From contig CAZWBJ010000002.1 of assembly GCA_964632175.1 (NCBI GenBank), positions 13,878 through 77,877 on the forward strand: 64,000 bases of DNA. The letters are read 5' to 3'. Source of the DNA: Candidatus Hadarchaeota archaeon. GTDB taxonomy: Archaea > Hadarchaeota > Hadarchaeia > Hadarchaeales > JAWBSP01. The position numbers and the translations under genes are program-made. This document shows, in pieces, positions 1 to 64,000 of this stretch; position 1 is the first letter of the stretch; the number at the start of each line of letters is the position of its first letter. The notes beneath the pieces were generated by a model. The model was not told the DNA's origin and did no database searches. It saw nothing but the letters and a program-made list of their open reading frames with translations.

Positions 1-90
1 CTCACCCTCCTCTTCTCCTCCCTTTTCCTCCTCTCGTTTTCTGCCCTAGGAAGGAGGCGAGCCGGCCTTCTCCTCCCCTCCCTCCTTCTC

Positions 91-1737
91 TTGCCCCTTG
101 CCCTCCCCCTCTTCCTCTCGGTCGCCGAGCCCGCCGGCGCCGACAGCATGACCGCCTACGTCTCAGGTCTCAGGGTGCTGGTAGTGAGCCCCAACGGCGG
201 GGAGCTCTGGTGGGGGTACAGGACCATCCAGTGGTCGGGCGCTTGCGACCCTCCCGACAACGTCACCTACAGGATAGAGATAAGCGTCGATGGCGGTTCC
301 TCTTGGGGATACGTGGACGAGAAGAGCTTCTGGGAGGAAAACATTCCCGCCCTGCACGAGGTGGTTTTCAACACGACGGGGATAGAGAACTCGACCAAGT
401 GCTTGGTGAGGGTGAGCGCGAAGGCCCAGACTTGGGGATTTGAGAACTCCGACACCTCCGATAACTTCTTCACCATTCAAAACGTCCTCCCCCCACCCCC
501 CCTGACGCCCACCGTCCTGTCCCTCTCCCCCCAGAGCTTCTCCATGAACCCCGGAGAAACCAGGATCTTCACCGCAACCCTCCTTGACAATTCCGGAAAT
601 CCCGTCCGCGATAAGGTCATCACGTGGAGCGCGACTGCCGGTTACTTCTCCATGACCACGTCGGTGACCAACTCCCTCGGTCAGGCTTGGACGGTCTATG
701 TTGCCCCCGATGTCGCGACCGAGACTTCCGTCGTGATAACCGTGTCCTTTGCGGGGGACGAGCAGTACCTGAGCGACAGGACGAGCGCCACGGGAGAGAT
801 CTCCCCGCTTCAAGTGCCCCCGGCGTGGACCCCGACATCCCTTACGCTCTCCCCCGACATCTTCACAATTGAGTCGGGATCGACCATTTCCCTCGTCGCG
901 GTGCTCCTTGACTCCAGTTTCAACCCGCTTGCCGGCAAAACCATCACCTGGACGGCAACGGCCGGGGAGGTCTCACCCGCGACAACGAGCACAAACGCGC
1001 AAGGGAAGGTCACCGTGCTTTACACAGCCCCAGTGGTGGACATCCGGACGGCGGTCATGGTAATCGCCACCTTCTGGGGCGACAACCAGTACCGGGCCTC
1101 CCAAGCTGTTTCCAAGGGCCTGGTGGTTCTTCCCGAGGTGGCCAAGAGCATCGAGAACCTCACAGGCTCCCTCCAGGACCTGAAGTTCTCCGTCGACAAT
1201 CTCGCCCAGGAGATCAGCAAGGTGGCGGGGGCGATTTCTGAGGGGAGGGTGGCGGCCAGCGTGACGGTGAAGGTGGAGGTGGAGACCGGGCGGGTCAAGG
1301 TGAAAAAGGACTTCCAGCACGAGCAGGTTCAGGCCCAAGTTGAGGTGAGGGGGAACAACGTGATCGCGAGGATAAGCTCGGAAAACCGGGAGGGGCGCAC
1401 GGTCATCCTGAACGTGGACAACCGCGTCCTGCCGATTGTCAACATCCGGCACGTGAGGGTAGAGGTAGACGGGCAGGAGATCCCGCTGGCGGACGACTAC
1501 GACGATGTTCTCGACCCGACGAACGACGGCGGGTGGGCGGAGTATCTGATCCTCGTCGGCGGAGAGGGCATCCAAGTCCTGGTCTCCCTTCCGCACTTCT
1601 CCACCCGGACCATCACCATCAGGGGACCGATCACTGGAGGTCCCTCGTATTGGACGCCCGCGCTGGTGGCGGTTAGCATTGTGGTTATCGTGCTCATCCT
1701 CCTTCTCACCCTCAGGAGGAAGCCCGTACCCAGATAG
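91..1737 (+). CDS. Secreted or cell-surface protein. It has a hydrophobic signal-like N-terminus, two tandem ~100-aa Ig-like repeats, several N-glycosylation sequons, and a C-terminal TM helix with an RRKPVPR tail. The start is unresolved: the frame stays open back to window position 1.
   Basis: Hydrophobic LLLPSLLLLPLALPLFLSVAEPAGADS stretch. Internal repeat ITWSATAGYF...TVYVAP / ITWTATAGEV...VLYTAP. Sequons NVT/NTT/NST/NLT. C-terminal VAVSIVVIVLILLLTLRRK. No stop between position 1 and 91. A GGAAGGAGG motif sits at 47-55. Confidence 0.5.
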   Translation: MPLALPLFLSVAEPAGADSMTAYVSGLRVLVVSPNGGELWWGYRTIQWSGACDPPDNVTYRIEISVDGGSSWGYVDEKSFWEENIPALHEVVFNTTGIENSTKCLVRVSAKAQTWGFENSDTSDNFFTIQNVLPPPPLTPTVLSLSPQSFSMNPGETRIFTATLLDNSGNPVRDKVITWSATAGYFSMTTSVTNSLGQAWTVYVAPDVATETSVVITVSFAGDEQYLSDRTSATGEISPLQVPPAWTPTSLTLSPDIFTIESGSTISLVAVLLDSSFNPLAGKTITWTATAGEVSPATTSTNAQGKVTVLYTAPVVDIRTAVMVIATFWGDNQYRASQAVSKGLVVLPEVAKSIENLTGSLQDLKFSVDNLAQEISKVAGAISEGRVAASVTVKVEVETGRVKVKKDFQHEQVQAQVEVRGNNVIARISSENREGRTVILNVDNRVLPIVNIRHVRVEVDGQEIPLADDYDDVLDPTNDGGWAEYLILVGGEGIQVLVSLPHFSTRTITIRGPITGGPSYWTPALVAVSIVVIVLILLLTLRRKPVPR

Positions 1738-1844
1738 GCCCGGGGACATCAAGCCGAAAGCGTTACGAGGGAGAGTAGGTAGGTATATTTCGTTGCTACC
1801 TCCTCCGGAAAGGCAACAAAAATTTTTCGTTGATTGACGAACAG

Positions 1845-1870
1845 AAAAGCTTTTATGCTTTACTATCACC
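1845..1870 (+). promoter_or_regulatory. Putative BRE/TATA promoter of tfb. It is an AT-rich TTTTATGCTTTACTAT element about 30 bp upstream of the ATG, which implies a short or leaderless 5' end.
   Basis: AT-rich 150-bp intergenic region in a ~60% GC context. The TATA-like element sits 30-38 nt before ATG 1889. Confidence 0.35.
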
Positions 1871-1888
1871 TATTGCTTCGGGAAGCAA

Positions 1889-2809
1889 ATGAGAGGAGCA
1901 CCCGAGGCGGAGGAGGCACAGTGCCCCAAGTGCGGGGGAAGGAAATTGATTAGAGATTACGAGCATGCCGAGGTGGTATGCGGGGACTGCGGGTACGTCA
2001 TTACGGACAGGCTACTCGACGCGGGCCCGGACTGGAGGATGATGGGAAGGGACAAGACCAAGGGGAGGACGGGGGCACCCATGACGTTGAGTATTCACGA
2101 CAAGGGCTTGTCTACCATGATAGACTGGAGGGACAAGGACAGCTACGGGAAGGAGCTCACGGCCGGGCGCAGGGCCCAGATCTACAGGCTGAGGAAGTGG
2201 CAGCGCAGGATAAGGATAGGGGACGCGGTTGACCGGAACCTAACCTTCGCCCTCGGGGAAATAGAGCGGATGACGGCCCACCTCGGCCTGCCAAACGATG
2301 TGAAGGAGGCGGCGTGCCACATCTACAGGAAGGCGGTGGAGGAGAGGCTCATAAGGGGAAGGTCCATCGAGGGGGTTGCCGCTGCCGCCCTGTACGCCGC
2401 CTGCAGGCAGTGGCGCATCCCAAGAACCCTGGACGAGATCGCGGAGGTCTCGAGGGTGAGCAAGAAGGAGATAGGAAGGAGCTACAGGTTCATCATCCGA
2501 CAGCTCATGAAGACCCCCTCCAGCTCCCCGGTGGACTACATCCCCAGATTCGCCAGCGAGCTCGGCCTTTCCGGAGAGGTGGAGGCCAAGGCCATCGAGA
2601 TCCTGAAGAAGTCTGCCCCCTACGGCCTCACCTCCGGAAGGGGGCCCACGGGTGTCGCTGCCGCCGCCCTGTATATAGCAACGGTCCTCTGCAACGAGAG
2701 GAGAACCCAGAGGGAGATCGCCAACGTGGCCAGGGTCACAGAGGTCACGGTCAGGAACCGGTACAAGGAGATCGCGGAGAAGCTGGGGCTGGACGTAGAG
2801 CTGGACTGA
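1889..2809 (+). CDS. tfb: Transcription initiation factor IIB (TFB)
   Basis: N-terminal Zn ribbon CPKCGG...CGDCGY followed by two cyclin-fold repeats. Typical TFB length of 306 aa. Confidence 0.95.
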
Positions 2810-2839
2810 TCGGATTTTCCTCCCTAAAGACAGTCTCGG

Positions 2840-3262
2840 ATGGGGGGAGTATACGTTCTCTTCCTGCACGTCCCCTTCTCCATGCCCGCAGTCATCGGCG
2901 GGCTGGGCAGGCTCGAGTTCAGGGGAGGATACTATGCCTACGTCGGGTCTGCCATGGGAGGTCTTGAGCAGAGGATTGGCAGGCATCTACAGCGGGAGAA
3001 AGCCCTCCACTGGCATATAGATTACCTCCTGCTCCGGGCCCTTCCCTACGACGTGGTGGTGGCAGAAACCGGGGAGAGGAAGGAATGCGAGCTGGCGGCC
3101 AAGCTGATGGAGAGGTTTCCCTGCATGGAAGGATTCGGGTCGAGCGACTGCAAGTGCAGGAGCCACCTCTTCTACTCCGCCGAGCCCGCCCCCCTTCTGG
3201 AGGCGGTGCTGAAGGCCATGAAGGAGCTCGGACTCACCCCGCGGAGGCAGAAGATTGTATAG
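2840..3262 (+). CDS. DUF123 family protein (GIY-YIG-like nuclease superfamily)
   Basis: GVYVLFL ... GYYAYVGSA ... RIGRH ... HWHIDYL motifs characteristic of DUF123/GIY-YIG. Length 140 aa. Confidence 0.8.
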   Translation: MGGVYVLFLHVPFSMPAVIGGLGRLEFRGGYYAYVGSAMGGLEQRIGRHLQREKALHWHIDYLLLRALPYDVVVAETGERKECELAAKLMERFPCMEGFGSSDCKCRSHLFYSAEPAPLLEAVLKAMKELGLTPRRQKIV

Positions 3263-3845
3263 GGAAAGGGATGCCTACCGCAGGCTGGCCAGGGAGCGCG
3301 GGTACCGGAGCAGGGCGGCCTTCAAACTCCTCCAGCTGGACAGGAGGTACCACCTCTTTAAACGGGGGGATGTGGTGGTCGATCTCGGGGCGGCACCGGG
3401 TGGGTGGCTGCAGGTGGCGAGGCAGAAGGTTGGGGAGGAGGGATTTGTTCTGGGCGTTGACCTTCTGCCCATTAGGGAGCTACCGCACGGGAACGTTGCC
3501 ACCCTCGTAGCCGACATCACCGAACCGCAGACCGCCTCCCTCATCCTCCAGCTCCTGCCGAGAAAGGCAGATGTGGTGCTTTCGGATGCCTCCCCCCAGA
3601 TTTCCGGCGTTTGGAGTGTGGACCATCTCCGCTCCGTGGAGCTCTGCCGCTCCGCCCTGCAAATCTGCGAAAAAGTACTGAGGAGCGGGGGGAACGCCTT
3701 GATAAAGATCTTCCAAGGGGAGGAGTTCGAATCCTTTTTCTCAGAATTTAAGAGAAGGTTCCAGTTTTCTAAAATACACAAACCCGGAGCCTCAAGAAGG
3801 GGGAGCGCAGAGATATACCTGGTGGGAAAGAACCTTCTAGGATAG
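3255..3845 (+). CDS. rlmE: 23S rRNA (uridine-2'-O)-methyltransferase RlmE/FtsJ
   Basis: YRSRAAFKL...DLGAAPGGW...DVVLSDASP motifs of the FtsJ/RrmJ family. Confidence 0.9.
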   Translation: MYRERDAYRRLARERGYRSRAAFKLLQLDRRYHLFKRGDVVVDLGAAPGGWLQVARQKVGEEGFVLGVDLLPIRELPHGNVATLVADITEPQTASLILQLLPRKADVVLSDASPQISGVWSVDHLRSVELCRSALQICEKVLRSGGNALIKIFQGEEFESFFSEFKRRFQFSKIHKPGASRRGSAEIYLVGKNLLG

Positions 3846-3849
3846 TTGA

Positions 3850-5001
3850 TCACCTCAACTGTTGCTCCAGCGCCTCGAGCGGTGCGTCCGTTCTTATGCC
3901 GTCTGGGGAAAAATGGGTCCTGGTGGCCTGGAAGCCCATCCCTTGCAGCTTCTCAATTATCCTATCTAGTTTGGGTGGGGAAATCCTCATCCGCTCGCAA
4001 AGCTTGTGTATGCTGTAAAAAGTCGGGGGTCCCTCTGCCTCCAACAGGAGGAGCTGCAGGAGCCTCCTCTCCTCCGTGGCCCTCTTGAAGGATCTCCGCT
4101 CCAGCTCCCGGGACATTTCATGGAGGAAATCCCGCTTTCCCAGCTCGCCCAGCCACATCGGGCCCGCGTGCCGCAGGCGGTTGCCACAGGCGCAAACTTC
4201 CTCCACGTTTAAACCCCAGCCCTCATAAACCTTCCTCCGCCCGCATGCGAAGCAGTGGGAAATCATCCCCTGTCGCTTGAGCAACGTATCGGCCAGACTG
4301 CGGCTCCTCCTGGCCAGAAAGCCCACCCTGAAGTAGTGCCTAGTAGCGTGTGAGAAAACGGGTTCGAGCGAGATCCCGAACTTGGCCGCCGTCCTCTGAG
4401 CGGATCCTATCAAAATCCTGAGCCCAATCTCCCTGCAGTATTCCGTTCGCAGGGGCTTGGCAGAGTACTTCCGGAGACATGCCCTCTCCCCCCTGCCGCA
4501 GAGGGGGGCGGTGTCGGTCGCCGTCACTAGGAGGAGGGCCCGGGGTTTCAGGCCCCTGCAGGCCGAATCCAAGAAGGTTGAAGGAGAGCCGAAGGGATCC
4601 AAGTCCACCAAGTCGAACCTGTTGGAGTTCAGCAGAACGTTGGCATCCTCTTTCATGATCTTGACGTTTTCGAGCTTGTTGAGCTCCACGTTCCTCCTCA
4701 GCAACTCTTGGGCGAGCGGCGAGCGGTCGTTGAGCACGGCGGAGGAGACCCCCTCCACCTCCTTGGCGTACCTGAGCCCCCTGACCCCCACGCCCGCCAT
4801 GGGGTCGCAGACCTCGATACTGCATCCCCTCGAAAAGACCGCGCAGGCCAGAACCGAGAGATCCCGACTCAGCTCCATATGAGGATTGTAGAAAACGGGT
4901 GCAAGTGAGGGGACGTAATCCCCGCTGGGTGCTCTATACGAGCTGAGTTCGGGGACCTCAAGCTCCACCAGTCCTTCCCTCACCAGCTGGGTTTTGATCA
5001 T
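3850..5001 (-). CDS. trm1: tRNA (guanine26-N2)-dimethyltransferase Trm1
   Basis: DPFGSP motif, a C-terminal Cys cluster, and Trm1-typical length of 383 aa. Confidence 0.9.
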   Translation of the reverse strand: MIKTQLVREGLVELEVPELSSYRAPSGDYVPSLAPVFYNPHMELSRDLSVLACAVFSRGCSIEVCDPMAGVGVRGLRYAKEVEGVSSAVLNDRSPLAQELLRRNVELNKLENVKIMKEDANVLLNSNRFDLVDLDPFGSPSTFLDSACRGLKPRALLLVTATDTAPLCGRGERACLRKYSAKPLRTEYCREIGLRILIGSAQRTAAKFGISLEPVFSHATRHYFRVGFLARRSRSLADTLLKRQGMISHCFACGRRKVYEGWGLNVEEVCACGNRLRHAGPMWLGELGKRDFLHEMSRELERRSFKRATEERRLLQLLLLEAEGPPTFYSIHKLCERMRISPPKLDRIIEKLQGMGFQATRTHFSPDGIRTDAPLEALEQQLR

Positions 5002-5287
5002 CAGTTTCTTGCCAGGGGTCGAAAACTGTTTTTCGGGTTTGGCAAGTGAGTTCTCGTTTCAACAAGACCTCAGGATAGAATTCGGGGCTCAGTTGCGAAA
5101 AGCAGGAGTTACCGATTGATAAAACCCTGCAGCAGATCCCCGGGACGGAATTTCTCCCCACATTCCGAAAACGGTCGGCTGAATGTCGACCAGTTTTCTG
5201 ATTTTTCCATTGCCCTTTCGTCAAGGATTTAGTATAAACTTCAGTGTCCTTTTAGCGAGGAAAGAAGACTGTGTGTTTTTAAACATA

Positions 5288-6532
5288 ATGCACAAAATAA
5301 TAATGCACAAAATCATAAAGCGTCCAACGGATGTGGACGCCTTCAACAAATTGGGTCCTTGGGTGCTGATTTGCGGTAGGAGGAAAACGGGGAAGACTTT
5401 CTTCGTTCGGGAGTTCCTTGACTGGGACGAATACTTCTTCGTGAAGAGAGGAGGGCGATCGCTGCTTGACGGGGAGGGGAGGGAGCTGAGCTACCCGACC
5501 TTTCTGGAGGTCTTCAGGAGGGATTTTCCAGAAAAGTGCTTCGCCATCGACGAATTCCAGAGACTTCCCGACGATTTCTCCGACCTCCTCCATTCCATGG
5601 GAATGAGGGGGAGGTTGATTGCGGTGACCTCAGCCCTCTCTTTCTCCAAGAAGATGCTGGAAGGCTCTTCTCCCCTTCTTGGGCTTTTCTCCGTTCTCAA
5701 ACTTGGGCTGGTGGACGAAAGGGACATCCTGCTGGGGCTTTCGAGGGAGCTGAAAGGAAGGGAGCTCATCGAGGCATCGGTCTACCTTAGGGAGCCATGG
5801 CTCGTCCCGAGGTTTCGGGGAAGGATGAAGGAGTTCCTCCCATCCTTTCTCTACGAGCAGAGGGGAGCAATCAAGGCGCTGCTCGGCGAGATCTTCACGG
5901 AGGAGGAAAGGGAACTCTCTCTCGTCTACCAGGGAATTCTTGAGGCTGTCGCCATGGGGAAACGGGTAAGCACGGAGATATCCAGCCATCTCTACTCCCT
6001 GGGACTCCTTCCAAAGGACAATCCCGGCGCTATCCAGAGATACCTGGAGGTCCTGGTCGAGACCAATCTCCTCGAGAAGACACCGGTTTACGGATCGAAG
6101 AAGTTCAGATACCGACATGCCTCCCCCCTCCTTGATCTTCACTTCTATCTGGAGGGAAAGTACTCATACACCGAAACGGAAATCCCCGAGCAATTCATCG
6201 GGGAGGTCGTTCAACAGAAGCTACCCGTCCACGTGGAGGAATTCTTCTCCTCCCTTCTCTCCAAACTCCTCGGCCTGAGAAGGGTGGCGGTTGAGGAGCC
6301 ACCCTTAGACATCGCCCTTTTCGAGTTCAAGCGGTTGAAGGTGGTCGGGGAGGTGAAGTGGGGGAAGGTGGAAAAGGAAGAGCTCCAAAGGATAGGAGAG
6401 CGACTGAGAAAATTCGACGCCGAACGGTATCTCATAGTTCCAGAGGATGGGATAGAGCTGGAGGGCGTAAAGGTTCTTGATGTTCCGGCAATCCTAGAAA
6501 TCCTGAAGTCGGGATATCCAAAGGAAGTCTAA
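5288..6532 (+). CDS. Archaeal ATPase family protein (AAA+ P-loop) with a DUF234 C-terminal domain
   Basis: Walker A GRRKTGKT and Walker B FAIDEFQ. The start is probably ATG 5288 or 5303, within a 15-bp tandem duplication that encodes MHKII-MHKII. The six-frame ORF extends back to 5183. Confidence 0.75.
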   Translation: MHKIIMHKIIKRPTDVDAFNKLGPWVLICGRRKTGKTFFVREFLDWDEYFFVKRGGRSLLDGEGRELSYPTFLEVFRRDFPEKCFAIDEFQRLPDDFSDLLHSMGMRGRLIAVTSALSFSKKMLEGSSPLLGLFSVLKLGLVDERDILLGLSRELKGRELIEASVYLREPWLVPRFRGRMKEFLPSFLYEQRGAIKALLGEIFTEEERELSLVYQGILEAVAMGKRVSTEISSHLYSLGLLPKDNPGAIQRYLEVLVETNLLEKTPVYGSKKFRYRHASPLLDLHFYLEGKYSYTETEIPEQFIGEVVQQKLPVHVEEFFSSLLSKLLGLRRVAVEEPPLDIALFEFKRLKVVGEVKWGKVEKEELQRIGERLRKFDAERYLIVPEDGIELEGVKVLDVPAILEILKSGYPKEV

Positions 6533-6583
6533 CGGACCTAGGAGGGAAAGCGCCTTCTTCTCAGGCTGGAAAGTTTTTAGAAA

Positions 6584-6610
6584 AAACGAATGTCTTGAAT
6601 ATTCGTTTTC
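6584..6610 (+). terminator. Perfect 9-bp inverted repeat (AAAACGAAT / ATTCGTTTT) with a 9-nt loop, ending in a T-tract, located 50 nt downstream of the ATPase gene.
   Basis: Read directly from the sequence. It lies inside an unusually AT-rich intergenic region (6533-6754). Confidence 0.4.
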
Positions 6611-6754
6611 TAAGAGAACTAATGTTTGAAGAAGTGAATTTTGTCTTAAGGGGCTGTACCAACCTTTGATGGGATTTTCTGTTGGGGAGGTAATCTAAAA
6701 TTACAAAATTCCATGAACCTAGTCAGCACGACAAACGAAAACCTACAACAAACT

Positions 6755-7738
6755 TCATGGGTAGGGTTTGGTTGAGAGTACTTTCTTCAGCTGGGTTATT
6801 TCCTCGACAGGTGTGGGGTCCACCCCCCTCAACCCAGCCAAGTGATAGGACACGATGTCCCCAAAATATATGAGTGAGAGCATCTCCGCGAGCCGTCCCT
6901 CCCCTTCTCCCCTAAGCTCGATGATGTCTCTTCCCTCAACAAGGCTTTTAAGGAAGTCTATCCTGAGAGAAATCCTTTCCTCCTCTTTTGGACTCCTCAG
7001 AAGGACAAAACAAACGTTGGGGGGCACATCCCGGATACCCACTATCTCATTGTGGCAGAGTTCCGGCAGGAACTCCACCTTGGCGGGCATCTTGCTGTTC
7101 TCGTTGAGCTGGGTCTTGAGCCTGAAGGCCACGGAGGTGAGACCGGGCGGAGCATAGATGAAGGCCATTTTGTTCAACAATCTCACCGCAACCCCTTTCG
7201 CCTCTTCCGCCCTTTCTCTCACACGGGGGAGGAGTCGGAGGCTCTCGGATATTTCACCCTCAAGCTGGGGAGGCACCAACCCGGTGTCCTTCATCACCCT
7301 GACCAGGGAGAAAAAGAGGTAAGGAAAGGCGGACCTTGGGGGGAGACCGGGAGGAACCCGGAGGAAGGGACGATCCCCGAGCAGGTGAGCTAGGCTGCCG
7401 CCGGAGCCTATCCCGACAATCTTTGCCCCCACCGCTTCCCCCTCCCTCGCGCAGTTTAGGGTCTCCTCCGTCTCGCCGGAATAGCTGATCAGAATCAGGA
7501 GCGTGTCCCTCGAAACCCAGCGCGGCAGGTGGTAACCCCTGCAGACTTCAAAGGGGAAGGGAGGATTGAGCCACTCCTTAACCACGTCCCCTGCAATGGC
7601 CGAGCCGCCCATTCCCGCGACCACCACACCCACGACCTCTGTCGGTGCCAAGCCAGAGGAGGAAGAGAACGCCTCCTGGCACATCTCCGGGAACGCCTGA
7701 ATGAGCCTCCACATGTTGCTACGGTCACATTCGTACAT
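6755..7738 (-). CDS. Bifunctional phosphoglucose/phosphomannose isomerase (SIS domain, archaeal PGI/PMI family)
   Basis: SIS-type GMGGS motif and ~300 aa length, consistent with the archaeal PGI/PMI family. The start may instead be the second Met (MWRLIQAFPE) at 7714. Confidence 0.65.
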   Translation of the reverse strand: MYECDRSNMWRLIQAFPEMCQEAFSSSSGLAPTEVVGVVVAGMGGSAIAGDVVKEWLNPPFPFEVCRGYHLPRWVSRDTLLILISYSGETEETLNCAREGEAVGAKIVGIGSGGSLAHLLGDRPFLRVPPGLPPRSAFPYLFFSLVRVMKDTGLVPPQLEGEISESLRLLPRVRERAEEAKGVAVRLLNKMAFIYAPPGLTSVAFRLKTQLNENSKMPAKVEFLPELCHNEIVGIRDVPPNVCFVLLRSPKEEERISLRIDFLKSLVEGRDIIELRGEGEGRLAEMLSLIYFGDIVSYHLAGLRGVDPTPVEEITQLKKVLSTKPYP

Positions 7739-8300
7739 GTATTACACGTTCCTCGGTTACTATAATGTCAACCCGTTCGTCGGTGGGGGATTCGGGGAGC
7801 TCCTCCACCACCTGGAAAGAATACGCCAACCCCACAGCTTTCGCTTTCGGGTTAGCACTTCTCAGCTCCTTCAGAAATCTGTCATAGAAACCCTTCCCGT
7901 ATCCCAACCTCCTTCCTTTTACATCGAAACATATTCCCGGAACTAGAACCAAATCGATTTCAGAGGGGGGGATGAATTTCTTGAACTCCGGGTTTGGTTG
8001 AGGGATCCCGAAAGGCCCGGGGCGAAGTTCGGAGGGGTGCCGAAGGTGTAAGAACCTGATTTCCTCCCCAACCACGACCGGTGCTAGAATCTTTTTCTTG
8101 TCAAGCTGATCCAAAAGCAGGGAGGTGTCCACTTCCCCGCTCCCAGGCTTGGGCAGGTAAATCGCAAGGGAAGTGGCCTGCTGAAACTCCGGCAACCCGA
8201 GGAGATTCTCCTTTATCTGGAGGCTCTTCTCCAGCACCAGGGAAGGGTCCAACTCCGCCCTAAGCTTCTTGAATTTAGACCTGAACTCCTCTCTCTGCAC
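7725..8300 (-). CDS. 5-formyltetrahydrofolate cyclo-ligase (MTHFS)
   Basis: GYGKGFYDRFL motif; 191 aa. Confidence 0.85.
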   Translation of the reverse strand: MQREEFRSKFKKLRAELDPSLVLEKSLQIKENLLGLPEFQQATSLAIYLPKPGSGEVDTSLLLDQLDKKKILAPVVVGEEIRFLHLRHPSELRPGPFGIPQPNPEFKKFIPPSEIDLVLVPGICFDVKGRRLGYGKGFYDRFLKELRSANPKAKAVGLAYSFQVVEELPESPTDERVDIIVTEERVIHVRM

Positions 8301-9138
8301 GCTCCGCCACCAGCACCACGTTGTGTAGCAGCATCGCCCTGGTCATGGGACCCACCCCTCCAGGCACCGGCGTGATGTAGGACACCTTCTCTTTGACTCT
8401 CTCAAAATCCACATCCCCCACCAACTTCCCTCCGATGAAGTTCATCCCGATATCCACGACAACTGCCCCCTCCTTGACCGCCTCCGGGCCCACCACAAAC
8501 TTCGGTCTCCTGCCCACGGCGGTGACGAGTATATCCGCCTCCTTCATCCGCTCCGAGAGTGAGGGGGTTTTGGAGTGGCAGATAACCACGGTGGCGTTCC
8601 GATCCAGCATGAGCTTGGCCAGCGGCTTTCCCACCAGATTGCTCCGGTTGACGATGACCGCGAGCTTCCCCGCAAGTGAAACGGAATAGTAATCTAGGAG
8701 CTTTATTACCCCCTTGGGCGTGCAGGGAAGCAGGTCGCGGTCGAGATCGTACTGACCAAGCCAGAGCTTGCCGACGTTCAGGGGATGGAGCCCGTCAACA
8801 TCCTTTGAAGGATCTATATGCGAAAGAGGCTGATTGGTCAGAGGGGGAGGAAGGGGAAGCTGAACGATTATACCGTGAACGGTGGGGTCGGTGTTGAGCT
8901 CGCGGATGGTGCAGATGAGTTCCTCTTCTTCCGTCCCAGCTGGGAAATGAAGGAGCTGAAAATCTATCCCGACCTCCCGGCAGTCCTTCTCCTTCCCCGC
9001 CACGTAAGTTTTGGAAGCGGGATCATCCCCCACAAGTATCACGGCCAGCTTGGGTGGCCTAGGAAGCTTTCCTATCCTTTCCCTAAGCTCTTTCTTCACC
9101 TCCTCGGCAACCCTTTTTCCGTCAAGTAACGTAACCAT
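8275..9138 (-). CDS. folD: Bifunctional methylenetetrahydrofolate dehydrogenase/cyclohydrolase FolD
   Basis: IIVQLPLP hallmark and tetrahydrofolate dehydrogenase/cyclohydrolase motifs; 287 aa. Confidence 0.9.
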   Translation of the reverse strand: MVTLLDGKRVAEEVKKELRERIGKLPRPPKLAVILVGDDPASKTYVAGKEKDCREVGIDFQLLHFPAGTEEEELICTIRELNTDPTVHGIIVQLPLPPPLTNQPLSHIDPSKDVDGLHPLNVGKLWLGQYDLDRDLLPCTPKGVIKLLDYYSVSLAGKLAVIVNRSNLVGKPLAKLMLDRNATVVICHSKTPSLSERMKEADILVTAVGRRPKFVVGPEAVKEGAVVVDIGMNFIGGKLVGDVDFERVKEKVSYITPVPGGVGPMTRAMLLHNVVLVAERAERGVQV

Positions 9139-10554
9139 TCAGATCGCTCCGAACTTTTGGAGCGTGGGGAGCAACTCCTGTTTCAGCCAAGCTTCGGCTC
9201 TTTCCTCGGCGTCTCCCACGTATTTTTCCACCCTGAGCGCTTCCTCCAACCTTGGCAACTTCCCGATTACGGCATCCTCTTGGAGAAGCCGTAACAGGGG
9301 ATTTTCCCCCCCTTTATCGACTTCCTCCCAAGCCCTCATGCAAAGGCTCCGCAGTCTTTCATGCATCTCCTGCCTACTGTGTCCCCTCTTGACCAGCTCC
9401 ATGAGTATAACCTCTGTGGCCGCAAAGGGAGCAAACCTCCGCAGATTGTCGGAAATTCGCTGCCGGTTCACCTCCAAACCAGAAAGGATCCTCTGGAGCA
9501 GGAGAAGGCACTCATCCAGAGCCAAGAAAGCCTCTGGAAGGATGATCCTCCTGTTCGCCGAGTCGTCCAGCGTTCTCTCGAGCAAGCTCTGGGCAGCGTT
9601 TTCCCATGCCACCTGCGGGAGGACCGAGACGTATCTGCAGAGGGAGCAAATTCTCTCCGACAAAACAGGATTCCTCTTGAAGGGCATGGCCGAGGATCCC
9701 ACTTGCTTCCTGCCCATGGGCTCCAGAACCTCACCCATGGACTGAAGGTGGCGGAGATCCGAGGCAAACTTGTAAAGGCTCTGGGCCAAGCTACTAAGGG
9801 AGGAAAGAAGCACAACGTCCAGTTTTCTGGGATAGGTCTGGGAGGCGATGGGATAGGCTTCTATCCCAAGCTCCTTCATCACCTCTTCCTCAAGCTCTCC
9901 CGCTTTCTCTCCCACAAGTTCCCTGAATCCGGCCGAGGTTCCTACCGCCCCCTTGATTCCCTTTCCCTTCAAGAAGTTTTCCTTCACGAACTCCAACAGG
10001 CGGAGGTCGAGCAGAAGGTCTTGGGCGTAGCCGCAGAGTCGGTATCCTAAGGTGGTGGGCTCGGCTGGCTGTAGATGCGTGTATCCCATGCAGACCAGAC
10101 CCTTGTATTTCTCTATCTGCGTGGCGAGAACCGAGAGGCAGGAAACTATCCTTTTTATGAGAAGGTCCACAGCCTCCCTGAACCTAAGCACGTCTGCATT
10201 ATCCTCAATATCCATGGAGGTGGCACCGGCATGCAACTTCCCGCCAGCCTTGGGGCACTGTTCTGCGTACGTCCTGAGCTCGGCCATCAAGTCGTGCCCT
10301 ATCTCTCTCTCGATCTCCTCTGCCCTCCGGATGTCCACTCTTTCGGCCGCTGCCTTGAGTTCCCTCAACTCCTCCGGCGAGAGGAGCCCATATTTGGCCT
10401 GCGCCTTGGCAAGCGCCAGCCAGACCTTCCTCCAAAGTTTCCTGCGCCGAACCTCGGAGAAAATTTCCCTCATCTCCCTGCTCCCGTACCTCCAAGTGAA
10501 TGCCGAAAGGAAGGTTTCATGAGTGAAGCTCTCCATTGGGAAGTCGGCGGACAT
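9139..10554 (-). CDS. purB: Adenylosuccinate lyase
   Basis: GSSAMPFKRNP fumarate-lyase signature; 471 aa. Confidence 0.9.
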   Translation of the reverse strand: MSADFPMESFTHETFLSAFTWRYGSREMREIFSEVRRRKLWRKVWLALAKAQAKYGLLSPEELRELKAAAERVDIRRAEEIEREIGHDLMAELRTYAEQCPKAGGKLHAGATSMDIEDNADVLRFREAVDLLIKRIVSCLSVLATQIEKYKGLVCMGYTHLQPAEPTTLGYRLCGYAQDLLLDLRLLEFVKENFLKGKGIKGAVGTSAGFRELVGEKAGELEEEVMKELGIEAYPIASQTYPRKLDVVLLSSLSSLAQSLYKFASDLRHLQSMGEVLEPMGRKQVGSSAMPFKRNPVLSERICSLCRYVSVLPQVAWENAAQSLLERTLDDSANRRIILPEAFLALDECLLLLQRILSGLEVNRQRISDNLRRFAPFAATEVILMELVKRGHSRQEMHERLRSLCMRAWEEVDKGGENPLLRLLQEDAVIGKLPRLEEALRVEKYVGDAEERAEAWLKQELLPTLQKFGAI

Positions 10555-10644
10555 CCTTTTAATGGTGGGGGCTCCCCATCAGACCAATGCCAAAGACCTC
10601 CCATCTCGGCATTAAGCTTATTCTTTTTGGGAGGGCTGAAGTTG

Positions 10645-12162
10645 ATGCCCATCCGGAGAGCGCTCATTTCGGTCTCGGACAAAACGGGGCTGGAGGAGCT
10701 GGGGAAGGCCCTGCATGAGCTGGGGGTGGAAATCATCTCCACGGGGGGTACAGCAAGGTTCCTGAGGGAGAAGGGAATCAAGGTTAAGGAGGTTAGCGAG
10801 ATAACTCGGTTTCCCGAGATCCTCAACGGAAGGGTCAAGAGCCTTCATCCCCTCATTCACGCCGCCATCCTTGCAAGGAGGGAAGACCCCTCCCACATGC
10901 AGGTGCTCCGCGAGCTTGGAGTAGAGCCGATAGATCTGGTGGTAGTCAATCTCTATCCCTTTGAGGAGACGATCTCTAGGGGAGCCAACCTGGAGGAGGC
11001 ATTGGAGCAGATAGACATTGGCGGTCCAACCCTCCTCCGCGCGGCCGCCAAGAATTTCAAATCCGTGGCCGTGGTTACGAATCCCAAGACATACGGTGAG
11101 ATCATACGGGAGTTGAGGGAAAAGGGGGACCTTTCGGAGCAGACCAGAGTTCGCCTTGCCAAGGAGACCTTCGCCCTTACCTCCCACTACGATGCGGCCA
11201 TTGCAGGGTACCTAGAGCGGGTTTCCGGTGAGAGGGGTTTTCCCAGCATCCTCTCCCTCCACGCCGAGAAGCTGCAGGAGCTCCGATACGGGGAGAACCC
11301 ACACCAGCCGGCCGCCCTCTACAGATGGGGTTACGGACTTGCCAGCGCAAGAAAAGTGCAGGGGAAGGAGCTCTCCTTCAACAACCTCGTGGACCTGGAT
11401 GCCGCCTGGTCGTTGGTTCAGGAGTTTGAGGAGCCCACGGCCGCAGTGATAAAACACACCAATCCCTGTGGGGTGGCCTCTGCGGGATCCATCTCGGAGG
11501 CCTACAGGCTGGCCAGGGACTGCGATCCCCTCTCGGCCTACGGGGGGATCGTGGGGCTAAACAGGGAGATGGATGCGGCAACGGCTGAAGAGATAACCTC
11601 CACCTTCATAGAGGCGGTGGTGGCCCCCGGGTATCAGGCCGGGGCGCTGGAAATATTGGCCCGGAAACCCAACCTCCGAGCTCTAGAGTTTCCTCTGGAT
11701 CAGCGGGAACCAGACTTCGAGCTGAAGCAAATCTCGGGGGGTTTCCTGGTACAAGGAAGGGATAAGGAACTCCTCCTTGAGAAGAGGGTCGTCACGCGGA
11801 GGGAACCCACGGAGAAGGAATGGGTGGATCTCCTCTTCGCCTGGAAGGTGGTCAAGCACGTGAAATCGAACGCCATCGTGCTCGCGAAGGATAAGCGAGC
11901 GGTGGGGGTGGGGGCGGGGCAGATGAGCAGGGTGGACTCCACGGAGATAGCCATTAGAAAAGCGGGCGAAAGGGCGAGGGGCTCCGTTCTGGCCTCCGAT
12001 GCTTTCTTCCCCTTCCCCGACGCCGTGGAGAAGGCCGCCGAGGCCGGGGTGACCGCCATCATCCAGCCTGGGGGTTCCATAAGGGACCAGCAGGTTATAG
12101 AGACCGCGGACAGGTTTGGTCTGGCCATGGTCTTCACGGGAATTAGGCATTTCAGGCACTAG
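10645..12162 (+). CDS. purH: Bifunctional AICAR transformylase / IMP cyclohydrolase PurH
   Basis: N-terminal MGS-like IMP cyclohydrolase domain (ALISVSDKTGL) and a C-terminal AICARFT domain. The start ATG 10645 is preceded by GGGAGGG at 8 nt spacing. The six-frame ORF beginning at 10075 is an antisense extension over purB. Confidence 0.9.
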   Translation: MPIRRALISVSDKTGLEELGKALHELGVEIISTGGTARFLREKGIKVKEVSEITRFPEILNGRVKSLHPLIHAAILARREDPSHMQVLRELGVEPIDLVVVNLYPFEETISRGANLEEALEQIDIGGPTLLRAAAKNFKSVAVVTNPKTYGEIIRELREKGDLSEQTRVRLAKETFALTSHYDAAIAGYLERVSGERGFPSILSLHAEKLQELRYGENPHQPAALYRWGYGLASARKVQGKELSFNNLVDLDAAWSLVQEFEEPTAAVIKHTNPCGVASAGSISEAYRLARDCDPLSAYGGIVGLNREMDAATAEEITSTFIEAVVAPGYQAGALEILARKPNLRALEFPLDQREPDFELKQISGGFLVQGRDKELLLEKRVVTRREPTEKEWVDLLFAWKVVKHVKSNAIVLAKDKRAVGVGAGQMSRVDSTEIAIRKAGERARGSVLASDAFFPFPDAVEKAAEAGVTAIIQPGGSIRDQQVIETADRFGLAMVFTGIRHFRH

Positions 12163-12268
12163 TCCTGGCGACTCATTCGAGGGTTTCTGCAAAAATCGAT
12201 CTTGGATCAAAACCTCAAGGAAGACGAATAGGAAATGTTATTTCAGTCAGGATTAGATGAAAACCGAC

Positions 12269-13800
12269 ATGATAATGGTCTTGGATTTCGGCGGCCAGTA
12301 CTCCCACCTCATCGCTAGGAGGTGAGAGAGGAGAACGTTTATGCCGAACTGGTGGAACCGGAAATAGAGCCGGAGAAGATAACGACTTTCAGTGAAGAAC
12401 ATTCCGTAAAGGGGATCATCCTTTCGGGAGGGCCGTCCAGCATTTACGCGAGGGGTGCTCCCAGGTGCGACAGGAGAATTTTGGAGCTGGGCATTCCCGT
12501 CCTGGGGATATGCTACGGACATCAACTCATCGCTCACCATCTGGGAGGAAAGGTAGAGAGGGCGAAGAAAATGGAATACGGCGTGACGGAGGTGACGGTT
12601 GACAGGTGCGGAAAAATACTCAAGGGGTACGGGAGAAAGGAGAGGGTGTGGGCAAGTCATGGAGATTTGGTGCTCAGCCTACCGGATGATTTTGAGGTTC
12701 TGGCGCACACCGAAAACTGCCCCATCGCCGCCTTCAGGCACAAGGTGAAGCCCATCTACGGGATTCAGTGGCACCCCGAGGTCGTCCATACTTCGAAGGG
12801 CCAGCAAATCCTGAGGAACTTCATCTTCGATATATGTGGTTGCAAGGCCACCTGGACCCCCGAGAACCTTGTCGAAAGGAGTATTAGGGAGATAAGGAAG
12901 GAGGTGGGAGACGGAAAGTGCATAATAGCACTCAGCGGTGGGGTTGACTCCAGCACGACCGCAGTGCTGGCCGCCAAGGCCGTGGGCAAAAACTTGACCG
13001 CGGTGTTCGTGGATCATGGCTTCATGAGGAAGGGGGAGCCGGAGGAAATCAACGCTACTTTCTCCAAGTTTAACCTGAACCTTATCTGCCTAGACGAGCG
13101 GAAGAGGTTTATAAGAAAACTCAGGGGTGTCACCGACCCCGAACTCAAGAGGAAAATAATCGGTGAGGAATTCATCCGCGTATTTGAGAGAAAAGCGGAG
13201 GAAATCGGCGCGGATTATCTCATACAGGGGACGATTTATCCGGACAGAATAGAATCTGGAACCAGAAAACACTCCGAGAAAATAAAGACCCATCACAACG
13301 TTGGCGGGCTCCCATTGAAAATCAAATTTAAAAAAATAGTGGAACCGCTCAAAGACCTGTACAAAGATGAGGTTCGAAGGGTTGCGAGAGCACTCGGTCT
13401 GCCGGAAAAAATCGTTGAAAGACAGCCCTTCCCCGGGCCGGGACTCGCCATAAGAATAACGGGAGAGGTGACGGAGAAAAAACTGGAGATCCTCAAACAC
13501 GCCGACGAGATAGTGAGGGAGGAAATCCAGAGATGGGATTCTGGGAAGCGCCTTTGGCAGTACTTTGCCGTCCTGCTCGACACCAAATCTACCGGGGTGA
13601 AGGGTGATTCAAGAGCATATGGATATACTTTGGCCATACGTGCCGTGGAGAGCACCGACGGTATGACGGCAAGCTACGCCAAACTACCCCACGAGCTGCT
13701 TGAAAGGATATCCACGAGGATAACAAACGAGATACCAGAGGTCAGCCGGGTTGTTTATGATGTGACCCATAAACCTCCAGCCACGATAGAGTGGGAATAA
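12269..13800 (+). CDS. guaA: GMP synthase (glutamine-hydrolysing), fused GATase and ATP-PPase domains. There is an apparent -1 frameshift near codon 18, at 12320-12325.
   Basis: The N-terminal [18 protein letters not shown] (12269-12322) ends at TGA 12323-12325. The remainder ([10 protein letters not shown]... with the SGGVDSS PP-loop) continues in the -1 frame from 12322. The spliced sequence matches the bacterial GuaA N-terminus ILDFGSQYTQLIARRVRE. Confidence 0.8.
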
Positions 13801-13827
13801 ACCGTTTATCAAAAATCGGCGCGAGGC

Positions 13828-15297
13828 CTAGAAGCCGCCCACGCTCTCCGTGGGAAGCAGTACATCGTGTGGCCTGGTTTCCTGAACCCCCAGCGCCGTG
13901 AGGCATTCGAACCTCGCCTTCTCCCAGAGCTCCCTTATGTTGCGGGCCCCCGCATAGCCCATCGCCGCCCTGAGGCCCTCTGCCAGTTCATGCACCAAGG
14001 CCGAGACCTCCCCCTTGTAGGGAACCCAGCCCTCCACCCCCTCGGCGATGCCCTTTGCCGGTATGCTGTATCTATCCAGTGCGTACCTCACCTGCATGGC
14101 GGAGGGGGAGCCCATCCCCCTGTACTGCTTGTAGTACCTCCCTCCTATGGCCATGAGCGTCCCAGGAGCCTCTTTACACCTGGCGAAGAGATTGCCCATG
14201 ATGACCGCGGAGGCCCCAGCCGCGAGCGCGAGGGCAATGTCCCCAGCATTTCTTATCCCACCGTCCGCGAGGATGGGCACGTCCGACCCGTAGTCCCTGA
14301 CGGCGTCTGCCACCTGACAGGTGGCGAAGAGGGTTGGGGCACCTGCGGCCAGCGTGTCCGAGGTAATGCAGATAGATCCCGAACCCATGCCCACCCTCAG
14401 GCCCGCTATACCCTCAATGGAGAGAGCCGCTTCAGCCGCCTCGTAGGTTCCGATGTTCCCCACCACCACATCTGCCTGCACTTCTTTCACGAGTCTCTTG
14501 GTGGCCTCTATCATGTTCCTGTTGTGGAAGTGTGCCACATCCGTCACCAGAAGGTTCACGTATGGATCAAGCTTTTTTGCCCTTTCTAGATCGAGGGGGG
14601 AAATGGCCGCCGCACAGAGCAGCTGCCCCTTTTCATCCCTGGCGGCGTTGGGGTACTTCCCCTTGAGGGAAATATCCTTGAAAGTTATGAGCCCCTTCAG
14701 CCTGCCCTGCTCATCCACCAGCGGGAGCTTCTCTATCCTGTGGGCGTGGAGGATGCTCACGGCCTCCTCTATGGTGATACCATCTCTCGCGGTTACGACC
14801 TCCTTTGTCATGACCTCGCTCACCTTTTGCCCCTCGCTGGCGAACCTGACGTCCCTGCCCGTGAGGATCCCCACCAGTTTCTCCCCCTCCACCACCGGAA
14901 GGCCGGAGATGTTGTGGCTCCTCATGATCCTCAGGGCCTCCCCCACGGTGGTTCCCGGCTCGACCGTCACCACCTCCCTGATGACCGTTGCCTCCGCCCT
15001 CTTGACCTTCTTGGCCATCTCTACCTGCTTCTCCACGGGGCAGTTTCGGTGGAGGATCCCCAGCCCCCCCTCCCTAGCAAGGGCGATGGCCATCTCGCTC
15101 TCCGTCACCGTGTCCATGGGGGACGAGACGAAGGGGACATTGAGCCTGTAGTTTTTGCTCACCCTAGTCGTGATATCGATTTGGCTGGGTTCCACCTCGC
15201 AGAAACCGGGAAGAAGTATGACATCTTGGAAAGTTAGGGCGACCTCCGCATTTTTAAACTTACTCCTGAAAAACCCGGCTGTTTTGTTTCCCCCCAT
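13828..15297 (-). CDS. guaB: IMP dehydrogenase with CBS pair
   Basis: GLRVGMGSGSICIT catalytic loop and tandem CBS domains; 489 aa. Confidence 0.9.
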   Translation of the reverse strand: MGGNKTAGFFRSKFKNAEVALTFQDVILLPGFCEVEPSQIDITTRVSKNYRLNVPFVSSPMDTVTESEMAIALAREGGLGILHRNCPVEKQVEMAKKVKRAEATVIREVVTVEPGTTVGEALRIMRSHNISGLPVVEGEKLVGILTGRDVRFASEGQKVSEVMTKEVVTARDGITIEEAVSILHAHRIEKLPLVDEQGRLKGLITFKDISLKGKYPNAARDEKGQLLCAAAISPLDLERAKKLDPYVNLLVTDVAHFHNRNMIEATKRLVKEVQADVVVGNIGTYEAAEAALSIEGIAGLRVGMGSGSICITSDTLAAGAPTLFATCQVADAVRDYGSDVPILADGGIRNAGDIALALAAGASAVIMGNLFARCKEAPGTLMAIGGRYYKQYRGMGSPSAMQVRYALDRYSIPAKGIAEGVEGWVPYKGEVSALVHELAEGLRAAMGYAGARNIRELWEKARFECLTALGVQETRPHDVLLPTESVGGF

Positions 15298-15307
15298 CTA
15301 AAAACCG

Positions 15308-15475
15308 CTACTTCGCTTTATATTCGGTGTAACCACACTTCCCACAGGAAAATCTATCTTCGTGCTCCGCCATGAACGTCCCCACCCCGCATCTGGGGCA
15401 GAAAGGCCTGAGGTGGACAAGCCTCTTATCCAGCTTGTAAAGCTTGGAGACCCTCGCCTTCTCTTTCTCCTTCAC
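15308..15475 (-). CDS. rps27ae: Ribosomal protein S27ae (eS31), Zn-ribbon
   Basis: Manual translation gives [55 protein letters not shown] (55 aa). It is not in the ORF track because of its GTG start, which overlaps the S24e stop codon (GTGA). Confidence 0.8.
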
Positions 15476-15816
15476 TCTTTCTTCCCCTCCGCCTTCTTTT
15501 CTTCTGGCTTCTTTTCCTCTGGCTTCTCAGCCTTCTCTTTTGGCTTCCCTCGCTCCAAGAGGTGCTTCGGCTCGACGGAGAGGAGCCTCTCCATTCTCTG
15601 GTAGATGTGGGCGAGCCCGGAAGAGTAGCTCCTCCCGTGCAGGGTGGAAATCCTCCTTATGACCACCAGCTCAGGCTTCACCCCAAGCTTCTTCGACAGG
15701 AGCTCCAGAACCTCCGCCCTTCTGGGTGTGGCCGCGTTTGGATGGGAGATCCTGAACTGCACTTCCTTCCTCTCCAGCAGTGGGTTTTCCTTCTCCTCTA
15801 GGATTTCCACCTCCAT
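15472..15816 (-). CDS. rps24e: Ribosomal protein S24e
   Basis: S24e family sequence with a K/E-rich C-terminal tail. Confidence 0.85.
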
Positions 15817-16383
15817 TTAAAGAAACTTCTCAAACAGCCTCAAAAACTCCTCCCTTTTCTGCGCCGTTACCTCAACCGCCACCACTCCCTTCCCGGGCTG
15901 GCCGTAGAGGATGACCGCTCCCTCTGGAAGGAGGAACCCGCAGGCTAGGGTTGCCAGATCTTCCTCACCCTCCACCTCTATCCTCAGCGGCGTCGGGAGC
16001 TTGAGGGCCTCCATCAGCTCCCCTGTGAGAGTTCCGGGCGGGTTCCTGACCGTCACCGTTCTGGTCGGCCACTTGAGCAGGGCCTTCATCTCCTCCGAGA
16101 TGGGTTCCCGCATTATCCGATGGTCCACCACTGCAAGGTCGGGCGTGATACCTCTCCTTATCAGCTCACTGGTAACGGCGTCCCCCACCGAGGCTAGGAG
16201 CTTGGGCTTCCCGATGGCCTGCAGCGCCTGGTCCACCCCCTCGAACAGATGGCCCAGCGGGCACCTGAGAACGGGTCTAAGTTCCTCGGGCAGCCTTCTC
16301 ATTTTGAAGGAAGTGTATGGTTTCGATTGCCGCCGTCTGGGGGTCTGGCCAGGGAAGGATTTCCGCCGAGACGAAGCCTCCAA
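15817..16383 (-). CDS. DUF359 protein, predicted GTP-dependent dephospho-CoA kinase (archaeal DPCK)
   Basis: Conserved VGD...VVDHR motifs. It shows the classic gene context immediately upstream of rps24e-rps27ae. The true start is probably the internal Met at 16302. Confidence 0.6.
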   Translation of the reverse strand: MEASSRRKSFPGQTPRRRQSKPYTSFKMRRLPEELRPVLRCPLGHLFEGVDQALQAIGKPKLLASVGDAVTSELIRRGITPDLAVVDHRIMREPISEEMKALLKWPTRTVTVRNPPGTLTGELMEALKLPTPLRIEVEGEEDLATLACGFLLPEGAVILYGQPGKGVVAVEVTAQKREEFLRLFEKFL

Positions 16384-17080
16384 ACTTCATGGACCGGAGG
16401 GTGGAAAAGATCTCCTGAAAGCTCAGGTGACCCCTTCCGGGAGCCAGCCTGTTGCTGTCGGCTAGGTGCAGATGATGTAGCTTTTCCCCGGCCTTGAGAA
16501 GGGCTTGGGTCAGCGAGACCTCCTCAATGTTCATATGAAAGGTGTCGGCCAGAAGCTTGCAGCCCTTCAGGTCGCGGATGAAGTCCAGGGCCTGCTCCAC
16601 CGTGTTGATGAGGTTGGTCTCGTACCTGTTCATGGGTTCGAGAAGCAGAACGGTCGAGCGCTCCTCAGCGTGGGCCTGACATTCTTGAAAGCACTCCCTG
16701 AGATGTTGGAGGCCCTCATGCCTCCTCTCACACCTCCCCCTGACCGATCCGACTATCACAGGTGCCGAAAGCTTGGAGGAGAGTTCGATGTACTCCTTAA
16801 ACCTCTCCACGGCCTTCCTCCTAACCTCCGGGTCGGGGGAACTAAAGCTCAGGCCCAAGCGGGTGTAAAGGAGGCCCGTCCCCACTGCCGAAACCTCCAG
16901 CCCATACTCCTTCCTCTTCCTGTTGAGCCAGTCCGCCCTGATGGAGGAGGGATTCAGGAGGAAGAGTTCAAAGCCGTCGTACCCCAGGTTGGAGAGGAAC
17001 TTGAGGTTGCGCTCTAGGTCTCCCGAAAGCCCCAAGGGTTCCACCCCCTCCTCGAACGCAAGTACTATGGAGGTCCGCAA
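16277..17080 (-). CDS. Sugar phosphate isomerase/epimerase (xylose isomerase-like TIM barrel)
   Basis: AP-endonuclease-2 / xylose-isomerase-like TIM barrel pattern; 267 aa. Confidence 0.65.
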   Translation of the reverse strand: MRTSIVLAFEEGVEPLGLSGDLERNLKFLSNLGYDGFELFLLNPSSIRADWLNRKRKEYGLEVSAVGTGLLYTRLGLSFSSPDPEVRRKAVERFKEYIELSSKLSAPVIVGSVRGRCERRHEGLQHLRECFQECQAHAEERSTVLLLEPMNRYETNLINTVEQALDFIRDLKGCKLLADTFHMNIEEVSLTQALLKAGEKLHHLHLADSNRLAPGRGHLSFQEIFSTLRSMKFGGFVSAEILPWPDPQTAAIETIHFLQNEKAARGT

Positions 17081-19162
17081 CTATCCGACCTTCTGCAGGA
17101 CCTTCTGCTTGAAGCTCTCGTAGGCCTCCTTGAACTCCTTCCGGGTCTTCTGAACCGCCCCGAAAGCTGGCCAGCTCTCTGGAGGCAACCCCCCACTCCC
17201 AAAATCTACCTCCACCCCTGCCTCGCGCAACACTTGAATGAGTCCGGGGGTGAGTTCCAGAACCTTCCTGCACTCCTCCCCCACCTCATACCGCTCGAGT
17301 CTGCGGAGAATCTCCTTGTCTACCTCCCAGGCTATAGACTCGCGGAAACTCATGGGATCGAAGTTTGGAGAGAGACTCTCCTCGAAGACCAGCGCTTGGA
17401 AGTTAGGGAATTCGGTGTTAGTAACATGCTGGCGCGAGAGGGTTAGAAGAGTTTCCCTAGGCTTTCTCTTGGAAGCGGGAAGCATGTCTATGCCGCGCAG
17501 CACTTCCTCGGCCTGCTCTTCCGAAAGTCCATACTTCCTAGCTAGATAAGAGACCCACTTCTTCCTGTTCTCCGGACTGAAGAAGATCCGATACACCCGC
17601 TTGGTCACGAGAATCCCCACATGGGTCAAATCGTCGTCTATCACCTTCAGCTTTTCCTCAACCTCCGCCGGAGAATTTCCCAGCACCCCCGCCTTGGCGA
17701 GTAGCTTCACGAAGGGCTCCTTGTGGATCGGCCTTAGATACTTCCTGTCGCAAGCCAGCTCGATTTTTTCCTCCACGCTTTCATCTCCTTTTACTTTCAC
17801 CCCGAGCCCCTCGAGCAACTCGTTGAGCGCTCCCTCACCCAGGACCGCCAGCGCCCTCCGAAGCAGGATTTCCGCCTCAACCTCTCGGAGGTGGTCATCG
17901 AGCCTCCCTATCATGGTGGTTTCGTAAACGGTGGTCAGTTTCACCCCTCTCCTCACGGCCATTGCCCTCCCCTCCATCTTGGCCAGGATGAGGTGGGTCT
18001 CCTGAGAAACGCTATAGGTCTCCGTATTGTTGGTTCCTATACCCAAGCTCTCCAGCTCAGCGGTAATCCTTATGGAGGCTGGACTGTTCCCGGCGACCTT
18101 GAACACCAAGTTCGGCCTCCCCCTTTCCAGCGAGGGGGAGTACCCCCAGAGAAGGTAGGAATCGTATTTCACAAGAAAATCCGTGGCGTCGGAGTATATT
18201 TTAAGGGCATCCCTGAGGCTCGCCTCCACACTGTCCGCCACGAAGGGGTTCAGCTGATAGCTGATCATTCCGTGCTCGTACCCAGAGCCGATGAAGATGG
18301 GTCTAAAAACCGCCAGATTGGGGAAGACCGAGACCTCGGTGGCCAGCATGGTGAGTTCATCCGGGTTCTTGACACCCCTTTCAGCCCTCGCGGTCTTGAG
18401 ATCCGGACAGAAGCTCTCCCCGGAGAATCCTTCCCAGAGAGCCGGCTCATCCTCGTAGGCGCACGCGGCCAGAACGGGATTGGTGGAGACCTGGACGAAA
18501 CCCAGATGTCTGAGCCATCGGAGCCCCAGGGCGTAATCGTTTCCAAACTTCCCCAGACCAGAGAAACTGAGTTTGTAGTAAATATTGGACTGAAATTCCT
18601 CCCGGCCCGCTTCTAGGAAGCTCTCGAACAGATTCCGATCATCGAGCCTTTCGCGAATCCTATCGGCCATCCTCGAGAGCATGGAGCCAGGAGGCCGGTA
18701 GTAAACGGACATGGGCTTCTTCATGTCCGAGAGAAGGGCTTCCACAACCTCTCTTGAAACGGGCAGGTCTGGATCGGCCTTTCTTTCCCACTCCTGCCAG
18801 CTCTTCAAGGTTTCCCGAAGGAGCCGTATGGAGGCGGCCACTTCTTCCTCGTCCAGTCCTACCCACTTCCTTTCCACCCCGATGAGGTTAAAGTAAAGCT
18901 GGGCTAGGAAGTCATAGGACCGCAACCACTCCAGAATCCCCCTCTCGTCCCAGTAGCAGGAGGCTCTCCTCACCACTAAGGTCAGTTCCCTGAGGGTCTG
19001 GGCCACCACCTCCGGTAGTGGGAGCTCTCGGTGCAGGAAGTGGTCGGCCGCCAACTTGGTGTGGCCACTTAACACCAGGGCGCTGACAAGCTCCGCATGA
19101 CCGCTGGCCTTCGGCGGAAGCGGCAGGGGAGCGGGTGCGGAAGTTTTTTGGAGCATTACCAT
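17081..19162 (-). CDS. Large (693 aa) uncharacterised protein whose central region is transaldolase-like
   Basis: FVQVSTNPV resembles the transaldolase TTNP signature. VFKVAGNSPASIRITAELESLGIGTNNTETYSVSQ matches the Schiff-base lysine region KIP.T..GI.A...LE..GI..N.TL.FS..Q. The long N- and C-terminal extensions are unassigned. Confidence 0.5.
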   Translation of the reverse strand: MVMLQKTSAPAPLPLPPKASGHAELVSALVLSGHTKLAADHFLHRELPLPEVVAQTLRELTLVVRRASCYWDERGILEWLRSYDFLAQLYFNLIGVERKWVGLDEEEVAASIRLLRETLKSWQEWERKADPDLPVSREVVEALLSDMKKPMSVYYRPPGSMLSRMADRIRERLDDRNLFESFLEAGREEFQSNIYYKLSFSGLGKFGNDYALGLRWLRHLGFVQVSTNPVLAACAYEDEPALWEGFSGESFCPDLKTARAERGVKNPDELTMLATEVSVFPNLAVFRPIFIGSGYEHGMISYQLNPFVADSVEASLRDALKIYSDATDFLVKYDSYLLWGYSPSLERGRPNLVFKVAGNSPASIRITAELESLGIGTNNTETYSVSQETHLILAKMEGRAMAVRRGVKLTTVYETTMIGRLDDHLREVEAEILLRRALAVLGEGALNELLEGLGVKVKGDESVEEKIELACDRKYLRPIHKEPFVKLLAKAGVLGNSPAEVEEKLKVIDDDLTHVGILVTKRVYRIFFSPENRKKWVSYLARKYGLSEEQAEEVLRGIDMLPASKRKPRETLLTLSRQHVTNTEFPNFQALVFEESLSPNFDPMSFRESIAWEVDKEILRRLERYEVGEECRKVLELTPGLIQVLREAGVEVDFGSGGLPPESWPAFGAVQKTRKEFKEAYESFKQKVLQKVG

Positions 19163-19185
19163 TTTTTAGCAAGGACAGTTATTAA

Positions 19186-20100
19186 ATGGTCGGTATCAAG
19201 AGGTACCTCAAGCTTGGGATCGTGCATTTCATGGCTTTCCCCCAGACGATGCGTGGGGAGGGTCCAATCCTCGAAACGTTGGAGAAAATTGCCAATGACC
19301 CCTTTTTTGACCTTGTGGAAGTGGGTTGGATAAAGGACCCGGAAACGAGGAGGCGGGCACGAGAAATCTTGGAGGTTTCGGGACTCGAAGTGGGGTATGG
19401 GGTTCAACCGCGCCTCCTGATGCAGGGGCTGGATCTTAACACCACTGACGAGGTGCGGAGAAAGGAGGCCGTCGGGGTGCTGAAGGAAAGTGTTGAGGAC
19501 GCGCTGGAGCTGGGGGCCAAAAGGCTGGCCTTCCTCAGCGGTAAAGATCCCGGACCGGAAGGAAGAGGGAGGGCCAAGGAACTCCTTGCAGATTCCATAC
19601 AGCAAGTGTGCGATTATGCCTCCTCCCTCGATCGGGACTTCAAGATAATCTTGGAGATTTTCGATAGGGACATCGATAAGCGTTGCCTGATAGGCCCCAG
19701 CAGGGAGGCACGCGAAGTCGCCGAACTGGTGGGGAGAGACAACTTCGGCCTCATGCATGACCTCTCTCACCTTCCGCTCCTGCAAGAGAAACCCCTAGAG
19801 GCGCTGAGCGAGGTCAAGAGGTACCTAATCCATGCACACCTGGGAAACTGTTGCTTGGAGAAGGGAAGCGAACTTTACGGAGATCAGCACCCGCGCTTCG
19901 GCATTAAGGGGGGCTGCGTGGGCGTGGAGGAAGTGGTGGAGTACCTGGAGGCTCTCAAACAGGTGGGTTATATGGACGGGAGGAAGCCCGTGCCGCTGAC
20001 CATCGAGGTGAAGCCGGCAAAGGGTGAGTCGAGCGAGCTCGTGATAACCAACGCCAAGCGGACCCTCCTCAAGGCTTGGGAGAAGTTGGGCCTCCAATGA
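19186..20100 (+). CDS. Sugar phosphate isomerase/epimerase (xylose isomerase-like TIM barrel), second copy
   Basis: Xylose-isomerase-like TIM barrel pattern; 304 aa. Confidence 0.65.
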   Translation: MVGIKRYLKLGIVHFMAFPQTMRGEGPILETLEKIANDPFFDLVEVGWIKDPETRRRAREILEVSGLEVGYGVQPRLLMQGLDLNTTDEVRRKEAVGVLKESVEDALELGAKRLAFLSGKDPGPEGRGRAKELLADSIQQVCDYASSLDRDFKIILEIFDRDIDKRCLIGPSREAREVAELVGRDNFGLMHDLSHLPLLQEKPLEALSEVKRYLIHAHLGNCCLEKGSELYGDQHPRFGIKGGCVGVEEVVEYLEALKQVGYMDGRKPVPLTIEVKPAKGESSELVITNAKRTLLKAWEKLGLQ

Positions 20101-21083
20101 AGAAAGTTCTCGTCACCAGGATCCTGCCCGGCCCCGCCATAGAGATCCTCAAGCAGAGATGCGAAGTTGAGCTGAACCAAGAGGATCGCGTAATCAGTAG
20201 AGAGGAACTGATGAGAGCGGTAAGCGGCAAGGACGGGCTTCTCTGTCTGCTCACAGACAAGATAGACGCGGAGGTGATGGATGCTGCTGGTCCCAACCTA
20301 AAGGTGATTTCAAACTATGCGGTGGGATTTGACAACATCGATGTGGCGGAGGCAACACGGAGGGGGATAGCCGTTACCAACACGCCGGGTGTTCTCACGG
20401 AGACTACGGCGGATCTCACCTGGGCTATCCTGATGGCTGTGGCTAGGAGGATTGTGGAAGCCGACAATTTCCTCAGAACTGGGCAGTGGAAGGGCTGGGC
20501 GCCCTGCCTGATGCTGGGGCACGACGTCTATGGTAAAACTCTGGGTATTGTGGGGCTGGGGAGGATAGGCAAGGCCGTCGCTAGGAGAGCGAAGGGCTTC
20601 GACATGAGGGTACTGTACTATGACATCAGGAGGGACGAACAGGCGGAAAGGGAACTCGGGGTTGCTTACGCTCCCCTTGAGGATCTTCTCAAGGAATCAG
20701 ACTTCGTCAGCATTCACGCCCCCCTCACCGAGAAAACTAGACACCTCATCGGCGAAAAGGAGCTCAGGCTGATGAAACCTACGGCCTTTCTGGTGAATGT
20801 CGCCAGGGGCCCGCTGGTGGACGAGGCAGCCCTCATCAGGGCCCTCAGGGAGAAGTGGATAGCCGGCGCGGCTCTAGACGTTTTTGAGAGGGAGCCCCAT
20901 GTCCCGCCAGAGCTCATTCAGATGAAAAATGTGGTGCTGGTGCCGCATATAGGAAGCGCAAGCGTGGAAACCCGGAGCAAAATGGCCATGATGGCAGTGG
21001 AGAACCTGCTGGCAGTTCTTGAGGGTAAGATCCCCCCCAACCTAGTAAACCCCGAGGTCATCCAAAGGCTGAAACTTGCCTAA
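20097..21083 (+). CDS. D-2-hydroxyacid dehydrogenase (glyoxylate/hydroxypyruvate reductase, GyaR-like)
   Basis: NAD-binding GLGRIG motif and the catalytic R...E...H triad region. ATG 20097 overlaps the upstream stop (ATGA). Confidence 0.85.
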   Translation: MKKVLVTRILPGPAIEILKQRCEVELNQEDRVISREELMRAVSGKDGLLCLLTDKIDAEVMDAAGPNLKVISNYAVGFDNIDVAEATRRGIAVTNTPGVLTETTADLTWAILMAVARRIVEADNFLRTGQWKGWAPCLMLGHDVYGKTLGIVGLGRIGKAVARRAKGFDMRVLYYDIRRDEQAERELGVAYAPLEDLLKESDFVSIHAPLTEKTRHLIGEKELRLMKPTAFLVNVARGPLVDEAALIRALREKWIAGAALDVFEREPHVPPELIQMKNVVLVPHIGSASVETRSKMAMMAVENLLAVLEGKIPPNLVNPEVIQRLKLA

Positions 21084-21100
21084 CGGGCTTAAAGAACTGA

Positions 21101-22099
21101 CTAGATATTTTGGGAAACTTCCACCAGGTCCGAGAGCAACGCGCTCGAGGTCTCTCTCGGCCCAGCCCCAAAACCGGTGATGGTGACTTCCCTGCCGTAC
21201 TCCAGCTCGAAGCACACGGCGTTGAGGGTTCCACTTACAGCCAAGGGATGATCGAGGGGTACGAGAGAGGGACGCACGCTCAGCCCCTTGGAATCGGCAC
21301 TCCCAACCAGCTTTATGGTGTATCCTGCCTCCTTCGCCAGCTTCAGGGCCTCTGGGGTTATCCTGGAGATTCCCAGCACGCGGACATCTTGGAGGGTGGC
21401 ATCCAACCCGAGCGTTGCATTGGCCAAAATCACAAGCTTGCAGGCCGTATCAACCCCCTCGAGATCGAGCGTTGGATCCTTCTCCGCTATCCCCAGTTCC
21501 TGGGCTTCCCTGAGCACGATGTCCTGGGGGAGCCCCTCCCTCTCCATCCTCGTCAGGATGTAGTTGGTGGTTCCGTTCAGCACCCCCCTGATGGCGAGGA
21601 TTCGGTCGCCCAAGGAAAGCCTCTTCGCCAGCGTCAGCACGGGGATGGCCCCGCCCACCGTTGCCGAGTACCGGAACTGAACCCCCTGCCTGCGAGCAAG
21701 CTCCGAGAGCTCCCTAAAGGCCACCACCAACGGACCCTTATTTGAGGTCACCACATGCCTCTTGAGCTTCATCGCCTCCCTGATATGGGTGAGTCCAGGT
21801 TCCCCGGTTCGTATGTTCGTGGGGGTGAGTTCAAGAACCACCTCTGCCTCCGTTTCCCTTATGACCTCTACAGCCGAAAGCCCGGGCCGGCCGAGCGATG
21901 CGACGGTGCCCTCTCTCTCGGCAGTCTCCAGCACCTTCCCCAGCTCCAGCCCCTTCTCATCCACTACCCCTCCCCTATCATCCGCGACCGCCACCACTTT
22001 CACCTCGGTCCCCTGTCTTTGGAGCGGGTTATTGGGCTGGAGAAGTGCCCTAGCTAGGCCCCTCCCCAAGTTCCCGAAACCGACGAAAATCACCCTCAT
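21101..22099 (-). CDS. hom: Homoserine dehydrogenase
   Basis: MRVIFVGFGNLG Rossmann start and the Hom catalytic domain. The six-frame ORF has a spurious 85-aa N-terminal extension. The Met at 22099 overlaps the stop of the upstream ACT gene. Confidence 0.85.
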   Translation of the reverse strand: MRVIFVGFGNLGRGLARALLQPNNPLQRQGTEVKVVAVADDRGGVVDEKGLELGKVLETAEREGTVASLGRPGLSAVEVIRETEAEVVLELTPTNIRTGEPGLTHIREAMKLKRHVVTSNKGPLVVAFRELSELARRQGVQFRYSATVGGAIPVLTLAKRLSLGDRILAIRGVLNGTTNYILTRMEREGLPQDIVLREAQELGIAEKDPTLDLEGVDTACKLVILANATLGLDATLQDVRVLGISRITPEALKLAKEAGYTIKLVGSADSKGLSVRPSLVPLDHPLAVSGTLNAVCFELEYGREVTITGFGAGPRETSSALLSDLVEVSQNI

Positions 22100-22602
22100 T
22101 GACCCACGACCCTGACGGACAGTAACTCCATTTTCGAGGCCATCTCCTCCACGAGGGATAGGGCCTGGGAGAGGCGCTCGGAGCTCTCGGCCACCAAGCT
22201 CATCCTCGCGGCGGACTCCATCCCCGGGCCCCTCATAGCCAGACTCAGATCCGAGACCCTCACACCGCCCATCGTGTTTAGGGCGTCTATGAGCTTCTGC
22301 AGGTCGGAGTGGACAACGTGGCCTAGGAGGAGGATGGTAGTCTTGGCGGTCCACTCCCTCTCCCCCACCTGCGTGATTCTTATTCCCATACCCCTGAAGG
22401 TTTCGAGGAGCCTCTCGAGTTTCTCCCTGTCCGGAATCTCAAAGACTACGGTGACGGGCAGCCTCCCCAACGGTGTCTTTTTCTCCCGCAGGTGGACCAC
22501 GCTCTGGATGTTGCCCCCGAACCTAGCGACGGGCTCTAGAACCCTCACGAGCTGCCCCGGTTTGTCCTCTAACTCCATCTCTACCCTCACCAGCATCCCC
22601 AC
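22096..22602 (-). CDS. Protein with two ACT domains (amino-acid-binding regulatory protein), co-transcribed with hom
   Basis: Two ACT-like beta-alpha-beta-beta-alpha-beta units; 168 aa. Confidence 0.65.
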   Translation of the reverse strand: MGMLVRVEMELEDKPGQLVRVLEPVARFGGNIQSVVHLREKKTPLGRLPVTVVFEIPDREKLERLLETFRGMGIRITQVGEREWTAKTTILLLGHVVHSDLQKLIDALNTMGGVRVSDLSLAMRGPGMESAARMSLVAESSERLSQALSLVEEMASKMELLSVRVVGQ

Positions 22603-22635
22603 CTCGGGCTGGGAGGTTTTATCCGAGTCAGTCAG

Positions 22636-23226
22636 CTACCCCAGGAGCTCCTCCTCTTCCTCCGAGTAGAGGCAACCCTCTCTGGAGTAGTAGGGACACT
22701 CCGGGCAGCAATCGTTCTTTTCCTCACATTCGTAGTAATATGGGCAGTGGTGGCAGCACGGCATTTTAGGGTTTTCAGATGGTATATTTAAATCTTCGCA
22801 AGCTCCAGTCGGCGGTTTCTCTCTCATCCTTTGCCAAGCTTCGTTAGAGCACTCGGCAGCTCTCTTGCAAGTTCGGCCCCATGCTTCCATGTCGCTAGGA
22901 GGGTCGGCAGGGTCTCGTATATCTGCACCCCCTTTTGATTCCGGGTGTCCTACGATCCTGCCGTTGGTCGACTCCACCCGGATTCCGTCACAAAGGTGAA
23001 CCAGTGGGTACCCTCTCCGGTTTTTTTCGGCGAACTTCCGCGCCACCGCTCCCCCGCGTCTCTTCGTCGTCCTGAGCAACTTGCGCTCCGCGGAGAAGGC
23101 TCCTTCCCCGAGGGTCTTTTTAAGCGCCAGCCTGCGCCTCAGCTTCCGCTTTATCTCGAGATCGGTTTCTCGCGCGCCAGCCTCTCGATCTCCTCCCTCG
23201 GGCAGTTCTCCTCCCAGATTCCACAC
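22636..23226 (-). CDS. Hypothetical protein with a basic N-terminal region and a Cys-rich acidic C-terminus. It may actually be only a 42-aa Cys-rich micro-protein (22636-22764).
   Basis: Long ORF with a GTG start. The C-terminus is MPCCHHCPYYYECEEKNDCCPECPYYSREGCLYSEEEEELLG, with an internal CCxxCPYY repeat. A canonical TATA box (ATTTAAATATA, plus coordinates 22783-22793) lies 19-28 nt upstream of the internal ATG at 22764. Confidence 0.25.
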   Translation of the reverse strand: MWNLGGELPEGGDREAGARETDLEIKRKLRRRLALKKTLGEGAFSAERKLLRTTKRRGGAVARKFAEKNRRGYPLVHLCDGIRVESTNGRIVGHPESKGGADIRDPADPPSDMEAWGRTCKRAAECSNEAWQRMREKPPTGACEDLNIPSENPKMPCCHHCPYYYECEEKNDCCPECPYYSREGCLYSEEEEELLG

Positions 23227-23440
23227 CGCTGGCAGATCATTTCACGATGATGGTACGCTCTCTCTTGCCTAGGTACTCCTTGGGGCAGTCGACCTTGGTC
23301 TGTTTCCGAAGGGCGTGACAGTTCTCTCCAGAAATCCCAGAATCTGGTCTTCCAACGTGAGTCTCTCCCCGTTCAGGACGATTTTTCCTCATGGGGGTAA
23401 ATCGTATATCCTAGCTTAATACATACTCGCCAAGAGATAG

Positions 23441-24346
23441 ATGCCGACGATATTGGTTTCCGACCATCTGCATCCGGACGGCGTGGAGGAGCTTAAGAAG
23501 CTGGGGGAGGTGAGGGTGAAAACGGGTCTTCCCCCGGCAGAACTCCTGAAAGAGGTCGCGGATGTGGAGGTTCTGGTGGTCAGAAGCGCCACCAAGGTGA
23601 CCAGGGAGGTGATAGAAGCGGGAAGGAGGCTCAAGATTGTGGCGCGGGCTGGGGTGGGCTTGGACAACATCGATCAAGAAGCGGCCAAGGAAAGGGGAAT
23701 AAAGGTGCTTAACGCCCCCGAGTCGGTCAGTGTGGCGGTGGCGGAGTTAACCCTAGGGTTGATGCTCAGCTGGTGCAGAAAAATCCCAGCGGCGGACATG
23801 AGCATGAGAGAGGGGAAGTGGGAAAAGTCCAAGTTCATGGGGTCTGAAATGCGTGGGAAAACGCTGGGAATCGTGGGCACCGGCCGAGTAGGCTTGGAAG
23901 TGGCCAAGAGAGCCCAAGCCTTTGGCATGCGGCTACTGGGGTATGATATCGTTCAAAACAGGGAGTTCTTGGCTCTGGGGGGGAAATACGTGGACTTGGA
24001 GACCCTGCTGAGAAATTCCGACTTCGTTTCCCTGCACGTCCCACTCACGGACCAAACCAAAAACCTGATCGGAGAAAGGGAGCTGAGGATGATGAAACCG
24101 ACAGCCGTGCTGGTGAACACCTCGAGGGGTGCGGTTGTGGACGAGGGGGCTCTCGTGAGGGCGCTTCAAGAGGGTTGGATCGCTGGGGCCTGCCTAGACG
24201 TTTACTGGAAGGAACCCCTAGGGGAGCACCCGCTGTGTAAACTGCCCAACGTGATCCTCACCCCCCACCTCGGTGCCTCCACAGAGGAGTCACAGAGGGA
24301 GGCTGCCCTGCTGATCGCAGAAAAAATAAAACGAGAGCTCGAGTAG
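23441..24346 (+). CDS. serA: D-3-phosphoglycerate dehydrogenase-like 2-hydroxyacid dehydrogenase (short form, no ACT domain)
   Basis: GTGRVG NAD-binding motif and the D-isomer-specific 2-hydroxyacid dehydrogenase catalytic region; 301 aa. Confidence 0.8.
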   Translation: MPTILVSDHLHPDGVEELKKLGEVRVKTGLPPAELLKEVADVEVLVVRSATKVTREVIEAGRRLKIVARAGVGLDNIDQEAAKERGIKVLNAPESVSVAVAELTLGLMLSWCRKIPAADMSMREGKWEKSKFMGSEMRGKTLGIVGTGRVGLEVAKRAQAFGMRLLGYDIVQNREFLALGGKYVDLETLLRNSDFVSLHVPLTDQTKNLIGERELRMMKPTAVLVNTSRGAVVDEGALVRALQEGWIAGACLDVYWKEPLGEHPLCKLPNVILTPHLGASTEESQREAALLIAEKIKRELE

Positions 24347-24349
24347 TAA

Positions 24350-24829
24350 GTGTACAGATACCTACGCGAGGCCAATCTGAACCTCGACAAAAAAATGATG
24401 GAGTGGAGGAAAGGTCCAGCTGTGACTAGGATCGCCCGCCCCACCAACCTGAGAAGGGCTAGAGAACTGGGGTACAAAGCCAAACAGGGGGTGGTGGTGG
24501 TCAGGGTAAGGGTAAGAAGGGGGGGAAGGAGAAAACCGAGACCGTGGAGGGGCAGAAGACCAAAGAGGATGGGTGTCCTCAAACTCACCCCCAAGAAAAA
24601 CCTTCAGTGGATAGCAGAGGAGCGGGCCGCAAGGAAGTTCCGCAACCTTGAGGTTCTGAACTCTTATCAGGTGGGGGAGGACGGAAAATACAAGTACTAT
24701 GAGGTCATCCTTGTGGACCCTCACCACCCCGCCATAGCTTCGGATCCACGGCTCTCCTCCCTTCAACGAGGGCGGGTTTTCAGGGGTCTCACCTGCGCGG
24801 GCAGGAGGGCCAGGGGCTTACTCCGGTGA
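24350..24829 (+). CDS. rpl15e: Ribosomal protein L15e
   Basis: L15e family sequence with [14 protein letters not shown]-terminal signature. Confidence 0.85.
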
Positions 24830-25275
24830 GGCTGCTTCGCGAAGCTTCCGTGAGAGTTTTCGTTCACGCCACCGAATCAGAGGAAAAAGTTAGGGAGATC
24901 TTGCTCCACCTCCTGCCGGAAGGGGTGAAACTCACGAGCACGAGACTCAAGGGACACTTCAGCAATCCCATCATTACCCTAGACGCCCACCTCACCGAGG
25001 AAGAGCAGGTCCTAGAGCTCTGGAGGAGGATTTCTGCCGGGCTCTCGGGGGTGGAAAATCTCCCTCAGGAGTTAGGGAAGAGGATGGAGGGGAGTTCCCT
25101 CTACCTCAGGCTGGACAAGCAGCTCGCCGCGGGTGGCAGATTTCTCCTCACCGAGGGAGGGGACGCCATACACATAAGACTGAGGTTAGGGGGATCGCCC
25201 TCCCAGCCATCAGAGGAGAAAATCAGGTTACTGTTGCGTGAAGCTCAGAAAGAGGTACGTGGTCCTGCGGTTTGA
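24826..25275 (+). CDS. DUF54 / COG1325 family protein (predicted exosome-associated RNA-binding protein)
   Basis: [14 protein letters not shown]-terminal motif. Its position between rpl15e and pop5 matches the archaeal superoperon. Confidence 0.5.
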
Positions 25276-25495
25276 GGGGGAGCTCGAGGAGGTCTGCGAG
25301 CTCCTCCGCCCCTCTCTCGCCTACCCTGACTTTCTGAAACCCATCCTGCGTGCTGGAAACCTTGGCATCCTCAGGTGCGCACACTTAGATCTGGAGGCGG
25401 TAAGGGAGGCGCTGAACAAAAGAAAAATCTGGGTAGTGGGCGTCTCCGGGACTCTCAAAAAGGCAAAAGGGAAATACCTTCGAAAAGTAGGTTAA
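25238..25495 (+). CDS. RNase P protein component Pop5 (Rpp14), short form
   Basis: [12 protein letters not shown] Pop5-like start. Conserved position upstream of psmA. GTG start. Confidence 0.5.
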   Translation: MKLRKRYVVLRFEGELEEVCELLRPSLAYPDFLKPILRAGNLGILRCAHLDLEAVREALNKRKIWVVGVSGTLKKAKGKYLRKVG

Positions 25496-25515
25496 ATGCG
25501 GAAGTAAGATAAATA

Positions 25516-26223
25516 ATGTTCGTCCCACCGAGTGCGGGATACGATAGGGCCATAACCGTCTTCAGCCCTGACGGCAAGCTTTTCCAGGTTCAGTATGCCC
25601 AGGAGGCAGTAAAACGGGGGCTGACGGCCCTGGGGATCAAGGTGAAGGAGGGGGTGGTCCTTGCCGGGGAGAAGAAGAGGGGCAAGCTACTCGAGGAGGT
25701 CTCCATCGAGAAAATCTTCGAAATCGATGAGCACATCGGGGTAGCCGCCTCTGGGCTCATCGCGGATGCTAGGGTCCTGGTGGAGACGGCGAGGCTGGAA
25801 GCCCAGTTGAACCGCCTGAGGTATCAGGAGCCCATCTCCGTCGCCTCCCTCGCCAAGTACATCGGCGACATCAAGCAACTTTACACCCAGCACGGGGGAG
25901 TGAGGCCCTTTGGTGTTAGACTCTTAATCGGGGGCGTGGATACCTCCCCCCAGCTCTACGAAACGGATCCCAGTGGCGCGGTAGCCAGCTATAGAGCTCA
26001 CGCCGTGGGGGCCGGGGCGGAAACGGTTATTGAGATGTTGGAGAGAACCTACCAGGAGGAGATGAGCCTGAACGATGCCGTGGTTCTTGCCCTGAAGGCC
26101 CTCAAACTGGTCGGGGGCGAGATAACCCCGGAGGTGGTGGAGGTGGCAGTTATCCCCCTCTCTCGAAAGTTTAGGATGCTCACCAAGGAGGAAATCTCCA
26201 AGTATCTCGAGCAGGTGAAGTAG
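25516..26223 (+). CDS. psmA: Proteasome subunit alpha
   Basis: YDRAITVFSPDGKLFQVQYA N-terminal signature; 235 aa. Confidence 0.95.
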   Translation: MFVPPSAGYDRAITVFSPDGKLFQVQYAQEAVKRGLTALGIKVKEGVVLAGEKKRGKLLEEVSIEKIFEIDEHIGVAASGLIADARVLVETARLEAQLNRLRYQEPISVASLAKYIGDIKQLYTQHGGVRPFGVRLLIGGVDTSPQLYETDPSGAVASYRAHAVGAGAETVIEMLERTYQEEMSLNDAVVLALKALKLVGGEITPEVVEVAVIPLSRKFRMLTKEEISKYLEQVK

Positions 26224-26231
26224 GTGAAAAG

Positions 26232-26924
26232 ATGGTAAGGCTGGAAGAGGCAGTCATAGCGAGAGTCGAGGTTCAGGGGATGAACTTCGAGCTTCTAGTA
26301 GATCCTGAGCTAGCCCTAGCCCTAAAGCAGGGGAAGCAGGTGAACCTGCACGAGATGCTGGCCGTTGAGAAGATTTTCAAAGACGCGAAAAAGGGGGAGG
26401 AAGCCCCCCAGAAGGCGGTGGAGGCGGCTTTTCACACCACGGACATTCTCAAGGTGGCGGAGGAAATCGTGAAAAGGGGGCAGGTTCAGTTCACCACCGA
26501 GATGAGGAGAAAAATGCGGGAGGAAAAGTTGAGGCAGATAGTTTCCCTCATCTCCAAGAGGGCGGTGAACCCACAAACGGGAACCCCCCACCCGCCCTCA
26601 AGGATCGAGGCCGCCCTGGAGCAGGCTAAGGTGAAAATCGACGAATTCAAGAGCGCGGAGGAACAACTGCCCACCATCCTCAGGGCACTCTCAGCCGTCC
26701 TTCCCCTCGCTGTAGAGATGAAGAAGATAGAAGTCAGAATCCCCCCCTCCTATGCGGCCAAGAGCTACGGAACACTCAAGGGCTACAAACCTGTTCGCGA
26801 GGAGTGGCTGCCCGATGGTACCTTAAAGGTGGTGGTGGAAATCCCGGCCGGTCTCCAAGCGGAGTTTTTCGACAGGCTCAATCAGCTCACCAGAGGGGAA
26901 GCTCAGGTGAAGGCGTGCGAGTGA
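26232..26924 (+). CDS. Ribosome maturation factor SBDS/Sdo1
   Basis: SBDS family: FYSH domain plus C-terminal domains, 230 aa. It sits in the conserved position between psmA and rrp4. Confidence 0.85.
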   Translation: MVRLEEAVIARVEVQGMNFELLVDPELALALKQGKQVNLHEMLAVEKIFKDAKKGEEAPQKAVEAAFHTTDILKVAEEIVKRGQVQFTTEMRRKMREEKLRQIVSLISKRAVNPQTGTPHPPSRIEAALEQAKVKIDEFKSAEEQLPTILRALSAVLPLAVEMKKIEVRIPPSYAAKSYGTLKGYKPVREEWLPDGTLKVVVEIPAGLQAEFFDRLNQLTRGEAQVKACE

Positions 26925-27628
26925 TCCACGTCCGAAACCGGGACCTCGTGATTCCTGGGCAACTTCTGGCGGAGGGGAATCTGAGAGTGGGGAGGGGGGC
27001 GTACAGAGAGGGGGATAGAATTTTCTCCTCCGTGGTGGGGCTCGCAGAGGTGGAGGAGAGAGGGGTGAGCGTGATAGCGCTGGAGGGCTGCTACGAACCC
27101 AAGATGGGGGATGATGTGGTCGGCGTAGTCTCCGACTCGCACCTCTACGGGTGGACGGTGGACATTAATTCTCCTTACATGGGGGACCTCTTCGCCCAAG
27201 AGCTACTGGGGAAGGTGGATGTTTTCAAGGTGGAACTTGGCGCCTATCTGAGAGTGGGGGACCTGATCTTCGCCAAAATAGGGGAGGTAAGTACCCTCAG
27301 AAAGGTGAAACTACTGGCACGGGGACCAGGTTACGGGAAGCTGAAAGGGGGAAGGCTGGTGGAGATCACCCCCGTGAAAACGCCCAGGGTCATTGGGAAA
27401 CGCGGATCAATGCTTAGCATGATTCAGACCGTCACGGGCTGCACCCTAAAGGTGGGGCAGAACGGCAGGGTGGTGATCATGAGCGAGGAGGAGGAGAAAG
27501 TTTCGGCAATAACCGAGGCCCTGAGGATGATAGAGAGGGAGGCGCACACCTCTGGGCTCACGGACAGGGTTAAAGCCTTCTTAGAGGAGAGGCTAAAGGA
27601 AAATGGAGGAAAAGAAGCTTCTAATTGA
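26921..27628 (+). CDS. rrp4: Exosome RNA-binding subunit Rrp4 (S1 and KH domains)
   Basis: S1 and KH domains. GTG 26921 overlaps the SBDS stop (GTGA). The ORF-track start at 26804 is an upstream extension. Confidence 0.9.
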
Positions 27629-28331
27629 CGGCAGGAGGCTGGACGGCAGGGCTCCCAACGAACTCAGACCCGTCAAGCTGAAGGTGGGGGTGCTGAAGCG
27701 GGCGGATGGCTCAGCGTACATAGAGATGGGGGACAACAAAATCCTAGTGGCGGTTTACGGTCCCCAAGAACTTCACCCCCGGCATCAGCAACAACCGGAG
27801 ACAGCTGTTTTGAGGTGCAGATACAACATGGCTCCCTTCTCCGTGGTGGACAGAAAAAGACCGGGACTGGACAGAAGATCGGTGGAGATTTCGAAAGTGG
27901 TGAGAGAGGCACTCGAACCCGTGCTTTTCCTAAACCTCTATCCCCGCTCGGTGATCGACCTCTACATCGAGGTTCTACAGGCAGACGCCGGGACTCGAGT
28001 AGCCGGGGTGACAGCTTGCTCACTTGCGCTCGCTGACGCGGGGATACCTATTCGCGACCTAGTGGCAGGGGTTTCCGTGGGGAAGGTGGACGGGACCCTG
28101 ATTCTGGATCTGAACGCGGAGGAAGACCAGTACGGTGAGGCCGACATGCCGGTCACCATGACAGGAAGGGACAAGCGCATCACCCTACTCCAGATGGATG
28201 GACATCTGACGCGGGAAGAATTCAGGAGGGCCCTGCAGCTCGCCGCGGAGGGGTGCGAACGGCTCTACGAACTTCAAAAACAGGCCCTGCGAGAAAAGTA
28301 CGCCTCCGCCCCCAAGGAGGTCACGGGATGA
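27603..28331 (+). CDS. rrp41: Exosome RNase PH subunit Rrp41
   Basis: RNase PH domain with the DGR..NELRP motif. Confidence 0.9.
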
Positions 28332-29095
28332 TAGAGAAACAGAGAATCCTGTCCCTCCTTAAGAGGGAACCTCTCCTGAAATTGTTAGAGCAAGGGAGGA
28401 GAGTGGATGGGAGAGCTCCGGATCAGTACCGCCCCCTCTCCATTGAGAAGCGAGTGATAAAGTCCGCAGAGGGCTCGGCGCTGGTGAGACTGGGAGACAC
28501 CACCGTTCTCGCGGGGGCAAAACCAAAGAAGATGCCCCCCTTCCCTGACTCGCCAGAAGAGGGTGCGCTGATAGTAGGAGCAGAACTCCGCCCCCTAGCC
28601 TCCCCTACTTTTGAACCAGGACCTCCCGACGAGAACTCCATCGAGCTCGCAAGGGTAGTGGATAGAGGGCTAAGGGAGTCGAAGTGCATAGACTTCCGCG
28701 AGCTTTGCATCGAGGCGGGGAAGGAGGTCTGGGTGATTTATGTGGATGTGCACGTTCTGGACCATGGGGGGAACCTCATAGACGCCTCCATGCTCGCCTC
28801 CATTGCCGCACTGCTGGACATGAGGGGTCCGGAAGATCCTGCTTGGAAAAAAGAATTCTCGCTCAAATTCAAACCCGTCTCAGTGACCATAGCAAAACTC
28901 GGAAACAGCCTCTTAGTAGATCCTTGCCTTGAGGAGGAGGAAGTTATGGATGCGAGACTCACCTTCTGCGTGCGTGAGGACGGGGTGATTTCGGCTATAC
29001 AGAAGGGGGGGAGCGGTTACTTTGAAAGCGGGGAGATCCTCCGGGCTGAGGAACTGGCCTTCGCCTGCGCCGAGAAGCTGAGGAGGATGCTCTGA
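28328..29095 (+). CDS. rrp42: Exosome subunit Rrp42 (inactive RNase PH)
   Basis: RNase PH-like fold. ATG 28328 overlaps the rrp41 stop (ATGA). Confidence 0.9.
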
Positions 29096-29313
29096 TGGGG
29101 AGAAAGAAAAAAGTTGGAGCTGCTGGGAGGTTCGGCCCGAGATACGGGCTGCGGGTGAGGAGAGAGTTCCTGAAGGTTGAGGAGAAAAGGAAGGGCTGGC
29201 ATAGATGCCCGGCATGCGAACAGAAGCGACTAAGGAGAGAAGCGGTCGGAATTTGGAGATGTCGATACTGCGGTGCAAAATTTGCCGGCCCGGCCTATGA
29301 ACCACCCGCCTGA
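29095..29313 (+). CDS. rpl37ae: Ribosomal protein L37Ae (eL43)
   Basis: CPACEQ...CRYCGAKF Zn ribbon; 72 aa. Confidence 0.9.
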   Translation: MGRKKKVGAAGRFGPRYGLRVRREFLKVEEKRKGWHRCPACEQKRLRREAVGIWRCRYCGAKFAGPAYEPPA

Positions 29314-29609
29314 TGTTCGAGTGGAGCAAGTACGGCTGCAAGGTCTGTAAGCGCACTTTTGTGCTGATGAAGTTGTCAGAGGAGGAGGAAAAGGGAAAGT
29401 TTTTAAAATGCCGCTTCTGTGAGACCAAAAACAACCTGACGAGGGAGAACCTCTCCAGCGGGAGGGTGACCTGCGGGGGCTGTGGCTCCATTCTCCTCTT
29501 CACCCCCGAGTCTAGGGAGGAGCTCCTGTCTCCTAGGTGCGTTTACTGCGGACAGAGGATCATCTACAAGCTCCGGCCGAAGAGGAAGAAAACCGTAAAA
29601 GCTGTGTGA
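29313..29609 (+). CDS. rpoP: RNA polymerase subunit Rpo12/RpoP with a duplicated zinc ribbon (98 aa; normally ~48 aa)
   Basis: C-terminal half VTCGGCGS...SPRCVYCGQRIIYKLRPKRKKTVKAV matches the RpoP consensus RCPYCG.KIL.K.RPK..VKAI. The N-terminal half YGCKVCKRTF...KCRFCE is a second CxxC-x17-CxxC ribbon. Confidence 0.7.
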   Translation: MFEWSKYGCKVCKRTFVLMKLSEEEEKGKFLKCRFCETKNNLTRENLSSGRVTCGGCGSILLFTPESREELLSPRCVYCGQRIIYKLRPKRKKTVKAV

Positions 29610-29666
29610 GGCTTGGCCGGAAGGTATCTGTGGCGGAGTGCTTAAGAGAGGCGTTCTGGTAATTAG

Positions 29667-29921
29667 ATGGGAAGAACTAGTCCTGGAAGGAGAAACTTTC
29701 CATGGGGCGAGATTGAGATTTGGCTACCACCCAAGCTAGCGGAGGCCGTGTACCAGTCACTGAAACCGGAGGCGGTGCTCCCGGCCGCAAGGGTGAAGCT
29801 GAGAAGGGGAAGAACCCTCCGGATGAGGGTGGAAGGAAAAGACTTGGGTGCGCTTAGAGCCGCCTTCAACTCCCTTTTGCGTTGGACAAGTGTGGCCATG
29901 GGGGTGGTAGGAAGTGAATGA
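29667..29921 (+). CDS. KEOPS complex subunit Pcc1
   Basis: ~80 aa. ALRAAFNSLLRW resembles the Pcc1 motif. Conserved position before prefoldin beta. Confidence 0.55.
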   Translation: MGRTSPGRRNFPWGEIEIWLPPKLAEAVYQSLKPEAVLPAARVKLRRGRTLRMRVEGKDLGALRAAFNSLLRWTSVAMGVVGSE

Positions 29922-30264
29922 ACTTTCCCCGCAAGCCCGCCACCAGCTAGAGCAATTCCAGCAGGCGCAACAACAGGCGCAGGCGCTGGCGGCGCAAAGA
30001 GCCCAACTTCAGAGTCTCATCACGGAGATCGAGGAAGCACTTGAAGAACTCTCAAAAGTGGGTGAGGAAACCCCTGTCTACAAGGCGGTGGGGCGCCTCC
30101 TCATCAAGCACGCCAAAGGGGAGATGGAAAAGGAACTCCGGGAGGAGAAGGAAACACTGGAGCTGAGGGTGAAGGTGCTCTCCAGACAGGAGGAGAGGGT
30201 GGTGGAGAGGATGCAGGAGATAAGGCAGAAGTTACAGGAAATGCTCAAAGCTTCCGCGAAATGA
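29914..30264 (+). CDS. pfdB: Prefoldin subunit beta
   Basis: Coiled-coil / beta-hairpin / coiled-coil architecture; 116 aa. Confidence 0.85.
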   Translation: MNELSPQARHQLEQFQQAQQQAQALAAQRAQLQSLITEIEEALEELSKVGEETPVYKAVGRLLIKHAKGEMEKELREEKETLELRVKVLSRQEERVVERMQEIRQKLQEMLKASAK

Positions 30265-30273
30265 GCTCACCCC

Positions 30274-31248
30274 ATGAAGGAGATTGCCCGCCTGCTGAAG
30301 GAGGCTACCAGTAAGGGGGAGAGAATCCTCGTGTTGTGCCATGAAAACGCTGACGTTGATGCCGTCGCTTCGACCACCGTCACCTGCGAGGCTCTGAACT
30401 CTCTGGGAGGGAGGGCTTGGGCTGGATGCGAGAGCCTCAGCAAACTGGCGGAGCATGTGCTCTCCTTGACAGGGAGACAAATCCAAACCGAACCCTCCTT
30501 CGATGCCGATCATTTCCTGCTTCTGGACACCTCCAGCCTAGAGCACTTGGGCAGCAGATTCGGCGAAAAGCTGAGAAACACCAGGATCCTCATGGTGGAT
30601 CATCACAAGCCCGTGGAGGAGGCGAGGCAACAGGCCCTGAGCGCCTACATTGATGAGACCTCCACCTCCGAGGCCGAACTCGTCCTGAAGCTGCTGAAGG
30701 AGCTGGGGGTCAGGCCCTCTCCCGATCAGAGCACCCTCCTGCTGGCTGGAATTCTGACAGACACTGCGGAGCTCAGGCTGGCAAAACCAGAAACGTTTGG
30801 TGCCATCCTAGAACTCCTTCAGCTGGGAGCTGACTACCAGCGGGCACAGGAGCTGATAAGGATACCGGAGGAAATCTCTAGAAAAATAGCCATGATAAAG
30901 GCCGCGAAGCGTGCCGAGATGGAGGAAATAAAGGGTTTCCTAGTTCTGTTCTCCGAAGTGGGATCTTTTGAGGCCGACGCCGCCGTGGCCCTACTTAAGC
31001 TAGGGGGCGATCTGGCCTTCGTTGGTTCACAAAGTGAGGGAAGGGTGAGGGTTTCGGCCAGAGCTAGACCAGAGGTTTGCGAACGCACGCGGTTACACCT
31101 CGGCCAGCTCATGATAGATTCTGCCAAAACCTTTAACGGCACGGGCGGGGGGCACGCAGGAGCAGCCAGTTTCACGGGCAAGGCCTCTCTGGCGGAAGTG
31201 AAGAACTGGCTGGTGAACAAACTCTACGAGCACCTTCTCCCCAAATAG
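30274..31248 (+). CDS. DHH/DHHA1 family phosphoesterase (NrnA-like)
   Basis: DHH motif (MVDHH) and DHHA1 GGGHAGAA motif; 324 aa. Confidence 0.8.
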   Translation: MKEIARLLKEATSKGERILVLCHENADVDAVASTTVTCEALNSLGGRAWAGCESLSKLAEHVLSLTGRQIQTEPSFDADHFLLLDTSSLEHLGSRFGEKLRNTRILMVDHHKPVEEARQQALSAYIDETSTSEAELVLKLLKELGVRPSPDQSTLLLAGILTDTAELRLAKPETFGAILELLQLGADYQRAQELIRIPEEISRKIAMIKAAKRAEMEEIKGFLVLFSEVGSFEADAAVALLKLGGDLAFVGSQSEGRVRVSARARPEVCERTRLHLGQLMIDSAKTFNGTGGGHAGAASFTGKASLAEVKNWLVNKLYEHLLPK

Positions 31249-31339
31249 AACCGCTCGTGACATTCGATTGGTCTAACTGCGCTCGAAAGACGTTCTGACC
31301 TGCCGCTGTAAAGGTTTCTAATCCCTCACTTCAGTAAAG

Positions 31340-32743
31340 ATGTACCTGATCCTAGGGTGCAATGAACTCGGCTATGAGGTGGCTGAGAGACTGAGAAAGG
31401 AGGGAGCGGAGCTTCTGCTCATCGACCCCTCCCAAGAAAAACTCTCGGAACTTAGAAACCTGAACGTGAGGGTGGGAGACTTCTACGACCCGGAGTTCCT
31501 CAAACAGGTGGCGGAAATGAAGAGAGCCACTACCATCTTCATCTCCACGCCGGAGTTCGACAGAACCCTTGAGACCTTGAAGGCGATCAATCAGGCTAAG
31601 AAGGAGCTAAAAATAGATCCCGTGATTCTGGTGCTAACCCCCGATGCCTTTGTGGAAAAAGAGTTGAAGAGATTGGGGGCCACGGAGGCAGTCCCCATCC
31701 CACAGGTTTTGGGCGAGACCATCTTCAAGGAGTTTGAGAGAGCCAGAGAGAGGGCGGCTGAGGCGCGCCTGAGGAGTCTAGTGCAGGAGACCCGAGGCAG
31801 GATGCTCATCCTCACTCACACCAACCCTGATCCCGACGCTATAGCCAGTGCGGTTGCCCTGAAGACTTATGTCAAAGCCTTTGGAGTGGATGCAGACATT
31901 GCCTATGACGGAGAGATGGGATACCCCCAGAACAGGGCAATGTGCAACCTCCTTCAGGTGGAGTTGCGCGGGGTGGAGAAAGTAAACTTCAAGGATTACC
32001 TTAACTTCGCTCTCGTTGATGTGGCAACCAGGGGCTACTGTGCTCTGCCCAAGGAGATCACCCCCACCATCGTCATAGACCATCACTCCGTCCCACCCAG
32101 CGAGGTCTCTGGGAGGATGGTGGAGCTCGCTCCCGTGGGTGCCTGCTCAACCATCTTGGCCAACTATCTGGAGTATGCGGGGATACCCGCTCAGGGGCCT
32201 CTAGCCTCCGCTCTCGTGCTGGGGATCTTAACCGACACCTCCAACCTCTCCAGTGCCACTCCCCCCGATGTGGAGGCCTACTGGAAGCTGAGGAAATCCT
32301 CGGACCCCCAAGTTCTAAGGGCGATCCAGCAGCCACCCTATTCACGGGGGATGCTCTCCGCCCTTCCCACCGCCCTGAGAAAAGAAAAAATAATTGGCTC
32401 CTGCCTCATCACCAGCGCCGGGGAAATCGAAGAGGAGGATACCGTCTCTCAATTGGCTGACTTCCTCCTTGCAAGAGAGGGGGTGACGACGGTCCTTGTC
32501 TATGGGGTGATGGGTGAAAAAGTCAGAATCTCCGCTAGGACAACCGACTCCACCATTCATTTGGGTAAAGCCTTCTCCGAGGCCTTCGGCAGATTTGGGG
32601 GAGGTCACCAAAGCATGGCGGGAGCAAAGATACCCTTCCCCCAGAAACCAACTCAGACCCAGATAAACTCCTTGGTCAGAAAATTCCTGCAAGCGGTGGG
32701 GCTGAAACCAAAACGTGGGAGAGTTTCTAAAAAGGGCCCTTAA
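31340..32743 (+). CDS. TrkA-N (Rossmann/RCK_N) domain fused to a DHH/DHHA1 phosphoesterase
   Basis: N-terminal LILGCNELGYEVAERL...LLLIDPS Rossmann fold. VIDHH and GGGHQSMAG in the C-terminal part; 467 aa. Confidence 0.75.
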   Translation: MYLILGCNELGYEVAERLRKEGAELLLIDPSQEKLSELRNLNVRVGDFYDPEFLKQVAEMKRATTIFISTPEFDRTLETLKAINQAKKELKIDPVILVLTPDAFVEKELKRLGATEAVPIPQVLGETIFKEFERARERAAEARLRSLVQETRGRMLILTHTNPDPDAIASAVALKTYVKAFGVDADIAYDGEMGYPQNRAMCNLLQVELRGVEKVNFKDYLNFALVDVATRGYCALPKEITPTIVIDHHSVPPSEVSGRMVELAPVGACSTILANYLEYAGIPAQGPLASALVLGILTDTSNLSSATPPDVEAYWKLRKSSDPQVLRAIQQPPYSRGMLSALPTALRKEKIIGSCLITSAGEIEEEDTVSQLADFLLAREGVTTVLVYGVMGEKVRISARTTDSTIHLGKAFSEAFGRFGGGHQSMAGAKIPFPQKPTQTQINSLVRKFLQAVGLKPKRGRVSKKGP

Positions 32744-33533
32744 GGGAATCCTGCCTGCGGAGGTTCTGGGAAAACTGGGCGGATACGAAGTAGTAGGGCA
32801 CGTTGCCATTTTGAGGCTTCCAGAAGAACTCTCGCGCTGGAAGGAGCCCATCGCGGCTGCCCTCCTGAAAAGAGGTGGAATAAAGACGGTGGTCCTCTGG
32901 AAGGGAACGGAAGGAAGAATGAGACTTCCACAGGTGGAGGTGATAGCGGGGGAGAGCACCGAGACCGTACACAGAGAAAACGGGTGCCTCTTCAAGTTGG
33001 ACGTTTCTAAGGTTCTTTTCTGCCCGGGAAACTTGTATGAGAGAATGCGTCTGCCAAAGCTCGTGAAGGATGGAGAGGTAGTGGTGGACATGTTCGCCGG
33101 TGTGGGACAGTTCACCATCCCGGTAGCCAAGCACGCGAACCCCTCCCTAGTTTACTCCATCGAGCTGAATCCGGTGGCCTACTCCTACCTTTGCGAAAAT
33201 GTGAGGATCAACAGGGTGGGGCACCGGGTCAGACCTCTGCTGGGGGATTGTGAAAGGGTGGCACCGAGAGGGGTGGCAGACAGGATAATTCTAGGCCTCC
33301 TCCACCTCTCTCCCCTCTATCTTCCCCTCGCGATAGAGGTGCTGAAGCCCGAGGGGGGTGTAATTCACTACCACGAGAGCGTGCCTTGCGCGGTTAGGTT
33401 TGAGAGACCCGTAAAAAGAATCCTGGAGGCGGCAGGGGGGAGAAAAGTGGAGATCTTGGGAAAGAGGGTGGTCAAGAGCTACTCGCCGGGGGTGGATCAT
33501 GTCGTCATCGATGCGAGCATCGGTTCCAACTGA
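32715..33533 (+). CDS. Met-10+ family tRNA methyltransferase (Trm5 / Taw2-like)
   Basis: DMFAGVGQFTIP SAM-binding motif; 272 aa. Confidence 0.75.
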   Translation: MGEFLKRALKGILPAEVLGKLGGYEVVGHVAILRLPEELSRWKEPIAAALLKRGGIKTVVLWKGTEGRMRLPQVEVIAGESTETVHRENGCLFKLDVSKVLFCPGNLYERMRLPKLVKDGEVVVDMFAGVGQFTIPVAKHANPSLVYSIELNPVAYSYLCENVRINRVGHRVRPLLGDCERVAPRGVADRIILGLLHLSPLYLPLAIEVLKPEGGVIHYHESVPCAVRFERPVKRILEAAGGRKVEILGKRVVKSYSPGVDHVVIDASIGSN

Positions 33534-33984
33534 AAAGGAACTCCAGAGGTTGAGAGCAGTGGCGGACTACCAGTTCGACCGCGGTGTGGGTGAGGCACTC
33601 TTCCGGGGGGAGCTGAGGGTGATAAGGGGAAAAGGCGGAAAAATCAGGCAGGTTTGGGCAGAGGGAAAGCCGCTCTGCTCCATCAGGGCCTCGGACGGCT
33701 TCATAGTCCTGAACAGGGAGGGGGCGGCTAGAGTGCACTCGGTGCTCAAGTTCCCTAGGCTCAGGGTGGTGATAAAGGAGGAAGCCGTGCCCTTCGTGGA
33801 GAAGGGTAGGGATGTCTTCGCCAAGCACGTGGTGGAAGCCGACCCAGAAATCAGACCCGCCGAAGAAGTGCTGGTGGTAGATCAGGGAAACCGACTCCTC
33901 GCCTCGGGGAGGGCGGTGCTCACGGGAGAGGAAATGAAGGCCTTCAAAGTGGGCGTCGCTGTTAAGGTGAGGAGGTCGCTCTAG
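33499..33984 (+). CDS. PUA domain-containing RNA-binding protein
   Basis: C-terminal PUA-like region (EEVLVVDQGNRLLASGRAVL); 161 aa. Confidence 0.55.
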   Translation: MSSSMRASVPTEKELQRLRAVADYQFDRGVGEALFRGELRVIRGKGGKIRQVWAEGKPLCSIRASDGFIVLNREGAARVHSVLKFPRLRVVIKEEAVPFVEKGRDVFAKHVVEADPEIRPAEEVLVVDQGNRLLASGRAVLTGEEMKAFKVGVAVKVRRSL

Positions 33985-34646
33985 AAGATTTCCCAGCCCT
34001 CCACGTGTCCCCCGCAGTACTTCCTCAAGTAAAGAAGTGCGTCCCTCACCGCGGCCTCCACCCTTTCCCTCCCCACACCAGGTACATTCCAAACTACCAG
34101 TAGGACTCTGGAGGTCTTGGGGGTCACCATGGTCACCTTGCTGTCACCAGAGGTAAAGGCAGCAAGTATCTTGGCCTCATCCCTCAGAATTACTTCCCCA
34201 GGCTTGGTTGTAACCCTCCTGCCGTCGATGAGTTGCAACTCCTCAGCTCTTTCCGCCAGCGTTGTGGTAACCGTTCCAGTGATCTTCTCTAGGTCATACA
34301 CTCCCGCGACCACCATGTGCTGAACCGATGCTAAGAGACAGGAATCTACCACATTGTTAATGGATGGAAAGCGGTCCTCCAGTGCCCTTTTAAGGAGATA
34401 TTCCGGTGCTGGCTTGAAGCTCGATGGATCCACCCCAACGGCCTTAAAAAATTCCCTGTAACGGGCCACCTCTGGAAGCTGGGAGATTTCTACCCCGCCG
34501 TACTTAATTTTCAGCTCAGAGAAAACTTGGTGCTTCCTTTCAACTAGACCCTCAACCAGCTGCTCCACAGTGACACCGCTGACATGTCCGTACCCCGCAC
34601 AAAATCCTGGGTATTTTTCCACCACCTTGGAATCCAGTCGCCACAT
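33981..34646 (-). CDS. B3/B4 tRNA-binding domain protein (PheT B3/4-like)
   Basis: B3/4 domain pattern; 221 aa. Confidence 0.65.
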   Translation of the reverse strand: MWRLDSKVVEKYPGFCAGYGHVSGVTVEQLVEGLVERKHQVFSELKIKYGGVEISQLPEVARYREFFKAVGVDPSSFKPAPEYLLKRALEDRFPSINNVVDSCLLASVQHMVVAGVYDLEKITGTVTTTLAERAEELQLIDGRRVTTKPGEVILRDEAKILAAFTSGDSKVTMVTPKTSRVLLVVWNVPGVGRERVEAAVRDALLYLRKYCGGHVEGWEIF

Positions 34647-34714
34647 GAGAAATTCCCACCCTGTCTATAAAAACAGTCCTTCACCGATAGATTTTTCCAG
34701 ACTGCATAAATTAA

Positions 34715-35548
34715 ATGATGAGAGTTGGCGACGTCATGACAAAAAATGTTAGATGGGTCGAGGTCCCTGGATCCAGAGAGAGTGCTCTAGAACTTCTTAA
34801 AACGCTGGAGGTCAGCGCCATCCCCGTGCTCAAAAGCGAAACGGGTGAGTTCGTGGGCATGATCTCGCTCCGCAAACTTCTAGAAAACCCGGACGAGGAT
34901 CAGCTGGCCATGCTGGTTGATAGGGAAACGCCCACGATCTCACCCGAGGACGAGCTAAATGTGCCCGCAAGGCTGATGGTGGAGAGGCGCCTGAGGAGGT
35001 TGCCGGTGCTGAAGAATGGCAGGCTCGTGGGGATGATCACGGTCAGAGATATCGTGTACAGGGTGCTCACCCAAGGCTTTCCTCAGCCTTCCATCAACTT
35101 CGTGCACCCCACCACCGTGGCCTTGTGGGAAGGAACACCCCTCAGAGCTGCACTGGAAATCATGTCCCTTGCAGGAGTTAGGGGATTGCCCGTTCTGGAT
35201 TCCGAGGGAAGGCTGGTGGGTATGGTGGATGATTCCGACATCGTGAAAGTTTGCGAGGTTGAAACCAGCTCGAGGATGAGCCAGATGACCGGCAGAACGG
35301 AGGGGGACAGCTGGACTTGGGACACCGAGGACAGGATCTACATTACTAAAAAGGTTCTCAAGCTGCCCGACAAGACGGTGGCGGATGTCATGAGCAGGGA
35401 AGTTATCACCATCACCCGCAAAACCTCCGTGAGTGAGACCGCTTCCCTGATGAAGGAGCACAGGATTGAACAGGTGCCCGTGGTCTCGGCCGAGGGTCGC
35501 CTCGCCGGAATAGTGTACGACGTGGACCTCCTCCGAGTACTGTTTTAG
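34715..35548 (+). CDS. Protein with four CBS domains
   Basis: Two CBS pairs; 277 aa. Confidence 0.8.
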   Translation: MMRVGDVMTKNVRWVEVPGSRESALELLKTLEVSAIPVLKSETGEFVGMISLRKLLENPDEDQLAMLVDRETPTISPEDELNVPARLMVERRLRRLPVLKNGRLVGMITVRDIVYRVLTQGFPQPSINFVHPTTVALWEGTPLRAALEIMSLAGVRGLPVLDSEGRLVGMVDDSDIVKVCEVETSSRMSQMTGRTEGDSWTWDTEDRIYITKKVLKLPDKTVADVMSREVITITRKTSVSETASLMKEHRIEQVPVVSAEGRLAGIVYDVDLLRVLF

Positions 35549-35567
35549 ACACTGCCCCGATTCTTAG

Positions 35568-37091
35568 ATGCAGGCAGAGCTGGCGGAGATGCTCCGGAGG
35601 AGAGGCTTCCTTTGGCCTTCCTTCGAGATATACGGTGGGGTGGGTGGCTTCTATGATTTGGGCCCGATGGGCTCCCTACTCCGGGACAATCTCATCACGA
35701 AATGGAAGAAGTGGTACATCCAGCAGGAGGGATATCTCCAGCTCGAGACCCCCACCATCCTACCTTTTGAGCTCCTGAGGGCCAGCGGGCACGTGGAGCA
35801 CTTCACCGACCTTATGGGAGAGTGTCGCTCGTGCGGGGGGGCCTTCAAAATGTCCGAACTCATGAAGGAGAGGGGAGTCGAAATCGAGGGGCTACCGCTG
35901 GAGGAGGCCAGAAAGCTGGTGAGCGAAAAGGGGGTGAGATGCCCGGACTGCGGGGGTGAGTTGAACCTCTCGGATTTTAACATCATGTTCTCCACCTCGA
36001 TCGGTCCCGGCTCCTCCAAGCGTGCGGGATTCCTGAGACCAGAGACTGCCCAGCAAATCTTCATTGCCTTCAGAAGACTCTTCCGGCATGCTAGGGGAAA
36101 GCTTCCCTTCGGGGTGGTGACGGTAGGGAAGGGGTACCGAAACGAGATCTCACCAAGGCAGGGTGTGATAAGGCTAAGGGAGTTCACCATGGCCGAGGCC
36201 GAGGTTTTCTTTGACCCCCAATCCCCACGTCCACCGGACTTCCAAAAAATCGAGGGAGAGAGACTCAGGCTTTTCAGAGCCAATGGCGAGACCGTGGAGC
36301 TGACCGCCGGGGAGGCGGCGGGGAGAGGTTTGGTATGCAACGAGATGATGGCCTACCAGCTCTCCCTAGCCAAGCGCTTCTTGTTGAGCCTGGGAACCAA
36401 GGAGGAGTGCATGAGGTTCAGAGAGCAGAAGCCGGCCGAAAGAGCCCATTACTCCTCGGAAACCTGGGATCTGGAAATCCTCACCCAGCAGTTTGGATGG
36501 GTGGAGGTGGCGGGAATAGCGTACCGTACGGATTACGACCTCTCCAGGCACAGCTTATTCAGCGGGGTAGATCTCTCGGTGACGGTGAACGGCAGGAGGT
36601 TCTTCCCGCACGTGCTCGAGCCCTCCTTTGGGATAGACCGAATCCTATACTGTGTTATTGAGCAGGCCTACACCTGTGAGGGGAAGCGAAGGTTCCTGAA
36701 GCTCAGGGCAGATCTTGCGCCCTTCCAGCTAGGCGTCTTCCCCCTCATGCCCAAAGAGGAACTCTCCCAGAAAGCCCACCAAATTTATCAGACGCTCAAG
36801 AGGCATTTTTCCGTCATCTATGACGAGAGCGGCTCCATCGGCAGGAGATACCTCCGCGCGGACGAGATAGGAGTTCCCTACTGCGTGACCATCGATTACC
36901 AAACACTGCAGGACGGGAGCGTCACCGTGAGGGATAGAGATACCACCAGGCAGGTGAGGGTGAAACGCGAACTCGTACCGGTCCTTTCAGGCCTGCTGAG
37001 CGGCGAACTAAAATTTGAGGAAGCCGGGTCCCCCTTCTCCTCAAAGGAGGAAGAGGAGGAAGGAGAGAAGAGTGAGCACGAAGATAGTTAG
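35568..37091 (+). CDS. glyS: Glycine--tRNA ligase (archaeal/eukaryotic-type class II)
   Basis: Class II aaRS motifs, an insertion Zn ribbon CRSCGG...CPDCGG, an anticodon-binding domain and an acidic tail; 507 aa. Confidence 0.9.
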   Translation: MQAELAEMLRRRGFLWPSFEIYGGVGGFYDLGPMGSLLRDNLITKWKKWYIQQEGYLQLETPTILPFELLRASGHVEHFTDLMGECRSCGGAFKMSELMKERGVEIEGLPLEEARKLVSEKGVRCPDCGGELNLSDFNIMFSTSIGPGSSKRAGFLRPETAQQIFIAFRRLFRHARGKLPFGVVTVGKGYRNEISPRQGVIRLREFTMAEAEVFFDPQSPRPPDFQKIEGERLRLFRANGETVELTAGEAAGRGLVCNEMMAYQLSLAKRFLLSLGTKEECMRFREQKPAERAHYSSETWDLEILTQQFGWVEVAGIAYRTDYDLSRHSLFSGVDLSVTVNGRRFFPHVLEPSFGIDRILYCVIEQAYTCEGKRRFLKLRADLAPFQLGVFPLMPKEELSQKAHQIYQTLKRHFSVIYDESGSIGRRYLRADEIGVPYCVTIDYQTLQDGSVTVRDRDTTRQVRVKRELVPVLSGLLSGELKFEEAGSPFSSKEEEEEGEKSEHEDS

Positions 37092-37934
37092 GGAATAGGG
37101 TCTTGAGTCTAGTTCGAGGGACTGCGCGAGGATGAGGTTAAAGAAGGACGGCGGCATCAGGGAGAGGTAGAGGGCGGGGCGAACTATACTCTTCCCCACT
37201 CCCAGCAAGTGACAGGTGGCGAGCGTCACGAGCGGGCAGAGGAGAAGCCTCAGGAGCCCCACTACTGGGAGATGCCTAGCGTATTTCCTCGAGGTCTCAA
37301 TTCTCAGATGATACCCCACTTGAAGAAGGAGGAGCAGGAAGAAGGTGGGAAAGATCCTCTGCGTGAAAAAATTATAGAGGTCCTGTGGAAGGGGGGCCCG
37401 CAGGTAGACCAAGAGGAGGGCCAGGAGCAGGAGGGCCACAGCCGGGAAGGTGAAGGTCTGGGTGAAGATCTGCCGGAGGCTTGGGCTTTTGGTTATGAGG
37501 AAGTGCATGAGGAGGGTTCCCAGAAAGAGGTTGAGCACTGCCACCGTCACCGCGTACAGAACGGCGGGGGGCATGAAAGCACTCCCAAGCTTGGCATAGA
37601 TCACCGGGAGACCGAGATGGGCAACGTTCATGAAGGAAGAGTTCAGCACCAAGGCCACCCCCTCTTCCTTGGGCAAGCGGGAAGCGAGGAAACAGGAGGC
37701 AAAGAAGCAGGCGGCCACACCCATCACCGCCGCTATCACAGCCCCCCAGAGAGCTATCACCTGTGCAGGTACAAGGGCGCTCACATACACGAAGGCAATG
37801 AGAGGGAGAATGATCAAGGTGGTGAAGATTCTGAGGAAGTCGAAAATCTGGCGGAGGACCCCAAGCCTCCGCAGTGCTGCACCCGCCACTATGGGGGAGA
37901 AGAGGAAGAGCGCCAGAGTGAGGGTGGGATTCAT
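37041..37934 (-). CDS. Membrane transporter (AEC / auxin-efflux-carrier-like family)
   Basis: Polytopic membrane protein. Start placed at MNPTLTL, because the six-frame ORF extends over the glyS 3' end. Confidence 0.5.
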   Translation of the reverse strand: MNPTLTLALFLFSPIVAGAALRRLGVLRQIFDFLRIFTTLIILPLIAFVYVSALVPAQVIALWGAVIAAVMGVAACFFASCFLASRLPKEEGVALVLNSSFMNVAHLGLPVIYAKLGSAFMPPAVLYAVTVAVLNLFLGTLLMHFLITKSPSLRQIFTQTFTFPAVALLLLALLLVYLRAPLPQDLYNFFTQRIFPTFFLLLLLQVGYHLRIETSRKYARHLPVVGLLRLLLCPLVTLATCHLLGVGKSIVRPALYLSLMPPSFFNLILAQSLELDSRPYSLTIFVLTLLSFLLFLL

Positions 37935-37960
37935 TTCCCCATGCGATAGATGAGTTAAAC

Positions 37961-38917
37961 ATGCTCCTCCTCTTACCCATTCTCCTCCTCGCCCTCTCCA
38001 TCGGCGCAGGGGATACCTCCAACTCCATCTCAACCCTCGTGGGGAGCAGACTCCTCACCCTCCGCCGTGCCCTCCTCCTCTCCACCCTCTTTTTGGTGCT
38101 GGGGTTACTGGTGGAGGGGTGGAAGGTGGGGGAAACTGTGGCTAGAGGACTCGTAACGGGGGGGCGTGGATTCCTCGAACAGATGCCTAGGGCCGTGTTC
38201 CCCATCTGCCTCTCCACATTCATCTGCTCCATTCCCTTCCTCCTTCTCGGCTTTCCGATCTCCACCACTCAGGCCCTCCTGGCCTCGCTGGCCGGAACCG
38301 GGATAATGCTGAAGGGGAGCCTCAGCCTCAAGCTGGAGGTGGGAAAGTTTGAGCTACTGTTGGCATGCTGGGCACTCTCCCCCGTGCTCTCCCTCCTCCT
38401 CTCCTTTTTCCTCGCACGCCTCCTCTTCCGGGCCCTGCGGGGAGTGAAGAACCTGTTGGCTCTCAACCGAGTGCTTGCCCTTCTCCTCCCGCTCGCCTCG
38501 GCCTACGTTGCCTACACCAACGGTGCCAACGATGGCGGGGCCCTCTTGGGCATCGCCACCGCCATAGGGTCAAACCCGCTCTTCAACCTCTGGTTGGGGC
38601 TCATGGTGGCCACAGGCTCCCTCCTCCTAAGCAGAAGGGTGGTCATGACCGTGGGGACGAGCCTTACCCACCTCGATCCCCTCACCGCCCTCCCAGCCCA
38701 GCTCGCGGCCGCCCTGACCGTCTGGGGCTTCGTTCAAACGGGCTTTCCCGTCTCCCTCACCCAAGCCCTCACGGGTTCCGTGGTTGGGGTGGGTCTGACT
38801 AGGGGGACTGCCGCTGTGAACCTTCCCAAGATGAGAAAAATCCTGATCGTCTGGATTCTCTCCCCGCTGGTGGGTTTCGGGCTCTCCCTTCTCCTCTCCC
38901 TCCCGCTCAGCCCTTGA
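37961..38917 (+). CDS. pitA: Inorganic phosphate transporter, PiT family
   Basis: Duplicated GAND-type motifs (SIGAGDTSNS and YTNGANDGG); 318 aa. Confidence 0.85.
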   Translation: MLLLLPILLLALSIGAGDTSNSISTLVGSRLLTLRRALLLSTLFLVLGLLVEGWKVGETVARGLVTGGRGFLEQMPRAVFPICLSTFICSIPFLLLGFPISTTQALLASLAGTGIMLKGSLSLKLEVGKFELLLACWALSPVLSLLLSFFLARLLFRALRGVKNLLALNRVLALLLPLASAYVAYTNGANDGGALLGIATAIGSNPLFNLWLGLMVATGSLLLSRRVVMTVGTSLTHLDPLTALPAQLAAALTVWGFVQTGFPVSLTQALTGSVVGVGLTRGTAAVNLPKMRKILIVWILSPLVGFGLSLLLSLPLSP

Positions 38918-39578
38918 GCCCTGAGACCAGCCTCAAGAGAACATCCCCTGTGTCCTCGGCCGCGTCCGAAATGGAACCCAGCCTTCTCACGAGTCCCTCC
39001 AGCTGAACCACGCTCAGAGCATCCAGCCCCTTCTCCAGCTCCGCAAGCGACGCGGTGAATTCGGCCTCGAGCAGATCAGACTCATGCTCCAATTTCTGTA
39101 TCTCGTCCACTTTGGGGATGACCTGGTTTATGTCCACAAAGAGGAGGTTCACCGCTCCCACGAGAGAATCCACCACTTCCCTCGACTTCCCAGCCACCTT
39201 CCTAAGTCCCTCCCCCACCTCCTTAGTCCTCTTCCCCAGTTTCTGAAGGAGGCCTTCCCTTAGGAGTATGCACTTGGAGGTTTCCTCTATGGCATCGGCA
39301 ACTTTATCCATCCTCTCCGCGAGCTCCACTAGGTCTCCCCTCATCGCGGGAAGGAAGGCACCATCATATAACTTTTGTATAAACTTCCTCCTAGCCTCAT
39401 CCGCCTCGGACTCCAACTCCGCGATCTTTTTTCCCAAAGCCTCGGCTCTCCTGAGATCCCCCTCCACAAAAACCAGCCCAAAAAACTCCTCGCACCGGGC
39501 TCCCATTTCGGAGAGCTTGGAGCATGCCTCCTTCAGGATGCTCACGGCCTCCTTCTCCCTCCCTCCCCTGATTTTCAT
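38907..39578 (-). CDS. DUF47 / PhoU-like phosphate transport regulator (Pit accessory protein)
   Basis: DUF47/TIGR00153-like helical repeats. It sits next to pitA. Its start overlaps the nob1 stop (ATGA). The 349-aa six-frame ORF 38907-39956 is a merge with unrelated upstream frame. Confidence 0.7.
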   Translation of the reverse strand: MKIRGGREKEAVSILKEACSKLSEMGARCEEFFGLVFVEGDLRRAEALGKKIAELESEADEARRKFIQKLYDGAFLPAMRGDLVELAERMDKVADAIEETSKCILLREGLLQKLGKRTKEVGEGLRKVAGKSREVVDSLVGAVNLLFVDINQVIPKVDEIQKLEHESDLLEAEFTASLAELEKGLDALSVVQLEGLVRRLGSISDAAEDTGDVLLRLVSGLKG

Positions 39579-40066
39579 TCTATACCTCCTCCGTGAATAT
39601 ATTTCGCGGGCTTCCTCTTGAGCTTGTGACCGCAGAATCTGCATTCCTGCTCGGAAGGGGGAAAACTCCTCCCGCAAGAGGGGCAGACCGAAATCCACCT
39701 GAAGACCTTTTTTATACCCTCCTCGCCCACTCCGGAGAACCCCACCCCCAAGACCCTCGCAAGGTTCTGAATGGAGTAGTCGTCCGTTAGAATCTCCGGA
39801 TTCTTTCCCTCCCTCTTCACATCCAGCGCAAGCGCCAAGAGCTTCACGTCCGTTTTGGAAAGCCTGTCCCCGGTCTTCCTTATCGATCTCTCCACTTCCC
39901 CCAGTGAGGTGGCCGAGGGCTCCAGAACCTTCACAGAATCTAGGGAACTTCTCCACTTGGCAGTAAGACTCTTAGCCTCCTCAAGCACCTCCCTAACCGT
40001 CAGACCCTCGAGCGGACCGGGATGGGAGATGAAGGCGGAGGTGTCCAAGATGCGCACCTTTTCCAC
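39575..40066 (-). CDS. nob1: Ribosome biogenesis endonuclease Nob1 (PIN domain plus Zn ribbon)
   Basis: ILDTSAFI PIN motif, TDDYSIQNLARVLG, and C-terminal CPSCG...CRFCG ribbon. Confidence 0.8.
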   Translation of the reverse strand: MEKVRILDTSAFISHPGPLEGLTVREVLEEAKSLTAKWRSSLDSVKVLEPSATSLGEVERSIRKTGDRLSKTDVKLLALALDVKREGKNPEILTDDYSIQNLARVLGVGFSGVGEEGIKKVFRWISVCPSCGRSFPPSEQECRFCGHKLKRKPAKYIHGGGIE

Positions 40067-40122
40067 TCTAATCTCGGTTCCGCGGCTTAAGAAAGATTTT
40101 TTAGCCGGAGGTGAAGAGGCAA

Positions 40123-40521
40123 ATGGGAGTAGAGCTAACCGAAATAGGGAAGCTACGGGAGGGGAAGTTCATTATCATCGATGGTGAGCCCTGTAAGATC
40201 TTGAGCTTCAGCACCTCCGCTCCGGGCAAGCACGGGCACGCGAAGGCTAAGATAGATGCGGTGGGGCTCTTCGACGGGCAGAAGCGCAGCATAGTCCGGC
40301 CCACCAGCGCTAAGGCTGAGGTTCCCATAGTTGAGAGGGGAAGTGCACAAGTTCTAGCCATCGTGGAAAGCTCCGCCCAGCTGATGGACCTCTCCACTTA
40401 TGAGAGCTTCGAGCTGCCCATCCCGCTGGAACTCAGGGGGGAGGTAAAGGAAGGAGTGGAGGTGGAATACATTCAGGCGCTGGGGCGGAGAAAAATAGAG
40501 CGAGTGAAAGTAGGCGGGTGA
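40123..40521 (+). CDS. eif5a: Translation initiation factor 5A (aIF5A)
   Basis: Hypusination loop STSAPGKHGHAK. ATG 40123 is preceded by GGAGGTGA at 9 nt spacing. Confidence 0.9.
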   Translation: MGVELTEIGKLREGKFIIIDGEPCKILSFSTSAPGKHGHAKAKIDAVGLFDGQKRSIVRPTSAKAEVPIVERGSAQVLAIVESSAQLMDLSTYESFELPIPLELRGEVKEGVEVEYIQALGRRKIERVKVGG

Positions 40522-40642
40522 ATCACCCCCAAGTGTGCACGGTGGGTCTGATTCCTGAAACTCGGAAGAAACCTATCCTCTAGTTGTCTAAAAATAACCG
40601 GAAATACTCCTGCCGTCTCAAGGCCACCCAATAGGTGTCAGC

Positions 40643-40852
40643 TCAGCCCGAGACCACCACCAATTTGAGGTCGTCGGCGGAGACGGTCTTCCTGCCAGTA
40701 GATTTAGCGGAGGCCACGGCGGCCTTTGCGACCGCCGAAACTATTTTGTTGACGGCCTCCGGGACGTCGCTGCTAACTCTCTCCGCTCCGACGCTCTTAA
40801 ACAACCTCACGATGGTGGCACTCGGAAGCTTAACCTCTTCTTTCTTGGCCAT
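40643..40852 (-). CDS. Archaeal histone (HMf-like histone fold, single 69 aa)
   Basis: Histone-fold pattern with AERVS...AGRKTV; 69 aa. Confidence 0.9.
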   Translation of the reverse strand: MAKKEEVKLPSATIVRLFKSVGAERVSSDVPEAVNKIVSAVAKAAVASAKSTGRKTVSADDLKLVVVSG

Positions 40853-41564
40853 GATTCACCTCCTTTCTGTCCTTCTCGACCGGTTTAAAAAGCCTGCAGT
40901 AACCAGCCAGCGGGCATTCGCCGTGCCTTTCTCTTCTGCAGTACCGCCTCCCCAGCCTCGAGAGGGCAACCTCTATCCTGACCAGATCTTGACCAAAGAG
41001 TTGCTTGAGTTCCATTAAGGCCCTCAACCCCTTTCCCCTAATGAGACCCAGATTTCTCGCCGCTATGAGCACCGGAGGCTGGGGGAGTGGGTCCGCCTTT
41101 GCCCACACTCCCCGCATCTCCCTCAGAAAGATGGAAGCCGTCACCGGCCCCACACCCTTGAACTCCATCAGCCTTCGCTCTAGGTCCATCGGATCCCTTG
41201 CCTCCTCATGTAGCCTGTTCAGATCCCCTCCATACTTGCGCAGGAGAAGGTCGCAGGCCTCGAGGAGCTGGCTCGCCGTGGAGAAGTCGTACCTCACATA
41301 CCCTCCCCTGTCCAGCACCGCCACCAGCCCCGACCAGCCCCTGGCGATGATGGCTCTGGGCGAGAGCAGCCCCTCCTTCTCAAATTCCTTGTAGGTCCTG
41401 GCCGCAATCTCCTCAGAAATCCTAGCACCGAAAAGAATGGAGGCCAGAAACCATTTAAACACCTCCCCGCTTTCTCCAGAGCGGAGGTCTATCCCCAGCT
41501 GTGCATGATAAGGTTCACCCAGCTCCCCCAGCTTACGGAGGACTTTACTCGTAACTCTGCTCAA
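40830..41564 (-). CDS. HhH-GPD superfamily DNA glycosylase-like protein (base excision repair)
   Basis: GVGPVTASIFLREM helix-hairpin-helix and a C-terminal Cys cluster C-x7-C-x5-C; 244 aa. Confidence 0.45.
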   Translation of the reverse strand: MSRVTSKVLRKLGELGEPYHAQLGIDLRSGESGEVFKWFLASILFGARISEEIAARTYKEFEKEGLLSPRAIIARGWSGLVAVLDRGGYVRYDFSTASQLLEACDLLLRKYGGDLNRLHEEARDPMDLERRLMEFKGVGPVTASIFLREMRGVWAKADPLPQPPVLIAARNLGLIRGKGLRALMELKQLFGQDLVRIEVALSRLGRRYCRRERHGECPLAGYCRLFKPVEKDRKEVNHGQERRG

Positions 41565-42339
41565 GGGTGGGGAACCTCCCTCCCTTCACCTCCTCCCTGA
41601 ACTCCCTCAAGCACCTCAGCATCTCCTCCCTCAGATTCGCGTACTTCTTCACGAACTTCGGAAGACGGGGAGTAAGACCTACCAAATCGTGCAGGACGAG
41701 AACCTGACCGTCGCAGTAGGGCCCGGCTCCGATTCCTATGGTGGGAACGCGCAGCTCCTCCGTCAGGCGTTTGGCGAGCTGCCAAGGAACACACTCCAGC
41801 ACGAGCGAGAAGATTCCCGCCTCCTCCAACTCCTTCGCCTCCTCCACAAGCCTTTCCGCAACTTCCTCCTCCCTCCCCACCACCCTGTAGCCTCCCAGCT
41901 GGTGCACCTTCTGTGGGGTGAGACCCAGATGCCCCATCACCGGAATTCCCTGCTCCACAATCGCCCTCACCTTACCAACCACCTCCTTCCCCCCCTCAAG
42001 CTTCACCGCCTGCGCCCCGCCCTCCTTGAGGAACCTACCGGCATTCTTGATTGCCTCACCCTCGCCGGCTTGATAGGACAGGAAGGGCATGTCCCCCACT
42101 ACCAAGCACCTCTTGGCCGCCCTCGCTACCGCCTTGGTGTGGTGGAGCATCTCCTCCATGGTCACGGGGAGAGTATCCTCATACCCCAGCATGACGTTCG
42201 CCACCGAATCTCCTACAAGGATGATCTCCACGCCGGCCTCCTCCACCAGCTTCGCGGTCAAATAGTCGTAGGTGGCGACCATGACGATTTTCTCCTTCTT
42301 CTTCATCTGCACGATGTCGGGAACCGTCAGGCGCTGCAT
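41545..42339 (-). CDS. panB: 3-methyl-2-oxobutanoate hydroxymethyltransferase
   Basis: PanB family motifs (VGDMPF, GGAQAVKLEGG, HLGLTPQ). Confidence 0.9.
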   Translation of the reverse strand: MQRLTVPDIVQMKKKEKIVMVATYDYLTAKLVEEAGVEIILVGDSVANVMLGYEDTLPVTMEEMLHHTKAVARAAKRCLVVGDMPFLSYQAGEGEAIKNAGRFLKEGGAQAVKLEGGKEVVGKVRAIVEQGIPVMGHLGLTPQKVHQLGGYRVVGREEEVAERLVEEAKELEEAGIFSLVLECVPWQLAKRLTEELRVPTIGIGAGPYCDGQVLVLHDLVGLTPRLPKFVKKYANLREEMLRCLREFREEVKGGRFPTLEQSYE

Positions 42340-42448
42340 CGAAAATACCGGAACAAGGATTTGATAATTCTACCACGACCCCAAATATCCGAGGCAGTGG
42401 ACTAACTTTTTCTCGGCAAGTATAACCGTTTTTTGAGCAGTAGAATGA

Positions 42449-43732
42449 ATGAGGCTCGAAGTAAGGCCGTCAGAGGTGGGAGGAAAGGTCGCCGCCCCCC
42501 CTTCCAAAAGTTACACCCACCGGGCCTTGGCCATCTGCCTGCTCGCGAGGGGTAGGGGGAAAATCGAACAGCCTCTTCTCAGCCTCGATACCCTAGCCAC
42601 CTTGGAGGCCTGCAAGCTTCTCGGTGCCGGCGTGGAGGTGGATGGGGAAACCTACTGGTTGAGGGGAACGGCCGGGAAACTCAAGCCCACCGGTGAGGTT
42701 ATAGACGCGAGGAACTCGGGAACCACCATCCGTTTCATGACCGCCATCTGCTCCCTTTCCCCCAAGCCCATCAAGCTGGTGGGTGACGAGTCCCTTTCAA
42801 AAAGACCCATGGGAGCCCTTGTTGATGCCCTAAACGCGCTAGGCGTGAAAGCCAGGTGCGAGGGGAAGAACGGCAGGCCTCCAGTGGTGGTGGAAGGCGG
42901 GGGACTTCGGGGGGGAGAGGTGGAGCTGGAGGGAGGGATCAGCTCACAGTTCCTCTCTGGCCTCCTGATTGCCTGTCCGTACGCCTCCGGCGACGTTAGG
43001 ATCTCGGTGGAGGGGGAGCTGAAATCCAAACCCTACGTCGAGATGACCCTCAAGTACCTAGAGGAGGCAGGAGCGAGGATACGGAGAAACCCTGCGCTGA
43101 GCAGGTTCGAAATCCCCGGTCAACAAACCTTCAGGCCCCTCAGGCTGAAAATCCCCGGGGACTTCTCCTCCGCCGCCTTCCTTCTAGGAGCGGCGGCACT
43201 CGCAGGAAAAGTGAGGGTGGAAAACCTCGATCCCCAAGACCCGCAGGGGGATAGGAGAATCATAGAGTTGCTGAGGGAGTTCGGCGCCGAGGTCAGGACC
43301 GGGCCGGGTTGGGTGGAGGTGGAGAAGGGCGGGCTGAACGGGATAGAGGTGGACTGCGGAGACAATCCGGACCTCGTTCCGATACTGAGCGTGCTCGGGG
43401 CGGTGGCGGATGGAACCACCCTGATCTCCAATGTCCCGCATCTGAGGTACAAGGAGACCGACAGGCTGGCGGTGCTCTCCCACGAACTCCCCAAGATGGG
43501 GGCGAAGGTGACGGAGCTGGAGGACGGGCTGAAAATTACAGGAGTTAAGGAGTTGAAAGGGGCAAGGGTGGACTCCCACGGGGATCACCGGATGGCCATG
43601 GCCTTCGCCGTGGCGGGACTGGTGGCCAAGGGCAGAACGGTCATCGAAGGGGCGGAGTCCATACCCGTCTCCTACCCCAACTTCATCCCCCACATGCGGG
43701 GGCTTGGAGCCAAGCTCAGAGAGCTGGCCTGA
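42449..43732 (+). CDS. aroA: 3-phosphoshikimate 1-carboxyvinyltransferase (EPSP synthase)
   Basis: PSKSYTHRA motif; 427 aa. Confidence 0.9.
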   Translation: MRLEVRPSEVGGKVAAPPSKSYTHRALAICLLARGRGKIEQPLLSLDTLATLEACKLLGAGVEVDGETYWLRGTAGKLKPTGEVIDARNSGTTIRFMTAICSLSPKPIKLVGDESLSKRPMGALVDALNALGVKARCEGKNGRPPVVVEGGGLRGGEVELEGGISSQFLSGLLIACPYASGDVRISVEGELKSKPYVEMTLKYLEEAGARIRRNPALSRFEIPGQQTFRPLRLKIPGDFSSAAFLLGAAALAGKVRVENLDPQDPQGDRRIIELLREFGAEVRTGPGWVEVEKGGLNGIEVDCGDNPDLVPILSVLGAVADGTTLISNVPHLRYKETDRLAVLSHELPKMGAKVTELEDGLKITGVKELKGARVDSHGDHRMAMAFAVAGLVAKGRTVIEGAESIPVSYPNFIPHMRGLGAKLRELA

Positions 43733-44958
43733 TGGACGTTGAGGGGCTGGTGGAGGGTGCACGCGCGGTACTGGATAGGAACACCAAGAGGTTTCGCGGG
43801 CAGGAAATTGTAGTTCCCGCACTTAAGGCCTATCCCGTTCCCTACTGCTGGGACACGGCCTTCCACGTGATGGCTCTCGTGCACCTTGACGCCGGCAGGG
43901 CAAGGCAAAACGTGGAGGCCCTCCTTTCCCTGCAGCGTCCGGATGGGATGATTCCCAACGCGCCGCTGAAGGCCGGCGACCAGGACCTCAGGAGCCAGCC
44001 GCCCATCATCCTCCACGCGGCTAAACGCTACCTCGAACTCACAGGAGACCGTGGGAGCGTGAAACGGTGGTTTCCCAAACTCGCGCTCTTCTACCAATGG
44101 TGGGCTAGGCGCGGGGATCCTGAGGGCTCGCTTCCCAGACTGGTAGCCCCCTTTTCCGGGGTGAGGCTGAGAACCCGACTCCTCTCCTCCCTAGCCGGGG
44201 GGCTGGGAGTTAGGAGGGAAAGATTCGCGGGCCCGGCAGTGCTGGCAATCTGTTCCACTGGAATGGACAACCACCCCATCTACGACTTTGCAGAGGGAAG
44301 AACGGTTAGAGAGGGCGCTCTCTACTACCTGCCGCTGGAGGATCTGCTACTCAACTCCGCCCTGGTGGCGGGTGCGGAGGCCCTGAGAGAGCTCGCCAAT
44401 ATCCTAGGCATGAGGGAGGAAGCGAAGAAGTTTGAGGAGGAGCGCAAGAGGAGGGCCGAGCTAGTGGACCAAAATATGTGGTCAGAGGAGGAGGGCTTCT
44501 ACTTCCCTGTGCAGTGGAGCGGGGTAAAGGTGAGGGTGAAGTCGGTTCAGGCGTTCGCTACCCTTTGGGCGGGCATCCCGGACAGGAAGAAGGCCTCAAA
44601 GTTGATCGACCACCTGAGCTCCCCACGCGAGTTCTGGGGGAGGTACGGGATCCCCACCGTGGCCTTCGACGATCCAAAGCATCTGACGCCGCAGCCTGCC
44701 TGGATGTGCTCGAAAGATCCCTATTACTGGAGGGGAACCATCTGGGCTCCCACCACCGTGCTGACTTTTGAGGGGTTGAGGCGCTACGGGAGGAAGGATC
44801 TGGCCCGCAGGCTTGCCCTGAAATGGATGGAACTTGTGGAGAAATCAGGTTTCGCGGAATACTTCTACCCCGAAGGGAGACCTGGAAGGGCGAACCCTGA
44901 GGACTTTGGCTGGACCGCCGCGGCTACCATCTATCTGGCACGAGAGATCCTCTCGTAG
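43732..44958 (+). CDS. (alpha/alpha)6-barrel glycoside hydrolase-like protein (trehalase/GH63-like)
   Basis: PYCWDTAFH, YWRGTIWAPT and GFGWTAAATIYL motifs resemble the GH37/GH63 six-hairpin glycosidase family. ATG 43732 overlaps the aroA stop. Confidence 0.55.
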   Translation: MDVEGLVEGARAVLDRNTKRFRGQEIVVPALKAYPVPYCWDTAFHVMALVHLDAGRARQNVEALLSLQRPDGMIPNAPLKAGDQDLRSQPPIILHAAKRYLELTGDRGSVKRWFPKLALFYQWWARRGDPEGSLPRLVAPFSGVRLRTRLLSSLAGGLGVRRERFAGPAVLAICSTGMDNHPIYDFAEGRTVREGALYYLPLEDLLLNSALVAGAEALRELANILGMREEAKKFEEERKRRAELVDQNMWSEEEGFYFPVQWSGVKVRVKSVQAFATLWAGIPDRKKASKLIDHLSSPREFWGRYGIPTVAFDDPKHLTPQPAWMCSKDPYYWRGTIWAPTTVLTFEGLRRYGRKDLARRLALKWMELVEKSGFAEYFYPEGRPGRANPEDFGWTAAATIYLAREILS

Positions 44959-45562
44959 AACTCCGAAGACCCAGTTCCTTCACCACCCTTCCAAGCTTCT
45001 CGAAGTCCGAAATCAGAAGATCCTTGACCGAACCGCTGTAGAGACCAGCCGCGGGGTGGAAGGTGAGGAAGAGCTTGAATCGCAACCCTGCGAAGGTACA
45101 GTCCAGCAACTTGCCGTGCTCGGCCGTCATGCTCACGTTCCTCCCCAGCAGCTCTCCTGCCGAGATCCTGCCCAAAGCCACCACAAGCTTGGGCTTGAGA
45201 AGAGAAAGTTGCCCTATCAAGAAGGGTTTGCAGGCCTCCACCTCCTCCGGAAGCGGGTCCCTGTTTCCGGGGGGCCTGCACTTCAGCGTGTTGCAGATGT
45301 AAACTTCCTCCCTTTTCAGACCGGCTCTTTCCAGCAGGGAGTTGAGGAACTTCCCAGCTGCACCCACGAAGGGCCTGCCCTGCTTGTCCTCCCAGTAACC
45401 TGGGGCTTCTCCAACAAAAACTATCTTGCCGTGCGTCCCGTCCCCGAAGACCAACTTCGTCCTCGTCCTGTGAAGGGGGCACCTCTCGCACCTCTCCGCT
45501 TCCTTTTCGAGCTCATCCAGAGTCTTTGGGTTTAGAAAACCCCAGAGGGGGGCCTGCATCAA
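44924..45562 (-). CDS. udg: Uracil-DNA glycosylase, family 4 (thermostable, Fe-S)
   Basis: CERCPL...GEAPG motifs; 212 aa. Confidence 0.85.
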   Translation of the reverse strand: MMQAPLWGFLNPKTLDELEKEAERCERCPLHRTRTKLVFGDGTHGKIVFVGEAPGYWEDKQGRPFVGAAGKFLNSLLERAGLKREEVYICNTLKCRPPGNRDPLPEEVEACKPFLIGQLSLLKPKLVVALGRISAGELLGRNVSMTAEHGKLLDCTFAGLRFKLFLTFHPAAGLYSGSVKDLLISDFEKLGRVVKELGLRSSTRGSLVPDRW

Positions 45563-45609
45563 AAGGTGAAGGTGCCGTTAGAAATGCACCTTTCAGGCTG
45601 CGGCCCCAC

Positions 45610-46344
45610 TTACCAAAAAATGAGCCCGACACCCACCGAAGCTATGACCACGCCCAACACCATTTTCAGTATGCGCGCCGGTGCCTTCTGGGAGATCCGC
45701 ACGCCCACCTGTCCGCCCAGCATACAGCCAACTGCAAGAAAGAGGGCATGGGGGGGTGAGAAGTGTCCCAAGAAAAGGTGGGGAAAGAAAGCTGCTCCCG
45801 TGGTTAGGGCCATTCCAAACATGGCCGTCCCGGCCGAGAGCTTGATGGACATACCAAGCGCTAAAAGCATGACGAGTTCGTCCACTATTCCTCCGCCGAT
45901 GCCGAAAAAACCCGAAACCAGCCCGCTCGCGAAGCTCCCCAGCACCGTGGCGAGAATGAGGGTTACCGTGAGGGGAGGAAGGGAGGTGATGCCCTCCCTC
46001 TTCCGTAAAATCAAGTAGAAGGAAACACAGAGCAGAAAGATCCCGAAGGCGGTTCTGAGGAAGCGAGCGGAGAAGAGAACGGTCAGGTAAGCTCCAAGAA
46101 TTCCCCCCGGGACGTCCAAGGAGTCGAGGAGGAGCCCAACTCTGTAATCTATTCTCCGCTGGAGGGCGTAGCCGACGGTGGCGGAGAAGGAGGTCACCCA
46201 GATGGCGAAGAGGCTCGTGCCGATGGCCTGATGGATGGGGAGACCTGACCAGAGGAGGAGGGGAACCAGAAGCATGCCTCCTCCCAGCCCAACGGAGGAG
46301 AAGACGGAAGAAATCAGAAGAGCTGCAAACGGGAGCTCGATCAT
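45610..46344 (-). CDS. TauE/SafE (DUF81) family membrane transporter
   Basis: Duplicated 4-TM units containing GxGGG motifs. Confidence 0.75.
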   Translation of the reverse strand: MIELPFAALLISSVFSSVGLGGGMLLVPLLLWSGLPIHQAIGTSLFAIWVTSFSATVGYALQRRIDYRVGLLLDSLDVPGGILGAYLTVLFSARFLRTAFGIFLLCVSFYLILRKREGITSLPPLTVTLILATVLGSFASGLVSGFFGIGGGIVDELVMLLALGMSIKLSAGTAMFGMALTTGAAFFPHLFLGHFSPPHALFLAVGCMLGGQVGVRISQKAPARILKMVLGVVIASVGVGLIFW

Positions 46345-46520
46345 TCAGTGTTTAGGTTAGAAACCCTGCTCGCCAGCATGGGCGTCCCGGTCCCAACCAC
46401 CTTCGCGATCTGCGGCAGATGAGAGCGATGAAGAAGACGAAAGAACGTTCAAGGAGGATGAAAGCAAGACTTCTCCAAACCCGCGGGACCTCATATTTTA
46501 ATCCGCAGAAGAAGGAAAGC

Positions 46521-47324
46521 ATGTCGGAGATAGGAAAGAGGATAAGGCTGGAGCGCATCATCAACAGGGAGACGCACCGGACGGTCATCGTCCCCATGGA
46601 TCATGGGCTGAGCATGGGTCCCATTCAGGGGCTGGAGAACATGGTTTCCGCCGTCGATCAAGTGGCGGAGGGGGGGGCGAACGCGGTTGTCCTACACAAG
46701 GGGATTGTTAGAGCCGGCCATCGCGGGTTCGGAAGGGACATCGGGCTGATCATCCACCTCTCCGGAAGCACCTCCCTCTCCCCGGACCCCAACGCTAAGG
46801 TGCAGGTGGCCTCGGTGGAGGAGGCTGTCAGGCTTGGTGCCGACGGGGTCTCGGTGCACGTCAATGTCGGTGCGCCCAACGAGCAGGAGCAACTGAGGAT
46901 GATGGGGGAGGTGGCGGAGGCCTGCTCTTACTGGGGAATGCCCCTCTTCGCCATGATGTACCCGAGGGGACCCAAGGTGGAGAAGGGTAAGGAGCACGAT
47001 CCCGAACTGGTGGCGCTGGCGGCGAGGGTGGGGGCGGAACTCGGGGCGGACATCGTGAAGACCGTATACACCGGGGACCCGGACTCCTTCGCCAAGGTGG
47101 TCAGGGGATGTCCGGTTCCGGTGGTGATTGCTGGGGGGCCGAAGATGAACACGGACAGAGAGGTGCTGGAGATGGCGGCGGGGGCCATCCAAGCCGGTGC
47201 CATCGGGGTTTCCATAGGGAGGAATATCTTCCAGCACAGGAATCCTACTGCCATGACGAGGGTGCTGGTCAAGATAGTCCACGAGGACGTCCCCGTAGAG
47301 CAAGCACTGAAAGAGCTGGCTTGA
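46521..47324 (+). CDS. DhnA-type class I aldolase; by context the archaeal ADH synthase (2-amino-3,7-dideoxy-D-threo-hept-6-ulosonate synthase, AroA')
   Basis: DhnA-family pattern (VIVPMDHG, Schiff-base Lys region). It lies immediately upstream of DHQ synthase II. Start placed at [10 protein letters not shown] (46521), preceded by a TATA-like ATATTTTAA element. Confidence 0.75.
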
Positions 47325-48424
47325 GGAAGCGGTTCTGGGTAAGGGCTGATTGGAGTGCCTCCTGGGACGAGGTGAAGCCCTTCGCCCTAGCAGCCTTGGA
47401 GACCGGATGTGACGTCCTAGTGTGCAGGAGCGAGCACATCCAACGCATTCTGGAGATGGGAAGCCTCTCGCTCGCCACCGCTGAGCCTTCACCCGCCGGA
47501 TGGGTGCTCCTCAGCGCCAGGAGTCCCGAAGAGATCAGGAGGGCTGCCGAAAGAGCGGGAGAACTCAGGAGGGAAAAGAAGGTCGCCCTAGAGGTGGAAA
47601 TCTCCGGCAGGGAGGTGGAGAAAGCGACGGTCGAGCTGGCAGGCAACTTCGACACCCTTCTCATCAAGACCCCCGACTGGAAGATTATCCCCCTCGAGAA
47701 CCTAATAGCCAACCTACACGGGAAGGTGCCCCTCGTTGCCGAGATCAGAAACGCCGAGGAGGCACGCCTGGCCCTCCAGACCTTAGAGCTGGGCACCGAT
47801 GGCGTTCTGCTGGACCCAAGAGAGAGGGGAGTGGAAGAGGTGAAGAAGGTGGCGGAGGAGCTGGAGGGTGCCCCCGAGAGGATCGAGCTCAAACCGGCGA
47901 AGGTGACCGCCCTGAAACAGGTGGGGCTGGGGGAGAGGGCTTGCATCGACACCGTCACCCTCATGTCCGTGGGAGAGGGGATGCTGGTGGGGAACCAAGC
48001 CGAGGGGCTCTTTCTGATTCATTCCGAGACCCTTCCGAGCCCCTTCGTTGAACCCCGGCCCTTTAGGGTGAACGCCGGGTCCGTTCACTCTTACATAAGG
48101 ATTCCGAGGGGCAAGACCAAGTACCTCTCCGAGCTCTCCTCGGGGGATGAGGTTCTGGTGGTTGATGCGAAAGGGAGAGGACGGGGGGTCGCCGTTGGGA
48201 GGGTGAAGATAGAGCGAAGACCGATGATCCTGGTGGAAGCGGAATGCGAGGGAAGGAAGTACGGGGTGATACTCCAAAATGCCGAAACCATCAACCTAGT
48301 GTCCAAGGACGGGAATCCGGTTTCGGTGACTAGGCTCAAACCCGGGGATGAGGTGCTCCTCTACCAAGAAGCTGGAGGCAGACACTTCGGCGTGAGGGTG
48401 GAGGAGACGGTGACGGAAAGATGA
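47321..48424 (+). CDS. 3-dehydroquinate synthase II (archaeal type, AroB')
   Basis: DHQS_2 family. The N-terminus is reconstructed from TTG 47321 ([17 protein letters not shown]), as in archaeal DHQ synthase II. The six-frame ORF begins at 47108 inside the upstream gene. Confidence 0.85.
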
Positions 48425-49125
48425 AACTGGGGAAGGTGGAACTTTCAACTCCGGCCCTTTGCGGGTGCATCACGGGCTCGGATCCCGCCGAGATGCTGGA
48501 GGGGATGAAGAAGGCCAAGAAACTGGGCGCGGACTGCGTGGAGCTCCGGATTGACTGGATGGAGAAGAGGGAAAGATGGGAGAGGCTCCTCTCTTGGGAT
48601 TTTCCAAAAATTCTCACCAACCGTCCCTTGCGGGAAGGCGGAAAGTTCGATGGCCCTGAGGAGGAGAGGACTGCTGCCCTCCTCCGGGGGATAGAGCTGG
48701 GGGTCGATGCCGTGGACGTGGAGGCCTCCACGCCTTCCCCGCTGCTGAAGGAGGTTCTAAAAAAAGCCAGAGAAAGGGGGACAAGCACCATCCTCTCCTT
48801 CCACGATTTCAGCGGGACCCCCTCCCTGAGCCAACTCCAGAAAAGAGTGAGAGAACTCTCCAAGAGCGGAGCAAATTACCTCAAAATCGTCACCATGGCC
48901 AAGAAACCCGAGGACTCCGTCACCATTTTAAACCTGCTGGTCTCTCACCGGGGAAAACCGCTCATCGCCTTCTGTATGGGGGAGGAGGGTAGAGTTTCTA
49001 GACTCTCGGCAGCGCTGTTGGGGTGCCCACTTGTGTACACCTCGGTTGAAAATCAGACCGCACCTGGACAGTTGGAACTTCGCCTCATGAGGGAACTTCT
49101 ACAAAAGTTGGGGGTGAGGAAGTGA
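48421..49125 (+). CDS. aroD: 3-dehydroquinate dehydratase, type I
   Basis: Type I DHQase pattern; 234 aa. Confidence 0.85.
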   Translation: MKLGKVELSTPALCGCITGSDPAEMLEGMKKAKKLGADCVELRIDWMEKRERWERLLSWDFPKILTNRPLREGGKFDGPEEERTAALLRGIELGVDAVDVEASTPSPLLKEVLKKARERGTSTILSFHDFSGTPSLSQLQKRVRELSKSGANYLKIVTMAKKPEDSVTILNLLVSHRGKPLIAFCMGEEGRVSRLSAALLGCPLVYTSVENQTAPGQLELRLMRELLQKLGVRK

Positions 49126-49982
49126 TAACGGGATCCACGGGGGTCATCGCACTCATAGGGGATCCAGTGGAGAAGAGCCTCTCCCCTGCCATCCACAACT
49201 CGGCCTTCAACTCCCTGAGGCTCAACTATGTCTACGTCGCGTTTAGAGTCCCCCGCGAAGCACTCCCCAAAGCGGTGGAGGCAGTAAAGACTTTAGGGCT
49301 AGTGGGCCTAAATGTTACCATCCCCCACAAGGTCTCTATCGTGGATCTCCTCGACACGCTGGAGAAATCGGCCTCCACCGTGGGGGCGGTCAACACCGTG
49401 AAGAACGAGGGAGGGAAGCTGATTGGTTACAATACAGACGGGAGGGGGGCGGTGGAAGTGCTGGAGGAGAGGGTAGGGTCGCTCGCCGGGAAAAACGTGC
49501 TGTTGCTGGGTGCGGGCGGTGCCGCGAGGGCTATTGCCTTCGCCCTGGCGGAAAGGGGTGCTTGCCTGACCATTGCCAACCGAACCGTGGGGAGGGCGAA
49601 GGAACTCTCGGTGGGGCTGGAGAGAAAGCTGGGGGTGAAGCCGAAGGTAACTGGAATCAAACCCTGGATGTTAGCGGGGGTCCTGAAAGGGGCGGACATC
49701 CTAATCAACGCCACGGCGGTGGGAATGTATCCGAGAACCAAGGAAACGCTCGTCACAAGCAAAATGATGCACCCCAACCTCACAGTCTTCGACATCGTCT
49801 ACCAGCCCCCCTACACAAGGCTCCTGAGGGAGGCAAGGGAGGCGGGGGCGAAAACCATCACCGGGTTGGAGATGCTGGTAAGACAGGCGGCCTTGTCCTT
49901 CGAAATCTGGACGGGAAAGCAGGCCCCGCTTGAAGTCATGAGACAGACTGCATGGAGGCTAGCGAGAAGATGGAGGTTCTAG
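49122..49982 (+). CDS. aroE: Shikimate dehydrogenase
   Basis: SLSPAIHN motif and NADP-binding GAGGAARA; 286 aa. Confidence 0.9.
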   Translation: MITGSTGVIALIGDPVEKSLSPAIHNSAFNSLRLNYVYVAFRVPREALPKAVEAVKTLGLVGLNVTIPHKVSIVDLLDTLEKSASTVGAVNTVKNEGGKLIGYNTDGRGAVEVLEERVGSLAGKNVLLLGAGGAARAIAFALAERGACLTIANRTVGRAKELSVGLERKLGVKPKVTGIKPWMLAGVLKGADILINATAVGMYPRTKETLVTSKMMHPNLTVFDIVYQPPYTRLLREAREAGAKTITGLEMLVRQAALSFEIWTGKQAPLEVMRQTAWRLARRWRF

Positions 49983-50785
49983 TAATCGGGGCGGGGGCCA
50001 TGGGCGGATGGTTCGCCCGCCGCTTTAAGAAGTGGGGGTGGGAGGTTTGGTTGACGGATGTTGATCGGAAAAAGTCATCCGCCCTGGCGAGGGAACTAGG
50101 CGTGAAAACCGGCGATGAAATCCTGCCTCAGGCCGATCTCGTGCTGGTGGCCGTGCCCATCTCCTCCACCCCTGCCGTCGTGAGGGAGGTCTGCGGGAGG
50201 ATGAAGAAGGGGGCGCTCTTGATGGAGATCTCATCCGTGAAGGAGCAGGTGGTGTCCACCATGCTCGAGCTGAAGTCTAATCCCGTAGAACTCGTGGCCC
50301 TCCACCCTCTCTTCGGTCCCGGCGCCGAAAGTCTCAAGGGGGAGAGATTCGCCTTCATTCCGATAAGGGCGGGAAGGATCTTCGGTGAAGTCAGGAGCAG
50401 GCTCGAGGGAGAGGGAGCCACTCTTATAAGGACGGAGGCCGACGGGCACGACTCCGCCATGGCGCGTGCACAGGCGTTAACTCACCTCCTCCTACTCTGC
50501 TATCTCCGGCTGTGCGAACGAGGGGAACTCCAGACGCATCTCTCCAGGACTCTCCTAGAGCTGGCCAAGGCTGTGCTCGCGGGGAATCCTTCTGTATATT
50601 ATGAAATGCAAACCCTCAACCGCTTCTTCCCAAAAATCAGACGGGAATTCCTGCGGACCTGGGGGCAACTTGAGAAGTTGATAGAAGAGGAGAAAAGAGA
50701 GGAGTTCGAAAAAACCTTCAAGAAGCTGAAGAGAGAATTCGGAAAGGAAGTGGAGATAGCCTACAGGAGGCTGTACGCCTCATGA
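49952..50785 (+). CDS. tyrA: Prephenate dehydrogenase
   Basis: N-terminal Rossmann VIGAGAMGG and the TyrA family C-terminal domain. Confidence 0.85.
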   Translation: MEASEKMEVLVIGAGAMGGWFARRFKKWGWEVWLTDVDRKKSSALARELGVKTGDEILPQADLVLVAVPISSTPAVVREVCGRMKKGALLMEISSVKEQVVSTMLELKSNPVELVALHPLFGPGAESLKGERFAFIPIRAGRIFGEVRSRLEGEGATLIRTEADGHDSAMARAQALTHLLLLCYLRLCERGELQTHLSRTLLELAKAVLAGNPSVYYEMQTLNRFFPKIRREFLRTWGQLEKLIEEEKREEFEKTFKKLKREFGKEVEIAYRRLYAS

Positions 50786-51597
50786 AGATCGGAGTGCTGG
50801 GGCCGAGGGGGACCTACAGCGAACTCGCGGCCAGAGCGCGGTACGGGGAGCAGCACGAGTTCATCTACTACCCCACCATCACCGAGGTCGGGAAAGGAGT
50901 GGAGAGAGGAGAGGTGGAGGTGGGGGTGGTCCCCTTGGAGAGCTTGCGGGAGGGGAGCGTGGGGGAAACCCTCGACCTGCTGGCCTGGGGAAACCTGAAA
51001 ATAGGGGAGGAGATAGTCCTACCCGTTTCCGTCTCCCTCCTAGGAATCCCTGGCACGAAACTGGAGGAAATCTCCCAAATCCTTTCACATCCTCAGATCT
51101 TCGCCCAGTGTCGTGACTTTCTCCTGAAGTTCCCGAGGGTGGAGCTGGTGGAGGTGAGCAGCACCGCTAAGGCCGCAGAGCAGGTTGCCAAGGCCGGCAG
51201 ACCGCAGATAGCATGCCTCGGACCAAAAAGCCTGGCCCCAATATACCAGCTCGAGTCCCTCCTAGACGACATCCAGGGGGAGATAAACCTCACAAGGTTC
51301 CTGGTGCTCGCCCACGCCGACAGTCCGCCCACGGGATATGACAAAACCTCCATCGTCTTTTACACTGCCGAGGACAGGCCGGGAATTCTCTGGGAGATCC
51401 TAGGGGAATTTGCCTCCAGAAAGATAAACCTCACCAAGATCGAATCGCGGCCCTCAAAGAGAGCGCTTGGAGACTACCTCTTCTTCTTGGATTTCGAAGG
51501 GCACCGGGAAGAGGAGAGAGCTAAGGAGGCGCTGGAGGGTGTGAGAAGGAAGACCGCCATGCTCAAGATCTTGGGCTCCTACCCCAGGAGGTTCTGA
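50782..51597 (+). CDS. pheA: Prephenate dehydratase (PDT plus ACT domain)
   Basis: TRF motif region and ESRP ACT signature; 271 aa. Confidence 0.85.
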   Translation: MKIGVLGPRGTYSELAARARYGEQHEFIYYPTITEVGKGVERGEVEVGVVPLESLREGSVGETLDLLAWGNLKIGEEIVLPVSVSLLGIPGTKLEEISQILSHPQIFAQCRDFLLKFPRVELVEVSSTAKAAEQVAKAGRPQIACLGPKSLAPIYQLESLLDDIQGEINLTRFLVLAHADSPPTGYDKTSIVFYTAEDRPGILWEILGEFASRKINLTKIESRPSKRALGDYLFFLDFEGHREEERAKEALEGVRRKTAMLKILGSYPRRF

Positions 51598-52352
51598 TGG
51601 AAGAAACTGAGAAGAAACTGCTTGACTTCATAAGAAAACAGGTTGAAGCTGCTGGGGCAAAGGGGGTGGTGGTCGGGATGAGCGGGGGATTGGATTCATC
51701 AGTGGTGGCCGCTCTTTGCGCTAGAGCTATCGGGCCTGAGAGGGTGCTGGGGTTATGCCTGCCAGACAAAGTTACAGACCCCTCAGACGTGGAGGATGCA
51801 GAAAACCTTGCTCAAGAGCTTGGGATAAGGTTCAAGAAGATAGAAATCACTCCCATAATCGAGGCCCTGCACAGGTGTTTGCCAGACTTCGATCCCAGTG
51901 CCAGACTGCCGCTGGCAAACCTGAAGGCGCGGGTTAGGATGATCATCCTTTACTACTACGCCAACCTGCACGGTTATTTGGTGGCGGGTACGGGCAACCG
52001 AAGTGAGCTGAGAGCAGGTTACTTCACCAAATGGGGGGACGGAGCGGCGGACTTCCTGCCCTTGGGGTCGCTCTACAAAACACAGGTTAGGGAACTTGCC
52101 AGATACCTCGACATCCCGCGCACCATTCTGGAAAAAGTCCCCACCGCCGGGCTATGGCCGGGGCAAACCGATGAGGGGGAGCTCGGGATCTCCTACGAGA
52201 AACTGGATAAGATATACATGGGACTGGACGCCGGAAAATCGCCGGAGGACGTCGCGAAGATAGCAGGGGTGGAGGTGGGGCGAGTGAGGGAGTTCATGGA
52301 GAGGGAAAGGAAAACCCAGCACAAAAGGCTTCCACCTCCTCGTCCAGAGTAA
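51597..52352 (+). CDS. nadE: NH3-dependent NAD+ synthetase
   Basis: SGGLDSS PP-loop; 251 aa. Confidence 0.9.
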   Translation: MEETEKKLLDFIRKQVEAAGAKGVVVGMSGGLDSSVVAALCARAIGPERVLGLCLPDKVTDPSDVEDAENLAQELGIRFKKIEITPIIEALHRCLPDFDPSARLPLANLKARVRMIILYYYANLHGYLVAGTGNRSELRAGYFTKWGDGAADFLPLGSLYKTQVRELARYLDIPRTILEKVPTAGLWPGQTDEGELGISYEKLDKIYMGLDAGKSPEDVAKIAGVEVGRVREFMERERKTQHKRLPPPRPE

Positions 52353-52384
52353 CCCTACCCGCCGGCAAGGGCAACGGTATGGAT

Positions 52385-52519
52385 TTAGTACTCCACCGCC
52401 CCGCCGTTGTAGTCTATTCCCATCTCGCTCAAGGGCTTCCCGCAGTGCTTGCAGCGGAGCCTGCCCTCCACCAAGACGCAAGCAACCCGAAGCGGGAGCC
52501 CGCAGTTGGGACAGTTCAT
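52385..52519 (-). CDS. 44-aa zinc-ribbon micro-protein immediately downstream of nrdD
   Basis: MNCPNCGLPLRVACVLVEGRLRCKHCGKPLSEMGIDYNGGAVEY, with CxxC-x15-CxxC. GGGGGTGA lies 5 nt upstream of the ATG. It starts 4 nt after the nrdD stop. The 118-aa six-frame ORF is an upstream extension. Confidence 0.4.
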   Translation of the reverse strand: MNCPNCGLPLRVACVLVEGRLRCKHCGKPLSEMGIDYNGGAVEY

Positions 52520-52523
52520 CTTC

Positions 52524-55500
52524 TCACCCCCTCGTGAAGCTTTTCCTCTGCCTGAACTCCTCCTGCTTTCCCTCGTTCCAGTTCCGAACGGGCCTGAAGT
52601 AGCCCACCACCCTAGAGTAGACCTCGGTCTCATGACCGCAGGAGGGGCAAAGTGGATAGTTTCCCGGGAGGTATCCGTGATTTGGGCAAATCGAATATGT
52701 TGGAGTAATGGTGTAGTAGGGTAGCCTGGAGCGCTCGGCAATCTTCCTCACCAGATTCTTACAGCTCTCGCCGTCCTCCAGGCTCTCCCCAAGGAAGATG
52801 TGAAAGACCGTTCCCCCCGTGTAAAGAGACTGCAGAGGCTCTTGGTGTTTGATAGCCTCCCAAAGATCAAGGTCCGCATCCACGGGAAGCAGGGTGGAGT
52901 TGGTGTAATAAGGGACGTCTTTTCCGGCGGTGATGATATCGGGATACATTCGCTTGTCGATCCTTGCGAGCCTGTAGCTGGTCCCCTCGGCGGGGGTGGC
53001 CTCCAAGTTGTAAAGATGGCCCGTCTCCGCCTGGAATTCCCTGAGCTTTTTGAGCATGAACCTCAGCGTTCGTATAGCAAAGTTCCTTCCTTCCTGCTCC
53101 GCGATGCTGCAACCAAGCAGGTTGAGGCAAGCCTCGTTCATCCCGACCAACCCGATGGTGGAGAAGTGATAATCCAAGGTGCCCAGATATCGTTTGGTGT
53201 AGGGGAGGAGGCCCGAATTCATTTTCCTCGTGACCTCCTTCCTCTTTATCTCGAGAGATATCTTCGCTAAGTTCATGAGGCGCTCCAGATTTTCAAAGAA
53301 CTCGTCCTCGTTCTCCGACAAGTATCCTATTCTAGGCATGTTGATCGTGACCACGCCCACGGAACCCGTTTTATCACCGGCGCCGAAAAGTCCCCCCGTG
53401 ATGTTCCTCCGCAACTCCCTCAAATCGAGCCGGAGATGGCAACACATTGACCTGACATCGCTGGGCCTGAGGTCGGAATTGATGAAGTTCTGGAAGTAGG
53501 GAAGTCCATATTTGGCAGTCATCTCGAAAAGGAGGGAGGAAACCCCGTCGTCCCACTTAAAGTCCCTAGTTAGACCAAAGGTGGGGATGGGAAAAGTGAA
53601 GGGCCTCCCTTCGGCATCCCCTTCCGTCATCACCTCGATGAAGGCCCTGTTGATCAGTTCCACCTCCTCCTCGAACTCCTCGTACGTCCTGTCCAGTGGC
53701 TTGCCCCCCACGATGGCGGGAGTTCTCGCTAGGTCATCGGGCACGGTAAGGCTGAGGGAAATATTGGTGAAGGGGGTCTGCCCTCCCCAGCGAGAAGAAA
53801 TATTCAGGTTGTAGACAAATTGCTGGAGCTTCTGCTTGACTTCCTTGTAGGTCAGCCCGTCCACCTTAACAAAGGGTGCAAGCAGGACATCCACAGCATT
53901 AAAGGCCTGTGCCCCTGCCCATTCGTTTTGAAGCGTTCCCACGAAGTTCGCCATCTGCAGGAGGGCTGTGTCGAGGTGCCGGGGAGGGGTGGAGGAGACC
54001 TTTCCCGGAACCCCATTGAACCCCTCCAGCAGGAGCTGCTGCAGCGACCAGCCCGCACAGTTACCGGACCAGACAAGCTTACCGTTCCTCTCCACGAGCA
54101 GGGTTCCGTTGGGCACGGTCAGATCGTAAACTTTTCCCCTGTACGATACAACTTCCGGTAAGCCGCGGAATTCAGGGGTGAGCTGGTGGTTCTCCACATA
54201 GACGACGTAACCGGTTTTCCTCTTCCTTATCGTACCGCATCTGCCAGTCTTCACCAAGCACTCGACCACATCTTCCGCGAGCCTCTTTGAGGAAGTGTAA
54301 TACGCGATGAGCCTGTCCCCCTTCACCCTCCCGTCCCCTTTAAACAGCTCCCCTAGGAAGGCCGAGAGGAGCTTCGGGTTCAGACGCTTCACTTCCGGGG
54401 GGATGAATTTCTCCCTGCTTCTACCCAGCCTCTTGACGTAGTCAAATACCTGTTTTGAGTAGAAGGTTACGTGAGATTTGGTTATCACAGGTTCAAAGCC
54501 CAACTGCCTGATTATTCTGGCAATCCGGCGCTGGTTACGCTTGTTGACCTGCGAGATGGAAATCCGGTATCCTCCTTTTGAAACGTCGCAGTTACCCTCC
54601 GCTATGTACCACCCCAGGAACCGCACAAAGGTCTCGGTGGGTGGGTCAACGTTTTTGAAGGTCCCTCCCTGCCCGTCAGAATGTACTTCCGGGAGACGCA
54701 ACTCTCCCTCCCCTTCCCAAACGGCATCCTTTCTGAACTCTATCACCCTCCTGTTAGAAAGTTCCGAAGCGGTGACAAACTTCCACTCTGGATCACAGTC
54801 TCCCGGTGCCCTCGGCTTCCTTCCCCGATAAATCCATTCGCTCACAGTCCCCTCGGGGATGCCGATCTCCTTGGAGATCCTGCGGGAGCCCCAACCCCTC
54901 TCCCTGTGTAACTTTAGTGCCTGGAAGTACTTCTGCAGCCTTGTTTCCATCTCTCCGCGCTTCTGCATCCTCCTGCGGATCTTTGTGCGGTTTGGCGGGA
55001 TTCTAACAAGCATGCGATGCTCGGGCGTCACAAGCAGATCGATGCTCCTGTTCCTCCAGTGATACATCGGACCGTCCCAGTCGAAAACTTGCTTGGCTAT
55101 GGGATGCTGAAACTCCAGCCTGCCCGTCTTTAGGTTAAGAGTTGCAACCCTATCGCTTGGTGTCACATCCTTGAAGTATTTGAACCCTTCCTCCGTCAGA
55201 ACCCTAGTTTCCTCATCGAAGCAATAGCCACACAGACCCATTCCCAGATCATGGATGTGGAAGTCGCCGGACACGTGAGCGGCCGCCACCTCAGGTGGGT
55301 AAACCTTTTCGAGAGTGTACCTTGCAATCACCGAGGTTCCAATGTGGAAGAGGAGGCCGGAAAGCGAGTAGCCCATGTTGCTGTTCTCCTTCACCCTCCA
55401 GTCGCTCAGGCTGAGGTAGTCATCCACGAGCTTCCTGACCTGTAGCTCGGCCCTCAGCTTCCTGAGCTCCTCCCTCTGCTTCCGGTAGATGATGAAGGCT

Positions 55501-55763
55501 TTGGCCGTCTTGGCGTGACCACGCTCGATCAGGATCTTCTCGATGGCATCTTGGATCTGCTCCACGTGCGGCGGGTTTTCCGAACCGAAGCCCTGTTTTA
55601 CGAGATAGTTCTCGACCTCCACAGCCAGTCTCTCGGCCCTCCGCTTGTCCCTCCCCCCCACCTCCTGGGCCGCCTTCCAGATGGCGTTGACGATCCTTTC
55701 CCTCTCGTAGGCGACGACCGTTCCATCCCTTTTGATCACCTTGGTCAGAACCATCTCAAACAC
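52524..55763 (-). CDS. nrdD: Anaerobic ribonucleoside-triphosphate reductase (class III RNR) interrupted by a 388-aa intein
   Basis: N-terminal ATP-cone, a C-terminal Zn ribbon CPNHG...CPSCG, and the glycyl-radical motif RVVGYF. The extein is 691 aa; the intein spans aa 181-568. Confidence 0.9.
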   Translation of the reverse strand: MFEMVLTKVIKRDGTVVAYERERIVNAIWKAAQEVGGRDKRRAERLAVEVENYLVKQGFGSENPPHVEQIQDAIEKILIERGHAKTAKAFIIYRKQREELRKLRAELQVRKLVDDYLSLSDWRVKENSNMGYSLSGLLFHIGTSVIARYTLEKVYPPEVAAAHVSGDFHIHDLGMGLCGYCFDEETRVLTEEGFKYFKDVTPSDRVATLNLKTGRLEFQHPIAKQVFDWDGPMYHWRNRSIDLLVTPEHRMLVRIPPNRTKIRRRMQKRGEMETRLQKYFQALKLHRERGWGSRRISKEIGIPEGTVSEWIYRGRKPRAPGDCDPEWKFVTASELSNRRVIEFRKDAVWEGEGELRLPEVHSDGQGGTFKNVDPPTETFVRFLGWYIAEGNCDVSKGGYRISISQVNKRNQRRIARIIRQLGFEPVITKSHVTFYSKQVFDYVKRLGRSREKFIPPEVKRLNPKLLSAFLGELFKGDGRVKGDRLIAYYTSSKRLAEDVVECLVKTGRCGTIRKRKTGYVVYVENHQLTPEFRGLPEVVSYRGKVYDLTVPNGTLLVERNGKLVWSGNCAGWSLQQLLLEGFNGVPGKVSSTPPRHLDTALLQMANFVGTLQNEWAGAQAFNAVDVLLAPFVKVDGLTYKEVKQKLQQFVYNLNISSRWGGQTPFTNISLSLTVPDDLARTPAIVGGKPLDRTYEEFEEEVELINRAFIEVMTEGDAEGRPFTFPIPTFGLTRDFKWDDGVSSLLFEMTAKYGLPYFQNFINSDLRPSDVRSMCCHLRLDLRELRRNITGGLFGAGDKTGSVGVVTINMPRIGYLSENEDEFFENLERLMNLAKISLEIKRKEVTRKMNSGLLPYTKRYLGTLDYHFSTIGLVGMNEACLNLLGCSIAEQEGRNFAIRTLRFMLKKLREFQAETGHLYNLEATPAEGTSYRLARIDKRMYPDIITAGKDVPYYTNSTLLPVDADLDLWEAIKHQEPLQSLYTGGTVFHIFLGESLEDGESCKNLVRKIAERSRLPYYTITPTYSICPNHGYLPGNYPLCPSCGHETEVYSRVVGYFRPVRNWNEGKQEEFRQRKSFTRG
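54060..55223 (-). mobile_element. Intein in nrdD with a LAGLIDADG homing endonuclease domain
   Basis: Starts with Cys (CFDEETRVLTEEGF, block A). LAGLIDADG-like motifs FLGWYIAEGN and LSAFLGELFKGDGRV. Ends in ...LVWSGN followed by the +1 Cys (CAGWSL). The penultimate residue is Gly, not the usual His. Confidence 0.8.
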
Positions 55764-55793
55764 CTGCCTCCGCGAAGACTCGAGCGAAGAAAC

Positions 55794-56501
55794 TCATGCT
55801 CTCACCCTGCAGACTCCAAAGTGGGGGGAGATCTGCTTCCTCAGCTCATGGAGGAACTCCAGTGGATAGGGCTTGACCGAGGAAAAGGTGGGATCAACCA
55901 ACCTCGGCTCTGGTCTGAACTGTTGCAAGTAGTATCTCTGGGCCCCCTTCAGCTCCTGCGCTATTTGGAGGATGTCCTCTCTGGAGACCAGCCCCGGCAC
56001 CACGGTCGTCCTGAACTCGTAGGGGATGGAGGAGGACATGAGGATTTCCGCCGCCGTCCTCACCTCCCCGACCCCGTCACCTTGGGAAAAAAGGCGGTAC
56101 TTCTCGGGGGTGAGCGGTGCTTTCACATCCAAGGCCACGTAGTCCACCAAGCCCCCACCCACGAGCTTTTGCAGCAGGAGGGGATTCGAGCCGTTGGTGT
56201 CCAGCTTCACCGCGTACCCGAACCCCTTAATCCACTCAAGGAGCTGGGGAAGATCTTGGTGGATGGTGGGCTCCCCCCCGGAAATCACAACCCCGTCCAG
56301 CCAGTCCTTCCTAGAGCGGAAGAACCTATCGAGGTCCTCTTGGCAGGGAGAGGGCAGTGAGGAGGGGTTGAGGACTAAGTCGGCGTTGTAGCAGTAGGGA
56401 CACCTGAAGTTGCATCCCCCCAAGAAAAGTACCGAGGCTATCTTCCCCGGAAAGTCGATTAGGGAAGTCTTGAGAAACCCCTTTATGTTTTCAAAGATCA
56501 T
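55794..56501 (-). CDS. nrdG: Anaerobic ribonucleotide reductase activating protein (radical SAM)
   Basis: CNFRCPYC radical-SAM cluster motif; 235 aa. Confidence 0.85.
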   Translation of the reverse strand: MIFENIKGFLKTSLIDFPGKIASVLFLGGCNFRCPYCYNADLVLNPSSLPSPCQEDLDRFFRSRKDWLDGVVISGGEPTIHQDLPQLLEWIKGFGYAVKLDTNGSNPLLLQKLVGGGLVDYVALDVKAPLTPEKYRLFSQGDGVGEVRTAAEILMSSSIPYEFRTTVVPGLVSREDILQIAQELKGAQRYYLQQFRPEPRLVDPTFSSVKPYPLEFLHELRKQISPHFGVCRVRA

Positions 56502-56510
56502 CAGACCCCC

Positions 56511-56632
56511 CGTTACACTTCTGGTAACACTCCTTAAAAGTGTTACGGTTCTTGTAACGATTTAAAAGGAAGGACTTTTTGAGCTTGATTTTTCTTCGGA
56601 CCGCAACTTATAAATGTTACGGTTTACATAAC
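56511..56632. promoter_or_regulatory. Divergent promoter region with three copies of the palindrome GTTAC-N7-GTAAC (56512-56528, 56542-56558, 56616-56632) interleaved with TATA-like elements (56534-56540, 56561-56569, 56608-56616)
   Basis: Read directly from the sequence. Site 1 is GTTACacttctgGTAAC, site 2 is GTTACggttcttGTAAC, and site 3 is GTTACggtttacATAAC. Sites 1 and 3 overlap the expected transcription start sites of nrdG and the wHTH gene respectively. Confidence 0.5.
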
Positions 56633-56640
56633 AAATAACA

Positions 56641-57333
56641 ATGGAGGAAGTGAGGAGGGAGAAAGCCCCCGAGATCCTGGCTGCTCTGCTCTCGAGACCC
56701 AGGGGGGTGAGGGAACTATGGCAGGCAGTGGGGGGGAGTCCCAACACCGTCGAGCTGAGGGTGAAGGAGCTCCAGAGGGCGGGCTTGATCCAAGAGGGAC
56801 AATCGGAGACTTGGCCCTATAAAAAAGTCCTTTCCCTCACGGACAAGGGAAGGAGGGTGGCGGAGATGCTCAGACTCCAGACCTCCCTAACGGGACCCCT
56901 AAGGAGACCCACGGAGGAGGAACTCAAGGAAAGGGGAAAATGGCTCCTCTCCCTTCTTCACGTGCTGGGTGGGAGCCTGGAGGGCGCGGTCAGACTCCAG
57001 AAGCTCGTCTTCCTCATGAAGAAGGAACTCGGAATGGAGGTGCCCTACCAGCATGTGCCCTTCCAGCATGGACCCTTCTGCGGGGAGATCTACGAGGACC
57101 TGATGGATTTGGAAAGCGCCGGCTGGGTGAGCGTGGTGAGGGAGTTGGCCGAGCCCGTTCTGGTCTCGCTGACGGAAGAGGGGAAGAGGGTCGCCGAAGA
57201 GACCTTCCACTCCCTATCCAAGGAAGCCAAGGGGAACTGGGAGAAGCTGAAAGAGTTCAACCGGATGCCACTCTCGCAGCTGCTGGAGTACGTCTACACG
57301 CGCTACCCGAAGGAAAGCAGGATGCTGGGCTAG
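56641..57333 (+). CDS. Winged-helix DNA-binding domain fused to a DUF4065 (Panacea-like) domain; putative transcription regulator
   Basis: N-terminal wHTH (TVELRVKELQRAGLI). The C-terminal region LQKLVFLMKKELG...FQHGPFCGEIYEDL matches the DUF4065 consensus KLQKLLYFA...WKYGPVVPEVYEEL. Confidence 0.55.
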   Translation: MEEVRREKAPEILAALLSRPRGVRELWQAVGGSPNTVELRVKELQRAGLIQEGQSETWPYKKVLSLTDKGRRVAEMLRLQTSLTGPLRRPTEEELKERGKWLLSLLHVLGGSLEGAVRLQKLVFLMKKELGMEVPYQHVPFQHGPFCGEIYEDLMDLESAGWVSVVRELAEPVLVSLTEEGKRVAEETFHSLSKEAKGNWEKLKEFNRMPLSQLLEYVYTRYPKESRMLG

Positions 57334-57953
57334 GGCCTGCCCGTCTCCCTCATCTTCTTGAGGTCCTCAAACAGGGGCGGGGCCACTTGGTAAACTAGGT
57401 CAAACATCTTTTGGGCCATCCTCCTTATTTCCCACTGGGATTCCTCATGCAGCCTCAGCCTGAAGAAGTGCCTGAGTTCGCGGGCATTCACCGTCCAGTA
57501 CATCTTGGTCTCGGTGGCGTTCGTCAGCACGTACCGGGCGTCCTCCTTCCTCACCCCGGCTGCCACCAGCCCCCTGTAGAGCTCGAAGGACTTCCTCACG
57601 AACTCCTCCATCTTCTCCCTCTGCTCCCGCCTCACCTCCTCGGGGAGGTAATCGAGCGGGGGCAGCACGTACCTCCCCTTCCCCTCATCCACCCTCCTCT
57701 GACTGCGCTGGGTGAAGGAGCAGACGCGGTGCCTGACCCACTGGTGACTGAGGGCCCTCGAGATCCCCTCCACCCTGAAGGTGAAGGAGGCGTGCTCCAA
57801 GATGCTCTCGTGACCCAGCCTGATGATTTTCTGCACGAAGGCCCCGTAATCCTCTTTTTCCTCCTTGTCGTAGGAGACCCCCGCCGCCCTCCCGCAGACC
57901 TCCACCGGGTTAGGCGTGTAGGCCACCAGCTCAACCTTCAACTCGGCTTCCAT
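57330..57953 (-). CDS. thyX: Flavin-dependent thymidylate synthase
   Basis: ThyX motif SHQWVRHRVCSFTQRSQR (RHR...S); 207 aa. Confidence 0.9.
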   Translation of the reverse strand: MEAELKVELVAYTPNPVEVCGRAAGVSYDKEEKEDYGAFVQKIIRLGHESILEHASFTFRVEGISRALSHQWVRHRVCSFTQRSQRRVDEGKGRYVLPPLDYLPEEVRREQREKMEEFVRKSFELYRGLVAAGVRKEDARYVLTNATETKMYWTVNARELRHFFRLRLHEESQWEIRRMAQKMFDLVYQVAPPLFEDLKKMRETGRP

Positions 57954-58929
57954 GCCTCCTCACCTCAAGCAGCTTCTTCTTGTAGGACCCCGTATCTTCT
58001 TTCACCCAGTCCTCCACATCGAGTTTCAGAATGGATCCGTCGGCCCTCTTTATCACCACCCTCTTTATCCCGGCGTTGATGAGCACCCTTTTGCACCGGT
58101 CGCAGGGCCTCCCCTCCACCAAGCTCCCGTCCCTATAGTCCTGCCCGTAGAGGTAGAGGGTGCCACCTAGAACGCTCGCCCCGTGCCTCGCCGCGTTGAT
58201 GATGCAGTTCTCCTCCGCGTGGACACCGATGCACCACTCGTATCCCGTGTAGTGCGGAACCTTCATCTCCTCCTTAAGACAGCCGACCTCCATGCAGTTC
58301 ACCACCCCCCTCGCGGGGCCGTTGTACCCCGTGGAGACCACTACGTCCTCCTTCACCACTATCGCCCCGAACTGGCGCCGGATGCAGGGTGACCTCTGGG
58401 CCACGGACTTGGCTATCCCCAAGTAATACTCATCCTTGCTGGGGCGAGTGTCCATCTTCACCTCCCCCACGATTACCTTTCCCTCCGGAGTTATCTCCCC
58501 CCGCCTCACCCTCTCGGAAGAGATGGGAAGCCCGTCCTCCGCCAGCACCCAAGGGATCACCACGATATCGAGCGGCTTCAGCCCCCTCTCCCCCCGCAGC
58601 TTGTTTATCTCTCGGGCGGCTGGCTCCGTTTCCTCGCTCACCACGATGGCCTCCAGCTCCGGGTCCTCGGGCGCTGGCCCAAAAGGATCCTCCAAGGTGA
58701 AGACGATGGCCCTTTCCTCCCAGCCCCTCGAGCGCAGAAAGTCCCTGACGTTCTGGGTCCTGAGTTCCAGAGATTGGGTGACCCCCTTCCTGCTGGCAAG
58801 CTTCTCGCCCGAGATACCCAAGAGAACCTTCTCCCCGAGCTCGAAGGCCTTGGAGAGGAGGGCTTGGTGCCCCCGGTGGAAGTGCTCAAAGGTGCCACCC
58901 ACCGCCACCTTTCTGTACTTAGCCTGCAA
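57931..58929 (-). CDS. Continuous ORF fusing an N-terminal archaeal phosphopantetheine adenylyltransferase (PPAT) to a C-terminal dCMP deaminase
   Basis: aa 1-158: VAVGGTFEHFHRGH, IVVSEETEP, ISSERVRRGEI (archaeal PPAT, COG1019). aa 159-332: MDTRPSKDEYY...HAEENCIINAARHG...PCDRCKRVLINAGIKRV (dCMP deaminase Zn motifs). There is no stop codon between the two parts. Confidence 0.75.
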   Translation of the reverse strand: MQAKYRKVAVGGTFEHFHRGHQALLSKAFELGEKVLLGISGEKLASRKGVTQSLELRTQNVRDFLRSRGWEERAIVFTLEDPFGPAPEDPELEAIVVSEETEPAAREINKLRGERGLKPLDIVVIPWVLAEDGLPISSERVRRGEITPEGKVIVGEVKMDTRPSKDEYYLGIAKSVAQRSPCIRRQFGAIVVKEDVVVSTGYNGPARGVVNCMEVGCLKEEMKVPHYTGYEWCIGVHAEENCIINAARHGASVLGGTLYLYGQDYRDGSLVEGRPCDRCKRVLINAGIKRVVIKRADGSILKLDVEDWVKEDTGSYKKKLLEVRRHGSRVEG

Positions 58930-59677
58930 GCTCCCTCGCCCTCTCCCAGGCCTTCCTGATGGCCTTCCTCAGGGGTTTCACCTCCCCCAGCTCCCTCAAC
59001 CCCGCCTCCGTGGTTCCACCCGGGGAGGCCACGCTTTCCACAATATCCTCCGGGTCTCTTCCCTCAAGCACCTCCCCCCCGACCCCCCTCATCGTCTGGG
59101 CCGCGAGCTCTAGGGCCCGCTCCTTCGGCAAGCCCAGTCTAACTGCCTCCTCCACCGCGGCTTCCAGAAGGCGGGCGAAGAAAGCCGGGCCGCTCCCGCT
59201 TAAGGCCGTGACCGCATCCAGCTGCCCCTCCTCTACCTCCACCACCCTACCGAGTTGGGAGAGGAGTTCCCTCACCACCTTCACGGAACGCGCATCCGCC
59301 CTCCCGGGGCAAAGGGCCATGGCACCCTCCCTCCTTCTGCAAAGGATGTTGGGCATGACCCTGAAAAGCTTGGCCCCCTCCAGCCGCTCGAACTCCTTCA
59401 GCGGGACACCGGCGGCCACCGAAACGAGGATGTTCCGAAAGCCAGAGATCCCCTCCAGCACCTCCCTCACCTCCTTGGGCTTCACGGCGAGAAAGACCAC
59501 CTCGCAGGCTAGGACTCCCTCCTTCGGGGCCACCCTCACACCCAACGACCTCATGCGCTCCAGCTTGCCCTCATCCTTGTCGCTCACCCATATATCACGC
59601 GCCCTGATCCCGGCCCTGAGCAATCCCTCCACCAGCGCCGAGCCCATCCTTCCCGCCCCGATGATCCCAATCTTCAA
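58919..59677 (-). CDS. proC: Pyrroline-5-carboxylate reductase
   Basis: IGIIGAGRMG start and ProC family C-terminal region; 252 aa. Confidence 0.9.
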   Translation of the reverse strand: MKIGIIGAGRMGSALVEGLLRAGIRARDIWVSDKDEGKLERMRSLGVRVAPKEGVLACEVVFLAVKPKEVREVLEGISGFRNILVSVAAGVPLKEFERLEGAKLFRVMPNILCRRREGAMALCPGRADARSVKVVRELLSQLGRVVEVEEGQLDAVTALSGSGPAFFARLLEAAVEEAVRLGLPKERALELAAQTMRGVGGEVLEGRDPEDIVESVASPGGTTEAGLRELGEVKPLRKAIRKAWERARELAG

Positions 59678-61002
59678 GAGAGGAACCTCCTCCTGACCTC
59701 CTCCCAGTCGGTCGCAAGGGGCTGGTGCAGAAACTTTTTCCTCCCCTCCACATAGTCCGCCACCACCTGCCCGCTCCCGATCACGTAATACTTGGTAGTG
59801 GTGAGGCCCTCCAACCCCACCGGTCCCCTTGCGTGTAGCTTCCCCGTGCTTATCCCCACTTCCGCACCCAACCCATACCTGTAACCATCACTGAAGCGCG
59901 TGGAGGCGTTCCACATCACGGAGGAAGAGTCCACCCCCTCCAGGAACTCTAGGGCGGCCTTCGCATCCTCTGTCACTATCGCGTCAGTGTGCTTGGAACC
60001 GTGGGCGTTTATGTGGTCGACGGCCTCCCGCAGACTCTCCACCACCTTCACGGTGACCACGAGGTCCAGGTACTCGGTGTCCCAATCGACCTCCGTTGCC
60101 CTCTTTGCCTTGATGATCTTGAGTGTCTTTGGGCATCCCCTGATTTCCACACCCGCCGAACCCAGCCTCTCAGCCAACATAGGGAGGAATTTGCCGGCCA
60201 CAGAGGAGTGCACGAGGATCTTTTCCACCGCGTTGCAGACGGCCGGATACTGCACCTTGGCGTCGTAGCAGATTTCGAGAGCCTTCTTCAGCTCGGCACT
60301 AGCGTCGACATATATGTGGCAGATCCCCTCGGCGTGCCCGAGAACGGGAATCCTGGTGTGGGTCTGGATGTATTTTATAAATTCCTTGCTGCCGCGTGGA
60401 ACGAGCAGATCGATGTATTCATCGAGTTCCAGCATCTCCCTCACCTCCCTCCTCTCCTCTATGAGCTGCATCCATCCCGCGGGCACGCCCTCCGCCTCCG
60501 TGGCCTCCTTCATTATGGAAAAGAGGATCCGGTTTGACTCGGAGGCTTCCCTCCCCCCCTTCAGCACCACCGCGTTTCCCGACTTGAGGCAGAGGGAGGA
60601 AATCTGGGGAAGGACATCGGGCCTGGACTCGAAGATCGCCCCGATGACCCCTATCGGACAGGTTACCTTATAGACCTCCAGCCCCTCATCCAGCTTCATG
60701 GCGTAGACCGTTCTTCCCAGAGGGTCGGGAAGGGAGGCCACGCTCCTCAGGCTCTCCACGATGGAGTCCACCTTCTTATCAGACAGCTTCAGCCTCTCCA
60801 GCAGGGGTTTAGAAAGTTTTCCTTTTTTTACGAGCCGCTCCCCTCTGGACACGTCCAGCTCGTTGGCCTTCAGAATTTCCCGCTTCCTTTCCGCCACCTC
60901 CCGTGCGGCACGCCTCAGGGCGCCGTTCCTCACCTCGAGCGACAAGGTGGTCATGTGTAGGGCCGCTCGCCTGGCCTCCTTTACTTTCTGCAGGACGCTC
61001 AT
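59674..61002 (-). CDS. proA: Gamma-glutamyl phosphate reductase
   Basis: ProA (ALDH-like) family; 442 aa. Confidence 0.9.
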   Translation of the reverse strand: MSVLQKVKEARRAALHMTTLSLEVRNGALRRAAREVAERKREILKANELDVSRGERLVKKGKLSKPLLERLKLSDKKVDSIVESLRSVASLPDPLGRTVYAMKLDEGLEVYKVTCPIGVIGAIFESRPDVLPQISSLCLKSGNAVVLKGGREASESNRILFSIMKEATEAEGVPAGWMQLIEERREVREMLELDEYIDLLVPRGSKEFIKYIQTHTRIPVLGHAEGICHIYVDASAELKKALEICYDAKVQYPAVCNAVEKILVHSSVAGKFLPMLAERLGSAGVEIRGCPKTLKIIKAKRATEVDWDTEYLDLVVTVKVVESLREAVDHINAHGSKHTDAIVTEDAKAALEFLEGVDSSSVMWNASTRFSDGYRYGLGAEVGISTGKLHARGPVGLEGLTTTKYYVIGSGQVVADYVEGRKKFLHQPLATDWEEVRRRFLS

Positions 61003-61784
61003 CGCCTAGGTAGGAAGAGGGTTCCGAGTTCCTCACCGGCGAGAATTCTCTTCAGCACGTCCTTCTCCGCTGAGTTCGCCAGCACGGTGGGAATCCCGTG
61101 GGAGGTCGCCATCTTGGCCGCAAGCACCTTGGTGTACATCCCGCCAAACCTTTTTGAACTCCTGCCGACAGCCTCCTCCAGTTCCGGCGAGATCTCCTCC
61201 ACCAGCCTCACCAAGCGCGCGCCCGCACTGCTCCTGGGATCTTCGGTGAAAAGACCGTCCACATCGGAGAGGATGAGCAGGAGATCCGCGTTGGAGTGAA
61301 CCGCGACCTGCGCGGCTAGGAGGTCGTTGTCTCCTATCTTTATCTCCTCGGTCGCCACTGTGTCGTTCTCGTTGATGAGAGGTATGACGCCCCAGAGCAA
61401 GAGATTTTGGAGAGTGGCCTGAAGGTTCCGGAGCCTCTCGGGGTGGGTGAAGTCCTCGGCGGTGAGGAGAAGCTGGGCTACCGGCTGACCGTACTCGGAG
61501 AAAAACTTCTCGTAGGTCTGCATGAGAATGCCCTGCCCCACCGCTGCCGCCGCCTGGAGCAAGTCCAACCTGTCCGGCCTCTCCTTGAGGTTCAGCCTTC
61601 CCATGCCCGCCCCTATAGCGCCAGAAGTTACAACTAGGATTTCCCTTCCTTCCCTCACCGACATGATGTCGTGGACGAACTTTCCCACCTTGCGCTCGTC
61701 CAGCCTAGATCTCTCATCCGTGAGGCTGCTGGTTCCTATTTTCACCGTTATCCTGCGCACTCCCGAAAAATCCCGCCCCATCAT
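60999..61784 (-). CDS. proB: Glutamate 5-kinase (short form without PUA domain)
   Basis: Amino-acid kinase fold with ITVKIGTSSL...VVTSGAIGAG; 261 aa. Confidence 0.9.
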   Translation of the reverse strand: MMGRDFSGVRRITVKIGTSSLTDERSRLDERKVGKFVHDIMSVREGREILVVTSGAIGAGMGRLNLKERPDRLDLLQAAAAVGQGILMQTYEKFFSEYGQPVAQLLLTAEDFTHPERLRNLQATLQNLLLWGVIPLINENDTVATEEIKIGDNDLLAAQVAVHSNADLLLILSDVDGLFTEDPRSSAGARLVRLVEEISPELEEAVGRSSKRFGGMYTKVLAAKMATSHGIPTVLANSAEKDVLKRILAGEELGTLFLPRR

Positions 61785-62320
61785 AGTGTAGAAGCCTCGC
61801 TTTTAGTCGCGACCACAAAGACGTCCTCACACTCAGGCGGATCCAAGGCCTCCAGCACCCTGAAGCCCGACCGCCCCACCATTTCCGCCAAGAGGGGCAA
61901 CGGGTGCTTCTTCTTCAGAGAACTCAGGACGAGCCTTCCGCCAGCCCGCAGAACCCTGCTCATCTCCGCCAGCGCCCTGAGAGGCTCGGGGAAGTTCTGG
62001 AGGGCGGTGATGGAGAGCACCTGGTCGAAGACGCCGTCTCTGAAGGGTAGATGCTCCGCGTCCGCCAGCACGAGCACCCCCCTCGCCTTCCCCAGCATCC
62101 TCTCCGAGAAGTCCACCCCTACCACCAGCTCCGCAAGCCGCTGGAGCTCCCGCAGGTAGAGACCTGTCCCGCACCCCACCTCCAGGAGCCGCTCACAGGG
62201 GAGGAGATACCGTCGCGCAAGCTCGTACTTCCCAAGCTGGATCTCGCGGTACCTCCGCTCGTAAAAGTCGGCAGTCTGGTCGTAGAGTTCCCTCAGCTCC
62301 GCTTTCCTCCCCTCCCCCAT
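61781..62320 (-). CDS. Class I SAM-dependent methyltransferase
   Basis: LEVGCGTGLY motif I; 179 aa. Confidence 0.7.
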   Translation of the reverse strand: MGEGRKAELRELYDQTADFYERRYREIQLGKYELARRYLLPCERLLEVGCGTGLYLRELQRLAELVVGVDFSERMLGKARGVLVLADAEHLPFRDGVFDQVLSITALQNFPEPLRALAEMSRVLRAGGRLVLSSLKKKHPLPLLAEMVGRSGFRVLEALDPPECEDVFVVATKSEASTL

Positions 62321-62388
62321 CTAGAAATCCGGCTGAATTTTGAAGCCGTGAAACGGGCGCCCCAACAGCTCCCTAACTTTTTAGACCC

Positions 62389-63441
62389 TTGTTTTTAATG
62401 ATCCGAGCGCGCCTCTCTGGGCTCCGGGAGAAAATCGCCGCCGAGAAGCTGGACGCTTTCCTTGTAAACAAGAGCGTTAGGTACTTCGGCCTTCCCTCCG
62501 GCAGCCTTCTGGTCCCGCTCGATGGCTCCCCCATCGTGCTCTCAAGCAGGATGGACTACGAGCTCCTAAAGAAGGGCCCCTTCAAGGAGGTCAGGGCCTT
62601 TTGTGAGGCGGAGGTCCAACTGCGCAAGGGGGAAAGTCCCTTCGTGGGGGAATTCTGGCAGTTTCTCCTCTCCGTCCTGCAGGAGCTCAAGCTGAGAAGA
62701 GTGGGGATGGAGAGGGTCTCGCTCCTCCTGCTCAGGAAGCTGGGAGCGGAGGGGGTGGAGTGCTTGGAGCTCCCGCTGGTTGAGGAGCTGAGGATGGTAA
62801 AATCGCGCGAAGAAATCGAGCTGCTGAAACGAAGCGCCAAAATAGCGGTCGAGGGGATGAAGGTGGCCTCCGAACTCATGGAGCCAGGAAGGACGGAGAG
62901 GGAGATAGCCGCCGAGGCCGAGTACGCGATGAGGAAGCTCGGATCGGACGGGACCCCCTTCCCCACCATAGTCGCCTCTGGCCCCAACTCTTGGTTCCCC
63001 CACGCCTCCTCCACGGACAGGGCCCTGCAGAAGGGGGAGCATGTGGTGGTGGACTTGGGGGCGACCTACCAGGGTTACGCCTCGGACGTGAGCAGGACCT
63101 TCAGGGTGAAGAAAGGGGAGTCTAGCCTCATCAAAAAAGTGAGGAGGGTGCAGGGGGAGATCGTCAAGCAAGTGAAGGAGGGGGTCAGGGCCAGCGAGCT
63201 GGACGCACTGGCGAGGAAAAAGTTCGGGGGGGACGCCAAATTCTTCATCCACGGGCTCGGTCACGGGGTGGGCCTCGAGGTCCACGAGCGCCCCAGCCTG
63301 AGCCCCTCCTCCAAGGACATCCTCCAGTCTGGAATGGTGATCACCATCGAGCCAGGGCTTTACCTTCCGGGCAAGGGAGGGGCGAGGTGGGAGGACACGG
63401 TTCTGGTCAGGAGGGACGGCTGCGAGGTGCTGACGGCTTGA
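62389..63441 (+). CDS. Xaa-Pro aminopeptidase / prolidase (M24B family)
   Basis: [13 protein letters not shown] metal-binding motif; 350 aa. Confidence 0.85.
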
Positions 63442-64000
63442 AGGATTTTACCGACTGGTTCGAGCGCGCTCTGGTGGAGGCCGAACTGGTGGACGCGAGG
63501 TACCCGGTGAAGGGGATGTGCGTCTGGCTTCCGTACGGGATGAAGCTCAGAACCCTCGTGCTGGGCATCCTCAGGGACCTGCTGGAGCAGAGCGGGCACA
63601 GGGAGGTGCTCTTCCCGCTGCTGATCCCCGAGGACCAGCTGGCCAAGGAGGCCGAGCACATAAGGGGTTTCGAGAACCAGGTGTTCTGGGTGACCAGAGG
63701 GGGAGGAGAGGATCTGGATGTCAAGCTCGCCCTCCGCCCCACCAGCGAGACGGCCATGTACCCCATGTTCTCCCTCTGGATCCGCTCCCACACTGATCTG
63801 CCCCTTAAGGTGTACCAGGTGGTGAGCGTTTTCAGGTGTGAGACCAAGATGACCAAGCCCCTCATCAGGGTGAGGGAGGTCACCACCTTCAAGGAGGCAC
63901 ACACCGTCCACGCCACTGCCGAGGAGGCGGAGAGACAAGTGAGAGAAGCTGTTGAGATATACAAAAAGTTTTTCGACTCGCTCGGCATCCCCTACCTCAT
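63438..64000 (+). CDS. proS: Proline--tRNA ligase (archaeal-type), 5' part truncated by the window end
   Basis: [17 protein letters not shown]...[12 protein letters not shown] class II motif region. A probable TTG start overlaps the upstream stop. Confidence 0.85.

What the first reader, a model, noticed from the sequence alone, without database searches (positions are those of the whole stretch)
54060..55223. NrdD intein with LAGLIDADG endonuclease and a non-canonical C-terminal Gly-Asn
A 388-aa insertion interrupts the class III RNR between the extein residues LGMGLCGY and CAGWSL. It begins with the block A Cys (CFDEETRVLT) and carries two LAGLIDADG-like motifs. It ends in SGN rather than the usual His-Asn. 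Loss of the penultimate His occurs in a minority of inteins and affects the splicing mechanism. The endonuclease motifs look intact, with Asp/Glu at the catalytic positions.
Basis: partly seen in the sequence, partly recalled or inferred. Interest (0 to 1): 0.5.

Follow-up and report, generated by a model that had tools for sequence, protein, structure and literature searches.

The report
Homing intein inside anaerobic ribonucleotide reductase
The class III ribonucleotide reductase gene of this (probably Hadarchaeales) archaeon is interrupted by a real 388-residue self-splicing intein with a homing endonuclease; its odd Gly-Asn ending is the normal signature of a large intein family, one member of which has been shown to splice, so the finding is correct but ordinary.

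Summary
Window 54060-55223 encodes a 388-aa insertion (CFDEETRVLT...LVWSGN) in nrdD, between ...LGMGLCGY and CAGWSL.

- **Insertion point:** intein-free orthologues (90% and 84% identical) and a syntenic intein-free locus break precisely at these ends.
- **Fold:** an AlphaFold model (pLDDT 93.8) matches intein homing endonucleases (TliVMA, PI-SceI, PI-PfuI) and I-DmoI.
- **Splicing residues present:** Cys1, block B Thr66/His69, block F Asp367, Asn388 and +1 Cys.
- **Endonuclease residues present:** Glu209, Asp297, Lys272.
- **+1 Cys:** it is the universally conserved RNR active-site cysteine (T. maritima Cys125).
- **Gly-Asn ending:** this is not an individual loss. 250 of 282 related inteins have penultimate Gly.
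- **Tested relative:** the family includes the mycobacteriophage Bethlehem RDF intein, which splices fully and is slowed by Gly-to-His.
- **Block F His:** the window intein also lacks this His (Gly373) and has Arg70 at B:11. The two covary in the family, echoing the Ssp DnaE mechanism.

Verdict: new member of a known kind; modest interest.

The parts
52524..55754 (-). nrdD precursor ORF (1076 aa from ATG 55754; an upstream in-frame GTG at 55763 gives 1079 aa), class III ribonucleoside-triphosphate reductase interrupted by the intein
   Evidence: NF006126 ribonucleoside triphosphate reductase, 1027 bits; Pfam NRDD 1.7e-184; ATP-cone; the exact 1076-aa product is on 7 public contigs
55224..55754 (-). 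N-extein (177 aa: ATP-cone plus the start of the catalytic barrel, ending ...HIHDLGMGLCGY; -1 Tyr corresponds to tmNrdD Tyr124)
54060..55223 (-). Intein, 388 aa, class 1, with a nested LAGLIDADG endonuclease and an HTH insert
55185..55223 (-). Splicing block A (CFDEETRVLTEEG); Cys1 nucleophile
   Evidence: Cys1 in 279/282 family members
55002..55049 (-). Splicing block B (RSIDLLVTPEHRMLVR): Thr66 (B:7), His69 (B:10), Arg70 (B:11)
   Evidence: T 269/282, H 281/282, R 133/282
54819..54989 (-). Three-helix insert with a helix-turn-helix (core SRRISKEIGIPEGTVSEWIY, aa 113-132), placed after block B where PI-SceI carries its DNA-recognition region
   Evidence: Pfam Sigma70_r4_2 E 1.1e-5 (25.4 bits, cutoff 25.7) and HTH_23 E 6e-4; model helices 79-109, 113-120, 124-132; at this position only in the NrdD site-a inteins WIN, P0100 and P0001
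54189..54638 (-). LAGLIDADG homing endonuclease domain (aa 196-345)
   Evidence: Pfam LAGLIDADG_3, 2 stretches; Foldseek I-DmoI TM 0.6 normalised to the target
54588..54629 (-). LAGLIDADG motif 1 (FVRFLGWYIAEGNC), catalytic Glu209
   Evidence: position 209 is E 47 / D 12 of 61, Gly210 60/61
54396..54416 (-). Endonuclease block D (REKFIPP), Lys272 and Pro275
   Evidence: K 59/61, P 61/61
54324..54368 (-). LAGLIDADG motif 2 (LSAFLGELFKGDGRV), catalytic Asp297
   Evidence: D 59/61, G298 60/61
54093..54149 (-). Splicing block F (VSYRGKVYDLTVPNGTLLV): Asp367 (F:4); Gly373 where about half the family has His
   Evidence: F:4 C 203 / D 67; position 373 H 135 / G 108
54060..54092 (-). Splicing block G (ERNGKLVWSGN): Gly387 in place of the penultimate His, terminal Asn388
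52524..54059 (-). C-extein (511 aa plus stop); the first codon (54057-54059) is the +1 Cys, the conserved RNR reductive-half-reaction cysteine (tmNrdD Cys125, T4 Cys79, E. coli Cys175)
   Evidence: alignment to 4coi; PMC4493059
55794..56501 (-). nrdG activase (radical SAM) directly upstream; context only
   Evidence: Pfam Fer4_12/Radical_SAM on the same gene in L001 and L003

Best explanation
This is a bona fide class 1 intein with a nested two-motif LAGLIDADG homing endonuclease. It sits in nrdD immediately before the conserved active-site cysteine.

Proposed splicing pathway (inferred, not tested here):
1. After translation, Cys1 undergoes an N-S acyl shift, assisted by Thr66/His69 (block B) and Asp367 (F:4).
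2. The thioester is passed to the +1 Cys.
3. Asn388 cyclises to release the intein.
4. An S-N shift restores ...GY-CAGW..., the active site of a 688-aa NrdD.

Asn cyclisation happens without the penultimate His (Gly387) and without the block F His (Gly373). This is the normal state of the intein's family. The most likely helper is Arg70 at B:11, as in the Ssp DnaE intein.

The excised intein is a site-specific endonuclease (Glu209, Asp297, Lys272). An added helix-turn-helix module probably extends its DNA contacts. It should cut intein-free nrdD alleles around ...GGCTAC|TGTGC... and copy itself in by repair (homing).

What is shown: position, fold, residue conservation, absence from orthologues, and family membership. 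What is inferred: actual splicing, actual cleavage, and the Arg70 role (roughly 0.4 on its own).
For: Exact in-frame insertion absent from orthologues of 90% and 84% identity and from the syntenic locus L001.

AF2 model with pLDDT 93.8 and pTM 0.85. Foldseek top hits are TliVMA, PhoVMA, PI-TkoII, PI-SceI and PI-PfuI inteins (E 5e-18 to 2e-10), and I-DmoI for the nuclease domain.

Over 282 family inteins, all essential positions are conserved and present in the window copy: C1 279, T66 269, H69 281, F:4 C/D 270, N388 278. LAGLIDADG acidic residues and the block D Lys are conserved.

Gly at G:6 in 250/282. Of 226 copies in the 150 best representatives, 198 end in GN.

The Bethlehem RDF intein (ends LTGN|S, PNG in block F, Arg at B:11) matches the family HMM at E 1.7e-35. 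It splices to completion, whereas G316H accumulates precursor (PMC5050341).

Gly373 co-occurs with Arg70 in 79/108 inteins, against 31/135 when position 373 is His (Fisher p 4.7e-15). In Ssp DnaE, Arg B:11 assists Asn cyclisation, and about 5% of functional inteins lack His G:6 (PMC4031507).

The same intein sits at the same site in P0100 (58% id) and P0001 but is absent from the closest relatives. Intein identity to P0001 (50-59%) exceeds N-extein identity (43%). That fits mobility.

The identical product occurs on 7 contigs.
Against: No experiment was done on this protein. It lacks both His residues usually invoked for Asn cyclisation.

Standard splicing-domain models barely see it: Hint_2 E 0.04 and TIGR01445 E 0.016, both below cutoff, with no match to a C-terminal splicing model.

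The Arg70 proposal rests on a covariation that is not corrected for phylogeny and on analogy. I could not read model coordinates to measure the Arg70-Asn388 distance.

GC3 of the intein (0.68) differs only modestly from the exteins (0.72-0.79), so there is no sign of a recent arrival. The endonuclease could be inactive despite intact motifs.
Confidence: 0.85

Rival explanations
1. Splicing-competent intein whose endonuclease is no longer active. It would be a fixed, vertically inherited passenger late in the homing cycle, and the HTH would be a relic.
For: No near-identical copies at other alleles were found. The intein is 58% identical to the P0100 copy while the exteins are 70% identical, so it diverges faster than the host gene. 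GC3 is close to host values.
Against: Glu209, Asp297, Gly210/298, Lys272 and Pro275 are all intact and family-conserved. The endonuclease domain is modelled at pLDDT above 95. Distribution among close NrdD relatives is patchy, and the intein is more conserved than the extein against P0001. The relative in phage Bethlehem was toxic to E. coli until its nuclease region was mutated (PMC5050341).
Confidence: 0.2
2. Conditional (redox-gated) splicing. Cys(-3)-Gly-Tyr-Cys1 forms a CXXC disulfide across the N-terminal junction, or Cys1 pairs with Cys+1. The oxygen-sensitive NrdD would then mature only under reducing, anoxic conditions, as in the P. abyssi MoaA intein.
For: The window reads L-C-G-Y|C, so a CXXC motif spans the junction, and the +1 residue is also Cys. 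Precedent exists for an N-extein Cys-Cys1 redox trap in an oxygen-labile enzyme (PMC10663303).
Against: Cys at -3 is not conserved among carriers of this intein: P0100 has Thr, P0001 Ala, P0009 Val. It also occurs in 7/116 intein-free alleles, so it does not look like a co-adapted feature. There is no experimental or structural evidence of a disulfide.
Confidence: 0.1
3. Degenerate intein that no longer splices, leaving nrdD a pseudogene or inactive precursor.
For: It lacks both the penultimate His and the block F His. It scores only weakly against curated intein splicing-domain models.
Against: The 1076-codon ORF is intact. All nucleophiles and block B residues are present. The same two His-less positions occur in the splicing-proficient Bethlehem RDF intein. 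The GN terminus is under family-wide conservation. The insertion splits the catalytic site of an enzyme encoded next to its activase, so a non-splicing copy would be selected against.
Confidence: 0.04
4. The 388 aa are a lineage-specific host domain of NrdD, not an intein.
For: None beyond the continuous reading frame.
Against: 111 of the 120 best NrdD hits have normal length, and 116 read ...GYCAGW... without an insert at this site. The same element is found in dozens of unrelated host proteins. It has the Hint plus LAGLIDADG fold.
Confidence: 0.01

Closest known systems
Mycobacteriophage Bethlehem RDF (gp51 in Kelley et al. 2016; annotated gp52 phosphoesterase in AY500153) intein
   Same: Class 1, Cys1, TxxH with Arg at B:11, 'VPNG' in block F (no F-block His), penultimate Gly plus terminal Asn, nested LAGLIDADG endonuclease. 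It matches the HMM built from the window intein's family at E 1.7e-35. Experimentally it splices to completion, and Gly-to-His slows it (PMC5050341).
   Different: Only about 24-28% identical over the aligned stretches. 317 aa, with no HTH insert. Cys rather than Asp at F:4, and Ser rather than Cys at +1. The host protein is a phage metallophosphoesterase-type RDF, not NrdD.
Ssp/Npu DnaE split inteins
   Same: Functional class 1 inteins without a penultimate His. In Ssp DnaE, Arg at B:11 is proposed to assist Asn cyclisation (PMC4031507). The window intein has Arg70 at B:11.
   Different: They are naturally split mini-inteins without an endonuclease. Their penultimate residue is Ser (from memory), they are cyanobacterial, and they are not detectably related beyond the Hint fold.
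Archaeal and yeast LAGLIDADG inteins with solved structures (TliVMA 7qsu, PhoVMA 7qst, PI-TkoII 2cw7, PI-SceI 1vde, PI-PfuI 1dq3)
   Same: The overall architecture is shared: a Hint splicing domain split by a DNA-recognition region and a two-motif LAGLIDADG nuclease. Foldseek E 5e-18 to 2e-10, TM about 0.5-0.6.
   Different: 11-15% sequence identity in the structural alignments. As I recall, these inteins end in His-Asn; that was not checked here. None has the HTH insert after block B.
M. jannaschii RNA polymerase A' intein (Chen, Benner & Perler 2000, cited in PMC4031507 and PMC5050341)
   Same: An archaeal intein reported to splice without a penultimate His. That the residue is Gly is from memory, not checked here.
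   Different: Different host protein. Relationship to this family was not tested.
Other NrdD inteins (Clostridium phage c-st NrdD intein, PMC3653736; metagenomic Hadarchaeota-like NrdD inteins found here)
   Same: Inteins are already known in class III RNR genes. P0100, P0001 and P0009 carry the same intein at the same site.
   Different: The c-st insertion site was not compared. P0066 and P0084 carry an unrelated His-Asn intein at the same site (BLASTP E 0.2-0.7 to the window intein).

Membership tests
Class 1 intein (Hint splicing domain) | In-frame insertion absent from orthologous host proteins, at a conserved host site | tested here: met
   P0063 and P0064 read ...SGY|CAGWSL...; L001 DNA alignment breaks at 55222/54061. 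The +1 Cys is tmNrdD Cys125.
Class 1 intein (Hint splicing domain) | Cys/Ser at position 1 and Cys/Ser/Thr at +1 | tested here: met
   Cys1 and Cys+1
Class 1 intein (Hint splicing domain) | Block B TxxH | tested here: met
   Thr66-Pro-Glu-His69
Class 1 intein (Hint splicing domain) | Block F position 4 Asp (or Cys) | tested here: met
   Asp367; family C 203 / D 67
Class 1 intein (Hint splicing domain) | C-terminal Asn (G:7) | tested here: met
   Asn388; 278/282 in the family
Class 1 intein (Hint splicing domain) | Penultimate His (G:6). Typical but not obligatory: about 5% of functional inteins lack it (PMC4031507). | tested here: not met
   Gly387; Gly in 250/282 family members
Class 1 intein (Hint splicing domain) | Block F His (F:13). 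Common but not obligatory. | tested here: not met
   Gly373 at the position where 135/282 have His. The equivalence to F:13 is inferred from the motif and the hairpin register of the model.
Class 1 intein (Hint splicing domain) | Hint fold | tested here: met
   AF2 pLDDT 93.8; Foldseek hits to solved inteins
Class 1 intein (Hint splicing domain) | Protein splicing activity | not testable with these tools
   Needs expression of the precursor
LAGLIDADG homing endonuclease (monomeric, two motifs) | Two LAGLIDADG helices, each ending in an acidic residue followed by Gly | tested here: met
   LGWYIAEG (Glu209) and LGELFKGDG (Asp297); Pfam LAGLIDADG_3 E 2.4e-12, 2 stretches
LAGLIDADG homing endonuclease (monomeric, two motifs) | LAGLIDADG endonuclease fold | tested here: met
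   I-DmoI matches, TM about 0.6 normalised to the target, rmsd 3.4-3.7 over about 167 columns
LAGLIDADG homing endonuclease (monomeric, two motifs) | Site-specific cleavage of the intein-free allele | not testable with these tools
   The candidate target from L001 is given in the next steps
Class 3 intein (WCT motif, no position-1 nucleophile) | Trp B:12, Cys F:4, Thr G:5 and a non-nucleophilic residue 1 | tested here: not met
   The window has Cys1, Met71 at B:12, Asp367 at F:4 and Ser386 at G:5. Many family members do have Cys at F:4, but always together with Cys1.
Class 2 intein (KlbA type) | Ala (non-nucleophile) at position 1 | tested here: not met
   Cys1
GN-terminus LAGLIDADG intein clade (operational; includes the Bethlehem RDF intein) | Full-length similarity plus a C-terminal R-[RE]-N-G-K-x-x-[WFIV]-x-G-N signature | tested here: met
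   The window ends ERNGKLVWSGN. 62 hits by word search and 877 representatives at E<=1e-30. 198/226 copies end in GN. Bethlehem RDF matches the family HMM at E 1.7e-35.

The most novel reading that the evidence does not exclude
The intein acts as a redox or anoxia gate for an oxygen-sensitive glycyl-radical enzyme. The Cys(-3)-Gly-Tyr-Cys1 CXXC motif across the N-terminal junction (or a Cys1-Cys+1 pair) traps the precursor as a disulfide in oxidising conditions. NrdD's catalytic cysteine would then be assembled only when the cell is reduced. A still more speculative variant is that the excised, HTH-bearing intein also binds host DNA as a regulator.
Probability: 0.1. Interest if true: 0.55.

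Novelty: new member of a known kind. Interest (0 to 1): 0.27.

Why it matters
For the genome, the nrdD gene is not broken. The 1076-aa product should mature into a normal 688-aa class III RNR plus a free homing endonuclease.

More generally:
- The Gly-Asn ending marks a very large, mostly metagenomic intein family that curated splicing-domain HMMs barely detect. The hits here were below cutoff, so such inteins are likely under-annotated.
- The covariation of a lost block F His with Arg at B:11 gives a concrete, testable idea for how these inteins cyclise Asn without either histidine.
- These NrdDs, the nearest named ones being Hadarchaeales, show seven intein insertion sites, and two unrelated inteins use the same active-site cysteine. 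That is a neat natural example of intein targeting of catalytic sites.
- The family offers thermophile-derived, His-independent inteins and LAGLIDADG nucleases with add-on DNA-binding modules for protein and genome engineering.

Tried and rejected
- **Plus-strand reading of the interval.** It is full of stops. The overlapping + strand ORFs are by-products of the high G+C content.
- **Genome-contig scans.** So I have no organism-labelled genomic copy. Taxonomy rests on the names of the best NrdD hits: Hadarchaeales / Hadesarchaea.
- **Organism markers.** No tRNA and no Rfam family were found in the window.
- **Exact-product lookup.** It failed with the GTG start and succeeded with the ATG start.
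- **Phage c-st NrdD intein.** I fetched the first 50 kb of the genome to compare insertion sites, but nrdD is not in that stretch, so I dropped it.
- **Phage collection.** It holds only distant relatives: Lak megaphage at 24.7% over the full length, the rest partial. No phage vector was identified.
- **Class 3 and class 2 mechanisms.** Considered because most family members have Cys at F:4, and rejected for this copy (Cys1 present, Asp at F:4, no WCT).
- **Redox trap via Cys(-3).** Considered and kept only as a low-probability reading, because Cys(-3) is not conserved in other carriers.
- **Arg379.** It is family-invariant (266/282) and was considered as the His substitute. It sits at the hairpin turn, at the opposite end of the last strand from Asn388 in the model's strand register. 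I therefore favour Arg70. I could not access model coordinates to measure distances.
- **dN/dS.** Not attempted, because the closest intein copy is only 58% identical and synonymous sites would be saturated.
Full report
**1. What is in the sequence**

The interval 54060-55223 translated on the + strand is full of stop codons. The feature is on the minus strand. ORF 52524..55763(-) encodes a 1079-aa protein from a GTG. Public gene calls use the ATG at 55754, giving 1076 aa, and that exact product is on seven metagenome contigs (the GTG version is not on record).

Residues 181-568 of the 1079-aa translation map exactly to window 55223 down to 54060. They run from CFDEETRVLT to ...ERNGKLVWSGN. 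The flanks are ...HIHDLGMGLCGY and CAGWSLQQLL....

Pfam and NCBIfam identify the host as a class III ribonucleoside-triphosphate reductase:
- NRDD E 1.7e-184, matched in two stretches.
- NF006126 at 1027 bits.
- An N-terminal ATP-cone.
- Inside the insert, LAGLIDADG_3 with two stretches (E 2.4e-12) and a helix-turn-helix (Sigma70_r4_2 E 1.1e-5, HTH_23 E 6e-4) at intein residues 98-136.

The radical-SAM activase nrdG lies directly upstream at 55794-56501(-).

**2. It is an insertion, at exactly these ends**

A search with the spliced extein returned thousands of NrdDs. Of the best 120, 111 have normal length (681-719 aa). The two closest are P0063 (90% identity) and P0064 (84%, named Candidatus Hadarchaeales by NCBI). 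They read ...GFGISGY|CAGWSLEQ... with no gap.

P0063's contig (L001) is syntenic with the window: nrdG, nrdD, a 44-aa ORF, NAD synthase, prephenate dehydratase and so on. BLASTN of L001 against the window gives two blocks, ending at window 55222 and resuming at 54061.

The junction aligns without a gap to T. maritima NrdD ...LMPY-C125-FAYTL. [quoted passage not shown] The preceding Tyr124 is conserved in subclass NrdDh (PMC4493059). So the intein uses the enzyme's catalytic cysteine as its +1 nucleophile, and the precursor cannot be active until it splices.

**3. It is an intein with a homing endonuclease**

The intein alone finds 62 relatives by word search. An exhaustive phmmer search of 1.84 billion representatives finds 9692 at E<=1e-3 and 877 at E<=1e-30. 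Each is embedded in an unrelated host protein, including:
- dCTP deaminase
- ThyX
- NAD synthase
- PAPS reductase
- metallophosphatases
- epimerases
- papain-like peptidases
- RNA polymerase beta
- a terminase
- NrdD itself at other sites

Each is flanked by Cys at position 1 and Cys/Ser/Thr at +1.

An AlphaFold2 model built on 53 of these sequences has mean pLDDT 93.8 and pTM 0.85. Foldseek against the PDB returns intein homing endonucleases first: TliVMA, PhoVMA, PI-TkoII, PI-SceI and PI-PfuI, at E 5e-18 to 2e-10. I-DmoI follows for the nuclease domain.

Across 282 family inteins aligned to a family HMM, the essential positions are nearly invariant, and all are present in the window copy:

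| Position | Family count | Window residue |
|---|---|---|
| Cys1 | 279 | Cys |
| Thr B:7 | 269 | Thr66 |
| His B:10 | 281 | His69 |
| F:4 | Cys 203 / Asp 67 | Asp367 |
| Asn G:7 | 278 | Asn388 |

The two LAGLIDADG motifs are FVRFLGWYIAEGNC and LSAFLGELFKGDGRV. They carry Glu209 and Asp297. The family has E/D at 59/61 and D at 59/61, each followed by Gly at 60/61. The block D Lys272 and Pro275 are 59/61 and 61/61.

The family HMM finds no other copy in any ORF of the window.

**4. The Gly-Asn ending**

Penultimate Gly is not a loss in this copy. It is the family's signature.
- Every one of about 60 first-round relatives ends in [GS]-N, apart from one HN, one LN and one copy cut off at the end of its contig. 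Typically the ending is V-R-R-N-G-K-x-x-W-[SC]-G-N.
- In the 150 best representatives, 198 of 226 intein copies end in GN, 11 in SN and only 5 in HN.
- Overall, Gly occupies G:6 in 250 of 282.

The literature held here says that about 5% of functional inteins have a non-His G:6. It also says that neither His G:6 nor His F:13 is required in all inteins (PMC4031507).

Most tellingly, the mycobacteriophage Bethlehem RDF intein belongs to the same family. I recovered it from AY500153 (gp52 phosphoesterase, Cys95-Asn411, 317 aa...VPNGRFFIEDGGKIHLTGN|S). It scores E 1.7e-35 against the family HMM. Its Gly316 is exactly the residue mutated by Kelley et al.: the parental intein splices to completion, and G316H accumulates precursor (PMC5050341). 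A Gly-Asn intein of this family is therefore experimentally proficient.

**5. A second missing histidine and a candidate substitute**

In the model, the last two strands (374-379 and 382-387) form a hairpin. That places position 373 next to Asn388 (the register is my inference).
- At position 373 the family has His in 135 inteins and Gly in 108. The window and Bethlehem RDF both have Gly.
- Position 70, directly after the block B His (B:11), is Arg in the window and in Bethlehem RDF.
- Arg70 accompanies Gly373 in 79/108 inteins, but His373 in only 31/135. The odds ratio is 9.1 and Fisher p is 4.7e-15.
- This test is not corrected for shared ancestry, so it is a lead rather than a proof.

It matches the Ssp DnaE intein, which lacks the penultimate His and in which Arg B:11 is proposed to reorient and assist Asn cyclisation (PMC4031507). 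I propose Arg70 as the helper for step 3 here, at about 0.4 confidence.

The family-invariant Arg379 (266/282) sits at the hairpin turn, far from the terminus by strand register. I consider it structural or DNA-binding instead.

**6. The helix-turn-helix insert**

Between block B and the nuclease, the model shows a long helix (79-109, lower pLDDT) followed by helices 113-120 and 124-132, the HTH picked up by Pfam.

In the family alignment this ~55-60-aa insert at this position is found only in the NrdD site-a inteins: the window, P0100 and P0001. Most members have 10-20 residues there.

Other family members carry other add-ons:
- P0003 has a similar HTH a little further on.
- The dCTP-deaminase inteins have an ~80-aa insert with a winged-helix look at a second position, between intein residues 172 and 198.
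- P0001 and P0009 have a Cys4 zinc ribbon at that second position.
- P0009 has a C2H2-like finger in place of the HTH.

The position corresponds to the DNA-recognition region of PI-SceI (established knowledge). The likeliest role is extra DNA contact for the endonuclease. This is inference.

**7. Mobility**

The same intein occupies the same site in three other proteins:
- P0100: 58% intein identity and 70% extein identity, in a syntenic locus L002.
- P0001: Hadarchaeales, 50-59% intein identity.
- The fragment P0009.

It is absent from the window's closest relatives. Against P0001 the intein is more conserved than the N-extein, which is only 43% identical. That hints at horizontal homing rather than pure vertical descent.

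Intein GC3 is 0.68, against 0.79 and 0.72 for the exteins, a modest difference.

The predicted target in the intein-free allele L001 is ...GGTATCAGTGGCTAC|TGTGCAGGGTGGTCA....

**8. Context among NrdDs**

Among the best NrdD hits, nine carry inteins. Together with P0037 they define seven insertion sites:

| Site (N-side flank → +1 side) | Carrier | Intein ending |
|---|---|---|
| GY → CAGW | this one | GN |
| FIG → SLQNEW | P0098 | GN |
| WGGQ → TPFTN | P0096, P0099 | GN |
| RPF → TFPIP | P0088 | HN |
| VRSM → CCHLRL | P0141 | HN |
| TG → S[IV]GVV | P0037 | GN |
| YTGG → TVHH | P0101 | HN |

P0066 and P0084 carry a different, canonical ...VVHN / ...CVHN intein at the same GY|C site. Its similarity to the window intein is negligible (BLASTP E 0.2-0.7). 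Inteins in nrdD are already reported, for example in Clostridium phage c-st (PMC3653736).

**9. Speculative reading**

The window has Cys at -3, giving C-G-Y-C1, a CXXC motif across the N-terminal junction, and the +1 residue is also Cys. A redox trap of this kind regulates the P. abyssi MoaA intein in an oxygen-labile enzyme (PMC10663303).

However, -3 is Thr, Ala or Val in the other carriers. It is Cys in 7 of 116 intein-free alleles. It does not look co-adapted. I give this reading about 0.1.

**10. Verdict**

Both the observation and the interpretation are correct. The element is a new member of a known kind: a class 1 LAGLIDADG intein of the Gly-Asn family, which has an experimentally characterised relative.

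- The family-wide nature of the GN terminus.
- The additional loss of the block F His, with covarying Arg B:11.
- The HTH add-on.
- The use of the catalytic Cys as +1.
- The intein-hotspot character of these NrdDs.

Curated intein splicing-domain models score it below their cutoffs (Hint_2 E 0.04; TIGR01445 E 0.016). This family is therefore probably under-annotated. Interest is modest.

Noticed in passing
window 55754-55763 (-): The mechanical ORF starts at a GTG (55763). The orthologue P0063 and the public gene call start at the ATG three codons downstream (55754). The 1076-aa product is on record on 7 contigs; the 1079-aa one is not.
   Followed up: yes
window 52385-52519 (-): A 44-aa ORF (MNCPNCGLPLRVACVLVEGRLRCKHCGKPLSEMGIDYNGGAVEY, a Cys4 zinc ribbon) starts 5 nt after the nrdD stop. 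It is also called at the same place in the syntenic loci L001 and L003 (faint Zn_ribbon_CLPX_N hit in L003). Its function is unknown; it may be an NrdD-associated partner.
   Followed up: partly
P0037, P0066, P0084, P0088, P0096, P0098, P0099, P0101, P0141 (NrdD homologues): NrdD of this Hadarchaeota-like lineage is an intein hotspot with seven different insertion sites. Four are occupied by GN-family inteins and three by HN-ending inteins, and one further HN lineage shares site a. One site (VRSM|CCHLRL) is at the Cys-Cys motif that aligns with the T. maritima SCCR motif.
   Followed up: partly
window 51597-52352 (+) NAD synthase; 57330-57953 (-) ThyX: Both genes are intein-free here. Their homologues in other metagenomes (P0046, P0051, P0058 and P0062 for NAD synthase; P0031, P0033, P0034, P0042, P0048 and P0055-57 for ThyX) carry inteins of the same GN family.
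   Followed up: partly
P0183-P0330, e.g. P0190 (2602 aa, 9 matched stretches), P0210 (3693 aa): Many representative proteins carry several copies of GN-family inteins (up to 3-4 complete copies each). The host proteins and organisms were not identified.
   Followed up: no
family alignment, intein position 367 (F:4): About 72% of family members (203/282) have Cys at block F:4 together with Cys1. Cys at F:4 is a hallmark of class 3 inteins, but these retain the position-1 nucleophile. The window copy has Asp.
   Followed up: partly
window 56641-57333 (+): A 230-aa protein with an N-terminal winged-helix (faint HxlR hit in L003) is encoded divergently between nrdG and thyX. It is a possible local regulator of the nucleotide-metabolism cluster.
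   Followed up: no
window 57931-58929 (-): A 332-aa ORF appears to fuse an N-terminal cytidylyltransferase-like segment (GGTFEHFHRGH, read as phosphopantetheine adenylyltransferase-like from the motif only) to a C-terminal dCMP/cytidine deaminase zinc motif (HAEENC...PCDRCK).
   Followed up: no
P0009, P0001: Site-a NrdD inteins differ in their accessory modules. P0009 replaces the HTH with a C2H2-like finger. Both P0009 and P0001 add a Cys4 zinc ribbon before the nuclease domain. This suggests modular swapping of DNA-binding add-ons.
   Followed up: partly

Follow-up and report, generated by a model that had tools for sequence, protein, structure and literature searches.

What does a winged-helix protein control when its gene stands divergently beside the genes of an anaerobic ribonucleotide reductase (RNR)? 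The transcriptional control of RNR is well understood in bacteria, where NrdR exerts it. The question arose here from a 64-kb stretch of DNA from an uncultured Hadarchaeota archaeon, which was analyzed as a whole and is called the window below; all genomes compared with it are MAGs of uncultured organisms. Our answer is that the 230-residue protein encoded next to nrdG is probably a dimeric, autoregulated local repressor of nrdG and nrdD, derived from a family of regulators associated with defense and toxin-antitoxin systems. The evidence lies in the gene neighborhood, in an array of palindromes between the divergent genes, in the distribution of these palindromes among relatives of the protein, and in the two domains of the protein itself.

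The genes at the locus are the following:

52524-55763, minus strand: nrdD, class III (anaerobic) ribonucleotide reductase, with Pfam matches to NRDD (615 bits), ATP-cone (70 bits) and LAGLIDADG_3
55794-56501, minus strand: nrdG, the radical-SAM activase of NrdD, matching NCBIfam TIGR02495 (NrdG2) at 182 bits against a cut-off of 131
56641-57333, plus strand: the regulator gene, encoding 230 aa with an HxlR-type winged helix and a Panacea/DarG-C-like domain
57330-57953, minus strand: thyX, matching Thy1 at 218 bits, convergent with the regulator gene and overlapping it by 4 nt
57931-58929, minus strand: a fusion of a PPAT-like part and a dCMP deaminase, assigned from profile matches

The regulator gene is monocistronic and is separated from the divergent nrdG by a gap of 139 bp. 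We presume that nrdG and nrdD are the first and second genes of the putative target operon. In the window, NrdD has its ATP-cone at the N-terminus and an inserted LAGLIDADG intein, as identified with Pfam; orthologues of 688 aa are without the intein. With nrdD, nrdG, thyX and the dCMP-deaminase fusion around it, the regulator sits within a cluster of deoxynucleotide-metabolism genes. An earlier reading of the window, made from the sequence alone (the sequence-only reading), had named nrdG and a convergent thyX as the neighbors, and the TIGR02495 and Thy1 scores bear this out. It had also stated that no toxin gene adjoins the regulator, which holds for the window, where the neighbors are the divergent nrdG and the convergent thyX, and likewise for the orthologous loci.

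The gap between nrdG and the regulator gene contains copies of the palindrome GTTAC-N7-GTAAC. The sequence-only reading had described a triple array, and the three palindromes are indeed found within the gap; a fourth, degenerate copy overlaps the one nearest the regulator gene, which makes the array three plus one:

56512-56528: O1, GTTACACTTCTGGTAAC, a perfect match, 10 bp from the nrdG start codon
56542-56558: O2, GTTACGGTTCTTGTAAC, a perfect match with the top score under the position weight matrix
56616-56632: O3, GTTACGGTTTACATAAC, one mismatch, the right half-site being ATAAC
56623-56639: O3', TTTACATAACAAATAAC, degenerate with two mismatches, overlapping O3 at an offset of 7 bp

When up to one mismatch is allowed, the motif occurs three times in the 64-kb window, each time within the 139-bp gap. 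The expectation from dinucleotide-preserving shuffles is 0.27 matches per 64 kb, and none of 100 shuffles reached three. A 17-bp position weight matrix, built from 29 orthologous sites, gave no other match of at least 14 bits in the window, where the best score outside the gap was 11.0 bits. The genome scan that had been suggested for defining a regulon therefore adds no further sites within these 64 kb. Matches with two mismatches elsewhere in the window (10, with about 7 expected) were set aside as background. The spacer of the matrix is asymmetric (R-n-T-T-t-n-Y), and its orientation is always toward the regulator gene. An Rfam search of positions 56300-56800 returned noise only, and riboswitch and sRNA readings of the region were dropped for want of a real match.

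The palindromes are interleaved with TATA-like elements, which occur where the sequence-only reading had placed them:

56532-56539, minus strand: TATA-like box for nrdG, CCTTAAAA (TTTTAAGG on the nrdG strand), between O1 and O2
56560-56567, minus strand: second TATA-like box, ATTTAAAA (TTTTAAAT on the minus strand), following O2
56608-56615, plus strand: TATA box of the regulator gene, TTATAAAT, abutting O3 and starting 33 bp upstream of the ATG

In archaea, the TATA box is centered about 26 bp upstream of the transcription start, a TATA-to-start distance of about 25 bp. Judged by this distance, the palindromes would overlap the transcription starts of both genes. On the regulator side, transcription would begin near 56638, and O3 and O3' together would span -23 to +1. 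O3 stands between this TATA box and the gene start and is a putative autoregulatory site; O3' extends to the predicted transcription start and to the start codon. A TATA box only 33 bp before the ATG implies a leaderless or nearly leaderless mRNA. On the nrdG side, the box at 56532-56539 is the putative nrdG promoter. It would direct initiation near 56509, which would put O1 between box and start, at about -19 to -3, and O2, located 30 bp from O1 when measured start to start, over the BRE/upstream edge of the box. The box at 56560-56567 is a possible distal promoter of nrdG, and O2 lies immediately downstream of it on the nrdG strand. Initiation from this alternative would fall near 56537, with O2 in a repressing position and O1 in the leader.

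The array was compared with that of 14 other Hadarchaeota-type loci, five metagenomic and nine genomic, whose encoded proteins are 42-89% identical to the regulator. With one mismatch allowed, the 1,834 bp between nrdG and the regulator gene in these loci hold 26 sites, and the other 137,289 bp scanned hold none. In 12 of 15 loci, 8-11 nt separate the last site from the regulator ATG, and eight loci have paired sites at a distance of 30-31 bp (O1/O2 of the window and seven others). When five close intergenic regions are aligned, the half-sites are mostly kept amid divergent spacers and flanks and the deletion of whole segments. Both half-sites of O2 are invariant in all five regions. O1 is kept in four and is degenerate in the fifth, L006; most of the distant loci have a comparable nrdG-proximal site. 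In the O3/O3' region, TTTAC and both ATAAC blocks are nearly invariant across the alignment, with one change in L006, and O3' itself recurs in L004, L006, L009, L010 and L011.

The promoter elements are conserved to different degrees. All five aligned regions carry CTTAAAA, ATATAAG or TATAAAA at the position of the nrdG TATA-like box. The second TATA-like box is kept in the window, L006 and L010, and its deletion in L004 and L009 means that its conservation is not universal. In all Hadarchaeota-type loci but one, the operator next to the ATG directly adjoins an AT-rich TATA-like element (the element is weak in L004).

The two sides of the gap also differ. The operator between the regulator TATA box and the ATG is the only one common to every locus. 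In 10 of 15 loci, the nrdG start codon has a consensus site no more than about 30 bp away, and where the intergenic region has shrunk to about 75 bp (L014, L016 and L018) a single AT-rich box has an operator on either side, one toward each gene. L006 and L011 have a degenerate operator on the nrdG side, and L015 has lost it; L012 and L019 lack the canonical site on that side and have GTTAT-N14-GTAAC around the TATA box instead. With a degenerate or absent operator on the nrdG side in 5 of 16 loci, autoregulation is better supported than control of nrdGD. The motif scan covered the 64-kb window and roughly 10 kb at each other locus, so a wider regulon beyond the locus is possible.

Close homologues of the regulator are few, forming seven clusters with 64-100% identity. 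In a scan of one genome per species, full-length orthologues (42-69% identity) came from Hadarchaeota/Hadesarchaea MAGs only, a restriction that describes close relatives, as many distant relatives with both domains would escape the search patterns. The regulator is divergent from nrdG-nrdD in all 14 of the other Hadarchaeota-type loci. Whether orthologues keep this position had been put forward as a check on the proposed regulatory link, and every one examined adjoins nrdG-nrdD divergently, with palindromes retained in the intergenic region. The opposite flank is variable: it may hold thyX, a dCMP deaminase without thyX, a 5-kb insertion with PIN/MazE and ATPase genes of toxin-antitoxin or mobile type, or unrelated genes. 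In L068 (43% identity), the gene is divergent from nrdG, and the other flank carries IMPDH, GMP synthase and pyrimidine biosynthesis genes; in L065 (39% identity), it is divergent from nrdD itself.

The palindrome is not confined to nrd loci. Many two-domain relatives located away from nrd genes (30-41% identity) have the motif in their own promoters, directly after the TATA box and with only a few bases left to the ATG. Perfect sites occur in L077, L078 and L079, in each of which a TATA-like element again abuts the operator, and a site with one mismatch occurs in L073. L071 and L072 carry the variant TTTAC-N7-GTAAT. The variant GTTAC-N8-GTAAC is found in L075, L076, L082 and L084, and in degenerate form in L081. 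Overall, the non-nrd two-domain relatives have 8 sites in 3,459 bp of upstream DNA versus 7 in 95,914 bp elsewhere. In a control set of 67 loci whose homologue consists of the C-terminal domain only, there were no sites in 19.9 kb of upstream DNA and 5 in 631 kb overall. The motif is found with the two-domain relatives and not with the C-terminal-only homologues, indicating that it travels with the N-terminal winged helix. Strong comparative evidence thus supports the prediction that the regulator binds this motif.

These non-nrd relatives are the first gene of, or lie beside, defense systems:

L077 and L078: a ubiquitin-like protein and a BilC/BilD-type E1 (Bil)
L072: a type IIG restriction-methylase
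L071: a C-5 methylase
L066: HmaC/DUF499, DUF1156 and a TIR protein
L067: Nmad3, a PD-(D/E)XK nuclease and an MkoA-like helicase

It is the Hadarchaeota clade that is tied to a core metabolic operon, with no toxin gene adjacent.

The regulator protein has an HxlR-type winged helix at about residues 7-84, a low-confidence linker at about 85-92, and a Panacea/DarG-C-like domain at about 93-226 that contains an embedded winged helix of its own. The N-terminal winged helix proposed in the sequence-only reading was recovered by Pfam, as PF01638 (HxlR) matches residues 12-78 at 24.9 bits, above its cut-off of 20.8. The same profile matches 28 of 80 family members, with a best E-value of 5.8e-12. An AF2 model of the full-length protein (pLDDT 82.8) forms the winged helix from helices 8-18, 23-30 and 34-46 and strands 50-54 and 62-66. 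A Foldseek search with the full-length model returned generic MarR-type winged-helix matches only, to regulators of the MarR, ZitR, YodB and AF1382 types.

The assignment of the C-terminal domain is less direct. The sequence-only reading had aligned it with DUF4065/Panacea, and PF13274 (curated threshold 25.7 bits) gives no match even at E<=10, either with the full protein or with the C-terminal domain alone. The claim is upheld by way of relatives. A profile of the domain finds 4,571 cluster representatives at E<=1e-3, and 14 of the 80 close family members, those within E<=1e-22 of the profile, individually match PF13274 (best E 1.4e-8); one of the 14, P0013, aligns with positions 2-107 of the 113 in the PF13274 profile. 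Among PADLOC models, the domain matches PDC-M19A (3.5e-12), residues 157-269 of DarG (7e-4) and the C-terminal end of a type I specificity subunit. Under YwgA, the name used by JGI for P0003, nothing relevant appeared in the literature.

Modeled alone, the C-terminal domain reaches a pLDDT of 94.1 and forms a compact fold of helices and a beta-hairpin, as in the DarG C-terminal domain. Its closest fold is the toxin-binding C-terminal domain of Mycobacterium tuberculosis DarG (Foldseek E 7e-4). When the PDB was searched by profile, most matches were MarR and PadR proteins, reached through the embedded winged helix, and DarG appeared only at E 0.004. DUF4065 proteins are homologous to the DarG C-terminal domain (PMC13621843). 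Panacea consists of helices alpha1-alpha7 and strands beta1-beta2 (PMC10440598), and our model is consistent with this secondary structure. From the intermediate PF13274 matches, the PADLOC models and the DarG-like fold, we conclude that the domain is a divergent member of the Panacea/DarG-C superfamily that lies outside PF13274 by the Pfam criterion.

These results can be combined into a mechanism. The HxlR-type winged helix would bind the GTTAC-N7-GTAAC palindrome, most likely as a dimer. The operators lie directly downstream of TATA boxes or bracket them, and the bound protein would block recruitment of TBP, TFB and RNA polymerase. Occupation of O3/O3' would repress the regulator's own leaderless gene, and occupation of O1/O2 would repress the nrdG-nrdD operon. 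O1 and O2 are 30 bp or about three turns of the helix apart, a spacing at which the protein may bind cooperatively along the same face of the DNA. The Panacea/DarG-C-type domain would mediate dimerization and act as the sensor, through which a protein partner or a ligand switches DNA binding. The regulator would have been recruited, without a toxin partner, from an archaeal family that otherwise heads or flanks defense systems. The comparison itself establishes the motif with its conservation, its confinement to the loci of two-domain relatives, its placement with respect to TATA boxes and start codons, the domain folds and the synteny. In this scheme the dimer, the DNA binding, the choice of repression over activation, the transcription starts and the role of the sensor are all predicted from sequence comparison and modeling.

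The sequence-only reading had suggested either a functional analogue of NrdR that represses nrdDG or a domesticated antitoxin-type regulator. The motif, the synteny and the winged helix speak in its favor; control of the regulator's own gene is the better supported part and control of nrdGD the weaker. Several observations count against the combined scheme. O2 is upstream of the conserved nrdG TATA box, a position from which archaeal regulators can also activate. Control of nrdGD appears less universal than autoregulation, given L006, L011, L012, L015 and L019, and PF13274 does not match the regulator protein directly.

The protein could instead be an orphan or degenerating antitoxin-type autoregulator that represses only its own gene. 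The adjacency to nrdG would then be inherited synteny, and the nrdG-side sites would aid autoregulation through cooperativity or looping. Only the operator between the regulator TATA box and ATG occurs at all loci, the nrdG-proximal site is weak or missing in the five loci just named, and most other family members live in defense or toxin-antitoxin-like contexts, all as this explanation would have it. We nevertheless consider it unlikely, because the adjacency to nrdG survives down to 42% identity despite repeated rearrangement of the opposite flank, the 5-kb insertion included, and because two-thirds of the loci (10 of 15) retain a consensus site close to the nrdG start codon. In L014, L016 and L018, both genes must share the one AT-rich box that the two operators flank, and the toxin gene is absent. 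Activation or dual regulation of nrdGD, in which O2 upstream of the BRE/TATA would recruit TBP and TFB and O3 would repress the regulator's own gene, seems very unlikely to us. O2 is the best-conserved site and stands immediately upstream of the conserved nrdG-side TATA-like box, and dual-function archaeal regulators with position-dependent effects are established (TrmBL1, SurR and Ptr2), which gives this arrangement a precedent. Against it, O1 occupies a repressing position between the TATA box and the nrdG start codon and is kept in most loci, and the loci with short intergenic regions again have the nrdG-side operator downstream of the shared TATA box.

It would be surprising indeed if the palindromes were bound by another factor, or were structural or RNA elements, and the winged-helix gene had nothing to do with them. 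Half-sites of five bases are short, which leaves some room for this. However, the motif accompanies the two-domain family into unrelated contexts and is absent upstream of the C-terminal-only homologues. It is also absent from the rest of the window, Rfam has no match, and arms of 5 bp around variable 7-nt spacers would be ill suited to hairpin formation. The reading we prefer to these alternatives remains the autoregulated local repressor of nrdGD.

A bolder extension of the repressor model is that the C-terminal domain has kept a defense-type sensing function and couples a cue derived from viruses or DNA damage to transcription of the anaerobic RNR. The family with its GTTAC-N7-GTAAC operator would then be a general archaeal master switch of defense, acting on Bil, type IIG restriction-modification, Hma and TIR systems. 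We regard this as speculative and quite unlikely. If it were true, Hadarchaeota would restrict or boost the dNTP supply transcriptionally in response to infection or stress.

The locus provides a testable set of parts for an uncultured archaeal phylum: a regulator, an operator defined to the base pair, a target, and 15 natural variants. It would be a clear case of a Panacea/DarG-C antitoxin-type domain serving as the effector of a housekeeping regulator without a toxin, and it has a bearing on what Panacea domains sense (PMC10440598). The annotation of archaeal defense islands can draw on the finding that paralogues with this operator stand at the head of Bil, restriction-modification, Hma and TIR loci. 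Our search of the literature turned up no account of transcriptional control of RNR in archaea, of an RNR-specific archaeal regulator of this type, or of a GTTAC/GTAAC operator, an absence of evidence only, from an incomplete library. Nothing relevant was found on Hadesarchaea and RNR.

Several archaeal repressors bind between the TATA box and the transcription start, among them MDR1, Phr, TrmB and NrpR. The Hadarchaeota regulator resembles them in its palindromic operators at the TATA box and start site and in its divergent, autoregulated promoters, with the polymerase block predicted here. It differs in protein family, in operator sequence and in having an antitoxin-type effector. Transcription factors attached to defense systems are also known, such as the controller proteins of restriction-modification systems and the WYL regulators BrxR and CapW. 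The likeness to these lies in the paralogues, which head or adjoin Bil, type IIG restriction-modification, Hma and TIR systems with the same kind of putative autoregulatory operator. In contrast, the fold is neither Xre-type nor WYL, and the copy in the window is placed on a core metabolic operon.

In its apparent function, the regulator is most similar to NrdR, a dedicated and often autoregulated repressor of RNR promoters (PMC9110341, PMC13584703). NrdR binds two partially palindromic 16-bp boxes separated by a linker of 15-16 bp, which places them about 31 bp or about three helical turns apart (PMC13584703, PMC9110341). O1/O2 and the pairs in seven other loci have nearly the same spacing, 30-31 bp, and the analogy is functional only. 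Pfam and NCBIfam detected neither the Zn-ribbon nor the ATP-cone of NrdR in the 230-aa protein, and there is no homology. The box sequences are unrelated, and the sensor here is antitoxin-type, unlike the nucleotide-binding ATP-cone of NrdR. The sequence-only reading was mistaken in not expecting NrdR in archaea, as it is present in some (PMC9110341).

In domain composition, the nearest known proteins are antitoxins. The sequence-only reading had noted that Panacea domains are best known from antitoxins; the fusion itself is not new, as HTH-Panacea antitoxins are already known, with an HTH in 343 PanA proteins, for which autoregulation is inferred (PMC8832971). A sensor function has been proposed for Panacea, which can also take part in dimerization (PMC10440598). 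Like PanAT antitoxins, the regulator has an N-terminal DNA-binding HTH fused to a Panacea-superfamily domain. Unlike them, it has no adjacent co-oriented toxin gene in the window or the orthologous loci, it is fixed beside a housekeeping operon across a phylum, and its hosts are archaeal. It also falls below the PF13274 threshold, and its N-terminal domain is a winged helix of HxlR/MarR type. DarG of DarTG (PDB 7YK3) shares 11-16% sequence identity, and the N-terminal macrodomain that it carries and the DarT toxin that it binds are absent here. NrdR is the closest functional analogue and the HTH-PanA antitoxins are the closest in architecture; what would be new, on the reading we favor, is a local repressor of winged-helix type that has exapted an antitoxin-type domain as its effector.

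The genes around the nrdG-regulator pair can be compared among the Hadarchaeota-type loci, in which a regulator orthologue lies beside nrdG-nrdD. The features concerned are as follows.

52385-52519 of the window (-): 44-aa CxxC...CxxC zinc-ribbon ORF (MNCPNCGLPLRV...), directly 3' of nrdD
52524-55763 of the window (-): nrdD with a LAGLIDADG intein
57931-58929 of the window (-): fusion of a PPAT/CoaD-like cytidylyltransferase and a dCMP deaminase in one 332-aa protein
6634-11815 of L004 and 2569-7750 of L005: inserted 5-kb block, lying between the regulator gene and thyX

A zinc-ribbon gene is called at the same nrdD-adjacent position in L001, L004, L007 and L009, so the small ORF may be a third gene of the nrdGD operon. 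The intein of NrdD, of the LAGLIDADG type, is about 390 aa long with its HTH included, and is inserted after about residue 180. The NrdD orthologues of L007 and L009 have 688 aa and no intein. The tblastn match to NrdD in L012 is apparently broken at a place other than the intein site of the window, and may reflect a second, differently placed insertion.

On the other side of the pair, thyX converges on the regulator gene, and the two genes overlap by 4 nt at their ends (regulator stop codon, thyX 3' end; 57330-57333 of the window), which leaves no space for terminators between them. The fusion gene overlaps thyX and points toward it, in one operon that includes proline biosynthesis genes. The cytidylyltransferase and dCMP deaminase halves are two separately called genes in L006 and L008, and L011 and L013 likewise give a two-part tblastn match to the fusion protein. 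The 5-kb block, which sits in an orthologous locus at 78% identity, carries toxin-antitoxin genes (PIN and MazE), genes for AAA ATPase/DUF4143 proteins and some small ORFs, and leaves the nrdG-regulator pair undisturbed.

The operator, the palindrome GTTAC-N7-GTAAC predicted to bind the regulator, also varies. Two distant Hadarchaeota loci, L012 and L019, have long intergenic regions (~210 bp). There, GTTAT and GTAAC half-sites 14 bp apart flank a TTTTTAAAA box (L012 ~5845-5895, L019 ~5840-5890) and replace the N7 palindrome near nrdG, possibly as an alternative operator geometry. Upstream regions of five more distant two-domain relatives (L075, L076, L081, L082, L084) carry GTTAC-N8-GTAAC, one spacer base longer than the N7 operator, right behind TTTAAAT (the L081 copy is degenerate), and an additional element, ATAGTAAC, adjoins the start codon. 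These relatives may be informative about the spacing tolerance of the predicted regulator dimer.

Paralogues with 30-40% identity and the same two-domain architecture head or flank defence systems in six metagenomic loci (L066, L067, L071, L072, L077, L078): Bil ubiquitin-like/E1, type IIG restriction-modification, a C5 methylase, Hma/DUF499 with TIR, and Nmad3/nuclease/helicase. Among these six loci the operator is perfect in L077 and L078, has the variant form TTTAC-N7-GTAAT in L071 and L072, is only loosely resembled in L066 and is absent from L067. The two-domain family may have a general role in regulating defence systems in archaea.

Follow-up and report, generated by a model that had tools for sequence, protein, structure and literature searches.

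An undescribed fusion of phosphopantetheine adenylyltransferase and dCMP deaminase in some uncultured Hadarchaeota-like archaea

Why would an enzyme of CoA synthesis and an enzyme of pyrimidine deoxynucleotide metabolism be encoded as one protein? This question is raised by an open reading frame in Candidatus Hadarchaeota archaeon (GCA_964632175.1), located in a 64,000-nt stretch of contig CAZWBJ010000002.1 (13,878-77,877) that was analysed as a whole and is referred to here as the window. The frame, coaD::dcd, lies on the minus strand at 57931..58929, opens with a TTG codon, ends with a stop at 57931-57933 and encodes 332 aa, and no internal stop was found in it. A sequence-only reading had described this frame as running without interruption from a phosphopantetheine adenylyltransferase (PPAT) into a dCMP deaminase, which was borne out, as it is a single ORF with both domains above curated cutoffs. 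The two Pfam families suggested in that reading for a domain check are both found, with CTP_transf_like (PF01467) covering residues 10-143 at 44.7 bits (cutoff 21) and dCMP_cyt_deam_1 (PF00383) covering residues 164-293 at 60.1 bits (cutoff 25). All of the motifs that it named are likewise present, including GGTFEHFHRGH, ISSERVRRGEI (136-146), HAE (237-239) and PCDRC (275-279), as is the internal Met followed by DTRPSKDEYY, which was found to be residue 159 (nt 58453-58455).

The N-terminal domain (residues 1-150; 58480..58929, minus strand) matches PPAT of the archaeal/eukaryotic type (CoaD) in both Pfam and NCBIfam, where the pantetheine-phosphate adenylyltransferase model NF001985 is matched over residues 3-153 with 159.5 bits (cutoff 104). 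The cutoff of the Thermococcales equivalog NF041124 is missed (98.8 vs 290), as expected given the different lineage. Motifs within this domain include H18xG20H21, VVSEE (96-100), D132 and ISSERVRRGE (136-145), and the majority residue of 72 PPAT homologues is kept at G11-G12-T13-F14, H18, G20, H21, V96-V97-S98-E100, D132, I136-S137, R140, G144 and E145. Residue E139 is shared with 18 of the 72 homologues, and the idea that ISSERxR is a degenerate form of ISSTxxR was dropped, since E is common in that column. In the AF2 model, residues 1-150 have pLDDT values of 90-98, and the best Foldseek match for this half is 3do8 from A. fulgidus (TM 0.81-0.88), a phosphopantetheine adenylyltransferase according to the PDB sequence file, which is also matched by the window protein in phmmer (E = 1.9e-24); bacterial PPATs rank next in Foldseek with TM of about 0.6-0.67. 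The domain would be expected from its family to adenylylate 4'-phosphopantetheine, giving dephospho-CoA.

The C-terminal domain (residues 159-332; 57934..58455, minus strand) carries the zinc motifs H237-A238-E239 and P275-C276-D-R-C279, which are kept in every fusion and standalone relative in the alignment. This half matches PF00383 and PF14437 and no other Pfam family. Its best PDB sequence matches (2hvv, 1vq2, 4p9c and 2w4l) are all deoxycytidylate deaminases, with 1hux as the one borderline non-deaminase match (E 7.7e-4), and its fold matches are 1vq2, 2hvw, 4p9e and 7fh4. As the cutoffs of the ComEB equivalog TIGR02571 (57.1 vs 219.45) and of the anti-phage dCTP deaminase model NF041025 (61 vs 400) are both missed, the assignment stays at the level of the dCMP deaminase family, and the putative substrate rests on this family-level similarity together with linkage to thyX. 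The thyX gene, encoding an FAD-dependent thymidylate synthase (57330..57953, minus strand; Thy1 218 bits, TIGR02170 191 bits), starts 23 nt inside the fusion ORF, so that the coordinates confirm the 23-nt overlap noticed previously. The same 23 nt are found in the fused contig L002 and in the unfused contig L016, and 20 nt in the fused contig L001. The zinc deaminase would be expected to turn dCMP into dUMP for ThyX, encoded directly downstream, and the proposed pairing of the two for the conversion of dUMP to dTMP is both correct and older than the fusion.

Is the continuous frame real? One explanation is that two genes, separate in reality as they are in L016, have been joined by an erroneous indel in sequencing or assembly near 58450-58480, and it can be said for this that the unfused relatives lie no more than a small indel, at an ATGA overlap, away from the fused frame, that metagenome assemblies have homopolymer errors and that the junction is G-rich. 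The search for the same fusion in related genomes that had been suggested found it in four 90%-identity clusters (P0001, P0002, P0003 and P0004), which have 100, 87, 79 and 79% identity to the window protein, respectively. The contigs carrying these copies (L001, L002, L003 and L022) come from four different JGI metagenomes, so that, with the window, the frame is continuous in five distinct sequences, and synteny is identical among those fusion contigs long enough to show it. At a PPAT identity of at least 72%, every member of the clade is fused and none is unfused. The linkers are all in frame (VIVGEVKM, VLGLRM, VLCRTMM and LLCGRMI) and are unlike one another in nucleotide sequence and length, with codons that show real in-frame amino-acid divergence, which makes identical independent errors implausible. 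An artefact is effectively refuted on these comparative grounds and was rejected as scarcely conceivable.

The origin of the fusion is suggested by its unfused relatives. In the Ca. Hadarchaeales contigs L016-L018 (GCA_964511205.1, GCA_038866625.1), which have the pre-fusion arrangement, the gene order is ProRS-M24-MTase-proB-proA-proC-coaD(158 aa)-dcd(175 aa)-thyX-HxlR-nrdG-nrdD, and the coaD stop and dcd start overlap by 4 nt (ATGA, in the context GGG ATG A). The deaminase start in L016 is MRADTRPTKDEYY, where the ATG overlaps the coaD stop TGA. In the window, the fusion ORF is preceded by an overlapping string of genes at 58919..62320, all on the minus strand, which consists of a methyltransferase (61781-62320, the first of the string), proB (60999-61784), proA (59674-61002) and proC (58919-59677), with overlaps of 4, 4, 4 and, between proC and the fusion ORF, 11 nt. 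This methyltransferase-proB-proA-proC order is common to L001, L002 and L016-L018, and the TTG start and the sequence upstream of it are common to fused and unfused coaD. In an NJ tree calculated without bootstrap, the PPATs of the fusions form a single clade, whose sister is the adjacent-type PPAT P0126. In more distant Hadarchaeota the two genes are found in unrelated contexts, and the neighbourhoods of standalone deaminases and PPATs (P0005, P0007, L006, L007, P0267, P0268 and P0280) are unrelated as well. Scans of the window for Rfam families and for tRNAs gave no hits.

By comparison of these extant junctions, an ancestor like the present Ca. Hadarchaeales MAGs would have had the tight string methyltransferase-proB-proA-proC-coaD-dcd-thyX, with the coaD stop placed over the deaminase start (ATGA), and a small indel at this junction may have merged the frames and removed the coaD stop, leaving one polypeptide of 332 aa translated from the conserved coaD TTG start. 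Since coaD and dcd were by then overlapping neighbours within a single operon, such a small frame-merging indel suffices to fuse them, and the view that a covalent fusion to a CoA-biosynthesis enzyme is unexpected was overstated. Archaeal PPAT also has other known fusion partners (DPCK, NTPase_I-T). The sequence-only reading had also considered that orthologues might always carry one gene for each domain, with the same junction sequence. Separate genes are indeed found in the sister group L016-L018, but their junction differs (ATGA), and the fusion's own clade is entirely fused. Taken together, the locus is very probably a genuine, lineage-specific fusion of translationally coupled neighbours that yields a two-domain enzyme, and it resembles an unremarkable merging of genes that overlapped within an operon, with no obvious metabolic logic.

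What the fused protein does can be approached from its constraint and predicted structure. Purifying selection on both halves is strong, with dN/dS of about 0.08-0.09 (window vs L002/L003: PPAT half 0.086-0.093, deaminase half 0.077), and low dN/dS combined with intact motifs in both domains supports a bifunctional protein. Of the two alternatives offered in the sequence-only reading, that of a novel bifunctional protein has held up in that the fusion is real in all four lineages of the clade, while the bifunctionality itself has the support just described; the product is probably a bifunctional two-domain enzyme, with both activities and the full-length polypeptide predicted from sequence. 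In the AF2 model, which is of a monomer, both domains are folded confidently (mean pLDDT 85) with a disordered linker, and a pTM of 0.53 predicts no fixed interdomain arrangement. The linker, KVIVGEVK (residues 151-158; 58456..58479, minus strand), is the counterpart of the C-terminal tail of standalone PPATs, varies from one fusion lineage to another in both length and sequence, and in the window protein has its low-confidence stretch around residues 156-160 (pLDDT <50). The product would resemble "beads on a string", with a flexible linker of 8 residues between its domains.

The N-terminal domain might instead have been recruited for the deaminase/ThyX pathway, either as a nucleotide-binding module for regulation or oligomerisation or as another kind of nucleotidyltransferase, with CoA being made through a separate coaD elsewhere in the genome. 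The gene does lie among dcd, thyX, nrdG and nrdD and away from CoA genes, the DPCK of the window being a separate gene at 15817-16383, 42 kb from the fusion. In addition, archaeal PPAT-like domains are recurrently fused to nucleotide-pool enzymes such as NTPase_I-T, and the genome in view is this 64 kb; if a second PPAT exists elsewhere in the genome, the fused one could have another role. However, no second, standalone PPAT was found in these 64 kb, the domain exceeds the curated NCBIfam cutoff for PPAT, every conserved catalytic-motif column is kept, its dN/dS of about 0.09 resembles that of the deaminase half with no relaxed or shifted constraint, and it falls among the PPATs of Hadarchaeota, of which one adjoins coaBC. 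Such a change of function is therefore judged highly improbable. Equally improbable is a functional coupling of CoA supply to DNA-precursor synthesis, in which a dCTP/dTTP-regulated deaminase oligomer would scaffold or regulate PPAT, or the PPAT-like domain would act as a nucleotide sensor. While such regulatory coupling of CoA and dTMP synthesis would, if true, be new biology, no result here requires it. As the PPAT and deaminase reactions have no shared intermediate, the likeliest effect of the fusion is to lock in co-expression and stoichiometry, if it is not near-neutral, rather than to form a channel.

The second alternative of the sequence-only reading was that internal initiation yields a separate deaminase. 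Ribosomes would then also, or instead, start at Met159 (58453..58455, minus strand) by way of the SD-like GGAGGTGA (58458..58465, minus strand), which lies 2 nt ahead of this ATG, or 5 nt when counted from its GGAGG core. A free deaminase of ~174 aa could assemble alone or as mixed oligomers with the fusion. This does not conflict with a real fusion, and in the coupling scheme above such initiation could adjust how many subunits are fused and how many are free. The position of the codon is suggestive, as Met159 aligns within three residues of the start of the separate deaminase in unfused relatives, and a Met is kept no more than 2 residues from DTRPSKDEYY in all four fusion lineages while the remaining linker is about 40-50% conserved, although in P0004 it has moved by one position (RMIDTRP). 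The full-length ORF is opened by a weak TTG codon. In the window, GGAGGTGA-AG precedes the ATG with a duplex energy of -15.5 kcal/mol, ranking 2 of 259 internal in-frame ATGs, and of five GGAGGTGA(N0-8)ATG sites two or three were judged from coordinates to be probable gene starts.

Against this, when the four junctions were aligned and anti-SD duplex energies calculated, a good motif near Met159 was found in the window lineage only, whereas in L001, L002, L003 and L022 it is missing or poorly spaced, so that an SD-driven start is no conserved feature of the fusion and a conserved SD for internal initiation was rejected. Motifs just as strong, each with an ATG in frame, occur inside the single-domain proA at 60435 and within the deaminase at 58293, and GAG-GTG codon pairs are a chance source of such motifs. 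Pairing strength does not tell predicted starts from internal ATGs in the window (means of -4.84 vs -4.88 kcal/mol), with start prediction being crude. Furthermore, termination-reinitiation coupling, the probable driver of the unfused deaminase gene, is lost on fusion. What stands of the internal-initiation proposal is the Met in all lineages and the strong motif of the window, and a free deaminase made alongside or instead of the fusion is considered rather unlikely.

The PPAT–dCMP deaminase fusion is undescribed, and it is present in a small group of uncultured Hadarchaeota-like archaea. An exhaustive phmmer search of 1.84 billion representatives found no other PPAT–deaminase fusion among the best 150 matches, those matching in two stretches being intein-containing deaminases or PPAT-DPCK proteins. 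A scan of GTDB species representatives returned deaminase-only loci, an exact-sequence look-up of P0001 gave no match, and in the literature no paper was found linking PPAT and dCMP deaminase as a fusion. The public fusion copies that have a source name, P0002 and P0004, are labelled "pantetheine-phosphate adenylyltransferase" or "cytidyltransferase-like protein", and such PPAT-only labels hide the dCMP deaminase of the lineage, its putative source of dUMP for ThyX. With "before" (ATGA-overlapping neighbours) and "after" (a single ORF) preserved in closely syntenic genomes, the locus is a clean natural example of coupled operon neighbours merging. It also calls for care in "Rosetta stone" inference, as the fusion unites enzymes without a common pathway.

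The closest known arrangement is that of the Ca. Hadarchaeales L016-L018 (P0126 and the gene downstream of it), which share with the window a 10-gene synteny, the coaD TTG, the 23-nt overlap of deaminase and thyX, and the deaminase N-terminus M..DTRP.KDEYY. They differ in having two ORFs (158 + 175 aa) in different frames with an ATGA overlap where the window has one frame. Their PPAT is only about 57-59% identical to that of the window, and their deaminase only 69%. Standalone dCMP deaminases (S. mutans 2hvv/2hvw, phage T4 1vq2, cyanophage S-TIM5 4p9c, human 2w4l; ComEB family) have in common with window residues 159-332 the CDA fold, HAE, PCxxC and the GYNG block, at an identity of only about 27-31%. 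Unlike these, the window deaminase has a longer Cys/His-rich insert at residues ~206-236, modelled at low confidence, an 11-residue insertion before PCxxC and an N-terminal PPAT domain.

Other examples of PPAT joined to a second enzyme have a C-terminal partner of another kind, that of the window being neither DUF359/DPCK nor DUF84/NTPase_I-T. Archaeal PPAT-DPCK fusions, in which PPAT is joined to arCOG04076/DUF359, gave a correct lead to the archaeal DPCK that had been missing (Shimosaka et al., 2019; PMC6650551). These proteins and eukaryotic CoA synthase resemble the window protein in that a PPAT of the archaeal/eukaryotic type is fused to a second enzyme, with PPAT N-terminal in the PPAT-DPCK examples P0203, P0245, P0252 and P0262 as in the window, but DPCK carries out the next CoA step and so gives the fusion a pathway logic, whereas the window partner belongs to pyrimidine deoxynucleotide metabolism. 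The proteins of NF002250/PRK01170 (bifunctional PPAT/NTP phosphatase; Pfam NTPase_I-T) also have, like the window protein, an N-terminal PPAT and a C-terminal nucleotide-pool enzyme in 315-335 aa, and they too join enzymes without a shared intermediate. The window protein matches NF002250 through its PPAT half only (126 bits vs a cutoff of 489), as the C-terminal domain of that family is a DUF84 inosine/xanthosine triphosphatase, while that of the window is a zinc deaminase of the CDA fold.

The coaD::dcd gene (57931-58929, minus strand) encodes a protein in which a phosphopantetheine adenylyltransferase (PPAT, CoaD) is joined to a dCMP deaminase. The ORF list and the raw sequence agree with the sequence-only reading in giving an uninterrupted frame of 332 codons, from a TTG at 58929 to the stop at 57931-57933. 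Both domains claimed in that reading are found by HMM search above the Pfam gathering cutoffs, with CTP_transf_like covering residues 10-143 and dCMP_cyt_deam_1 covering residues 164-293. With NF001985, the NCBIfam pantetheine-phosphate adenylyltransferase subfamily model, the ORF reaches 159.5 bits where the cutoff is 104. The internal methionine that opens the deaminase half is residue 159 (nt 58453-58455). Downstream, the claimed 23-nt overlap is with a gene identified as thyX (FAD-dependent thymidylate synthase; 57330-57953, minus strand; Thy1 218 bits, TIGR02170 191 bits), while upstream the TTG start overlaps proC (58919-59677, minus strand) by 11 nt. The fusion gene is fifth in a minus-strand string of six genes with mixed functions (SAM methyltransferase, proB, proA, proC, coaD::dcd, thyX; 62320 to 57330), whose successive overlaps are 4, 4, 4, 11 and 23 nt.

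Compared with 72 archaeal PPAT homologues, the PPAT half retains every strongly conserved column (GGTF, H18xG20H21, VVSEE, D132 and ISSxRxRxGE), and 18 of them share the E of its ISSER, a common variant. The deaminase half likewise retains H237-A-E239 and P275-C-x-x-C279. An AlphaFold2 model, built from a 23-sequence alignment that had been checked (A3), averages a pLDDT of 85, with values of 90-98 in the PPAT domain, 85-96 in the deaminase core and below 50 in linker residues 156-160; since the pTM is only 0.53, interdomain packing is modelled without confidence. In Foldseek, the N-domain matches 3do8 (A. fulgidus PPAT-like; TM 0.81-0.88) and the C-domain matches dCMP deaminases of T4, S. mutans, S-TIM5 and PBCV-1, and PDB sequence searches concur for both.

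A search for the same fusion in related genomes, as the sequence-only reading had proposed, covered 5.8 billion protein clusters and recovered both Pfam domains on a single chain in four of them: P0001 (identical to the window protein), P0002 (87%), P0003 and P0004 (79% each). Their genes lie on contigs L001, L002, L003 and L022, each from a different JGI metagenome, and their linkers vary in length and sequence (VIVGEVK-M, VLGLR-M, VLCRTM-M, LLCGR-M-I) while the frame remains unbroken in every lineage. An assembly or sequencing artefact was therefore rejected, as independent identical errors cannot explain differing linkers that are always in frame. Low dN/dS in the PPAT half (0.086-0.093) and the deaminase half (0.077; Nei-Gojobori, window vs L002/L003) shows that selection maintains both.

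The history of the gene appears mosaic when 57931-58455 is compared with L001, L002 and L022. Nucleotide identity between the window and L002 is ~87% over proC and the PPAT half, 79-82% in the deaminase half and 91-95% in thyX, that between L002 and L001 jumps from ~67% elsewhere and reaches 86-89% once the deaminase half begins, and trees of the two halves conflict in topology, which suggests that the deaminase module recombined between lineages.

Both halves have their nearest relatives in Hadarchaeota, and the source is probably an archaeon related to that group. Searched alone, the PPAT half finds its nearest standalone relatives there at 57-60% identity, including P0126, which bears the NCBI name of a Ca. 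Hadarchaeales PPAT. At the P0126 loci (L016-L018, including assemblies GCA_964511205.1 and GCA_038866625.1), the window's gene block is shared: ProRS, M24 peptidase, methyltransferase, proB, proA, proC, coaD, dCMP deaminase, thyX, a convergent HxlR-like gene, nrdG and nrdD. The sequence-only reading was to be refuted by orthologues that always encode the domains separately with the same junction sequence; these loci do have two genes, for a 158-aa CoaD and a 175-aa deaminase, but with a different junction, and in P0001-P0004 the two are fused. At the unfused junction, the coaD frame ends ...TCG GGA TGA and the deaminase frame begins ATG AGG GCA GAC ACC AGA CCC, with a 4-nt overlap of stop and start; a small frame-merging indel at this ATGA would suffice to make the fusion. 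The unfused deaminase begins MRADTRPTKDEYY, the window counterpart being ...GEVK-MDTRPSKDEYY, and since Met159 aligns no more than 3 residues from the unfused start, it is probably a relic of that start codon. Standalone PPATs extend ~8-10 residues beyond the RRGEIxxxGK block, and the 8-residue "linker" is the old PPAT C-terminal tail. The TTG start with its upstream sequence is common to fused and unfused coaD, the 23-nt deaminase/thyX overlap also occurs in unfused relatives, and both features are older than the fusion. NJ analysis without bootstrap support places the four fusion PPATs in one clade, with P0126 as its sister, and the fusion deaminases are likewise monophyletic. In more distant Hadarchaeota the two genes occupy unrelated locations, the deaminase gene downstream of a gltD-like gene and the PPAT gene after an Nre-family gene or adjoining coaBC. 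The order of events was likely relocation to one operon, then overlap, then fusion.

It was also considered whether a separate deaminase is initiated at Met159 in this organism, coexisting with the fusion and not replacing it. This is rather unlikely, even though GGAGGTGA sits 2 nt before the Met159 ATG, its anti-Shine-Dalgarno (anti-SD) duplex energy of -15.5 kcal/mol ranks second among 259 internal in-frame ATGs, and a methionine is kept at or beside position 159 in all four lineages while the rest of the linker is poorly conserved. The other three lineages lack the SD-like motif or have it at the wrong spacing, the fusion destroyed the ancestral termination-reinitiation coupling, and the crudely predicted gene starts in the window show no more resemblance to SD sites than internal ATGs do. 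Motifs of equal strength lie within proA (60435, minus strand; -15.9 kcal/mol) and the deaminase itself (58293, minus strand; -15.4 kcal/mol), in each case before an in-frame internal ATG of a single-domain coding region, showing that the GAG-GTG/GGT-rich coding sequence of this genome yields them by chance.

Translation of the fusion ORF would presumably start at the conserved TTG through coupling. The expected product of the N-domain is dephospho-CoA, which a separately encoded dephospho-CoA kinase (DPCK) would convert to CoA, and that of the C-domain is dUMP for ThyX. A standalone DUF359/arCOG04076-type DPCK (15817-16383, minus strand; Pfam 113.9 bits), with ribosomal protein S24e directly downstream (15472-15816), places the last CoA step 42 kb away from the PPAT of the fusion; within the 64-kb window no second PPAT was found. 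With no intermediate common to both reactions and with independent domains in the AlphaFold2 model, we read the fusion as a probable co-expression or neutral event and not a channel. That a deaminase oligomer links the regulation of CoA synthesis to that of dTMP synthesis, perhaps with internal initiation as a means of tuning, seems very improbable.

Between thyX and nrdG, convergent on thyX, lies a gene (56641-57333, plus strand) for a 230-aa protein whose N-terminal domain is a winged helix (HxlR/PadR-like), a candidate regulator of the neighbouring nucleotide-metabolism genes; L002, L003 and L016-L018 have the gene in the same place, and L001 has there a gene of similar size (229 aa) with no Pfam match recorded. 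The anaerobic ribonucleotide reductase NrdD (52524-55763, minus strand) has 1079 aa against 687-689 aa in its L001, L003 and L016 orthologues and carries a 388-aa insertion (residues 181-568, nt 54060-55223) with LAGLIDADG_3 and HTH matches and intein-like boundaries (C-F-D-E-E at the start, S-G-N then Cys at the end); its exteins are 89% identical to L001. Outside the window, LAGLIDADG inteins interrupt the close standalone dCMP deaminases P0121, P0122, P0075 and P0096 (65-72% identity to the window domain), and inteins seem to be common in the nucleotide-metabolism genes of this group. Neither tRNA genes nor Rfam families at gathering threshold were found across the 64-kb window.

The fusion is real and conserved, and it has an explanation, very probably a merger of overlapping operon neighbours. 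It offers a neat example of gene evolution and matters for annotation, but its biological surprise is modest. Among the 5.8 billion protein clusters the architecture is confined to P0001-P0004; an exhaustive phmmer search of 1.84 billion representatives, in which 50% clustering may hide some, gave no other protein matching both halves in the best 150, and the fusion was found neither in GTDB species representatives nor, as a described protein, in full-text literature searches. PPAT fusions of other kinds recur among the homologues, namely PPAT-DPCK (arCOG04076/DUF359), through which the archaeal DPCK was discovered (PMC6650551), and PPAT-NTPase_I-T, which has its own NCBIfam model (NF002250). 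While the partner in these known archaeal fusions is DPCK or NTPase_I-T, in the window protein it is dCMP deaminase, a new domain architecture among the bifunctional PPAT fusion proteins, themselves a known class.
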